A DNA stretch of 42,643 nucleotides from a virus (UHGV-1882081), one strand, 5' to 3'; positions 1 to 42,643 are shown, counted from the first letter of the stretch. Program-made: numbers and translations. The notes: a model not told the origin generated them from the letters alone.

Positions 1-974
1 ATGGTGAAACCGCAGCAACTACAGCATTTTGAGGACGGTAAATACTGGTCAATGGCGACCACTGACCGCCCGGCCCATTTGCCTTTGTACTGGAGCTGGC
101 GAACAAGTTCGCTCCAGCCTGCGTCAGCTATTGCTTTAGACAGCTTCGGGTTGCGGATCATGTTTTTCACCTTGAGGGATTCGACGCAAACAACTTGGTT
201 TTCGTTAATCAGTTTGCGGGACAACTTGTGCAGATTGTCCATCCGGCAATCGGCGATTTTCGCGTGGAGTCGGGCGACCTTTAAGCGGGCTTTAATACGG
301 TTTCTTGAGCCTTTTTGCTTCCTGCTTAAACGTCGCTGTAGCAGCGTTAATCGCTTCGCATATTTAGCGGTGTGGCGGGGATTGTCGGTTTTGAATCCGG
401 TATCGGTGACGAATAAATCTTTTAAGCCCACATCAATGCCGACCGTTTTAGCGGTAACAGGCATTGATACAGGTTCAAACTCACACAGGCAGGAAACAAA
501 GTACCTGCCAGCGCTATCTCTGGAAATGGTAACGGTTGACGGCGCAGATGGTAATTCTCGACTCCAGCGAACATCCAGCGGCGACTTGCTCTTTGCTATA
601 TACAACTCGCCGTCACGGTGTTTAAACGCGCTGGCAGTGAACTCAGCCACCTGTTTGTGCCGTTTGCTTTTGAAAGCCGGATATGCAGCTCGTCCGGCAA
701 AGAAGTTAGCAAAGGCGGCTTGTTGGTGGCGCAACGACTGCTGGAGGGGAACGCAGGAAACATCATTCAGCCATATGTATTCAGGCTCTTTTTTGAGCGC
801 CGTAAGGCGAGCGTTGGCCTGTAGATAACCGATCTTTTCTTTTCGCTCGTAGTACGCATCGGTACGCCAACGAAGGATGGAATTGTAGACGAAGCGCACA
901 CAGCCAAACGTCTGAGCTAAAAGCTCAGCCTGCTCAGTTGTCGGGTAAAACCGGTATTTATATGCGCGTTTCAT
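1..974 (-). CDS. tnpB: IS200/IS605-family TnpB (OrfB) RNA-guided nuclease, N-terminal part; gene runs off the window start
   Basis: Minus-strand translation from ATG at 974 reads MKRAYKYRFYPTTEQAELLAQTFGCVRFVYNSILRWRTDAYYERKEKIGYLQANARLTALKKEPEYIWLNDVSCVPLQQSLRHQQAAFANFFAGRAAYPAFKSKR..., with a GIDVGLK RuvC-I-like motif further in. Not in the supplied ORF track because it has no stop inside the window. The 1..828 + ORF is its antisense shadow. Confidence 0.75.
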   Translation of the reverse strand, partial: MKRAYKYRFYPTTEQAELLAQTFGCVRFVYNSILRWRTDAYYERKEKIGYLQANARLTALKKEPEYIWLNDVSCVPLQQSLRHQQAAFANFFAGRAAYPAFKSKRHKQVAEFTASAFKHRDGELYIAKSKSPLDVRWSRELPSAPSTVTISRDSAGRYFVSCLCEFEPVSMPVTAKTVGIDVGLKDLFVTDTGFKTDNPRHTAKYAKRLTLLQRRLSRKQKGSRNRIKARLKVARLHAKIADCRMDNLHKLSRKLINENQVVCVESLKVKNMIRNPKLSKAIADAGWSELVRQLQYKGKWAGRSVVAIDQYLPSSKCCSCCGFT

Positions 975-1082
975 GTGTTCACATACTAAAGAGGAAAATG
1001 TGATTATGCAAAGTACAGTTAGTCGGAAAACCGCCTCCTTTCCTCCCCGGTCTGAAGGCCGAGGTTTCCCGGAGGCATTCTA

Positions 1083-1559
1083 ATGAAACTCATCAGTAAC
1101 GATCTGCGCGATGGCGATAAGCTGCCGCATCGTCATGTCTTTAACGGCATGGGTTACGATGGCGATAATATTTCACCGCATCTGGCGTGGGATGATGTTC
1201 CTGTGGGAACGAAAAGTTTTGTTGTCACCTGCTATGACCCGGATGCGCCAACCGGCTCCGGCTGGTGGCACTGGGTAGTTGTTAATTTACCCGCTGATAC
1301 CCGCGTATTACCGCAAGGGTTTGGCTCTGGTCTGGTAGCTATGCCAGACGGCGTTTTGCAGACGCGTACCGACTTTGGTAAAACCGGGTACGATGGCGCA
1401 GCGCCGCCGAAAGGCGAAACCCATCGCTACATTTTTACCGTTCACGCGCTGGATGTAGAACGTATTGATGTCGATGAAGGTGCCAGCGGCGCGATGGTCG
1501 GGTTTAACGTTCATTTTCACTCTCTGGCGAGTGCCTCGATTACTGCGATGTTTAGTTAA
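1083..1559 (+). CDS. ybhB: YbhB, PEBP/RKIP-family protein (host gene flanking attB-lambda)
   Basis: 158-aa ORF MKLISNDLRDGDKLPHRH...; matches remembered E. coli YbhB in length and sequence; preceded by a GGAGG-like RBS. Confidence 0.9.
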   Translation: MKLISNDLRDGDKLPHRHVFNGMGYDGDNISPHLAWDDVPVGTKSFVVTCYDPDAPTGSGWWHWVVVNLPADTRVLPQGFGSGLVAMPDGVLQTRTDFGKTGYDGAAPPKGETHRYIFTVHALDVERIDVDEGASGAMVGFNVHFHSLASASITAMFS

Positions 1560-1649
1560 TCACTCTGCCAGATGGCGCAATGCCATCTGGTATCACTTAA
1601 AGGTATTAAAAACAACTTTTTGTCTTTTTACCTTCCCGTTTCGCTCAAG

Positions 1650-1664
1650 TTAGTATAAAAAAGC
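1650..1664. repeat. 15-bp lambda att core, prophage/host junction (attR, bio side)
   Basis: ttagtataaaaaagc = reverse complement of the lambda core GCTTTTTTATACTAA; identical copy at 41299-41313. Flank 1641-1649 tcgctcaag matches the attB arm CTTGAGCG. Confidence 0.9.
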
Positions 1665-1812
1665 TGAACGTGAAACATTAAAAACCATTAATATCAATGT
1701 GTTACAATATCTTTAGTCTAAAAAATAGACTGCATAATGCTACAAAACACAACATATCCAGTCACTATGAATCAACCACTTAGATGGTATTAGTGACCTG
1801 TAACAGAGCATT
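1665..1812 (+). promoter_or_regulatory. attP P-arm (Int arm-type, IHF, Xis, Fis binding region), lambda-like
   Basis: Reads ...cagtcactatgaatcaaccacttagatggtattagtgacctgtaacaga..., recognisably the lambda P-arm in reverse complement with a few differences. Confidence 0.8.
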
Positions 1813-1854
1813 AGCGCAAGGTGATTTTTTGTCTTCTTGCGCTAATTTTTTGTC
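1813..1854 (+). terminator. tI terminator / sib retroregulator hairpin (lambda-like)
   Basis: attagcgcaag ... cttgcgctaat inverted repeat followed by tttttt; same orientation as int, as expected for tI beyond attP. Confidence 0.7.
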
Positions 1855-1951
1855 ATAAAAACATGTCGCACTCCAGAGAAGCACAAAGCCTTGCAATCCA
1901 GTGCAAAGCTTTGTGTACCTTAGTTTTGTTTCATAGGTAACTCTGTGTTAA

Positions 1952-2254
1952 CTACGATGCAAGAATCCATACCAATAAGCATCCGATAATTGGGAAAGAA
2001 AAATCCAATAGACTTCCCACATCCCACACGCGCGGATCAAAACCGCCCCACCACGGCATATTCATACGCTTGCCGTGCCCGAACATTTCAATCCAGCGAT
2101 ATTCTGCCTGGGTGTGTTCACGCGCAATGAAGAACGTACAACCAGCTATCGCACCGTAAACCCAGTTTCCGGTAAAAAGACCAACCAGAACTTGTGCGAC
2201 AACAGCGCAAAGTGCGTGAAGAATTGGTGTTATATCAACTTCTATATTCATCAT
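1952..2254 (-). CDS. hypothetical small membrane protein (two hydrophobic segments) between tailspike gene and attR
   Basis: 100-aa ORF with hydrophobic stretches ILHALCAVVAQVLVGLFTGNWVYGAIAGCTFFIA and FSFPIIGCLLVWILAS; occupies the position of O-antigen conversion genes in P22-like phages; no homolog recognised. Confidence 0.4.
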   Translation of the reverse strand: MMNIEVDITPILHALCAVVAQVLVGLFTGNWVYGAIAGCTFFIAREHTQAEYRWIEMFGHGKRMNMPWWGGFDPRVWDVGSLLDFSFPIIGCLLVWILAS

Positions 2255-2330
2255 AAATAACTCATTCCATTTTCACAAATAAGCCGCCAACAAGAAGACG
2301 GCATTAACATTAAAATAATTATATATGATG

Positions 2331-4322
2331 CTATTCCTCAATACCTAACCTGCTTGAAACCTCCGGCATAACAGTAACCTGAAGGGTTTTTGATGAATCT
2401 GTGTTTTTAATTGCTATGCTTATATTGTCAGAAGTGCTGTTATTGTTTGACACTGTTATAGAGTTTGCATCCACCCCGAGTTTCGAATAAGCATCAGCAA
2501 AACTAAGACCAACACTTCCACCAACAACTCTATATGAACCATCAATTCTGAATGACGATATATTGTTATTGCTAACATCTCTAATTAGAACCCATATAGA
2601 AACACCCCTGAAAACAAGGCTTGCCCCTGATGGTATTTGAAGTGATACAGTTCCTGTGGAACCCGGGGGGATACTGCCAGTATATTTAGTTCCGTGCAGA
2701 TATTTCCCCGGTAGATCTAAATACGATGTATCTGGCTGCAATAAATTATGTATATGTCTGCTATCTATGCTTCCAGACAGAACCATAGAATCATTTCCAT
2801 ATTCAATTATCCTTCCACCATCGTTACTTATTGTAAGTAATCCTTTGTTTCCTTTATTGTTTCTAACAGTTATATCAGAAGAATCCAGGCGGACAATTGA
2901 TATATTTTTTTCTGTTCCATGACAATAATTTGATGAAATTTCACCTGTAACAAGTGACGTACATAAAATGTCTGAACTTCCATCACTGTCGCCAGTAATA
3001 GTGTTACAGGAAATTAATGCACCATATACCAGACCTGTCGGAGATTCTCCAAATTGCTCTATAGTAATCCGTTTTGTGGTATTTGCTGATATGGTTATAT
3101 TATGAACATCGTCAGTTTGCGATGTTACTTTGATCCTTGATGAAACGGTATTTCCAGAAATAGTAACATTACTTGTATCATCCACCCATAAATATGACGA
3201 AAACGTATTACATGATATGACTGAGTTACTCACCATTGAGTTCTCAAGCTCACATGAACCATAGCTATTGTTATGGTCATAATTTCCTATAATCCTTACA
3301 AATCCATTCTGGTTAATGAAGTTGTATGATGTTGCATTTTGTCCGCCATAAGTTGAGTTATGCGATGTTTCAGCATTTGTAACGCCTATATGTTGAAAAT
3401 GACCGGCATTTACAGAATCAGGAGCAACTGATGTACACCCTATTATTTTTGTATTTTTGACAGTTCTTGAATTAGGGTCATTCTCCAAATAATAGTTTTT
3501 TGCAACAAATGCCGTAGAGTAAAAGAAACCTTCAAATCTATTAAATAAAATCTGAATATCGTCATAATCTCTTTGGTCTTCATTTGCATAGCAATAAAAT
3601 GCTCTTGAAGACTCGGAGTAATCCTTGCATTTCTGAACACCAGATAAAAGTGATCGTATTCTGCTAGATTTTATTCTAAATCCGTTGTGAATTAACGTTG
3701 CATCACCAACCAATGTTATTGGCTTAAGCAATTCAACCTTATCAAAAACAAATTCACCACCATAAAATCCAAGTATAGCCCCTTCTGGTACTGCATTAAT
3801 AGCATTTTGAATTGCTACAGTATCATCTGTTATGCCGTCTCCTTTTGCACCAAAATCACTAACACTAATGTGCTCGGCATTTTTTTGATGCTGCGTCCTT
3901 CTTATTGACAAGGTGAATGGTTGTTTTACTGCTATTAATGCATCTCCAAGATCATCACCTGAACTTGCTAACTCCTGCCTTAACTGATCCGGGTCATACT
4001 TCAGCACATTTGGAAAATAGAACTGCTGCGCACCATACGCATCATAAACAGCCATAGAATGGCCTTGCACAGTTACGAACTTGGCAATCTGTCCGTTATA
4101 TACCGGATATCCAGCAGCGTTAATGATGATTGGCTGTTCAACAGGAACGTGAGAGGCGTCTTCGTTCTCCACATAAACCTGAATCTGGTTTTCAGGGTTT
4201 ACCGGGTCAGTGTCAATTTTACCGATATAAATTTTGCCATTGGCTACGGCTTTAAAAGAACGAGCCATAGTGAAGAGTTGCGAAGGCATCGATACGATCA
4301 CATTGGCTGTAATGTCTGTCAT
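2331..4322 (-). CDS. tailspike protein: P22/HK620-like N-terminal head-binding domain fused to a right-handed beta-helix polysaccharide depolymerase domain
   Basis: N-terminus [55 protein letters not shown]... matches P22 gp9/HK620 tailspike head-binding domain; downstream [19 protein letters not shown] is the pectate-lyase-3-type motif of depolymerases. The 3' two-thirds is markedly AT-rich. Confidence 0.9.
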
Positions 4323-4380
4323 TTAATTTGCTCCAGATACAAGGAATCGCCGAAGCATGGCTACGGTGAATTTTGGGCAT

Positions 4381-4404
4381 AAAAAAACCCAGCCGAAGCT
4401 GGGT
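4381..4404 (-). terminator. rho-independent terminator downstream of ant
   Basis: On the minus strand acccagc-ttcg-gctgggt hairpin followed by a 7-T run (plus strand aaaaaaacccagccgaagctgggt). Confidence 0.7.
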
Positions 4405-4422
4405 CGTTGCGTTGGTTATCTG

Positions 4423-5352
4423 TCAGTAGTTATGTACTGAAGGAGGTAATTCTTTATTCTTAAGTCTCATCCATGCGGAAAGATTCGTTGGTCCGTCTGG
4501 CTCATTGATATCAACATCTCGTGTGTGGTTTATTAAAACGTCTCTCGCCATTCCGATAACATACGAGAATTCATGACCGTAGTCGTAGCATCTGCCGGAA
4601 TAGTTCGATTGAATTTGTTTTAATGCCGGATACAGTTCGCGGAATAATGCCTGTGAGCGGTTGGCATAATCCCATAGCCATACAAGGCTGTTTGCTTCTT
4701 TTGCAGAAAGCTCGTTGGTTTTCTTCTCTTGTTTGCCAATGAACTCACCTTCAAGTGGAACTCGAGCTGCAAGTGACAGTGCTTCTGTAAACTGCTCCTC
4801 ACTGATTTCTTTGTACGAACATCCAAAATGGGATTTCAGTGACGACCACATGGTGATCATCGCCTTAGCCTGCTTTTCTTTTGGTAGAGACTGACCGCGA
4901 CTCATGACGAGTTGTTTAATGGCTTCCTGCTGTTCAGTGGTGATTTTACCCGGCAACGCCTTTTTAGCTTTGCGTTGGTTAACTACATCGCCTTTAGTCC
5001 AGTACTCGTAGAGCACATCGTCACACTCTTCCTGATACTGGATTACCTTGTCGCGGATTTCAGGGCGGACTTTGTTTGGACTGATGGTTTGCAGCCAGCC
5101 AGCAAGTTTGCGAAGTGCCAAACAAATAATCTCACGGCACTGTTCATCACCAGGAAGCTGCATTGTGATTTTCACAATGGAGGTTTTAAACCGTTGCTTT
5201 ATTTTCGTAAACTGTGAAGCCCAATCCATACCCATACCTTCAACGATAGGTTTCATTGGGGTGTACGGCTCACCGTTGTGATTGACGACATAAAGCTCTG
5301 CGCCGTGGAATGGCACGTTGATAGTAGATACTGCTGTTGCTATACTTTTCAT
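4423..5352 (-). CDS. ant: antirepressor Ant (P22 immI)
   Basis: 309-aa [47 protein letters not shown]...; N-terminal AntA/KilAC-type domain; position between arc and tailspike as in P22. Confidence 0.85.
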
Positions 5353-5418
5353 GTCAGTTTTTCCTCAAAATTTACTGGCGATTTAAGCCCGAGCTACTCG
5401 CAATAGCTTGGGCTTTAC

Positions 5419-5565
5419 TCATTCTGGACAAACAATTCCATCCTTAGCTACTGACTCCTTTAGTCTCCTCAATACCTCATTACTGAACGACCGATCATCC
5501 TTTTTCGCGGACTGCTCCAAAGCCTTTTCCAGCCATTCTGGCATCCTTAATGTCTTAACTTTCAT
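5419..5565 (-). CDS. arc: Arc-like ribbon-helix-helix repressor (48 aa); absent from the ORF track because under 60 aa
   Basis: Manual translation MKVKTLRMPEWLEKALEQSAKKDDRSFSNEVLRRLKESVAKDGIVCPE; AAGGAG RBS 5 nt upstream of ATG; Arc/MetJ-like pattern; immediately upstream of ant and divergent from mnt. Confidence 0.75.
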   Translation of the reverse strand: MKVKTLRMPEWLEKALEQSAKKDDRSFSNEVLRRLKESVAKDGIVCPE

Positions 5566-5669
5566 TTTTGCTCCTTTGTATGTGGTACGCATACATAGTA
5601 TTTAGGTACGCATTGATAGTCAATAGATACCTACATATCCTGTGGTAAATAATTATTCAGGATGCGCCG
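5566..5669. promoter_or_regulatory. immI divergent control region (Pant toward arc/ant, Pmnt toward mnt, Arc/Mnt operators)
   Basis: On the minus strand TTGACT-17 bp-TACTAT followed by inverted repeat tgtatg N7 cataca; motif ggtacgcat occurs twice. Confidence 0.55.
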
Positions 5670-5921
5670 ATGTCTGATCGTAAGTACAAAAACCCTCAAG
5701 TGAATCTGAGGCTTCCTGTAGAGATAAAGGAACGTCTTATTGAGCTGGCTGAGGCTAATTCTCGTTCATTAAATGCTGAGATGGTAGCAGCACTTGAGGC
5801 ATGGACTGAAAAAAATAAACATATTCAAGCACTAGATATTGCAACTATAGCATCGCGGTTGATAGAGCTTGAGCATGAGGTTGAGAAGTTAAAATGTATG
5901 CATGGCAACGGTGAAAAATGA
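5670..5921 (+). CDS. mnt: Mnt-like ribbon-helix-helix repressor (maintenance of lysogeny)
   Basis: 83-aa ORF, same length as P22 Mnt, N-terminal RHH pattern NLRLPVEIKERLIELAEANSRSLNAEMVAAL; divergent from arc-ant. Confidence 0.75.
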   Translation: MSDRKYKNPQVNLRLPVEIKERLIELAEANSRSLNAEMVAALEAWTEKNKHIQALDIATIASRLIELEHEVEKLKCMHGNGEK

Positions 5922-6232
5922 AACGCATCGCTATTTTGTTAATATTGTTCTTCTCTACAATAGTTTGCGCCAAACAAAAATCAGATAATGGCGATCTTAA
6001 AGGCCTGCAAGAACTCATGATAACTTCGAAATTTGCTGGCATGTGCGGCACAATCAAACAAATGGCAACATTTCAAGAATCAACAAAAATGCCTGGCGGA
6101 GATGAGTTCTTACAGCGTTTTCTGACCACAGAGCAAGCAAGACTTGGAATGAATCCACAGGAGTTTCTTGAAGCATGCCAGAAGTCAATTTCAGCTTATA
6201 CCAATTATTACAATCTAACTTCTGATAAATAA
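5918..6232 (+). CDS. hypothetical secreted protein (cleavable signal peptide), moron
   Basis: 104-aa ORF MKRIAILLILFFSTIVCAKQ...; start overlaps the mnt stop (ATGA); AT-rich. Confidence 0.6.
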   Translation: MKRIAILLILFFSTIVCAKQKSDNGDLKGLQELMITSKFAGMCGTIKQMATFQESTKMPGGDEFLQRFLTTEQARLGMNPQEFLEACQKSISAYTNYYNLTSDK

Positions 6233-6257
6233 TAGAAAGGATTTTATAAATAACTTT

Positions 6258-6743
6258 ATGAAAAAATCACTATTAATTATCCCGCTTCTGCTGGCTGGAT
6301 GCGCAAAAGTAAGTGACTACCAAGCAAGTTGCGAACAACGCTATCCAAAGCTTAGTGATATGGCTAATTGCCTTGATGCCAGCGTGAAGAACGACTCACG
6401 CATGGCATCAGCACCAACACCTAAGCTGTATGTCCTTGCTGCGAAGATGCTCGGGCAAGGTGTCGATGAAGGCAAGATAAGTGACGCACAGGCAAGACTT
6501 GAGCTTCAGAATCTTTATGTTCAATTACAAAGCCAAGAACAAGCCCAACAAATAGCGCAAAGCCAAGCATTCCAGCAGGCTTTATTGAATTATCAGGCTG
6601 TAAACACAATGCAAGCGATCGAGCAAAAAGCGCGCCAGCCTGTTATAACTCAACCTTACCCAACACGCGTTGACACATATACAAACTGCAATTCAGGATT
6701 TGGAAACACCGTCACATGCAACAGTAGCAGCAACATTAGATAA
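6258..6743 (+). CDS. hypothetical lipoprotein (lipobox LLAGC), Gln-rich, moron
   Basis: 161-aa ORF MKKSLLIIPLLLAGCAKVSDY...; signal peptidase II lipobox; Q-rich central segment; ends 3 bp before the convergent gp16 stop. Confidence 0.6.
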   Translation: MKKSLLIIPLLLAGCAKVSDYQASCEQRYPKLSDMANCLDASVKNDSRMASAPTPKLYVLAAKMLGQGVDEGKISDAQARLELQNLYVQLQSQEQAQQIAQSQAFQQALLNYQAVNTMQAIEQKARQPVITQPYPTRVDTYTNCNSGFGNTVTCNSSSNIR

Positions 6744-6745
6744 AG

Positions 6746-8860
6746 CTATTCATATTCATTCATACCGCTTAACGAGGCGACAATACCAGCTCTCGACAAG
6801 CGATTGAATTCATCGCTACCAATAGCATCGCGTATTGCTTTTACGGCGGCTTTATTTGCCATAAATCTGCGTTCCGCCGCCGCTAATGCTTCTTTACTTC
6901 CGCCAGCTCTTACTGCTTTCGTGGCTTCCTGAACTGCTTTCTCTATCGCATATCGACCGCTACGCGTGGTGGCAATTTTAGATACAGCACCTTTTAACCC
7001 GGCGCCAACTAAAGCACCTGCGGCAGCGCCTGCAATGCCCCCTCCTGCTCCACCAACAATGGCACCTGATGTTGAGTTGGCAATTGCATTTAACACTGTT
7101 GATGTGACGTTGGATAAACCGGCATCCAGATCGCGTAGTACATTGGCGGTTCTCCCTGTTCTTTCAATATACTGCTGAGGTTTCACTGCTGCTCTTGCAA
7201 GAGTGCCATATGCATCTGCAATTCTTCCAAGCTCTGAGGAATATCGGCTAATGGCTTTTACATTTTGTGGAGTGAGTATCTCTGCGATATGGTTAATTCC
7301 TGCTGCATCAGCTTTGCCACCACGTACACCATGCGAGATAGCATCTTGCAACATTGATGATATAGCAGGAACACGCTCTGATTCTGGCAGCGCGCGGATC
7401 ATAGAATGGAACCCAGCAGGACCATTAAGACCTTTAGCTGACGATGATTGAAGGGATTTTACTCCATTCGTAATCAGTGCATCTGTTGCCAAATCACGCC
7501 CGAAAACAGACTCTGCACTCTCTTGTGCTGATAACCTCGCTTTAGACAGATCATTAGCTTTCTGCCAGTCATCAAGAAATCCGCCGTTTTCCGCCATTGT
7601 GCGCATATCATCAGTAATTGCCCGGCGTATTTCCCCTGCTCTCCTTGCCGCATTTGCCTCTCCGCTACGCTTATATTTTTGCTCCGCATCAGCAAATTTC
7701 GCTCTCCATGCTTTCATGCCATCAAATGTTACTCCACCTTGATTGTTTGCCTGAACAAACTGTTTCATTTCAGGAGTAAGCGGTATGCCAGCAGATCGCT
7801 CTGCCTGAATAACGGCATTACCATTTAGCATTCTTGCTTTTTGATTTGGCATTGTTGACCGCACGTCATCCCATGCCGCGCGCTCGGCATCCTTCATCTG
7901 ATCAAGATTTTGAAGAATCCTTTGTTTTATAGCCGCACTTTTTTCTGATGCCGTTCCAGATGCGGCCCCAAATTCATCAAGGTTTCGACTTAACTTTGAT
8001 GATATTTCGTTAAATGCTGCCTGATGGGCATCCTGAACAATTCCTGGTGTTGATGCCAATGCGCCTTCGGCTTGTGCAATTCCACGACTTCCAGATCGCA
8101 TTCCTGGTGTTAATGCGTTTATATCAATTCCAGCAGACTCAGCCGCTTTTGCTACATCTTCGGACACATTAGCGGCCTGACTGGCAATTGACTGACGCCC
8201 TGCACCTGACTTTGCCATCCTGGAAACATCATTAGCAGAATTCAGTGCTGCACCACCAAGAGCCTGTGAAACCCTTGGCGCAATAACGCGCCCGGCACCT
8301 GAAAGAACGCCTTGAGCACCAATATTGATACCACCGTTAATGGCAGCATTTTGTGCAAAGTCGCCCTCCTGATTTGCAGCATCAGCAAGAGAACCTGCAA
8401 TCATGTTTCCTGCGGAACCGATATCTCCAGCGAGCTTTGCTGGCGCTCCAGCAGCTTTTGCCGCTGTGCCAATTGGCAGGAGATACCCACCAATTGTTTC
8501 ACCGGCTTGCGCGTAAGGGTCTGTCGGTCGATCGACAGGGCGATAAACATCATCCAAAACCTTTGGGCCACCAAGCCCCTGGCTGATAGCATTAATCAGA
8601 CTTGCGCCACCCTGCAATACGTCAAATGGTATGTTTACCAGACCACGACCAGCCTGTTCTGCAATTTGCCCGGCACTTTGACCACCAGTGAGCCAGTCAG
8701 TAGCTTTTCCTACCAGAGATTGTTCTTCTGGCTGCGATTGGTTTTGAGTGGATTGATCATCAGAAGACAGCATCTGAGCAATGCGACGTGCTCCCTCAGT
8801 ATCGCCGGCAGCATCAGCATTCCTTAACGCCGTCATCAACTGTTCACGACTATAGGCCAT
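6746..8860 (-). CDS. ejection (E) protein, P22 gp16-like
   Basis: 704-aa ORF, last gene of the virion operon, Gly/Ala-rich; order gp7-gp20-gp16 conserved. Confidence 0.75.
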
Positions 8861-10131
8861 TACTGCCCTCCGAGATATTTGTTAATCAGGTCATCATCAG
8901 AAAGCTGCTGTTGAGACGGTTGTATGTCCTTCCCGTATTTCTGTTGCATACGTTTCTGAGCCATCTCAGTGGTTTTTATGATTGTTTTGATAGCTGCTCT
9001 GGCTGATTTTTCAGACTGATTTGGGGACAAACTACCAATAGCATCCATTACCTTTTGCCCCTCGGCATTACTTAAAGCCCCCATCCCTTTCATCTGCTGA
9101 ATGCCAGATAAGAATCCCTGAGATTTCAGTGTGTCAACCAGAGTTTCTGTATCAGCAGCCTCTGTTCCTGGAATGAATCTACTCGATAGTGGGTTTAGGT
9201 TTGTTCCGAAATATCCCGTGAAACCCGGGCTATTAAGAACTTTTGTAGCCGTCTCTATCGTTCTGGAAAGATTATCCATTCCAGAGTTGTACGCATCAGC
9301 CTTATCTCGCTTTGCCTGCTCCATAGCTTGCTGATTCTGCAATCTCTTGTCCTGCAATTCAGCAAGTTTTAAGGCATTAGTTTCATTTGCGATGAGTCTG
9401 TCGTATTTCTTGTCCTCTAATTCCATCCGACGAAGATTGACATTTTGTTGCGCAATATTGTTGCTTGCCCACCCTCTGGCATTTGTCATGTCATTATTAC
9501 GGATTGTTTCGTTAATTTTTTGCTGATCCTGCTGGCGACCAACCATCTTGTCCTGAACATTGAAGTAATCAATCGGACCAAGAGCAGCCATTCCAAGGTG
9601 ATCAACAAACTCACCAAATCCTGAAGGATTCTGCCGATACATCTGAGCAACGCTGTTAGGGTCAACACCGACGCGCGCCAGTGCCTTGGCGTTGTTTTGC
9701 AGCCATGATTGCATTGCTTCTGGAGACGAGGCCGCAAGGCGTGCGCCAGCCGCTAAGGTGCCGATAGAATTGCGCTGGTCTTCGTCTGCCCACTTCATAC
9801 CAGACTGAATCTTCTCTAATTGACGAGGATATTTGGTCATCAGATCTCGCACCTGCTGTCGATCACCTGACTGGATGGCTGCCGCATATTCTTTTTGGAA
9901 TGCAGCATCCGCTTCCTGTTGCTTTGCGGCTTTATATGTTTGAGCAACACTACCAAGTCCCTGCAATGCCTGAAGGCCGATGTTATTGCGACCTGAACGC
10001 TCCATTTCGTTGTTCTGGCGAATATAGGCCAACGCCTCACTTACATCACTTGCCTTTGGCGCATTTGAGTTTTGCCCACCGATACCAGCAAGAAAGCCGC
10101 CTGAGTTGATTCCTTGTTGCCAAGTAGCCAT
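8860..10131 (-). CDS. ejection protein, P22 gp20-like
   Basis: 423-aa ORF between the gp7-like and gp16-like genes; coiled-coil/Q-rich. Confidence 0.75.
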
Positions 10132-10140
10132 ATTCCCACC

Positions 10141-10815
10141 TTAAAACAATGATCCAAGACCACCGATAATACCGCCACCAATAGCGCCAACAGCTGTACC
10201 TATTCCAGGCACCACAGAGCCAATCATCGCCCCTGATGCCGCACCGCTCATGGCACCGCCCAAAGCTGATTGCAATCCTGATGGTCGGTTAGCATTCGCC
10301 GCAGATGCTGCCGCCTGCTGTTGATACAATTGGCTGACGTTGTTAGCGTAGTTCTGTCCGGCGTTTGCCTGACCTGTAAGAGCACCAAGGCCGATATTTG
10401 CCAGATTGTTGTAGTTGTTCATCTGACCTGACAGCCAGTTTTGACCGAGTGTAGGTGCGATTGCTGCCAGCTGGTTTCCGGTTGCTGTAGAGCCTAATCC
10501 ACCCGTTGCCTCTGCTGCTGCCAGACTCTGATAGCGCGCCTGACCAGCAAGGTCTTTGTACTGCTGAGAGTTGTAATACTGGTTAAGAGCCTGACCTTGC
10601 CCCTGAAGAGAGGAAAGATTTTGCAACTGTGATACGTACTGCTGAGCGAGTGGCGTGAACGGTGCAAGGTTCTGCATGTTCGTTTGCCACATTTCACGCT
10701 GCAATTCGATGCCCTTTTCAGTTGCGCGTGCCTGGGCTTTTGAACCGCCATCACTGCCACCTTTGCAGTAAACAGTTTTGCTGAGGTGCTTATTGGCAAT
10801 CTGGAAAATTAACAT
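10141..10815 (-). CDS. ejection protein, P22 gp7-like (start codon uncertain)
   Basis: 224-aa ORF, Gly/Ala/Gln-rich with hydrophobic C-terminus (P22 gp7 is 229 aa). Confidence 0.7.
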   Translation of the reverse strand: MLIFQIANKHLSKTVYCKGGSDGGSKAQARATEKGIELQREMWQTNMQNLAPFTPLAQQYVSQLQNLSSLQGQGQALNQYYNSQQYKDLAGQARYQSLAAAEATGGLGSTATGNQLAAIAPTLGQNWLSGQMNNYNNLANIGLGALTGQANAGQNYANNVSQLYQQQAAASAANANRPSGLQSALGGAMSGAASGAMIGSVVPGIGTAVGAIGGGIIGGLGSLF

Positions 10816-11272
10816 TCTTTAGCTCCTCGTATTTTGAGCGCGGTAACTGATAAATAGTGATGCCTACAGGCTTTCCATTGCTGGTATAAGCATCATCAAG
10901 GTGACCAACACGGGTAGCGCCAAGCAAACGGATAATTGCCCGTCCGTATTTCGTGGTGTCAGGAACCATGGTGATGCTGTTAAGGAATGGTGAGTTTTCG
11001 AGAAGCCATTTGCAGAATAATCGATGCCCTTGCAGTGCATATTCACCACGGAATCCGGGGTCGTACACCGCATGGCATTCAACAACGCTATGCCAGAAGT
11101 TACGCACTTCATGAACGCCAGCCAGCACTAATCCTTCGTAGATGCCGAGATATACCGCATCAGGCTTGATGTAGTATTTGTCTCCACTGTCTACGATATT
11201 TCCCGTGTTTGCCGGGTTGTTGAGGAATTCTGCAAGCTTCACCGGATTATCGATGAGCTTTATTTCCATCAC
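10790..11272 (-). CDS. P22 gp14-like virion protein
   Basis: 160-aa ORF at the conserved position between needle and gp7. Confidence 0.65.
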
Positions 11273-12117
11273 TGCTCCGCAATGATTTTGATGGTTGTGG
11301 CAGTAAACGCCGCACCATTAGACTGAATGGTTAACGTGCTGCCATTTGTGGCAAGAAAGCCGTCTTTATCCACGCTGAAGAACGTAGCTAACAGGATGTT
11401 ATCGGTCGTTGTCGCCGCATTACGACTGCTTACCAGCGTGTCAGGGACAGAGCCGGAAAAGGTTAGCTGCATTGACCTGTTGGCGGTTCCGCTGGGCCAC
11501 GTCCCGACAATCGACAGCTTGAAGAACAAGGTTTTGTTCTCGTTGAACACAACCATCTTGTTGTTAACGGTGTCGAAGAATGGTGCCAACGTGCCGGATG
11601 ACGGCGTGAGCGTTTTCAGCAGGCTAACAAGGTTGGTCGGCGCTGTCGGGATGGTTACAGATACGCCAGAGTAAACAACCTCTGACTTCTTGCGAGTAGT
11701 GGCATACTCCAGAGCATCGATGCGCGTTTCATGGTCTGAAACCTGCGACTCCAGCGACTGAACTCTGGTATCAAGCGACGCAATATCGCTTTCATTCTGA
11801 GCTATTCGTGTTTCATGGTCCTGAAGAGTTGATTCTGCCTGACTGATTCGCTCCTCATGATTAACAAGCGTTGCTTCCGCTGCAGAAATTCGCTGCTCAT
11901 GGTCAGCGAGAATCACATCCTGCTCATCGTTCCTGACTTGTGCGTCATAAGCGCCCTGTCCGGCCTCGTTGGCCTTGTTCGCCACGTTACCAACATCAGT
12001 ACCCTGTGCGATAACGTAAAGCAGGTAAGACTGGCTGAATATATTGCGTGGAAGGATTGATGTATCGAGCCGCGTCGTCTGCATAATAACAGGGGTGTTG
12101 AGATTCGAATCAGCCAT
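11269..12117 (-). CDS. tail needle (P22 gp26-like) with Sf6-type C-terminal knob
   Basis: N-terminus [43 protein letters not shown]... matches P22 gp26; 282 aa (P22 is 233 aa), with a C-terminal non-coiled-coil domain. Confidence 0.85.
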
Positions 12118-13535
12118 TACTCAATCCTTATCTGGCAGCCTGACAGAGTGACAGGTGACTTCGTGATAACGCGCAATCTGAAGCCGACATTTTTCCTGAT
12201 GCGCCCGACACGCTTCCACAAAACGCGCTTGTCGTAAACGAACGGTTCATTCTGCTCAATCATCTGCTCACGTCCGTAATTGATGCCGTCAGTGGTTGCC
12301 GATAGGAACAGGCGGTCAGCGTACTGCGCAACGCCAGTTGAAGATTCAACTTCAAGGTCGAAAACTCTGGCGTTATCTGCTTTGAACAACGGAGTAAACA
12401 GCAGGTGTTCCTGCTGCTTGTCATACTGGCTGCTGATATCGAATTGCAGTTTCCCGGTCACGGATTCCAGCTTATCGCCGCACGTTATCTGATTGCCTTC
12501 GTAAATGAAGTCGATAGCGCGGTACACATCGTCATACAGGCCTGTTTTCAGTACACACCATTGCGGACCATTGGCGCTTGAAGATGCGTCGTAAACAAGA
12601 ACATGGCGCGGCAGGTGAATAATCAGCAACTCATGAGCATCAAACCGCAACGATTCCATCACGCCATCAGCCAGTTCATCAGCAGTGTAGGAGCGGAGGA
12701 TTTTCTCAATGCTCGCGCTGGCGATTGGTGATACCTGACCTGATCCGATGATGTATACAGACGGCGCACCCGTTGCCGGATTGCTGATAAACGCATACGA
12801 ATCAGCAAACGGCGTTTTGCAGTAAGTTCCGGCAATGCCTTTCTGCACCATCAGCGATGGCTGGGCGACATACAAAGCAGCACCAACGGTGGTTGCACCA
12901 GTCAGGGAAAAATACTCAATCGTCGATGAACCAAAGCAGACGATGAAGTCTCGCCATGTCCCGATACCGATGATGCCGTCCGGCTGCGATTCTGCGCGAT
13001 ATTGTGCGCTGTAACGGTCAGGATGCGATTCGTCTTCAAGGTCAGTGATAAACCATGAATCAGTACCGTCTTTTGACCACGCATAACGCCCACGTAAGCG
13101 TGTAATGTCGCGGACTGAACCTAACTCATACTGCGTAAATCCGCTGTCTGCAGGCCAGTTTGAGACGGTTTTAACCGTGCCATCATAGCGATACTCGACC
13201 AGTTGACCATTAACGCCTACCGCCTGAGATGTCCGACCATGCGCCATTGATACACGACCACTTCCGGCAACATCACCGACTTCACTTTCGCCCTTATACA
13301 ACTTGCCACCACACACGCGATAAACAGCACTCTGCGCCATGTTGTACTCGACGCCGCGAGATACACCGTTCACATCAGAACGTTTGGCAATGCCCGGGAA
13401 TGAGCGAAGATATCCGCTGCTGTTCAGGATTTCTTTGGGTGTAGCCAGCATATTCACTGGCAGATAGTCGATATAGTCGGCGTTTCGAAAGTCTTTGCCG
13501 ACACCTTTCATAAGCGGAAGTTGCTGAATCGGCAT
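12117..13535 (-). CDS. tail hub/adaptor protein, P22 gp10-like
   Basis: 472-aa ORF, same length and position as P22 gp10. Confidence 0.8.
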
Positions 13536-14013
13536 TTATTCGCTCCCGTTATCGCAAGGTTCCTTCCGGTGGAAGTAATTCCAACCGTTCCACTTCGCCA
13601 ACTGGTTACCACTACCAACAGGCATACGGTTTGGATAACCGGACTTACATTTAGCGGCTTTTGCTCTGTCCATTGCAGACAGTTTGACGAGTCGCTCTTT
13701 CCCGTATCTGGCAGTGGTTATAAGTTTTGCTGGCGCTTCCAGCGCATAATCTGGAGCAATGCGGCAGGCAAGGTTGAAAATGACGGCATTTATAGCGTTA
13801 TTTGATAAGCCGTGCTCATCGCCAGGATCCGGAGCAACATCTGCATCAGCAAAAATGTAGCCAACGTTGATACCAGGTGACGCATCACCGCCAAGCCATT
13901 CAGCCATCATCATTTCAAGGTCGTTGACGCCGTCTTCCATAGACTGCGGTTCGACATCGGTTAACGTGGCATTTGATGCAACACCGAGCTTACGTAATGC
14001 TGCAAGGACTAAA

Positions 14014-14036
<23 letters not shown>
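13536..14036 (-). CDS. head-tail adaptor, P22 gp4-like (start at internal Met of the 197-aa ORF)
   Basis: [33 protein letters not shown]... matches P22 gp4 from MQIKTKGDLV; the upstream 31 codons of the ORF-track ORF are read-through of the repeat region. Confidence 0.8.
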
Positions 14037-14268
<232 letters not shown>

Positions 14269-14281
14269 GCTTGTCTCCAGA

Positions 14282-14304
14282 TAAAAAAGGGAGCCGAAGC
14301 TCCC
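14282..14304 (-). terminator. rho-independent terminator/attenuator just downstream of the coat gene
   Basis: Minus-strand hairpin gggagc-ttcg-gctccc followed by ttttttat. Confidence 0.65.
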
Positions 14305-14312
14305 TATGGTTA

Positions 14313-15608
14313 TCACGCGGTCTGGTTAGGCAGACCAACACCAATTGCCTCTGGTCGTACAGCACATGCTGAATACCACACAGCAATACGGCACTTACCA
14401 GACAGAGTGTTGATATCACCCTGCGTTGCGAAGATGCCGTTAACACCAATGCCAGGAATGCTGAAGGAAGACGTTTTCATGCCAGCAAACAGTTCATGGG
14501 TTACCGGGATAGGCTGAGACAGCAGTCGGATTGAGTCATCAGCCCAGAACACGTTAGCGGTGGTTGTTGCCACGTTCAGAACGTTTACCGGAGTGGTATC
14601 AGCAAGAGAGGTGTTTACGTTAGCGTAAGCCTTCTCTTCTTTTGTCAGTGACGCGTCATCCAGCGCAATCGGCTTCGGCGTGATTTCGATGTGAGTACCA
14701 TCGATCACACGGGTGATTGAGAAAGTAGCATCATCAGTCAGCACGTTCTTCGCCATCTGAGACAGGAATTTCACACCAGTGAAGCTGATTTTGTCGCCGC
14801 GCTTAAACCCGGTGGTGGAGGATACGGTCACCGTTGCAACACGGTTGTCGACGTTCTCTTTGTTACCATCGGTATCAAGGGTGTATGCCTGCGGCTTAAA
14901 CTTCTGCGCACCAGAAACAGTTACACCAGTAGCGGTTGACTTGGTAACTGCCGGAAGTTTCGGTGAGCGAAGAATTTCATCAAAGCCAGCAATCTGACGC
15001 TGAATAGTACCGTTGCGATACGTGTCTTCAGGAACGCGACCAAAGATGTCACCATCTACCAGGTTGCGGCCTGCTTTGCGGTAATCGTCAGGGTTCAGGA
15101 AGTAACTGATGCCCATGTCGCGGTTGAGTTCGCGGGAGAACATCAGGCGCTCTGCATCAGACACAAAATCCCAGCCAGACAGGCCAGTAGATGGACCAAT
15201 TGCGCGGGTATCGTGAACAACAAGTGAGCCCATTTCAGTTGCCTGTTTGGCAATCGCTGACTCAATGTTATTCGCCAGTTTTTTGGCAGATGCCTGGATG
15301 CGGCGACGGTAAGAACGCTCATCACGCAGGTCATCTGCACGAAGCTCGAAGAAATCGTTATCCGGATCGCCCATGTTGCATTTCACGGAGAGTTCCAGAA
15401 TCCCGGTTGCGTTGCCAGTTAAATCCCAGCCAGTCTGGGTTGGCGCTTCCTGCTCAACAGGCATCCACACGGTGTTGCTTGAACGCTGCATGGATTCTGC
15501 CGGAGGGGTGTATTTTGTCACTTTGGACGCCATTGGCGTCAGGTTCTGGACGGTTTCGATGATTTCATCCAGAGCATACGTGACCAGTTGACCTTCATTT
15601 AATGCCAT
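14313..15608 (-). CDS. major capsid (coat) protein, P22 gp5-like
   Basis: 431-aa [57 protein letters not shown]... collinear with P22 coat (430 aa). Confidence 0.9.
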
Positions 15609-16519
15609 TATCGAATTCCTTTATTCAGTTGCGCCTTGAGCTTGCGGTATGTCTCTACATCCCCTTTGTTTGCTGCCGCTTCCATCTGCTTTTCAATCGC
15701 AGATATATTTGCAGCAACAGCGTGTCCCTGAATGGGTTCATCAGGTAGCGGGGCTTCTGAAACAGGTTTGGCTCGAGGCTTGAGAGTTAAACGTTCTGAC
15801 AGTCGAGTGAGTTCAATCAACGCGGATTGCCCGTCCATCGCCAGCAACTGGCGTGTTTTTTCAGGATTAGCACCAAGGTGATACATGAGAGCAGCGGATT
15901 TCTCCGGGAAGAGGCGCATGATGTCGGCACCGACTGCTGGCGGCACCAGTTGCATGAATACATCCTCTTTCTCCTGATAGTCAGGGATATTGAGCTTTTC
16001 CGCTGCGTCGTAGTGCTTACGGGCTGCCTCGACGTATTGCGCTGATTGCTGGGTGAACTCCTGAGTTTTTCGCCCCTGCTCGGCGACAGCCTGGCTTCGT
16101 GCGTCCATAGCCTTGATCTGCCATTCACTGTTTGCCTGCTGGAAGGCAGCCAGTGCGCGGCTCTGGTCATAGTCGTACTTAGCCAGTGCGTCTTCGGAAA
16201 GATAATCGTTAGGGTCTGGTTGTTTTGGTAACTCAGGGTTCACCCGCAGGTGCTCCGGCAACTCTCCACGCTTAACCGCTTCCATCTGCTGCTCAAGCTC
16301 ACGCTGGCGTTTGCGTTCGATGCGGCGACGGGCAAATTCAGCATTAGTTGCCGGGTCTTGTTTTGGTTTCTCATCGTCTTTCAGGACAATCTCAAAGCCT
16401 TCTTCCTGACCTGCGTTGTCGTTGGCATTATCGACAACTAAGCCATCAGCAGATGCCGCTGCATGATTGCCGGGCAGGGTTAATTCTTCAGAAGCCTGAA
16501 TGTCGGTGGTTTGTTCCAT
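15608..16519 (-). CDS. scaffolding protein, P22 gp8-like
   Basis: 303-aa [59 protein letters not shown]... matches P22 gp8 (303 aa). Confidence 0.9.
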
Positions 16520-16532
16520 GATTAACTCTCTC

Positions 16533-18698
16533 TTATTGAGGTGTCTCGGCTACTCCGCCGGAGGGGATTTGAACTTGACGCATAAGATTCGCGAAATCCA
16601 TGCGTTGTGAATGAGTCTGGTCTGCATCTTTAAGAAGCAGCTCAGCGTTAGCACGAGCATCTTTGCTGCGCTGTTGCTGGAATTGACCTACGAGCTTGAG
16701 GTACTCACGCAGTTCTGCCTGCTTGTCGAGGTCCATATTGTTGAAGATTTCTGCAATCTTCGCGGCGTTGAGTTGGTTTTGGGCTTCAACCTTGGCGGCT
16801 TCAACCTGAATCTGCGCCTGTTGGTTCTCTGCCTTGAGCAATTCAGCCTGACCTTGCAGAAGGATACCCTGCGCCTGAATTTGCTCTGCTGATGGCTGCT
16901 GCGGCTGCTGTTGAGCCTGCTGTACCATCTCCATCTCTTCAGGTGTTTCTGGTTTCTTCAGCCCCATCATCACCAGTTGCTTGTTCGCGTACTCTCGCAT
17001 CATCTCGACGCCTTTACCGTCAAGCAGCGTGAAGTATTGCAGCATCAGCATCTGGAACTCTGGAGTACCTTGTGGAACCTTGGTGAGTAACTCCTGAATC
17101 TCTGCGCGGTTCTGTTCCTTCATACTCTGGAAGGATGGTCCAACGTCTGTATAGCACTCATAGCGACCGCGAATGTCGTTGAGTGTGACCACATTACCGG
17201 ACTGGTAATCGACAACTTGCGCGTAGAGTTGAACGTCTTTCTCGCTACCATCTTCAAGTGTCAGCGTTACATGACGAGGAACGTCATAAATATCGTTGAC
17301 CATTGAGGCATAAATCTCGCCATCACGTCGCATTGCGGTAGCCAGGTTATCCTGAAACACGTATGTCTCAAGGTCTGCCCGCATGTTCAGTTGATTGACG
17401 GTATCAAAAGCGACCTGAGAGTTTGCTGCCTGCGCATCCACGCCAAGACTAGCCACCTCTTTTACTGCGTTGGTGGCAGCCTCAAGCATGTAAGCGTTGG
17501 CTTGCGGCACTTCAGGGTTTTCCATGTAGGATATTGGACCAATCGGCAGGTCGTTGCCGTTTTCATCGGTCTTGTTCTGCAAATAGTACGGATAGTCATC
17601 ATTTCCACCGTACATGTATTCGTAGCCTTCGATTTGCTCAGGGAAGAAGGTCGGTTTCTTCTTCGGTGAGCGAGCAACAATATCGGCGTTGAATGACATG
17701 ATCATGTTACGAAGGCGTTGACCGTCTTTCGTCAGCCTTACCACTCCTTCGTAGCACTCCTTGTCACCAGCGAATGACCATTCGCCATACACTGGAACGA
17801 TTGGAATATGCTCTCCGGCTATCTTCTCGCGGTCTTTCAGTATCTGCGTGCAGGTGATGATCGACTTATACACACGCCGACGCTTCACCTTGCGCTCTGC
17901 TACCTTAATGAATCCACGATTAGCCAGGTCGTCGATGACGTCTTTGATATCCTGCTGGTAATAGCTGACCGGCTCACCTGTCAGCGGGTCGCGGTAGATG
18001 AAGACTTTCTCCTTCTTCTCTTCTACCTCGTAATACTCAGCGACGTAGACGACATCATTCGATACCCACGGAAACAGCCATGTGTCGTTCGGATTCTGGA
18101 AAGATGGCAGGGTGTCAGGATCAATACCGTAATCCTCTGCGAACTCTTTCCAGCCATTGCGTGACAAAGCGTTAATCACCGTGCAGTGCTTAGCGTCGCT
18201 CTTATCCATCTGCTTGCTGTTGGCGTCCCATATGACGTGTGAGCAGGCTTCATGGATTGGAAGGCGTCGGATTACCTGATTGTTGCTTGTTGGGTCGTTG
18301 TCTTCGTACTGCGTGACCAGACGCCATGCACCAACGCCGGACTCTATCTGCTCACGAACGCCAACGTTAACGGCAATCTTTGCCGTGTTATGGCGCATAT
18401 CAGTACGATACATCCCCATCAACACATCGGCTGCATCAGGATTAGCGCCGTCTTTGGGTCGGAAGAGAACGTCGATAGGGTTCCGGCGCATCTCTGCGAC
18501 CAGTTTCCTGACCACCGGGCGAACAACATCGAATTGTCCGCGATATTGCAGGGTAGTGTAGTTTGATAGCCAGTCATCCCATTGCGACACTCGGCTAAAA
18601 TACAGGTCATTTGTCGCCTCGGTTCTGGCTTCATCGCTCGCCATCCAGTCCGCGTCAAACTTACACAGAATGGAATTGAGTCTGTTTTCGTCGGCCAT
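16533..18698 (-). CDS. portal protein, P22 gp1-like
   Basis: 721-aa [48 protein letters not shown]... collinear with P22 portal. Confidence 0.9.
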
Positions 18699-20198
18699 TT
18701 AAGTTCTCCGTGCGATGGGCCTGATTGGGGCTGGTATCTTTTTCTCTTTTGGTTTTTTGATGTCGCGCATCATTTTGGCGAAGCGGCGCATCATGTATGC
18801 ATAGCGAACGGCTGAGAGAACGTCGTCGTTAAGCTTGACGATTTTCCCATTTTCATCACGGTGATAGAGGCGGAACTCCTCAAAGAATGGCTCACAGGTG
18901 TTGAATACTTTGAAGCGACCATCGAGCATCATGTCGCGCAATTCAGTGATGCCAGGCTCCACAGCGTTACCGCCATCAGGCCATGTCGCATGCTCCTGCA
19001 ACATCATAAAACCAGCGTCGGCATACTGCCCTTTGAGCTGCTCACCGCCGCCCTTCTCATGCTGGTTTCCGTCATGAGGCCATGCGGTTGGCACTTTATG
19101 CGCCCATGATTTAACGGCTCCCCATGCCTGAACGGCTGTTTTTTCTTTCGCCTTCCACACGCGTGAAACGTAGATTGTGTCTGCGTCCTTATCCCACCAA
19201 AGCTGAACCTGCGCCTGTGGGTGATCCCATCCGAAATCCATCCCGCCAATTACGTAGAAGTGATCAGGACACTCGAACGGCTGACACTTAATCGTCTCTT
19301 CCGGTATCTGGAAGATTCGCCCGCTACCCATCGTAGGAATACCGCGAGCACGCGCCTCTCTCTCATGCTCGGGATAGGATGCGATGATTTGCTCTTTCTG
19401 TTCGTCTGTGTAGTGCTCAGCGTCATAGATGGTCATGTTGACCACTTTCTGCGACTTGCTGGGATTCTTCAGGAACTTGGTAACAACGTCAGACATCCCC
19501 ATCAGCGGGGTAAACGTCAGAATTGAGAATTGCCCGTATTTGTTGGTACGGGTAAGGCCTTCACCATAAATGCTGTATGGTGGTTCTTCGTCAAACCACA
19601 CGCCGTGGATTGTGTCACCCTGCCAGCGAGCACGGCCTTGCGAGTATGGTTTGAAGTAGCAGATTGAAATTCCATCTTCAACGCCATCAGCCGTGTGATG
19701 CTTAACCAGAAGATGATCAACAAGGTTCGGAAAGAAAGGAGACTTCTTCCAGCTAATGATGTCTTCTTTCGGTATGGAACCGTAGCCAGGCTCATCATTC
19801 TCTTCGATACGACCGCACAGGATGCGTTGAGTCGTTTTGGTTACCGTCTCGTTTGTCTCGCCGCCAATCCAGAAGACAACAGGCTCATAGAAACGCTTAC
19901 CTTTCCACTCACCGCCATATTTACCATCAGCAGGATAGCCTTTTGTGCCCGGGTAACGCCCGGTAAGGTGAAACGCGACTTCAGCAGCACCAGTAAATGA
20001 CTTACCAAGCTGGTTACCAGCCATAAAACATCGCTCTGGATAGTCATGCCCGGCGTCGATGAACTCACGCTGTTTGCTGTATGGCGTAAATTCATATAGC
20101 AGGTGTGTGTTCCGGTAGTTCTCTTCTTCTTCGAGTAGCTCGAGCAATTCGATTTGCTCTTCGTCGCTCAGGTTATCAAGAATCGCGTCCAGTTCCAC
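18699..20198 (-). CDS. terL: terminase large subunit, P22 gp2-like
   Basis: 499-aa [40 protein letters not shown]...; same length as P22 gp2. Confidence 0.9.
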
Positions 20199-20664
20199 GG
20201 TTGAATAGCTCCTTGATACGAGAGCGTCGCTTATCGCGATCTCCCTTATCAGGTGTCACGTCTTCAACTTGCGACTGCTCTTTGAGGCCCAAATCACGGG
20301 CGATGATGTTAGCGTTGAGAAGGTCAGCGGCTGCGCCAGAGAATTTCTGGTCGTAGATGATGTCTTCCGCTCGTGATGTGACGTCAGAAAAACCTTCCAT
20401 TGACCGGAAGGTTCCCCATGTTTGCCTGGTGATATCAAGGAAGGTACACAATCCTGAAATAGTCATGGCTCGCATCTTAGGGACATTAGCCTTAATTATT
20501 TCTCCCTGATATGAAAATACCTTACCCTCCCATAGCGGGTTATCATCAGCCCACTCGAAGTATTCACAACAAGCAGCCCACAGCGCCTCAGGCGATTCGA
20601 ATTTAGGGTTTCGCCCATGACTACTGCGGGCCTCCCAGAATCGGTTGCCCTTTGGTGCTGCCAT
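20176..20664 (-). CDS. terS: terminase small subunit, P22 gp3-like (start at second Met)
   Basis: [40 protein letters not shown]... and C-terminus ...[24 protein letters not shown] match P22 gp3; central segment diverges. Confidence 0.9.
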
Positions 20665-20687
20665 ATTCATCTCACTTAATTGTCATT

Positions 20688-20867
20688 TCAGGCTGAGGAC
20701 TCTTTCGCGCCTTCAATCAGTGACTGCTTCAGTAATTCGAGTGTACCAATCGCCTCGCATAAACTGATTTCACCATCGTAATCATGGATGACGCTTTCAA
20801 GCCGCTCGTATAGCTCTTGAGTAATTGGGAATTTCTTCTCCTTACCCAAATTGATTACGCGGCTCAC
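20688..20867 (-). CDS. possible small ORF (about 59 aa, GTG or TTG start) between orf80-like gene and terS
   Basis: Open frame ...LGKEKKFPITQELYERLESVIHDYDGEISLCEAIGTLELLKQSLIEGAKESSA; no ATG start; not in ORF track. Confidence 0.3.
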   Translation of the reverse strand: MSRVINLGKEKKFPITQELYERLESVIHDYDGEISLCEAIGTLELLKQSLIEGAKESSA

Positions 20868-20868
20868 A

Positions 20869-21111
20869 TCATGCTCCGGTAGTGAACAGGTCTAACGCTT
20901 CCTTCGATTTACGCACCGCTTCGATAGTTCTGGTCGTGATATCTGAATTAGCGCCGCCTGACTGGAAGTGAATTTTGAATAGCTCAAGCTTCAGCTCGTC
21001 AGTACCAATGAATTGAAATGCTTCTTCTGCGGCTGCGTTCTGGTTCATGACCAGTTTGTAAATCTCTAACTGGAATTTCTGTTCTTCAGTCATGGGAATA
21101 ATCTCTGCCAT
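20869..21111 (-). CDS. hypothetical small protein upstream of terS
   Basis: 80-aa ORF MAEIIPMTEEQKFQLEIYKLVMNQNAAAEEAFQFIGTDELKLELFKIHFQ...; P22 has a small ORF at the equivalent position. Confidence 0.55.
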   Translation of the reverse strand: MAEIIPMTEEQKFQLEIYKLVMNQNAAAEEAFQFIGTDELKLELFKIHFQSGGANSDITTRTIEAVRKSKEALDLFTTGA

Positions 21112-21464
21112 TGTTGGCTCCGTTTATCCGTTAAAAGGGATATCATTTAAGTTATCCCGTGTAGGGTATAAGCCATTGTCGAGACCACTCATTGAATGGT
21201 CTCTGCAATAACCGATGTCTTTCCATCAGTCCGCCACCACAAAGAATCTTTTTTGCCATAAGGCAGGAGGTTCATCTTTCAGTGGCTGCCAGTGTTATTT
21301 CCCCACTTACTGGCTTGGGTTGTTTCGCTGTACTGCCGTTAACTGGTGGCGCACAGATTTAGTTAAATCCGTTCTCGCCTGAACTATCTTTTACATACCC
21401 GGATTGTGGGGATGTAAATCACGGTTTCATTATCAAGCCCACCCGTAGATGGGCTTTGTAATGA

Positions 21465-21740
21465 CTACAGTAACGGACTGCACAATGCGCCTGTATTTCG
21501 AGGATGACGTCCAAATACGTTAATCTTCTCGCGAACGCTCTCACTACACATTCGCTCTACAATTCGCCAAACAGCCTTTTCAGGTAAAAATTTCGGCGCT
21601 AGTGCTAAAATAGCACGCCACAGACCCCGACTAAGCGAGCACGCTGTGCTACCGAAACTAAAGATGGCGAACGAAATAGACGTGATAAACGCCCAGCAAC
21701 CAGAGAGAAAAGTTGAGATGCGGTGATAAAGCTTAGTCAT
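21465..21740 (-). CDS. hypothetical protein downstream of the lysis cassette
   Basis: 91-aa ORF with hydrophobic N-terminus; no recognisable homolog; coding status uncertain. Confidence 0.3.
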   Translation of the reverse strand: MTKLYHRISTFLSGCWAFITSISFAIFSFGSTACSLSRGLWRAILALAPKFLPEKAVWRIVERMCSESVREKINVFGRHPRNTGALCSPLL

Positions 21741-21775
21741 GTATTGCTCCTGTTTTTTTGGTTTTCATCGCCCGA

Positions 21776-22213
21776 TCATTTCAGGCATTGCGTCCTTATG
21801 TATTCCTGCAGGTAGTTAACCTGCGCGGTTATCCTGTCGATTCCACTTCTGAGACGGTAATAATTGAGTTCAGCATCTGCTGTAAGTCTTGGGGTTTCTC
21901 CATTGCCCATGCTGCTGGCTCCGGTCGTTGACTTTGCACAGGTGGCGGCGACTTGCAGGCGCTTACGACCAGCAGAAACATCAGCGCGGAGACTTTCGAT
22001 AGTCGCGTTAGCATCAGCAAGCTCCTTTGTGTATCTGGCGTCAAGTTCTGCTACATCACGTTGACGCTTCTGCATGTCAGCGATGATGGATGTGGCTTTG
22101 TCGCGCTGGGCTTTGTAGGCGATGGCGTTATCCCGGTAATGATTAACAGCCCATGACAGACAGACGATGATGCAGATAACCAGAGCGGAGATAATCGCGG
22201 TTACTCTGCTCAT
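21776..22213 (-). CDS. Rz: spanin inner-membrane subunit Rz (lambda-like)
   Basis: 145-aa [45 protein letters not shown]...; follows R; contains the embedded Rz1 frame. Confidence 0.9.
21829..21981 (-). CDS. Rz1: spanin outer-membrane lipoprotein Rz1, embedded in the +1 frame of Rz
   Basis: [50 protein letters not shown]; lipobox VSAC; Pro-rich. Confidence 0.75.
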
Positions 22214-22686
22214 ACCTCAATCTCTCTGACCGTTCCGCCAGCTTCTTTGAATTTTGCAATCAGGTTGTCAGCCTTATGCTCGAACTGGCCATAACCAGCG
22301 CCCGGCAGTGAAGCCCAGATATTGCTGCAACGGTCGATTGCCTGACGAATATCACCGCGGTCAATCATCGGCAAAGCGCCGCGCTCTTTAATCTGCTGCA
22401 GTGCAACAGCGTCCTGACTTTTGGGGGAGAAGTCTTTCAGGCCAAGCTGCTTGCGGTAGGCGTCCCACCAACGGGAAAGAAGCTGGTAACGTCCGGCGGC
22501 TGTTGATTTGAGTTTTGGGTTTAGCGTGACAAGTTTGCGAGGGTGATCGGAGTAATCAGTGAATAGCTCTCCCCCTACAATGACGTCATAACCATGATTT
22601 CTGGTTTTCTGCCGTCCGTTATCAGTTCCCTCTGACCACGCCAGCATATCGAGGAACGCCTTACGTTGATTATTGATTTCCACCAT
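22210..22686 (-). CDS. R: endolysin R (lambda-type lytic transglycosylase)
   Basis: 158-aa [55 protein letters not shown]... matches lambda R. Confidence 0.95.
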
Positions 22687-22993
22687 CTTCTACTCCGGCT
22701 TTTTTAGCAGCGAAGCGTTTGATAAGCGAACCAATCGAGTCAGTACCGATGTAGCCGATGAACACGCTCGTTATATAAGCGAGATTGCTACTTAGTCCGG
22801 CGAAGTCGAGAAGGTCACGAATGAACCAGGCGATAATGGCGCACATCGTTGCGTCGATTACTGTTTTTGTAAACGCACCGCCATTATATCTGCCGCGAAG
22901 GTACGCCATTGCAAACGCAAGGATTGCCCCGATGCCTTGTTCCTTTGCCGCGAGAATGGCGGCCAACAGGTCATGTTTTTCTGGCATCTTCAT
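22670..22993 (-). CDS. S: holin S (lambda S107/S105 dual start)
   Basis: 107-aa [107 protein letters not shown].. matches lambda S. Confidence 0.95.
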
Positions 22994-23398
22994 GTCTTAC
23001 CCCCAATAAGGGGATTTGCTCTATTTAATTAGGAATAAGGTCGATTACTGATAGAACAAATCCAGGCTACTGTGTTTAGTAATCAGATTTGTTCGTGACC
23101 GATATGCACGGGCAAAACGGCAGGAGGTTGTTAGCGCGACCTCCTGCCACCCGCTTTCACGAAGGTCATGTGTAAAAGGCCGCAGCGTAACTATTACTAA
23201 TGAATTCAGGACAGACAGTGGCTACGGCTCAGTTTGGGTTGTGCTGTTGCTGGGCGGCGATGACGCCTGTACGCATTTGGTGATCCGGTTCTGCTTCCGG
23301 TATTCGCTTAATTCAGCACAACGGAAAGAGCACTGGCTAACCAGGCTCGCCGACTCTTCACGATTATCGACTCAATGCTCTTACCTGTTGTGCAGATA

Positions 23399-23457
23399 TA
23401 AAAAATCCCGAAACCGTTATGCAGGCTCTAACTATTACCTGCGAACTGTTTCGGGAT
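23399..23457 (-). terminator. tR' rho-independent terminator
   Basis: Minus-strand long-range stem aatcccgaaac ... gtttcgggatt followed by ttttttat. Confidence 0.8.
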
Positions 23458-23592
23458 TGCATTTTGCAGACCTCTCTGCCTGCGATGGTTGGAGTTCCAG
23501 ACGATACGTCGAAGTGACCAACTAGGCGGAATCGGTAGTAAGCGCCGCCTCTTTTCATCTCACTACCACAACGAGCGAATTAACCCATCGTT
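23399..23592 (-). ncRNA. lambda-type late leader 6S RNA (pR' start to tR')
   Basis: Region reads as the lambda pR'-qut-tR' segment; Q stop to S start is 677 bp, the spacing I remember for lambda; ends computed from promoter and terminator. Confidence 0.7.
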
Positions 23593-23638
23593 GAGTCAAA
23601 TTTACCCAATTTTATTCAATAAGTCAATATCATGCCGT
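23593..23638 (-). promoter_or_regulatory. late promoter pR' with qut (Q-utilisation) site
   Basis: Minus strand TTGACT(-35) ... TAAATT(-10) immediately downstream of Q, as remembered for lambda pR'. Confidence 0.8.
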
Positions 23639-23669
23639 TAATATGTTGCCATCCGTGGCAATCATGCTG

Positions 23670-24293
23670 CTAACGTGTGACCGCATTCAAAATGTTGTCT
23701 GCGATTGACTCTTCTTTGTGGCATTGCACCACCAGAGCGTCATACAGCGGCTTAACAGTGCGTGACCAGGTGGGTTGGGTAAGGTTTGGGATTAGCATCG
23801 TCACAGCGCGATATGCTGCGCTTGCTGGCATCCTTGAATAGCCGACGCCTTTGCATCTTCCGCACTCTTTCTCGACAACTCTCCCCCACAGCTCTGTTTT
23901 GGCAATATCAACCGCACGGCCTGTACCATGGCAATCTCTGCATCTTGCCCCCGGCGTCGCGGCACTACGGCAATAATCCGCATAAGCGAATGTTGCGAGC
24001 ACTTGCAGTACCTTTGCCTTAGTATTTCCTTCAAGCTTTGCCACACCACGGTATTTCCCCGATACCTTGTGTGCAAATTGCATCAGATAGTTGATAGCCT
24101 TTTGTTTGTCGTTCTGGCTGAGTTCGTGCTTACCGCAGAATGCAGCCATACCGAATCCGGCTTGTGATTGCGCCATCCCCATAGCAGCCATCACATCAGT
24201 ACCGGAAAGAGAGTCAGAAGCCGTGGCCCGTGGTGAGTCGCTCATCATCGGCCTTTTTGGCGAATGAAATTTAGCTACGCTTTCGAGTCTCAT
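23670..24293 (-). CDS. Q: late antiterminator Q (lambda-type)
   Basis: 207-aa [92 protein letters not shown]... matches lambda Q. Confidence 0.95.
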
Positions 24294-24955
24294 GCGCCTT
24301 CTCCCTGTACCTGAATCAATGTTAGGTTTCCGCAGAACACTGCGCCGGTATCGATATACATTTGGTTGGCAAACTTGAGTGGTTTCACTGCTGGCGTATG
24401 ACCAAAGATGAACGTGTCCGCGCCTTTGATTTCTTTCACGATCCCGTTTTGTGAGTTGCTGATTCGTTCGCGGTTCCAGATTACCTGCTGATGATCAACT
24501 GGCTTTCCAAACTCGTATTCGTCAAAGGGATAATCGGCGTGGCAGATAACATATTTTTTATCTTTGCTCACCAGTTCGATGATTAACGGAAGTTCATCTG
24601 CTTTATGGGCAAGAGCTTTAGCCAGAATTTCTTTGTCGTAATCGAGATTAAAGAACCAGCCACCGCCATTAAGCAGCCAGTGATTAACGTTTCCACGCTC
24701 TGATAAGCCATCAATCATCATTTGCTCATGGTTTCCACGTACAGCTCTGAACCAGGGGAATGTGATTAATTCCAGGCATTCAACGTTCTCTGCACCACGA
24801 TCAACCAAATCGCCCACCGAGATAAGCAGGTCTTTTTTGTTGTCGAATCCAATCGTATCCAGTTTGTTCATCAGGTTCGTGTAGCATCCGTGCAGATCGC
24901 CAACTACCCAAATATTTCGGTATTTGCTGCCATCAATTTTTTCGTAATAGCGCAT
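24290..24955 (-). CDS. Ser/Thr protein phosphatase (lambda PPase, nin region orf221)
   Basis: From internal Met: [37 protein letters not shown]...; GDLHG and GNHE metallophosphatase motifs; 221 aa. Confidence 0.95.
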
Positions 24956-25139
24956 CTCTTTCACTCCATCCGCGATGAACCATAAGAACGTCGTTGACGA
25001 TGGCGTGCATTTTCCCGTCTTTATCATCAACGTATTTTCTGACCGTACCGCGACTACATTTCAGTCTGCGTGCTACTTCTGTCTGGTTTCCGTATGCTTC
25101 AACAAGCAGGTCTGGAATGGTTTTTACTGAGAACGTCAT
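24933..25139 (-). CDS. ninH: NinH
   Basis: 68-aa [71 protein letters not shown] matches lambda NinH. Confidence 0.9.
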
Positions 25140-25747
25140 GCGGCCTCACTTCTGCTATTTCGCAGGTCTTTGAGTTTCTGTTGGTACTCTGCCTTGATCG
25201 CCTTGCACTCTTCGATAGTCCAGCGATGGCGGTTATGGTTTGATTCGATTTCGTCTACTGCTTCCTGCCCGATTCGGTTAATCAGTTCGACGCGATACGG
25301 AACGAGATTTCCGCTTTTATGCTGGTTGCACACCACGCATTGCTTGTGAATATTGCGTTCATCAAATCGGAGTTGAGGTGCCGAAGCAGTTGTCCGGTAA
25401 TGTCCGGCATCCCACTGAGCAGACGTGAGCGTTCCGCACGAGATACATGGTAAGTCGCGGTCTCTTTCTCTGATGAAGGCGTTTACGGCTTGTTGGGCTT
25501 GTTTAATCCAGTAACTGCGGGGTTTTAAGGCGAGTTTTCGAATCTTAAGTTTATCTTTCTGTTTCTGCTCCTCTCGTCGTCGTTTCTTCTCTGCTGCTTT
25601 TTCCGCTTTTTCGCGTTCTTTGCTTCGTCGCTCGAGTGCTATCTTTGTTCCACACTCTGGAGAGCACCACCACTGATTAGCGAATGCAGGGTGAAACCAT
25701 TCCCGACATTCATTGTTTTTACATCGTCTTCGCGCTGGTTTAGCCAT
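25136..25747 (-). CDS. ninG: NinG (Rap recombination-associated endonuclease)
   Basis: 203-aa [44 protein letters not shown]... matches lambda NinG. Confidence 0.9.
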
Positions 25748-25916
25748 CGTCTTCTTCCTCGTACATTGAGCTATTCGGATCGCTCATCAGTTCTGCACAG
25801 CAGTGCTCACACACGTGAACTTCCAGCACATGCAGCTTCTGACCGCAGTTAGCGCACGTTAAAGCTCGCTCGACGCTTTCTTTCTGGTATTGAAGGGTTT
25901 GGGATGGGCTAAGCAT
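25740..25916 (-). CDS. ninF: NinF (58 aa); under the ORF-track length cutoff
   Basis: Manual translation [58 protein letters not shown]; start overlaps upstream stop (TAATG), stop overlaps ninG start. Confidence 0.8.
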
Positions 25917-26299
25917 TATTGGATTCTCTGCATCATGAGAAAGACAATCATGGCGGCGCGGAGGGGATTTTCATATGCGACACCAACATTCGGTCCGGCA
26001 TCATCAAACAAGTCCCTTGCGTTGTCTGTAGCGCACGGCATTGAGGGATTGTCTAAAATTATGCTGATGTTGTTTTCAGTGATAATCGGCCATGCGTCTG
26101 CTGGGTTTGCGCATGGGTTAAAGGAACCGCGCTCAACTTCTACTTCAACTGCGTCTCCGTTTACAATGTCTCCCTCAAATGAGACAAACACCATATCGCC
26201 ATTCTCACCTTCTTTGTAATCCGGTGATCCGTTATGAATGGCTTCGAATACCGCCACGTTAATTTCAAAATCACTTAACTGTGAATAATCCATTGTCAT
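25916..26299 (-). CDS. nin-region protein inserted between ninE and ninF (NinX-like by position)
   Basis: 127-aa ORF from [43 protein letters not shown]...; GAGGAA RBS; start overlaps ninE stop (ATGA). Assignment is by position only. Confidence 0.6.
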
Positions 26300-26472
26300 T
26301 TCCTCGCACGATGTCTTAGCCACCGGATATCCCACAGGTGAGCCGTGTAGTTGAAGGTTTTTACGTCAGATTCTTTTGGGATTGGCTTGCGTTTATTTCT
26401 GGAGCGTTTCGTTGGAAGGTATTTGCAGTTTTCGCAGATGATGTCGGTGATACTTCGTCGCTGTCGCCTCAT
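26296..26472 (-). CDS. ninE: NinE
   Basis: [58 protein letters not shown] matches lambda NinE; start taken at internal Met of the 78-aa ORF. Confidence 0.85.
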
Positions 26473-26909
26473 GCCGCCCTGTCTCCCCATCTCGCTTTCC
26501 ACTCCAGAGCCAGTCGCGCTTCGTCTGACCACTTAACGCCACGCTCTGTACCGAATGCCTGTATAAGCTCTAATAACTCCGCAAATTCGCTTACACGCAT
26601 CCTGCTGGTTGACTGGCCTATTACCACAAAGCCATTCCCGGTAAGGTTAGGAACAACGTCCTGCTGCTTTAATGCTGCTGTAAAAACGCACTTCCAGCTT
26701 TCTGCATCCAGCCAGCGACCATGCCATTCAACCTGACGAGAGACGTCACCAAGGCAAGCCCAAAGCTTTCGATTCTGGTCTAAGCTGCGGTTGCGTTCCT
26801 GAATGGTTACTACGATTGGTTTGGTTGGGTCTGGAAGGATTTGCTGTACTGCGTGAATAGCGTTTTGCTGATGTGCTGGAGATCGAATTTCAAAGGTTAG
26901 TTTTTTCAT
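26469..26909 (-). CDS. ninB: NinB (recombination protein, orf146)
   Basis: 146-aa [58 protein letters not shown]... matches lambda NinB. Confidence 0.9.
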
Positions 26910-27102
26910 GACTTCCCTCTCTAACAGATTTCAGGTTATTCCACTCCGTTACCGCACTGCGATAATTCGCGGCCGCCACAGCAGCGTGGTTAGCGCAGTA
27001 GATTTGGCACCCGTTCTCCATGTCGAATATTGTCGGTGATTTTCCGCATTTACATTTTTTGGCACGCGGTGCGTCTGAACACATTCCGTTAACGGTGTCC
27101 AT
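26890..27102 (-). CDS. hypothetical small Cys-rich protein between helicase and ninB
   Basis: 70-aa ORF with C-x-C ... C-x4-C-x2-H spacing (CKCGKSPTIFDMENGCQIYCANH). Confidence 0.5.
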   Translation of the reverse strand: MDTVNGMCSDAPRAKKCKCGKSPTIFDMENGCQIYCANHAAVAAANYRSAVTEWNNLKSVREGSHEKTNL

Positions 27103-27183
27103 CAGGATCCCCCTCGTTCTTAATCCAATAAAAAAGGGCTACTGTGTAAATAGCCCCTGTTATTAGCTCAGTGATGTAGATGG

Positions 27184-28552
27184 TCATACGTCCGCCCCTT
27201 GTGCATATCGTCTGCCACGCGCAGCAGGTGCATTTGATGCTGTGCAAATCTGTCTGGCTTCATCCTGGTCACATGCAACAAAGTGTCCGTTACAGAACCG
27301 CTGGTAAACCGTACCAAGTGAGCCAAAACGGTTTTTCGTCACGATGATTTCAGCAAATGGCGCGGCGCTACTGTTCTCGTCATATACAGCTTCCCGATAG
27401 AGCATGATGATTGAGTCTGCGTCCTGTTCAATGCTTCCTGAATCACGCAAATCTGCGTTTGTCGGGCGTTTGTTTGGTCGCTTCTCAACATCGCGCGAAA
27501 GCTGACTCAGGGAGATAACAGGCGTTTTCAGGTCTTTCGCCATCGCCTTCAGGCTTCCGGAGATGTGAGCAATTGCGAGGTCGTTGCGATCTGCTTTCGG
27601 CTTCTCAATCAGGCCAAGATAATCCGCCATGATAAGTGACAGGTTTGGATTTTCCTGTTTATGCCGTTCTGCGATTGAGCGTATTTCTTCGACCGATAAC
27701 CGCGAGGCATCGACTACCCATACATCCAAATCTGCAAGCTGACTCATGCCGTTAGCAACACGCGCCCAGCCTTCGTCATCCATCGATGCAGGATTTCGTA
27801 GCACGCTAACCGACATCCTCCCGGCGTTGGCAATGCTTCGCTCTGCAATCTGCAATGCGCTCATTTCCATTGAGAAAATCAATACTCCGCGCCGGACGTC
27901 AGAACCAGGAATAACGCGGCTTGCAACACCTTCGGCAATCTTCAGCGCCAGCTCGGTTTTCCCCATACCAGGACGAGCAGCGATTATCACCAGGTCTTCT
28001 GCGTTCATCCCTCCGGTGATGGCATCAAGTTCTTCGATTCCGGTCTTCAGGGTATCTGACTCTTCTCCGTTCCTCAGACGCCTGTCAAGCGTGTCAGTGT
28101 AGTCAGTGATGATTTCCCCTAACCGTACAGGTTTAACCTCGTCACGGGGCTTTCTGATGGCTGAAAGACGCTTTACAAGCTCATCCATCGCCTGACTCGA
28201 TGCGTCGATGGTTCCGCTCTGAATTGGTTCACGCATTTCATCCATGATTTCCAGCACCAGACGGCGGTGATAGTTATCCGAGACCATTCCGGCATATCCC
28301 TTCAGGTTTGCGGCGCTCGGGCAGTTTTTGCTGGTCATCAGGATTGACGTGAAATGCTCCTCTCCGCACGCCTCAGCAACCATCAGCGCGTCGATTAGGT
28401 TTCTGTTTCTCGCCTGCTTGCGGATAACCTCGAAGGCTTTCCGGTAGAGCGGAATTGAAAACGCTTCCGGCTCAAGCGTTGCCAGAACGTCACTGGCAGT
28501 TGGTGTTAATCCACCAATCAGCAGGCCACCGATAACGCTCGCTTCGATATCC
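27184..28552 (-). CDS. replicative DnaB-type helicase (P22 gp12-like); 5' end lost in N-run
   Basis: Walker A GMGKTE, Walker [10 protein letters not shown], and DnaB-like motifs [17 protein letters not shown] and IEQDADSII. Confidence 0.85.
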
Positions 28553-28625
28553 NNNNNNNNNNNNNNNNNNNNNNNNNNNNNNNNNNNNNNNNNNNNNNNN
28601 NNNNNNNNNNNNNNNNNNNNNNNNN
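28553..28625. other. run of 73 N (assembly gap or masked sequence)
   Basis: Literal n characters; junction of O-like and helicase genes is unresolved. Confidence 0.95.
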
Positions 28626-29455
28626 CATGCAATCCCCCTGTCTGCAAACTTCCCTTCCCGTACTCCCGTTAACGAGTCTTCCCTCAGCAGGTAATCAAAA
28701 TCAGCCGTCCAGCCCGTGTCGTTGTCTCCGAAGTAAAACGGCTTGGCCTGATGCACAAACGCCCTGACATACGCTCTGAAACCGTCCACATTTGGCGTTT
28801 TCAGTTGCGGGATGATTTTCTTCAGGCGGCGTTTGCGTTTCTCGTTGACCGCAACAGCGTGTGGCAGTCTGTCACCGACTTCGGCGTTGTAGGCGTTCAG
28901 GAAGGATTCGTAGTCGATTCGTTCTGCCTTGCGACGTTCAGGTTTAACCTGCCCATCGCCGCCCCCGTTAGGGGGTAAGGGGGTATTTGTATTTATTGTC
29001 TTTTGTATATTGTCTTTTGTGTTTGACTGATTCGGTAAATTGCTTTTTACCGATTTAGTGAAGGTTTGTTTTACCGAATTGGTAAATGTTTTACCAAATC
29101 CGTTAACTTTCGTTTTCCACTCTGAAATGTTTGTATTCATACCAACTTGACGCCCCACCTGAATGAGAACTCCCATTCTGATAAGCTCGTTTTTGGCGGT
29201 AGAACATTTGGTTGGTGCCATGCCAGTGAGTTCAGCGAACTGTTCGTTTCCGATCCAATCTATTTTTTTGTTGTAACCGTATGTCTTGCGCCACACAGCC
29301 ATAACAATCAGTAACTGATGTAGAGTAAGTCCAGAAAGCATGGCGGCTTCTAACAGTGTGTTTGCAGTCCGAGTGTAGCCATCTTCGAGTTCTGCCACGC
29401 GATGCTCCACGACCTCCAGTTGAGGCCTGTAATCAGCTAACTTAACGACGCCCAT
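28626..29455 (-). CDS. replication initiator (lambda O / P22 gp18-like); 3' end lost in N-run
   Basis: Starts MGVVKLADYRPQLEVVEHRVAELEDGYTRTANTLLEAAMLSGLTLHQLLIVMAVWRKTYGYNK... (phage O N-terminal DNA-binding domain); iteron cluster inside the gene. Confidence 0.8.
28995..29101. repeat. putative replication origin: iteron-like repeats plus AT-rich tract inside the O-like gene
   Basis: 12-bp direct repeat attgtcttttgt x2 (28995-29006, 29009-29020) and four copies or variants of TTTACCGAAT/ATTCGGTAAA (29029-29101). Confidence 0.6.
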
Positions 29456-29603
29456 GTTTCACTCCTGCTTTGGCTAGTCTGTAAACACCAACAAGGCGCT
29501 CTGCGAACGCCCTGTTATTTGCTGCGGCTACCACTAATCCCTCAGGTGAATCAGGGTGTCGAATCTCTTCTTTTTCCTGGTATTTCTTACGACGTTTTGT
29601 CAT
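29442..29603 (-). CDS. possible small basic protein (53 aa) between cII-like gene and O-like gene
   Basis: Manual translation MTKRRKKYQEKEEIRHPDSPEGLVVAAANNRAFAERLVGVYRLAKAGVKHGRR; stop overlaps O-like start. Confidence 0.4.
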   Translation of the reverse strand: MTKRRKKYQEKEEIRHPDSPEGLVVAAANNRAFAERLVGVYRLAKAGVKHGRR

Positions 29604-29635
29604 AATTACTCCTGTGGATTGATCCAGTAATTCCC

Positions 29636-29932
29636 TCAGAATTGCATATCAATTTGCTTAAAATCCTCGGTGGCGGCCGGGGATTTTTTCTTTGTGATTT
29701 CATCAAGCGCATACTTAAAAGCCCTGCTAATCGGACTGATGTCTGATGCCATTCCGAAAGCACACAAGACCGAAGCAATAAATCTCCAGTCCGTTCTGCT
29801 TATCTTCGATTCATGACAGCCAATCATCTTTGCCAGACCGCGCTGGGTAAGCGTTGACAGGTTGATGAGTAAATCAGTTTCAGCGCGATCAATTTCTCGC
29901 TGTGTTGGCTTGCTGTAGCTTGCTTGTGCCAT
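29636..29932 (-). CDS. CII-like transcriptional activator (P22 c1 / lambda cII family)
   Basis: 98-aa ORF; C-terminus KKKSPAATEDFKQIDMQF resembles lambda CII KKRPAATERSEQIQMEF; HTH segment; downstream of cro. Confidence 0.8.
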   Translation of the reverse strand: MAQASYSKPTQREIDRAETDLLINLSTLTQRGLAKMIGCHESKISRTDWRFIASVLCAFGMASDISPISRAFKYALDEITKKKSPAATEDFKQIDMQF

Positions 29933-30047
29933 TTGTTAATTTTCCTATATTGATATTGAGTTATAGCGGCACACCCAATGGATTTGCCGCTGATGTTTGC
30001 TCACCCGGTTAGAGGTGAAAGGCCAGAACTGTTAAAGAGCAATTTGC
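29933..30047 (-). promoter_or_regulatory. nutR region (boxA, boxB) and tR1-like hairpin between cro and cII-like gene
   Basis: Minus-strand boxA TGCTCTTTAACA (30030-30041); boxB hairpin with CTAACC loop (30001-30018); agcggca ... tgccgct hairpin downstream. Confidence 0.55.
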
Positions 30048-30233
30048 TTATGCCGCTTGGCGGTAAGCACTTTCTTGATACTTCAGGGCGCCAGCTGTAA
30101 CGATTTCCAATCGATAGGCGTCTTTCTCTGGGATAACTTCTTTCCACTGAGAGACTGCTGCATCGCTAATGCCTAGTGCTTTAGCAACAGCACGCTGGGT
30201 TCCGAAGTGGTCAATAACATCTTTTTTGTACAT
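30048..30233 (-). CDS. cro: Cro (P22-type)
   Basis: 61-aa ORF MYKKDVIDHFGTQRAVAKALGISDAAVSQWKEVIPEKDAYRLEIVTAGALKYQESAYRQAA matches P22 Cro. Confidence 0.95.
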   Translation of the reverse strand: MYKKDVIDHFGTQRAVAKALGISDAAVSQWKEVIPEKDAYRLEIVTAGALKYQESAYRQAA

Positions 30234-30313
30234 AGACCCGCTCCGAAATTAAAGAACACTTAAATTATCCACCAAAGGAATCTTAAGTCAAGTTTATTTA
30301 AGATGTCTTAACT
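30234..30313. promoter_or_regulatory. OR operators with PR (toward cro) and PRM (toward c2)
   Basis: P22-type operator half-sites (attaaagaacacttaaat, atttaagatgtcttaa); PR on minus strand TTGACT-17-ATAATT. Confidence 0.75.
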
Positions 30314-30964
30314 ATGAATACACAACTGATGGGTGAGCGTATTCGCGCTCGCAGAAAAGAACTCAAGATTAGGCAGGCTGCCCTTGGCAAGATGGTTGGC
30401 GTGTCTAATGTTGCTATTTCCCAATGGGAGCGATCTGAAACTGAGCCCAATGGCGAAAACCTATTGGCCTTAGCCAAGGCTTTGCAGTGCTCCCCTGATT
30501 ACCTGTTGAAAGGAGAGGATAGTCTTTCAAACATTGCCTATCACAGCAGGCATGATCCAAGAGGTTCGTATCCTCTAATTAGTTGGGTAAGCGCAGGATG
30601 TTGGATGGAAGCTGTAGAGCCATATCATAGGCGTGCAATAGATAACTGGTACGACACAACGGTAGATTGTTCTGAAGACTCTTTTTGGCTCGACGTTAAA
30701 GGCGATTCAATGACTGCCCCGGCAGGACTGAGTATTCCTGAGGGGATGATTATTCTCGTCGACCCAGAAGTCGAACCACGTAATGGAAAGCTGGTAGTCG
30801 CCAAACTTGAAGGAGAAAACGAGGCGACATTCAAAAAGTTAGTTATTGATGCCGGTAGAAAATTCCTGAAACCACTCAATCCACAATACCCAATGATTGA
30901 AATCAATGGGAACTGTAAAATCATTGGCGTTGTCGTTGATGCCAAGCTAGCAAACCTTCCTTAA
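30314..30964 (+). CDS. c2: C2 repressor (P22-type immunity repressor)
   Basis: 216-aa ORF MNTQLMGERIRARRKELKIRQAALGKMVGVSNVAISQWERSETEPNGENLLALAKALQCSPDYLLKG... matches P22 C2. Confidence 0.95.
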   Translation: MNTQLMGERIRARRKELKIRQAALGKMVGVSNVAISQWERSETEPNGENLLALAKALQCSPDYLLKGEDSLSNIAYHSRHDPRGSYPLISWVSAGCWMEAVEPYHRRAIDNWYDTTVDCSEDSFWLDVKGDSMTAPAGLSIPEGMIILVDPEVEPRNGKLVVAKLEGENEATFKKLVIDAGRKFLKPLNPQYPMIEINGNCKIIGVVVDAKLANLP

Positions 30965-30988
30965 GGGGCTTTCGCCCCTTTTTTTTAT
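30963..30988 (+). terminator. rho-independent terminator after c2
   Basis: aaggggc-tttc-gcccctt hairpin followed by an 8-T run; overlaps the c2 stop codon. Confidence 0.85.
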
Positions 30989-31019
30989 TTCCCGTTAAAA
31001 ATCAAAGACAAACTAAATT

Positions 31020-31170
31020 CACGCCCATAAGATTAAGTTTTCTTCAAAAATGCACTTGACCAATAAATTAAGAAGTCTTAAATTTAAGCCATCAGCAGGA
31101 CGCTGGAAGCCAAACGGAACAGATTGGCAGGCTCTTTAACATCGACGGACTCTCAACCTAACCGTTGAGA
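31020..31170 (+). promoter_or_regulatory. OL operators, pL promoter and nutL (boxA, boxB)
   Basis: TTGACC (31056-31061) -17 bp- TAAATT (31079-31084) with operator attaagaagtcttaaat overlapping; boxA GCTCTTTAACA (31130-31141); boxB tctcaac-ctaacc-gttgaga (31151-31170). Confidence 0.65.
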
Positions 31171-31280
31171 CCAGAACTTGAGTGGTTTTGGGGATGGCGC
31201 GAATTGCAGCTGCAAGACAGCGCTCGAGAAGATAAGCACCTCGACGCGTCATGCGCCAAAGCCACTTAAAGGAGACCATC

Positions 31281-31586
31281 ATGGTAACCATTGTCTGGAA
31301 AGAATCCAAAGGTACGGCAAAAAGCCGCTACAAAGCTCGCAGAGCAGAACTTATTGCCGAGCGACGCAGTAATGAAGCACTGGCGCGAAAAATTGCGCTA
31401 AAGCTCTCTGGTTGCGTCAGAGCAGACAAAGCAGCATCACTAGGAAGCCTTTTCTGCAAGAAGAAAGAAGAAGTCGTTCGAAAAAATAGAAGTATTTATT
31501 ACAAAGATTCAAACCCGTTAGGAAACAAAATACATGCAGTCCAAAAAATAAAATTGTACAGTAAACTACCGTACGGTGCTTATTGA
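31281..31586 (+). CDS. N-like antiterminator with arginine-rich motif
   Basis: GGAGA RBS; MVTIVWKESKGTAKSRYKARRAELIAERRSNEALARKIALK...; first gene after pL/nutL. Confidence 0.65.
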   Translation: MVTIVWKESKGTAKSRYKARRAELIAERRSNEALARKIALKLSGCVRADKAASLGSLFCKKKEEVVRKNRSIYYKDSNPLGNKIHAVQKIKLYSKLPYGAY

Positions 31587-31723
31587 GTATGCTTATGGTG
31601 AAAAAGACTATTTATGTTAATCCTGACCGCGGACAAAACAGAAAAGTATCTGATAGAGGTCTTACATCTCGAGACAGGAGGAGAATAGCGAGATGGGAAA
31701 AAAGGATAGCATATGCATTAAAA
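31583..31723 (+). CDS. hypothetical protein, N-terminal part (truncated by N-run)
   Basis: ORF MSMLMVKKTIYVNPDRGQNRKVSDRGLTSRDRRRIARWEKRIAYALK... runs into the gap. Confidence 0.35.
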
Positions 31724-31805
31724 NNNNNNNNNNNNNNNNNNNNNNNNNNNNNNNNNNNNNNNNNNNNNNNNNNNNNNNNNNNNNNNNNNNNNNNNNNNNN
31801 NNNNN
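31724..31805. other. run of 82 N (assembly gap or masked sequence)
   Basis: Literal n characters. Confidence 0.95.
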
Positions 31806-32001
31806 AACACCCGGATTTAATGCTATAGATGACGGTCCTGAATATAAGATTAATGAAGAACCAATGGACAAAGTTGACAAAGCATTAGCAACACCATTTC
31901 CTCGCGATGTCGAAAAAATTGAAGATGAAAAATATGAGGATGTAATGCACAGAGTTGTTAATCACGCTCACCAACGAAATCCAAATAAAAAATGGTCATA
32001 G
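31806..32001 (+). CDS. hypothetical protein, C-terminal part (5' end in N-run)
   Basis: Open frame ...TPGFNAIDDGPEYKINEEPMDKVDKALATPFPRDVEKIEDEKYEDVMHRVVNHAHQRNPNKKWS ending just before a terminator hairpin; may be the same gene as 31583-31723. Confidence 0.35.
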
Positions 32002-32022
32002 CCCACTTCGGTGGGTTTTTTA
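32001..32022 (+). terminator. rho-independent terminator-like hairpin
   Basis: gcccac-ttcg-gtggg followed by ttttttatt. Confidence 0.6.
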
Positions 32023-32134
32023 TTGTCTGAACAAACCTAATTTACTACCGCAAGCCACGCAGTGAAATGGGTGTGACTTGTGTTGGTCGACAGAAAATGA
32101 AATTAGGTAGCAAACCACTTATTTGAGGTGAGAT

Positions 32135-32221
32135 ATGGAAGAAGAATTTGAAGAGTTCGAAGAGCATCCGCAGGATGTGATGGAACAATACCAGGACTAT
32201 CCGTATGACTACGACTATTGA
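32135..32221 (+). CDS. possible very acidic 28-aa ORF overlapping the ral start
   Basis: GAGGTGA RBS; MEEEFEEFEEHPQDVMEQYQDYPYDYDY; coding status speculative. Confidence 0.25.
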   Translation: MEEEFEEFEEHPQDVMEQYQDYPYDYDY

Positions 32222-32405
32222 TACAAATCAATGGTGTGGACAATTCAACCGATGCAATGGATGCAAGCTGCAATCGGAATGCATGGTTAAGCCTGAAGAA
32301 ATGTTTCCTGTAATGGAGGATGGGAAATATGTCGATAAATGGGCAATACGAACTACGGCAATGATTGCCAGAGAACTTGGTAAACAGAATAACAAGGCTG
32401 CCTGA
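32205..32405 (+). CDS. ral: Ral, restriction alleviation protein (lambda-type)
   Basis: 66-aa ORF MTTTIDTNQWCGQFNRCNGCKLQSECMVKPEEMFPVMEDGKYVDKWAIRTTAMIARELGKQNNKAA matches lambda Ral. Confidence 0.9.
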   Translation: MTTTIDTNQWCGQFNRCNGCKLQSECMVKPEEMFPVMEDGKYVDKWAIRTTAMIARELGKQNNKAA

Positions 32406-32432
32406 TGGTGGCCTTTATTTTTAAGGTGCTAT

Positions 32433-32675
32433 ATGAAAATTAAAACCATGGGCGCAAGCCCATTAAGCGGTCGTATTTTTCAAGGAACATTAAACACTGA
32501 AAAAGGAATGTGGGTAGGAAAGAAAGAAGATGTCACCGAACAGGCAGTTAAGGCAGTAGCTGAACACCTGATGATAAAAGACCAGAAATACGCATACGAA
32601 ACGAAGGATGGCAAATGGCTGATAATAAGCCATCAACTGGTTGATAAATTACCAGAAGATTTTATTGCTGATTAA
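32433..32675 (+). CDS. hypothetical protein
   Basis: 80-aa ORF MKIKTMGASPLSGRIFQGTLNTEKGMWVGKKEDVTEQ...; no recognised homolog. Confidence 0.45.
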   Translation: MKIKTMGASPLSGRIFQGTLNTEKGMWVGKKEDVTEQAVKAVAEHLMIKDQKYAYETKDGKWLIISHQLVDKLPEDFIAD

Positions 32676-32801
32676 AATTTTTTTGGCATAAACAACAGAA
32701 TAAACACTGCACTGTGTATTCATTCCAACGAGTGAATACACGGAGCAATGTCGCTCGTAACTAAACAGGAGCTGACTTGTTCTGATTATTGGAAATCTTC
32801 T

Positions 32802-32830
32802 TTGCCCTCCAGTGTGAGGGCAATTTTTTT
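32802..32830 (+). terminator. rho-independent terminator-like hairpin in the early-left operon
   Basis: ttgccctc-cagtgt-gagggcaa followed by ttttttt; preceded by a strong 12-bp hairpin at 32716-32743. Confidence 0.6.
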
Positions 32831-32839
32831 GACGGAGGA

Positions 32840-32986
32840 ATGATGGAAATTACAGATATTCTGGTTAATCCAGATAATTACGACCAATTCAATATCTCTA
32901 CTCAATCAGTTGATTTGGGATGTGCAACTGTCAGCGCATGGCTACTTAATGGTAAACAGTTGGATAAATGCCTTATGCACATATGA
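32840..32986 (+). CDS. possible small ORF (48 aa)
   Basis: GGAGG RBS then ATGATG; MMEITDILVNPDNYDQFNISTQSVDLGCATVSAWLLNGKQLDKCLMHI; the longer ORF-track version starts inside the terminator. Confidence 0.3.
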   Translation: MMEITDILVNPDNYDQFNISTQSVDLGCATVSAWLLNGKQLDKCLMHI

Positions 32987-33258
32987 CGGTTAACAGCTTC
33001 CTTGCAGAAAAAACACACTGGCAAGATGCTGGAGGGAAATATTCTGGATGGCTTGAAAGCATGGGGTTTGAATATCAACCTGATGAAGGTTGGTGGAGCC
33101 TTATAGCTGTAACGCCTGAGACAATAGAATGCTTCGTTAAATACTCAAACGACGATGACTATAAAAACCAGGTAGATTCTGCGATAGAAAGATATAAAAG
33201 AAAATCATTCAGCCACGAAATATCATCAGTTCTTGATTTCATAGAAGTCTTCAAATAA
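32968..33258 (+). CDS. hypothetical protein
   Basis: 96-aa ORF (possibly starting at MTVNSF...); acidic, AT-rich; no recognised homolog. Confidence 0.4.
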   Translation: MPYAHMTVNSFLAEKTHWQDAGGKYSGWLESMGFEYQPDEGWWSLIAVTPETIECFVKYSNDDDYKNQVDSAIERYKRKSFSHEISSVLDFIEVFK

Positions 33259-33341
33259 GCCGCTAAGCGCGGCTTTACCGCATACCAATAATGCTTCACC
33301 AGAGGCATTTTCGTTATGCAATCAAACAGAAGGAGCATCCT

Positions 33342-33512
33342 ATGCAACAGTTCGCTATTGCAGGGGCGGCATCGGTTCGCCCTTTCAACCCGATTTTATC
33401 GGTGCAGCATTCACGAAAAAATATTTTAACCGGAGCAGACTTTAAACAACCAAGAATGAAAAGTTTGCTAGAAAAGCTTTGGGATATTTTGAAACAACAA
33501 GGCCGTCCATGA
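33342..33512 (+). CDS. CIII-like protein (FtsH/HflB inhibitor family)
   Basis: GGAG RBS; MQQFAIAGAASVRPFNPILSVQHSRKNILTGADFKQPRMKSLLEKLWDILKQQGRP resembles lambda CIII (MQYAIAG..., amphipathic helix ...LLERL...). Confidence 0.6.
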   Translation: MQQFAIAGAASVRPFNPILSVQHSRKNILTGADFKQPRMKSLLEKLWDILKQQGRP

Positions 33513-33679
33513 GTTTTACAGATAACTGGTCAGACGAAGAATTCATTCGTCAGATGAAAGAATTAATCGGTAACGAAGGAGATATTCATGTCACTTGCAA
33601 CCACAGTGAAGGAGAGCAAGTTACAGAGACGCATGTACACGCAGCAGGCGTTAATGTATCGCCAGAAGGGAGATCGTGA
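33509..33679 (+). CDS. hypothetical small protein (kil position)
   Basis: MSFTDNWSDEEFIRQMKELIGNEGDIHVTCNHSEGEQ...; start overlaps cIII-like stop (ATGA). Confidence 0.4.
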   Translation: MSFTDNWSDEEFIRQMKELIGNEGDIHVTCNHSEGEQVTETHVHAAGVNVSPEGRS

Positions 33680-33766
33680 AGGTGTTCGCGTATTTTTAAA
33701 TGCGGCAAAGACTGAAGTATTAAATCAGCGTTATTTCCTTGGGCCATGTCCATTCTGAGGTGAATT

Positions 33767-34474
33767 ATGGATTTGAATAAATTCGATGAGCCATTCAGCC
33801 CCGAAGATATCGAATGGCGAATACAGCAAAGCGGTAAAACACGCGATGGCAAGGTGTGGGCTATGGTGCTGGCTTATGTCACGAACCGGGCAATCATGAA
33901 ACGCCTGGACGATGTTTGCGGCAAAGCAGGATGGCGCAATGAATACCGCGATATTCCCAACAACGGCGGAGTTGAATGCGGCATATCAATCAAGATTGAT
34001 TCCGAATGGGTAACCAAATGGGATGCTGCTGAAAACACGCAGGTAGAAGCCGTCAAAGGTGGTCGTTCCGGTGCAATGAAGCGCGCTGCCGTTCAGTGGG
34101 GAATCGGTCGGTATCTGTATAACCTTGAGGAAGGTTTCGCACAAACATCTCTCGATAAAAAGCAGGGGTGGCACAGGGCAAAACTGAAGGATGGAACAGG
34201 ATTTTACTGGCTCCCTCCATCGCTTCCGGGATGGGCAATCCCAGCATCAGATAACAAACCATCACCAGAAAATACCAACCAGAAATCTCCATCGGTTGAC
34301 TGCGAACAAATCCTGAAAGACTTCAGCGATTATGCGTCAACAGAAACTGACAAGAAAAAACTCATCGAGCGTTATCAGCGTGACTGGCAATTAATGGCTG
34401 GCAATGAGGATGCGCAGGCTAAATGCGTTCAGGTAATGAACATCAGAGTTAACGAACTAAAACAGGCGGCATAA
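33767..34474 (+). CDS. single-strand annealing recombinase, Rad52/Sak-like core
   Basis: 235-aa ORF with Rad52-family signature VWAMVLAYVTNRAIMKRLDDVCGKAGWRNEY; immediately followed by an ssb gene. Confidence 0.65.
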   Translation: MDLNKFDEPFSPEDIEWRIQQSGKTRDGKVWAMVLAYVTNRAIMKRLDDVCGKAGWRNEYRDIPNNGGVECGISIKIDSEWVTKWDAAENTQVEAVKGGRSGAMKRAAVQWGIGRYLYNLEEGFAQTSLDKKQGWHRAKLKDGTGFYWLPPSLPGWAIPASDNKPSPENTNQKSPSVDCEQILKDFSDYASTETDKKKLIERYQRDWQLMAGNEDAQAKCVQVMNIRVNELKQAA

Positions 34475-34981
34475 ATGGCAAGCAGAGGCGTAAATAAGGT
34501 GATTATCCTTGGTCGGGTAGGACAAGACCCGGAAGTTCGATACTCACCATCAGGAACAGCGTTCGCTAACCTGACAATAGCCACGTCAGAACAATGGCGA
34601 GATAAAAATACTGGCGAGCAAAAGGAATTGACTGAATGGCATCGTGTTGCTGTATCCGGGAAACTGGCTGAGGTCGTGGGGCAGTATGTGAAAAAAGGTG
34701 ATCAGATTTATTTCGAGGGAATGCTGAGAACCAGAAAGTGGAAAGACCAGTCAGGGCAAGACCGTTACACAACCGAGGTTCATGTCGGAATTAATGGCGT
34801 GATGCAAATGCTTGGCGGCATTGGCGACAGCAAACAACAAGCAGCCAGCAGGCAATCACAGAAGCCACAGCAGCAATCATCACCAGCACAACACAACGAA
34901 CCTCCGATGGATTTTGACGACGATATACCCTTTGCACCAGTAACTCTCCCCTTCCCTCGTCACGCTATTCACGCAATTTAA
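34475..34981 (+). CDS. ssb: single-stranded DNA-binding protein (SSB) with 15-aa extension beyond the DDDIPF tail
   Basis: [60 protein letters not shown]... OB-fold core, Gln/Ser-rich linker, then MDFDDDIPF followed by [15 protein letters not shown] before the stop. Confidence 0.85.
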
Positions 34982-34994
34982 TCAGGAGAAAATC

Positions 34995-35230
34995 ATGCCA
35001 GTGCCTCGGTATGGTGCGGATGACCCGCGCCGCTGTTCCGGCAATTCCGTATCGGAGGTGCTGGATAAATTCAGAAAAAACTACGATCGGATAATGTCGC
35101 TACCGCAGGAAACGAAAGAGGAAAAGGAATTTCGCCATTGCATATGGCTTGCAGAGAAAGAAGAACGCGAGCGAATTTACCAGACATCAATCCGACCATT
35201 CCGCAAAGCCACATATACCCACTTCCCTGA
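34995..35230 (+). CDS. hypothetical protein, N-terminal part (truncated by N-run)
   Basis: MPVPRYGADDPRRCSGNSVSEVLDKFRKNYDRIMSLPQETKEEKEFRHCIWLAEKEERERIYQ... runs into the gap. Confidence 0.4.
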
Positions 35231-35311
35231 NNNNNNNNNNNNNNNNNNNNNNNNNNNNNNNNNNNNNNNNNNNNNNNNNNNNNNNNNNNNNNNNNNNNNN
35301 NNNNNNNNNNN
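35231..35311. other. run of 81 N (assembly gap or masked sequence)
   Basis: Literal n characters. Confidence 0.95.
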
Positions 35312-35372
35312 CCGCGCCTGCGTAATTACCGCTCACGCTATGGCGCTATCAGTAATGACTGAGGAATTAACA

Positions 35373-35663
35373 ATGAAAACAATGAAGCTAAATATCGACC
35401 TCGGCAAATACGTTATTACCGGAACCAAACACGACCTGATTCTTAGTGAAAGAGGAATTATCAAAGAAGGTGAGAATGCAGGGAAAGAAACACTAAGTCG
35501 TATCGGTTATTACAGCAAGTTTGAGCATCTGGTTAAAGAGTTATGCAACCGTGAAATTCTGTTATCTCAAGCGCGGACGCTACAGGATATTCAGCAGCAT
35601 ATCGAGACTTTAGGTGTGTCACTTAGCATGGCCGTTGACCAGTTCGTGGAGAGTAAATCATGA
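35373..35663 (+). CDS. hypothetical protein
   Basis: GAGG RBS; [57 protein letters not shown]... (96 aa). Confidence 0.5.
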
Positions 35664-35824
35664 GAGGACTTGCATACAATCCCGGCATTCTTCCGGCAGA
35701 AATGATTATTCGCCAACGCGTAAAGCCAATGCCATCGAGAGAGGAATTACTTAAGAGAAATTCTTTTCCATCAGTGAATCAAAACAAATATCTGAATGCG
35801 ATGTTGCGGAGTGGGAAGAAATGA
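35660..35824 (+). CDS. possible small ORF (54 aa)
   Basis: [54 protein letters not shown]; start and stop both overlap neighbours (ATGA). Confidence 0.35.
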
Positions 35825-36213
35825 AACAAATGTCACTAATTGAGATGGATGGTTTTCTGAAAGGTAAATGCATCCCACGAGATTTAAAGGTTAACGAAAC
35901 AAACGCTGAATATCTGGTGCGTAAATTTGCTGAAGCGGAGGCCAAGTGCGCGGCGCTGGCTGCGGAGAATGCGGCACTGAAGAAGTTCTGCAAAGACGCT
36001 GCATTCGATGCCGATTACGAAGCAGAGCTAGGTATGGAGCGTGGTGGATTCAGTGATGCACTTAACGATATCGAAACCACAGCCACCGACGCTTTCTTGG
36101 CTGAAGTACGGGCGCAGGGCGTGGAGATGTTTGCTGACCATCTGTTGTGCCCAAACCTTGATGACACTATCCGTGACTTTGCTGCCCAGCTTCGCAAAGG
36201 AGTGCAGTCATGA
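35821..36213 (+). CDS. hypothetical protein
   Basis: 130-aa [58 protein letters not shown]...; translationally coupled to neighbours. Confidence 0.55.
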
Positions 36214-36572
36214 AAAGAGAGCCGAAAAAAACTGTGAAGATTAAGCGTTTCCGCTACTCACTTGATTGGTTCACCGTTGATGACGTTGAGTGCGAAGTCG
36301 GCAATGGATTCAGCTACGAAATGCAGTTTCGTCTCGGGGCATGGTATCTGATGGGGAAATATTACGATTACAAGGCTGAGCAGTGGTACGAGGATTATAG
36401 AAAATCATTCCAGCTGGAATGCCCAGCGGAAGCCGTTATTGCTCTTGGTAATAGCCTGACGAAGTTCAGCAGACTTCACGACTGTGACCACCTGACTGAA
36501 CACCTCGCTAAACTGCTGAAAGGCGTTGCTTCGCGCATTGCTATTAGTGAAGCAGAAGGAGGCAACCAGTGA
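36210..36572 (+). CDS. hypothetical protein
   Basis: 120-aa [58 protein letters not shown]... Confidence 0.55.
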   Translation: MKREPKKTVKIKRFRYSLDWFTVDDVECEVGNGFSYEMQFRLGAWYLMGKYYDYKAEQWYEDYRKSFQLECPAEAVIALGNSLTKFSRLHDCDHLTEHLAKLLKGVASRIAISEAEGGNQ

Positions 36573-37147
36573 GCAAGATTGATTATCAAAAGCTTCGTGA
36601 AATCGCTGAAAAAACAAAAATTGCTGGTGAAGCACCTGTAATGCCTTTCGATCAGCGAATTAATGCGCTTAACGATTTTATGAAGCACTTTTCGCCAGAT
36701 ATCGCGCTGGCATTGTTGGATGAACTGGAAAGAAACCAGCAATACATCAAACGCCGCGACCAGGAGAACGAGGATATTGCGCTAACGGTAGGGAAGCTGC
36801 GTGTTGAGCTGGAAGCCGCAGAGAAGCGCAACGCAAATTACAAAGCGAGAATGCATACATCCGACCGGTTCAAAGAACTGGACCTATTAATCGGGAAAAA
36901 CATTCTGGTCATGCAGGCTGCCATTATCGAATGGCAATCGACTGGCGACGCTAAAAGCGGACTGGCATGGATTTATAACACACTGTTTGGTCCAGGCGAA
37001 TTGCCGGACGAATCTGAGAAAGATGCTCAGGCCTACTTTAATCGCAAATATGCACCGATTGACGAAAAGCTCATGGAGCTTCACAAGTGGTTTTGGGAAC
37101 AAAGTGAAGCCGAGCGCGCCGCTGGCATTCGCATCAAAGGAGAGTGA
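36569..37147 (+). CDS. hypothetical early protein (coiled-coil)
   Basis: 192-aa ORF MSKIDYQKLREIAEKTKIAGEAPVMPFDQRINALNDFMKHFSPDIALALLDELERNQQ...; carries the 19-nt motif shared with 39509-39853. Confidence 0.55.
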   Translation: MSKIDYQKLREIAEKTKIAGEAPVMPFDQRINALNDFMKHFSPDIALALLDELERNQQYIKRRDQENEDIALTVGKLRVELEAAEKRNANYKARMHTSDRFKELDLLIGKNILVMQAAIIEWQSTGDAKSGLAWIYNTLFGPGELPDESEKDAQAYFNRKYAPIDEKLMELHKWFWEQSEAERAAGIRIKGE

Positions 37148-37148
37148 G

Positions 37149-37904
37149 ATGATTCACTACCACGGTGGGCCTATTACTCCTGATACGTGCGCAATGAGAG
37201 CATGGAAAGGGCGACATGCGTTTATCAGTTTTGCGCATTCAGGCCAGATCAATCTCGCGGCTGAATACTGTCAGTCGTTCGCGCTGGACAACGGTGCATT
37301 CACCGCCTGGAAAGCAGCTGGCAAAAACAAAATCGACTGGAGCGATTACTACGAGTTTGTTGCTCGCTGGAAGAATCACCCAGGATTCGATTTTGCCATT
37401 ATCCCGGATATTATTGATGGCGGAGAGGAGGAAAATGATGCGCTTCTGAATGAGTGGCCTCACGGAAAACTAGCTGGCGTTCCAGTGTGGCACATGAATG
37501 AAAGTGACGCGCGATTTATTCATTTGTGCAATGAGTTTCCGCGAGTGGCTATCGGTAGTTGTGGCGACTATGACGTAAAGCGCCCAACTCTTGCGGTAGC
37601 CAGAATGAAAGACCTGATTCGTCACATTGTTGATGGGCATGGTCAGCCGGTTACGAAACTACATGGATTGCGCATGTTAAATCCGCTGATATTCACAAAA
37701 TTACCCTTAGCCAGCGCAGATAGTACGAACGTCGCTCGAAACATCGGTATTGATAAAGCCTGGTCTGGGGCTTATGCACCTGCAAGTAAAGAGACACGCG
37801 CAGCATTAATGGTAGAACGGATTGAGGCACACAATAGCCCTGGTTCTCTTGCGTATTGTGAACAACGCGACCGCTTTGAAATGCAATTGCAACTAGCAGT
37901 TTAA
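37149..37904 (+). CDS. hypothetical protein (251 aa), largest uncharacterised early-left gene
   Basis: MIHYHGGPITPDTCAMRAWKGRHAFISFAHSGQINLAAEYCQSFALDNGAFTAWKAAGKNKIDWSDYYEFVARWKNHPGFDFAIIPDIIDGGEEEND...; start taken at internal Met of the 305-aa ORF; no function assignable by eye. Confidence 0.55.
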   Translation: MIHYHGGPITPDTCAMRAWKGRHAFISFAHSGQINLAAEYCQSFALDNGAFTAWKAAGKNKIDWSDYYEFVARWKNHPGFDFAIIPDIIDGGEEENDALLNEWPHGKLAGVPVWHMNESDARFIHLCNEFPRVAIGSCGDYDVKRPTLAVARMKDLIRHIVDGHGQPVTKLHGLRMLNPLIFTKLPLASADSTNVARNIGIDKAWSGAYAPASKETRAALMVERIEAHNSPGSLAYCEQRDRFEMQLQLAV

Positions 37905-37914
37905 GGACTAACAA

Positions 37915-38544
37915 ATGACCACTATTACCAAAGAACGTATTGAATTGTTCATTAAAAATCCGCTTGAAAACGGGCTTACTCGTGGCGAACAAATGGAACT
38001 GGCACGAATTGCACTGGCATCACTGGAACGCGAACTGATTCGCCACGAGCATGCCAAATGGTCTGACTCCACATTTGGCTGCGTTGGCCCCATTGGTCCA
38101 CTGAAACACCTCTCAAAAGAGGCTCTGGAAGCCGCAGCCGAACCAGACGATCTCAGCGAGTGGGCTGATATGCAGTTCCTGTTGTGGGATGCACAGCGCC
38201 GTGCTGGCATCAGCGATGCTGAAATTACCGCTGCTATGGAAGATAAATTGAAGATCAACATGGAGCGCCAGTGGCCTGAACCAAAAGATGGTGAGCCTCG
38301 CTTGCACATTAAAGAACGCGGCAACTCTCCGGTAATTCCGGATGGTTGGATAAGCTGTAGTGAGCGAATGCCGGAAGAAACGGGTGACATTATTGTTGTT
38401 TCTGATGGCATTGTAATGTCAGGGATTTCTTATTCTCGTCGTGACGGGTTCTATATAACCGCATTGGAGTACGACGACGATGAGCCAATTGGCGGTGTAA
38501 CTCACTGGATGCCGCTACCGGAACCGCCGCAGGAGGTGAAGTGA
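37915..38544 (+). CDS. phage protein with C-terminal DUF551-type segment (W..PLPEPP)
   Basis: 209-aa ORF; C-terminus ...DGWISCSERMPEETGDIIVV...GVTHWMPLPEPPQEV resembles the DUF551 signature common in lambdoid prophages. Confidence 0.6.
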   Translation: MTTITKERIELFIKNPLENGLTRGEQMELARIALASLERELIRHEHAKWSDSTFGCVGPIGPLKHLSKEALEAAAEPDDLSEWADMQFLLWDAQRRAGISDAEITAAMEDKLKINMERQWPEPKDGEPRLHIKERGNSPVIPDGWISCSERMPEETGDIIVVSDGIVMSGISYSRRDGFYITALEYDDDEPIGGVTHWMPLPEPPQEVK

Positions 38545-38822
38545 TGGACTCCTTCGCGAAATATACGATTATTGACTGGATAGCCTTCCTTCAGGTTTTG
38601 CTCATCTGGTTTTATATGGCTTACAGGAGTGGGCAGTGGATTGTCAACATGGCCTGTAGCAGGGGATGGCGTTGGTGGAACCGAAAGAATAAAAAAGCAC
38701 TGGCATTGGATTCGTTTTACGAAGCATTCAATCTTAACAGCCTTCAGCCTGGTTCTGTCATTGTAGTCACCACTCAAAGCGGCATGACCATTCAGATTCA
38801 TAAACCAAAAGAGGAAAAATGA
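38541..38822 (+). CDS. hypothetical protein with one hydrophobic segment
   Basis: 93-aa ORF MMDSFAKYTIIDWIAFLQVLLIWFYMAYRSGQWIVNMA... Confidence 0.45.
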   Translation: MMDSFAKYTIIDWIAFLQVLLIWFYMAYRSGQWIVNMACSRGWRWWNRKNKKALALDSFYEAFNLNSLQPGSVIVVTTQSGMTIQIHKPKEEK

Positions 38823-38967
38823 TGTGGCCTATATGTGTTAATTGCGGACGGATGTGCCTATCTGGATGGTGCCGAAAGTGCGACAAATGCACGAAGCAAA
38901 GACAATAACAATCCTCGCACTCGCGGGGATTTCTTTTATCTGAACTCGCTACGGCGAGTTTTGTTTT

Positions 38968-39279
38968 ATGGAGATGATTATGGCCTGTTCAACATTCAAC
39001 CCTTTAACGTTACAGAAATACCAGCCAGACCATGAAGATTTATGCTCACTGTGTGGCGGAAATCATGGTAAAGCCGCCATGATCGAATGTAAGGACAAAA
39101 TCCACATATGCCTTAATTGCGTTGATGTCCTCGTTGATATCAAAAATGAAAGAGAAGATAAAAAGCGTAGCGAGGCTATTCGCGCCTTAGATTCATGGAT
39201 GCGAGATGGGTATAGTGCTGCGCAAATTTATGACTTCGCCATTTCAAAAGGCGAAATACCAGGTGTGCGAATCGAATAA
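38968..39279 (+). CDS. hypothetical Cys-rich protein (two CxxC pairs)
   Basis: 103-aa ORF with CSLCGG ... CLNC spacing. Confidence 0.45.
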   Translation: MEMIMACSTFNPLTLQKYQPDHEDLCSLCGGNHGKAAMIECKDKIHICLNCVDVLVDIKNEREDKKRSEAIRALDSWMRDGYSAAQIYDFAISKGEIPGVRIE

Positions 39280-39299
39280 GAAGCGCACTCAAGCATCTT

Positions 39300-39482
39300 T
39301 TGGAGAAATCACAGATGCACTTCCGAGTCACAGGTGAATGGAATGGAGAACCATTCAACAGAGTTATCGAAGCAGAGAACATCAACGACTGCTATGACCA
39401 CTGGATGCTGTGGGCGCAGATAGCACATGCAGACGTAACCAATATTCGAATTGAAGAACTGAAAGAACACCAAGCCGCCTGA
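39300..39482 (+). CDS. hypothetical small protein
   Basis: 60-aa ORF (possibly starting at MHFRVTGEW...) ending inside a terminator hairpin. Confidence 0.4.
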   Translation: MEKSQMHFRVTGEWNGEPFNRVIEAENINDCYDHWMLWAQIAHADVTNIRIEELKEHQAA

Positions 39483-39495
39483 TGGCGGTTTTTTA
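39474..39495 (+). terminator. rho-independent terminator-like hairpin
   Basis: ccgcc-tgat-ggcgg followed by ttttttatt. Confidence 0.65.
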
Positions 39496-39508
39496 TTGGA
39501 GACAAGAA

Positions 39509-39853
39509 ATGTCAGATTTGGCTATGAAGGTTTTGAAATGGCAATCGACTGGCGATGTCGGCATCAGTAGCGCAACTCTTGCCTCAATCGCATGTGGACT
39601 GAAAAAGAATATCTATGGTCATCACTTCGGCGCTCCACATGACGCAGCCGATTTCAGACGATGCGTTGCACTTGTTGAGCAGATTCCAGAAATCAGGGAT
39701 TCATTCGACAAGGTTGCAAAGCGCGTTCCGGCATTCAAAGACATCCTCAACGAATGGGATTCCCTCGTTGCTCTGTTGAAGTCTGAAATGAAGACACACG
39801 GAAACAAAGCACCAGAGACTTACAGAAGAATTAGCGAGTTACGCAAGGACTAA
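39509..39853 (+). CDS. hypothetical protein upstream of xis
   Basis: GGAGA RBS; MSDLAMKVLKWQSTGDVGISSATLASIACGLKKNIYGHHFGAPHDAADFRRCVALVEQIPE... (114 aa). Confidence 0.55.
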   Translation: MSDLAMKVLKWQSTGDVGISSATLASIACGLKKNIYGHHFGAPHDAADFRRCVALVEQIPEIRDSFDKVAKRVPAFKDILNEWDSLVALLKSEMKTHGNKAPETYRRISELRKD

Positions 39854-39958
39854 CCACAGCCTCACACTCGATGAGGCCTGTTCATTTCTCAAGATATCCA
39901 GACCTACCATTGCTGCATCAATGCAGCTTTTCTTGCGTGTAATTGCGGAGACTTTGCG

Positions 39959-40177
39959 ATGTACTTGACTCTTCAGGAGTGGAACGCTCGCCAGCGACGC
40001 CCAAGAAGCCTTGAAACAGTTCGTCGATGGGTGCGCGAATGCAGGATATTCCCTCCTCCGGTTAAGGATGGAAGAGAGTATCTGTTCCACGAATCAGCGG
40101 TAAAGGTTGACTTAAATCGACCAATAACAGGTAGCCTTTTGAAGAGGATCAGAAATGGGAAGAAGGCGAAGTCATGA
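39959..40177 (+). CDS. xis: excisionase Xis (lambda-type)
   Basis: 72-aa ORF MYLTLQEWNARQRRPRSLETVRRWVRECRIFPPPVKDGREYLFHESAVKVDLNRPITGSLLKRIRNGKKAKS matches lambda Xis; overlaps int start. Confidence 0.95.
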   Translation: MYLTLQEWNARQRRPRSLETVRRWVRECRIFPPPVKDGREYLFHESAVKVDLNRPITGSLLKRIRNGKKAKS

Positions 40178-41225
40178 GCGCCGGGATTTACCCCCTAACC
40201 TTTATATAAGAAACAATGGATATTACTGCTACAGGGACCCAAGGACGGGTAAAGAGTTTGGATTAGGCCGAGACAGGAGGATAGCAATCACTGAAGCAAT
40301 ACAGGCCAACATTGAGTTATTTTCAGGACACAAACACAAGCCTCTGACAGCGAGAATCAACAGTGATAATTCTGTTACGTTACATTCATGGCTTGATCGC
40401 TACGAAAAAATCCTCGCCAGCAGAGGAATCAAGCAGAAGACACTTATAAATTACATGAGCAAAATTAAAGCAATAAGGAGGGGTCTGCCTGATGCTCCAC
40501 TTGAAGACATCACCACAAAAGAAATTGCGGCAATGCTCAATGGATACATAGACGAGGGCAAGGCGGCGTCAGCCAAGTTAATCAGATCAACACTGAGCGA
40601 TGCATTCCGAGAGGCAATAGCTGAAGGACATATAACAATAAACCCGGTCGCTGCCACTCGCGCAGCAAAATCAGAGGTAAGGAGATCAAGACTTACGGCT
40701 GACGAATACCTGAAAATTTATCAAGCAGCAGAATCATCACCATGTTGGCTTAGACTTGCAATGGAACTGGCTGTTGTTACCGGGCAGCGTGTTGGTGATT
40801 TATGCGAAATGAAGTGGTCTGATATCGTAGATGGCTATCTTTATGTCGAGCAAAGCAAAACCGGCGTAAAAATTGCCATCCCAACAACATTGCATGTTGA
40901 TGCTCTTGGGATATCAATGAAGGAAACACTTGATAAATGCAAAGAGATTCTTGGCGGAGAAACCATAATTGCATCTACTCGTCGTGAACCGCTTTCATCC
41001 GGCACAGTATCAAGGTATTTTATGCGCGCACGAAAAGCATCAGGTCTTTCCTTCGAAGGGGATCCGCCTACCTTTCACGAGTTGCGCAGCTTGTCTGCAA
41101 GACTCTATGAGAAGCAGATAAGCGATAAGTTTGCTCAACATCTTCTCGGGCATAAGTCGGACACCATGGCATCACAGTATCGTGATGACAGAGGCAGGGA
41201 GTGGGACAAAATTGAAATCAAATAA
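40155..41225 (+). CDS. int: integrase Int (lambda tyrosine recombinase)
   Basis: 356-aa ORF MGRRRSHERRDLPPNLYIRNNGYYCYRDPRTGKEFGLGRDRRIAITEAIQANIELFSGHKH... matches lambda Int in sequence and length. Confidence 0.97.
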   Translation: MGRRRSHERRDLPPNLYIRNNGYYCYRDPRTGKEFGLGRDRRIAITEAIQANIELFSGHKHKPLTARINSDNSVTLHSWLDRYEKILASRGIKQKTLINYMSKIKAIRRGLPDAPLEDITTKEIAAMLNGYIDEGKAASAKLIRSTLSDAFREAIAEGHITINPVAATRAAKSEVRRSRLTADEYLKIYQAAESSPCWLRLAMELAVVTGQRVGDLCEMKWSDIVDGYLYVEQSKTGVKIAIPTTLHVDALGISMKETLDKCKEILGGETIIASTRREPLSSGTVSRYFMRARKASGLSFEGDPPTFHELRSLSARLYEKQISDKFAQHLLGHKSDTMASQYRDDRGREWDKIEIK

Positions 41226-41298
41226 TGATTTTATTTTGACTGATAGTGACCTGTTCGTTGCAACAAATTGATAAGCAATGCTTTTTTATAATGCCAAC
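41226..41298 (+). promoter_or_regulatory. attP P'-arm (Int arm-type sites P'1-P'3, IHF H' site)
   Basis: atgattttattttgactgatagtgacctgttcgttgcaacaaattgataagcaatgcttttttataatgccaactt is the lambda P' arm in reverse complement. Confidence 0.9.
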
Positions 41299-41313
41299 TT
41301 AGTATAAAAAAGC
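41299..41313. repeat. 15-bp lambda att core, prophage/host junction (attL, gal side)
   Basis: ttagtataaaaaagc identical to 1650-1664; followed by aggc (attB arm GCCTGCTTTTTTATACTAA in reverse complement). Confidence 0.9.
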
Positions 41314-41359
41314 AGGCTTCAACGGATTCATTTTTCTATTTCATAGCCCGGAGCAACCT

Positions 41360-42643
41360 GTGAACACATTTTCAGTTTCCCGTCTGGCGCTGGCATTGGC
41401 TTTTGGCGTGACGCTGACCGCCTGTAGCTCAACACCGCCCGATCAACGTCCTTCTGATCAAACCGCGCCTGGTACCTCTTCGCGCCCGATTCTGTCGGCA
41501 AAAGAAGCGCAGAATTTCGATGCTCAACACTATTTTGCATCCCTGACACCAGGTGCGGCAGCGTGGAATCCTTCCCCGATTACCCTGCCTGCGCAACCTG
41601 ACTTTGTTGTCGGCCCGGCGGGTACTCAAGGTGTAACTCATACCACGATTCAGGCGGCGGTAGATGCGGCAATTATCAAGCGTACCAACAAGCGCCAGTA
41701 TATTGCCGTGATGCCTGGTGAGTATCAGGGAACGGTGTATGTCCCTGCCGCTCCGGGTGGAATTACTCTGTACGGTACAGGTGAAAAACCGATTGATGTG
41801 AAGATTGGGCTTTCCCTTGATGGTGGCATGAGCCCTGCCGACTGGCGTCACGACGTCAACCCGCGCGGCAAATATATGCCAGGTAAACCGGCGTGGTATA
41901 TGTACGATAGCTGCCAGAGTAAACGCAGCGACAGTATCGGTGTTCTCTGCTCTGCGGTCTTCTGGTCACAAAACAATGGCCTGCAACTGCAAAACCTGAC
42001 CATCGAAAACACGCTGGGCGATAGCGTAGATGCGGGTAACCATCCGGCGGTGGCACTGCGTACTGATGGCGACAAAGTGCAGATCAATAACGTCAATATT
42101 CTCGGTCGTCAGAACACCTTCTTTGTCACCAACAGCGGTGTGCAGAACCGTCTGGAAACGAATCGTCAGCCGCGTACGCTGGTGACCAACAGCTATATTG
42201 AAGGGGATGTGGATATCGTTTCTGGTCGCGGCGCAGTGGTGTTCGATAACACCGAATTCCGCGTGGTGAACTCCCGTACCCAGCAAGAAGCGTATGTGTT
42301 TGCACCGGCTACGCTGTCCAACATTTACTACGGTTTCCTCGCCGTAAACAGCCGTTTCAATGCTTCCGGTGATGGCGTGGCGCAACTGGGCCGCTCGCTG
42401 GATGTTGATGCCAATACCAACGGTCAGGTAGTGATCCGTGATAGCGCCATCAACGAAGGTTTTAACACGGCGAAACCGTGGGCCGATGCGGTGATTTCCA
42501 ATCGTCCATTCGCGGGTAACACCGGCAGCGTTGATGATAACGACGAAGTACAGCGTAATCTGAATGACACTAACTACAACCGCATGTGGGAATACAATAA
42601 CCGCGGCGTGGGTAGCAAAGTGGTTGCAGAGGCGAAGAAGTAG
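41360..42643 (+). CDS. ybhC: YbhC, outer-membrane lipoprotein of the pectinesterase-like family (host gene flanking attB-lambda)
   Basis: 427-aa ORF with GTG start, MNTFSVSRLALALAFGVTLTACSSTPPDQ... (lipobox LTAC); matches remembered E. coli YbhC. Confidence 0.92.
   Translation: MNTFSVSRLALALAFGVTLTACSSTPPDQRPSDQTAPGTSSRPILSAKEAQNFDAQHYFASLTPGAAAWNPSPITLPAQPDFVVGPAGTQGVTHTTIQAAVDAAIIKRTNKRQYIAVMPGEYQGTVYVPAAPGGITLYGTGEKPIDVKIGLSLDGGMSPADWRHDVNPRGKYMPGKPAWYMYDSCQSKRSDSIGVLCSAVFWSQNNGLQLQNLTIENTLGDSVDAGNHPAVALRTDGDKVQINNVNILGRQNTFFVTNSGVQNRLETNRQPRTLVTNSYIEGDVDIVSGRGAVVFDNTEFRVVNSRTQQEAYVFAPATLSNIYYGFLAVNSRFNASGDGVAQLGRSLDVDANTNGQVVIRDSAINEGFNTAKPWADAVISNRPFAGNTGSVDDNDEVQRNLNDTNYNRMWEYNNRGVGSKVVAEAKK

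Follow-up and report, generated by a model that had tools for sequence, protein, structure and literature searches.

Two adjacent genes in the early-left region of a lambda-like Escherichia coli prophage (virus UHGV-1882081) raise the question of what they encode and whether they act together. An earlier note on this DNA had treated the pair, hereafter genes 1 and 2, as a single finding. We examined both genes within the whole stretch of 42,643 nucleotides, referred to below as the window. The prophage is lambdoid and integrated at attLambda, and both genes are accessory members of its early-left (pL) operon, which is N-antiterminated. The features of the locus are the following.

36569..37147, + strand: Ead/Ea22-like gene upstream of gene 1 (PF13935, E=1.2e-21)
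37137..37142, + strand: Shine-Dalgarno sequence AAGGAG of gene 1, 6 nt before the ATG (read directly from the sequence)
37149..37904, + strand: gene 1, stand-alone ('singleton') DpdA-family protein of 251 aa (PHROG, hhalign, BLASTP and AF2)
37287..37301, + strand: codons of D47-N-G-A-F51 (LDNGAF motif), predicted general acid/base Asp and base-stacking Phe (alignments)
37713..37724, + strand: codons of S189-A-D191-S192 (SADS motif), predicted nucleophile Asp (alignments)
37902..37907, + strand: Shine-Dalgarno sequence TAAGGA of gene 2, overlapping the TAA stop codon of gene 1 (read directly from the sequence)
37915..38544, + strand: gene 2, EaA-type mosaic of 209 aa with a short N-terminal module, DUF550 and DUF551 (Pfam and PHROG mosaic matches)
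38038..38325, + strand: DUF550 domain of gene 2 (PF04447), residues 42–137, MazG-like all-alpha nucleotide pyrophosphohydrolase (Pfam)
38344..38532, + strand: DUF551 domain of gene 2 (PF04448), residues 144–206, ending in HWMPLPEPP
38910..38961, + strand: two consecutive terminator-like hairpins downstream of a DUF4752 gene (sequence scan)

Both ORFs were found on the + strand exactly where the earlier note had placed them, with lengths of 251 and 209 aa, and the peptides that it had cited (IIPDIIDGGEEEND, LASADSTNVARN and HWMPLPEPP) are all present in the translations. The ATG ORF of gene 1 is contained within a longer TTG ORF starting at 36987; the homologues all begin with MIHYHGGP. Each gene has its own Shine-Dalgarno site, more than 7,700 homologues of gene 1 were retrieved (best E=1e-163) and the Pfam matches of gene 2 lie far above threshold. 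Therefore, as judged from the sequence, the two are real genes and not chance ORFs. They are separated by 10 nt, and the TGA stop codon of the gene upstream of gene 1 (37145–37147) ends one base ahead of the gene 1 ATG, implying translational coupling within the operon. No promoter-like site was found on the + strand between 35600 and 40200, and genes 1 and 2 would therefore rely on read-through transcription from pL. For the same reason, and given the tight coupling to the upstream gene, we rejected the possibility that gene 1 is a moron expressed during lysogeny from a promoter of its own. The nine ORFs of the pL operon between 35821 and 39853 contain Ead/Ea22, DUF550, DUF551 or DUF4752 domains, or none, and Salmonella phage BTP1 is likewise annotated with the gene order ead, DpdA, EaA(DUF550). 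The two genes had been described as the largest of the operon without a confident function; this does not apply to gene 2, which is exceeded by a 222-aa ORF of unknown function in the same operon (34995–35663).

Gene 1 matched PHROG 887 (E=2.6e-101), the same PHROG that is matched by the DpdA proteins of phages CAjan and 9g. A profile built from 48 diverse gene 1 homologues was aligned by hhalign to CAjan DpdA with a probability of 98.9% (E=1.3e-17) and to 9g DpdA with a probability of 98.4% (E=4.5e-15), and in these alignments the LDNGAF and SADST segments of gene 1 were paired with LDSGAFS and SCDSS, respectively. The 9g protein used as a tblastn query reached gene 1 directly (E=2.7e-5). BLASTP comparison with the DpdA proteins of phages MED16 and 7-11 revealed 39% (E=2e-43) and 35% (E=8e-32) identity, respectively. 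Gene 1 is 92% identical to proteins of BTP1 (SIU02687) and SPN3UB (YP_007011024), 67% identical to those of SfI and Vibrio phage Athena1 and 35% identical to that of HK106; Hutinet et al. 2019 (Nat Commun) include all five phages in their 'DpdA only' list. Conservation is strong, with ∼65% identity maintained from E. coli to Vibrio, Aeromonas and Shewanella. The RefSeq name of gene 1 is "hypothetical", and the BTP1 and SPN3UB proteins are named 'queuine tRNA-ribosyltransferase' in RefSeq phage records.

Searches of general databases were largely uninformative. Gene 1 had no match in Pfam or NCBIfam (hmmscan), the 48 diverse homologues returned only noise from Pfam, and a PADLOC search with genes 1 and 2 yielded no match. 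PDB sequence searches with gene 1 alone and with profiles from three alignments (A1, 36 sequences; A2, 48 sequences; A3, 24 sequences including CAjan, 9g, MED16 and 7-11 DpdA) retrieved coiled-coil noise but no TGT or DpdA, and hhalign comparison of the A2 profile with the single E. coli Tgt sequence gave no match (probability 0.7%). These Pfam and PDB negatives carry little weight, since the experimentally validated DpdA proteins of CAjan and 9g likewise have no Pfam or PDB HMMER match. We conclude that gene 1 is, by sequence, a clear homologue of phage DpdA, of the TGT superfamily; its connection to TGT itself comes through the published HHpred match of MED16 DpdA to 2ASH (99.2%). Thus, the proposal that gene 1 encodes an enzyme is borne out, the predicted product being a homologue of DpdA-type DNA guanine transglycosylases according to the PHROG, hhalign and BLASTP results, and the more general suggestion that early-left accessory genes may modify DNA gains support for gene 1 from the same homology. 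On the other hand, neither gene can be called uncharacterised in the sense of the earlier note, as both belong to catalogued families: near-copies of gene 1 are on the 'DpdA only' list, and gene 2 consists of PF04447 and PF04448.

The residues expected to carry out catalysis are strictly conserved. D47, D191 and S192 are invariant in all three alignments, and D87 is nearly invariant in the gene 1 family. Across the family and the four reference DpdAs H172 is invariant, and H115 and G136 are nearly so. The two gene 1 motifs that had been singled out beforehand turned out to be the most conserved active-site segments of the family (D87; D191/S192). In bacterial DpdA the corresponding functions are assigned to Asp95/Phe99 and to the nucleophile Asp256 (PMC10164549). 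The D-x3-F spacing of gene 1 equals that of Asp95/Phe99, suggesting by analogy the same catalytic roles, and D191 is the probable counterpart of Asp256. Downstream of D191 there are only H228 and C237, neither of which is conserved in A1 or A2; because a conserved Cys/His cluster is missing from this region, gene 1 appears to lack the structural Zn site known from TGT and bacterial DpdA.

The AF2 model of gene 1 (pLDDT 91.7, pTM 0.89) is a (beta/alpha)8 barrel with alternating strand-helix topology. A Foldseek search against BFVD gave 29 matches at E≤1e-3, and those with names were nearly all phage 'queuine tRNA-ribosyltransferase' or DpdA proteins (E from 2e-9 to 9e-4), including those of Dinoroseobacter phage R5C and Mycobacterium phage Bella96. 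Against the PDB, the same model retrieved generic TIM barrels (E ∼7e-3, TM 0.45–0.5), as did a weaker first model (pLDDT 73), for which TGT 2pot appeared only at rank 25; bacterial DpdA (7UI4) was not among the 50 matches listed for either model.

As for gene 2, its DUF551 tail had been recognized correctly by the earlier note (PF04448, E=3e-15, 57.2 bits against a cut-off of 22, profile positions 1–68 of 68), but the main domain of the protein had been missed. The latter is DUF550 (PF04447, a MazG-like family now named dATP/dGTP pyrophosphohydrolase), matched with E=5.1e-42 and 142.5 bits against a cut-off of 23, over profile positions 1–96 of 97. The acidic motif of MazG-like enzymes, E69-x-x-E72 ... 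E82-x-x-D85, is intact, and in a weak phmmer alignment with the MazZ structure 7ODY these motifs are paired with EEIGE and EVAD. Over 59 aa, gene 2 can also be aligned with the DUF550 portion of the SH-Ab 15497 enzyme (37% identity), its EWAD being paired with EFAD; the SH-Ab 15497 enzyme itself matches PF04447 at just 33 bits. That enzyme is a dATP/dGTP pyrophosphohydrolase, and its DUF5664 domain is active alone (PMC12884076), which makes the activity of DUF550 by itself less firmly established. The source name of gene 2 is 'DUF550 domain-containing protein'; its exact sequence occurs on 16 contigs and forms a 90%-identity cluster of one.

For gene 2 we infer hydrolysis of a (d)NTP, most likely of the dGTP/dATP type, to (d)NMP and PPi. 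An alternative, which we regard as unlikely although it deserves serious attention, is that gene 2 is not a dATP/dGTP pyrophosphohydrolase and either acts on another nucleotide (a non-canonical dNTP, (p)ppGpp or a defence signal) or serves in DUF551-directed targeting or binding with little catalysis. Substrates of MazG-like enzymes differ widely, and the sole biochemical anchor of PF04447 is a distant two-domain protein. In addition, homologues of PurZ, DatZ and DpoZ are absent from the window, so that the rationale provided by Z-genome phages does not apply here; on the same grounds we rejected the idea that the prophage belongs to a Z-genome phage. This alternative has to be set against a strong, full-length PF04447 match with the metal-binding EXXE...EXXD motif intact, and against the (d)GTP/dATP specificity of the MazZ and MazZ-2 relatives (PMC12884076 among the sources). 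A nucleotide pyrophosphohydrolase of the dGTP/dATP type accordingly remains our preferred reading of gene 2.

Turning to the function of gene 1, the experimental precedents come from its homologues. CAjan and 9g DpdA have been shown experimentally to insert preQ0 into DNA (PMC6884629). MED16 and 7-11 encode only dpdA, and their DNA carries dADG at ∼0.13% and ∼0.02% of G, respectively, a link between dpdA and modification that is correlative. Mycobacteriophage Orion has a singleton DpdA and no modification, its host being without preQ0 (Hutinet et al. 2019). In the literature on DpdA in lambdoid phages, HK106 and BTP1 we found no experimental work on the gene 1 subfamily, and the BTP1 papers do not mention the gene 1 homologue.

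The activity that we infer for gene 1, together with the base inserted, the target motif and the biological benefit, may be outlined as follows. The protein would be a minimal (beta/alpha)8 barrel with Asp191 as the nucleophile attacking C1' of certain deoxyguanosines in duplex DNA and Asp47 as general acid/base. Guanine would leave and be replaced by a 7-deazaguanine base, presumably preQ0 and possibly ADG or preQ1; the identity of the base is uncertain because MED16 and 7-11 carry dADG rather than dPreQ0. The modification is expected to be post-replicative, sparse and probably motif-specific, and would shield some sites of the phage DNA from host nucleases. Since pathway genes are absent from the window, a low level of modification is to be expected, of the order of ∼0.01–0.3% of G; levels of this kind are known from phages 7-11 and MED16 and from plasmids of cells in which 9g DpdA was expressed alone.

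The source of the base was approached by tblastn searches of the window with CAjan and 9g proteins. Homologues of folE, queD, queE, queC, gat-queC and yhhQ were not found, and a prophage with a preQ0 pathway of its own was therefore rejected; the base would have to come from the queuosine pathway of E. coli. E. coli possesses this pathway, and queA and tgt were seen in E. coli. Among 62 related loci from other species, gathered with alignment A1, a que or yhhQ gene lies near the DpdA-like gene in five. One of these (L052) contains QueC, GTP cyclohydrolase I (FolE), PTPS/QueD and radical-SAM QueE genes next to the DpdA-like gene, another (L049) contains a QueE-like gene, and the remaining three (L034, L035 and L056) contain YhhQ/Vut_1 transporters. 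The DpdA-like proteins encoded beside such preQ0 synthesis or transport genes are 49–62% identical to gene 1. In some loci the DpdA-like gene adjoins an MT-A70 DNA methyltransferase gene. Clustering of the neighbours revealed no conserved partner gene family across the 62 loci.

These neighbourhoods also bear on whether the barrel has kept the function of its DpdA/TGT ancestors. It could instead excise bases without replacing them, as a DNA glycosylase does, have tRNA or free nucleotides or nucleosides as its substrate, or be a transglycosylase for a base other than a 7-deazaguanine, and Hutinet et al. 2019 have indeed warned that singleton DpdAs may have diverged in function. With 251 aa, gene 1 is shorter than the DpdA of CAjan (306 aa) and 9g (317 aa), lacks their C-terminal extension and a Zn-type Cys/His cluster, and has no direct match to TGT or bacterial DpdA either by sequence or by Foldseek against the PDB; moreover, que and yhhQ genes are missing from the neighbourhood of the DpdA-like gene at 57 of the 62 loci. 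However, the two Asp residues on which a double-displacement transglycosylation depends are invariant. Of the phages that have been assayed, the closest are MED16 and 7-11, and these do contain 7-deazaguanine in their DNA with dpdA only. In addition, relatives of gene 1 at 49–62% identity are embedded in preQ0 synthesis or transport clusters, and the MT-A70 DNA methyltransferase gene adjacent at some loci points to DNA as the target. We therefore consider a changed function to be rather improbable, and a DNA transglycosylase inserting a 7-deazaguanine to be the better reading of gene 1.

Whether the two genes work as a module in modifying DNA, with the MazG-like product of gene 2 tuning the dGTP pool or clearing a deazaguanine nucleotide for DpdA, is decided largely by their distribution. 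The two genes are adjacent in the window, their order is repeated in BTP1 and S107, 138 complete E. coli genomes hold the pair at ≥80% query coverage, DUF550-type enzymes work with base-replacement pathways in Z-genome phages (PMC12884076), and one locus (L009) encodes, ∼1.5 kb upstream of its DpdA-like gene, a ParB-HTH protein with a fused DUF550 domain. Nevertheless, we hold a module to be highly improbable and rejected a functional pair, since only 3 of the 62 loci from other species have a DUF550 gene at a distance of 6 kb or less from the DpdA-like gene, no partner is conserved, HK106 and SfI have the DpdA-like gene without a DUF550 gene beside it, and DpdA chemistry is a post-replicative base exchange for which no change of the nucleotide pool is needed (PMC10516641). 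The adjacency itself is expected from the mosaicism of the ea region, as parts of a 1396-base query spanning both genes, mostly the gene 2 portion, were found in 2809 of 5426 complete E. coli genomes, against 303 of the 5426 (5.6%) for gene 1 alone. Gene 2 is the EaA-type gene commonly seen in P22-like and lambda-like ea regions, without a functional tie to gene 1, and joining the two genes into one finding was unjustified.

Taken together, the explanation that best accounts for the locus, and that we regard as probable though well short of certain, is that of two independent genes, gene 1 encoding a stand-alone DNA transglycosylase of the DpdA family and gene 2 a MazG-like pyrophosphohydrolase fused to DUF551. 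A more speculative extension, which we put forward as a doubtful possibility, is that the stand-alone DpdAs of temperate enterobacterial phages draw on the host queuosine pathway in order to mark a small number of specific sites with rare 7-deazaguanines, perhaps preQ1 or ADG obtained straight from the QueC reaction. They would thereby provide lambdoid phages with a sequence-specific epigenetic signal or counter-defence instead of being weak copies of the bulk anti-restriction enzymes. If this were true, ∼5% of complete E. coli genomes would harbour a prophage with the capacity to introduce 7-deazaguanine into DNA, and the writer would be a minimal, Zn-free transglycosylase of 251 aa that needs no DpdB-type ATPase.

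The results also have practical consequences. The DpdA subfamily of gene 1 is unrecognized by Pfam, NCBIfam and PADLOC models, and the label of gene 1 is "hypothetical" in every one of the 303 complete E. coli genomes in which it occurs, as well as on at least 1000 contigs that encode the identical protein; a dedicated model of the subfamily would correct thousands of annotations. Because que mutants and assay strains already exist, a lambda-like E. coli prophage is the most tractable place to address a question standing since 2019, namely whether, and to what end, the stand-alone DpdAs of temperate gamma-proteobacterial phages modify DNA with host-made preQ0. Should the enzyme prove active, sparse deazaguanine sites would have to be taken into account when such lysogens and their phages are studied by long-read sequencing or restriction mapping or for their defence systems.

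Comparison with known systems places gene 1 closest to phage proteins that have already been listed. With bacterial DpdA (the Dpd system of S. Montevideo, 7UI4) and TGT (PF01702) it appears to share the predicted TIM barrel, the acid/base Asp, the D-x3-F motif and the nucleophile Asp. It differs from these enzymes in showing no detectable direct sequence or Foldseek match and in having apparently no Zn subdomain and no large insertions; in contrast to the Dpd system, the gene 1 locus contains neither a DpdB (ParB-like ATPase) partner nor dpdC–K genes, and the presumed substrate of gene 1 is DNA, in contrast to the tRNA modified by TGT. The DpdA1 proteins of CAjan and 9g (Queuovirinae, Escherichia) belong to the same PHROG and have the LDxGAF and SxDS motifs in common with gene 1. 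However, they are only 18–21% identical to it, reach 306 and 317 aa, with N- and C-terminal extensions, and are encoded together with folE, queD, queE and either queC or gat-queC, whereas the window is devoid of pathway genes; CAjan and 9g modify 25–32% of G (PMC10516641). The MED16 and 7-11 proteins are closer, with 39% and 35% identity over 200–220 aa and all conserved motifs in common. Their dpdA genes likewise stand alone and rely on the preQ0 pathway of an enterobacterial host, but identity is moderate and these are virulent phages or phages of another type.

Gene 2, for its part, shares with DUF550/MazZ-type enzymes a PF04447 domain that is complete and includes the acidic motif of MazG-like proteins (SH-Ab 15497; S-2L MazZ, 7ODY), and occupies the eaA position of P22-like ea regions, as in P22 and BTP1. 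Unlike the SH-Ab 15497 enzyme, it has no DUF5664 domain but carries a C-terminal DUF551, and it resides in a prophage without PurZ, DatZ and DpoZ; as indicated by the 16 contigs bearing its exact sequence, the 209-aa mosaic is rare.

The closest counterparts of gene 1 are found in the 'DpdA only' group of BTP1, SPN3UB, SfI, HK106 and Athena1. These proteins are of the same family, those of BTP1 and SPN3UB (92% identity) being essentially the same protein, and they occupy the same early-left 'ea' position, between ead/Ea22 and eaA, in phages without preQ0 genes. Nothing substantive distinguishes gene 1 from this group. It does not, therefore, represent a new kind of system, near-identical copies having already been listed as DpdA in the literature, but is another allele, carried by an E. 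coli prophage at attLambda.

The first of the two adjacent early-left genes (gene 1; 37149-37904, + strand, 251 aa) yielded no matches in Pfam, NCBIfam, PADLOC or the PDB sequences. It is present in 303 of 5426 complete Escherichia coli genomes, labelled "hypothetical protein" by RefSeq in every one of them, and an identical protein is encoded on at least 1000 contigs, never under a name. The Pfam and PDB negatives weigh little, since the validated DpdAs of coliphages CAjan and 9g, DNA transglycosylases which exchange guanine for a 7-deazaguanine base, also lack Pfam and PDB HMMER matches. Searches against the PHROG library assigned gene 1 to phrog_887 ("queuine tRNA-ribosyltransferase", E=2.6e-101), which is also matched by the experimentally validated CAjan gp35 and 9g gp03. 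A profile of 48 diverse homologues matched CAjan DpdA with a probability of 98.9% (E=1.3e-17) and 9g DpdA with 98.4% (E=4.5e-15), pairing the motifs LDNGAF/LDSGAFS, KLHGL/KLHAFG and SADST/SCDSS, and a tblastn search seeded with 9g DpdA recovered gene 1 (E=2.7e-5).

Gene 1 is 39% identical to the DpdA of Pantoea phage MED16 (E=2e-43) and 35% identical to that of Salmonella phage 7-11 (E=8e-32); it is much nearer to these stand-alone DpdAs than to those of CAjan and 9g. The nearest relatives in sequenced phages, retrieved with tblastn, are in Stx1a_EH2115 (98% identical) and in BTP1 and SPN3UB (92%), followed by SfI and Vibrio phage Athena1 (67%) and HK106 (35%). Hutinet et al. 2019 (Supplementary Data 1) listed BTP1, SPN3UB, SfI, Athena1, HK106, SEN1, SE131, PEAT2 and 7-11 as phages with DpdA only (PMC6884629), which places gene 1 in a singleton group that had been catalogued before. 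The function of this gamma-proteobacterial "singleton DpdA" cluster was said to need further study (PMC6884629); we found no experimental work on it in the later literature. Proteins near-identical to gene 1 are already known as DpdA from the 2019 survey and are so annotated in RefSeq phage records. That gene 1 belongs to the DpdA family we regard as very likely.

Two alleles of gene 1 occur in E. coli RefSeq genomes, one in ~204 genomes (≥95% nucleotide identity) and the other, adjoining a DUF1317 gene, in 99 (60–80%). Five E. coli copies are plasmid-borne, possibly on phage-plasmids. The E. coli copies are annotated as 'hypothetical protein', whereas RefSeq phage records read 'queuine tRNA-ribosyltransferase'. 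GenBank record OR850331.1 (1719 bp), named 'Staphylococcus phage SA 1298 Kay', codes for a protein sharing 92% identity with gene 1, the value also seen for Salmonella P22-like phages; the sequence is almost certainly enterobacterial, through mislabelling or contamination.

In bacterial DpdA, Asp95 is the general acid/base and Asp256 the nucleophile; the base is recognized by Asp130 and His181, with Phe99 stacked on it (PMC10164549). Alignment of the gene 1 family with the CAjan, 9g, MED16 and 7-11 DpdAs revealed four invariant residues, D47, H172, D191 and S192, and at least 90% conservation of H5, A50, P86, P112, H115, G136, G165, P186, S189 and E226. F51 follows D47 by four residues, the spacing of Asp95 and Phe99. 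From this pattern we infer that D47 may serve as the acid/base and D191 as the nucleophile. The family alignment contains no conserved Cys/His cluster C-terminal of D191, so that gene 1 apparently lacks the structural Zn site that TGT and bacterial DpdA possess. AlphaFold modelling improved from pLDDT 73 with a shallow alignment to pLDDT 91.7 (pTM 0.89) with a diverse one, the latter model being a compact (beta/alpha)8 barrel. It matched 29 predicted viral structures at E≤1e-3, and nearly all of the named ones were phage "queuine tRNA-ribosyltransferase"/DpdA proteins, including those of Dinoroseobacter phage R5C and mycobacteriophage Bella96, both in the Hutinet list of DpdA phages (PMC6884629). 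Against the PDB, the good model retrieved generic TIM barrels alone among the 50 matches listed; TGT (2pot) was found, at rank 25, only with the weaker model (pLDDT 73). The tie of gene 1 to solved TGT/DpdA structures would thus depend on the HHpred results published for MED16 DpdA (PMC8306585).

The window is a lambda-like prophage, in which both genes belong to the early-left operon:

28553-28625, 31724-31805 and 35231-35311: runs of N (73, 82 and 81 bases)
~30.3 kb to the integrase, + strand: early-left operon
30314-30964: cI-type repressor, in the early-left region
33767-34474: 235-aa ORF, in the position held by erf in related phages
34995-35663, + strand: 222-aa ORF of the same operon, partly masked by N
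37149-37904, + strand: gene 1
37915-38544, + strand: gene 2, 209 aa
38910-38931 and 38942-38961, + strand: a tandem pair of terminator-like hairpins carrying T-runs
39959-40177: excisionase, right end of the window
40155-41225: lambda-type integrase, right end of the window
from 41360: chromosomal gene ybhC (attLambda neighbourhood)

After the repressor come an N-like ORF, the 235-aa ORF, an SSB-like ORF and a row of small "ea" genes. Both ORFs reported in the earlier note are present, as is every peptide motif that it cited. AAGGAG lies 6 nt 5' of the gene 1 ATG, and a single base separates that ATG from the stop codon of the Ead/Ea22-like gene before it; TAAGGA precedes the start of gene 2 and overlaps the gene 1 stop codon. 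Between 35600 and 40200, where shuffled sequence gives 6.5 ± 2.4 promoter-like sites on both strands together, none was detected on the + strand and the sole site is on the - strand; both genes are therefore transcribed by read-through from pL. The hairpins sit in a 145-nt gap between a DUF4752 gene (38541-38822) and an ORF starting at 38968, the sole sizeable intergenic gap in that stretch of the operon; it may be a mosaic-module boundary or an N-dependent read-through point. The three N runs, located at a replication-gene junction, just 3' of the N-like gene and within the 222-aa ORF, inside or at the edge of coding sequence, look like deliberate masking rather than assembly gaps.

Gene 1 would be expressed early in lytic growth, and its enzyme would replace selected guanines of duplex DNA with a 7-deazaguanine base, which may be preQ0, ADG or preQ1, through double displacement via a covalent Asp191-DNA intermediate. 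The base would come from the host FolE-QueD-QueE-QueC pathway; homologues of FolE, QueD, QueE, QueC, Gat-QueC and YhhQ are absent from the window. Modification is expected to be sparse, since supply would be from the host pool only and since MED16 and 7-11, the nearest assayed phages, which carry dpdA without a preQ0 pathway, contain dADG at ~0.13% and ~0.02% of guanines, respectively (PMC8306585; PMC6884629), while 9g DpdA alone in E. coli gives 0.03–0.3% (PMC6884629). It would probably be motif-specific, and would presumably protect from some nucleases; the dADG of MED16 made little difference to the restriction enzymes assayed (PMC8306585). We consider this full scheme, the exchange of host-made 7-deazaguanine into DNA, somewhat more probable than not. 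The subfamily escapes Pfam, NCBIfam and PGAP, and a lambda-like prophage of E. coli offers an ideal setting for testing its predicted activity.

Gene 2 had been recognized by its DUF551-type tail, which Pfam bears out (PF04448, residues 144-206, E=3e-15); its main domain, PF04447 (formerly DUF550; residues 42-137, whole profile length, E=5.1e-42), had been overlooked. The earlier interpretation holds in part: gene 1 encodes an enzyme, probably a DNA modifier, but neither gene is uncharacterised at the family level. The 222-aa ORF of the same operon, which has no assigned function, is longer than gene 2. The present name of PF04447, dATP/dGTP pyrophosphohydrolase, comes from Z-genome phages, in one of which, Acinetobacter phage SH-Ab 15497, a DUF5664-DUF550 protein converts dATP and dGTP to dNMP and PPi; the MazG-like enzymes MazZ and MazZ-2 are its relatives (PMC12884076). 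That protein (AUG85482) matches PF04447 at only 33 bits, alongside PF18909/DUF5664, and is 37% identical to the gene 2 domain over 59 residues, E-x-x-D motif included. A weak phmmer alignment sets the acidic residues E69, E72, E82 and D85 of gene 2 against the motifs with which MazZ (7ODY) binds metal. Because DUF5664 by itself is an active pyrophosphohydrolase (PMC12884076), the Pfam name overstates how well activity of DUF550 alone is established, and, with no homologues of PurZ, DatZ or DpoZ in the window, the Z-genome rationale is inapplicable. The best reading of gene 2 is a (d)NTP pyrophosphohydrolase altering or cleaning the nucleotide pool in lytic growth, its substrate being assigned with moderate-to-low confidence. 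The gene 2 protein is a mosaic of the EaA type: the first 40 residues, the DUF550 domain and the DUF551 domain each have different PHROG matches. The exact 209-aa form is rare (16 contigs; sole member of its 90%-identity cluster), and one near relative among E. coli genomes has a broken copy.

A functional unit of the two genes was rejected in favour of ea-region mosaicism. The order ead-DpdA-eaA is common to the window, BTP1 and S107, and 138 complete E. coli genomes carry the pair. A two-gene query was matched in part, mostly in its gene 2 portion, by 2809 of 5426 E. coli genomes, against 303 for gene 1; HK106 and SfI have a DpdA-like gene and no DUF550 neighbour, and in other species a DUF550 gene lies within 6 kb of a DpdA-like gene at 3 of 62 loci.

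These 62 loci, which hold relatives of gene 1, were found by scanning a single genome for each species and represent Enterobacterales, Aeromonas, Burkholderiales, Nitrosomonadales and several metagenome-assembled genomes. Frequent neighbours are S24-type repressors (26/62), CII regulators, integrases and replication genes, which mark the early region of temperate phages; no conserved partner gene family was found across the loci. Deazaguanine genes adjoin five relatives, more distant members 49–62% identical to gene 1:

L052 (Paraburkholderia): QueC, GTP cyclohydrolase I, PTPS/QueD and radical-SAM QueE
L049: QueE-like radical-SAM gene directly upstream
L034, L035 and L056: adjoining Vut_1/YhhQ-family transporter

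An MT-A70 DNA methyltransferase adjoins the DpdA-like gene at some loci. Both kinds of neighbour lend independent support to a role of the family in 7-deazaguanine DNA modification. ParB-HTH proteins occur at 9 of the 62 loci, at variable distance; in one Erwinia prophage (L009, 3215-4450) the domain is fused to DUF550, and in another (L020, 3906-6004) the DpdA-like gene is immediately preceded by genes for such a protein and for an MT-A70 DNA methyltransferase. In Paraburkholderia sp. HD33-4 (L052, 5947-11477), the DpdA-like gene shares 51% identity with gene 1; downstream, and in the same orientation, come an ORF with a weak ParB_N domain and then the four deazaguanine genes in the order listed, a complete preQ0-DNA module around a member of the 'singleton' clade; its ParB-like ORF is reminiscent of DpdB of the bacterial Dpd system.
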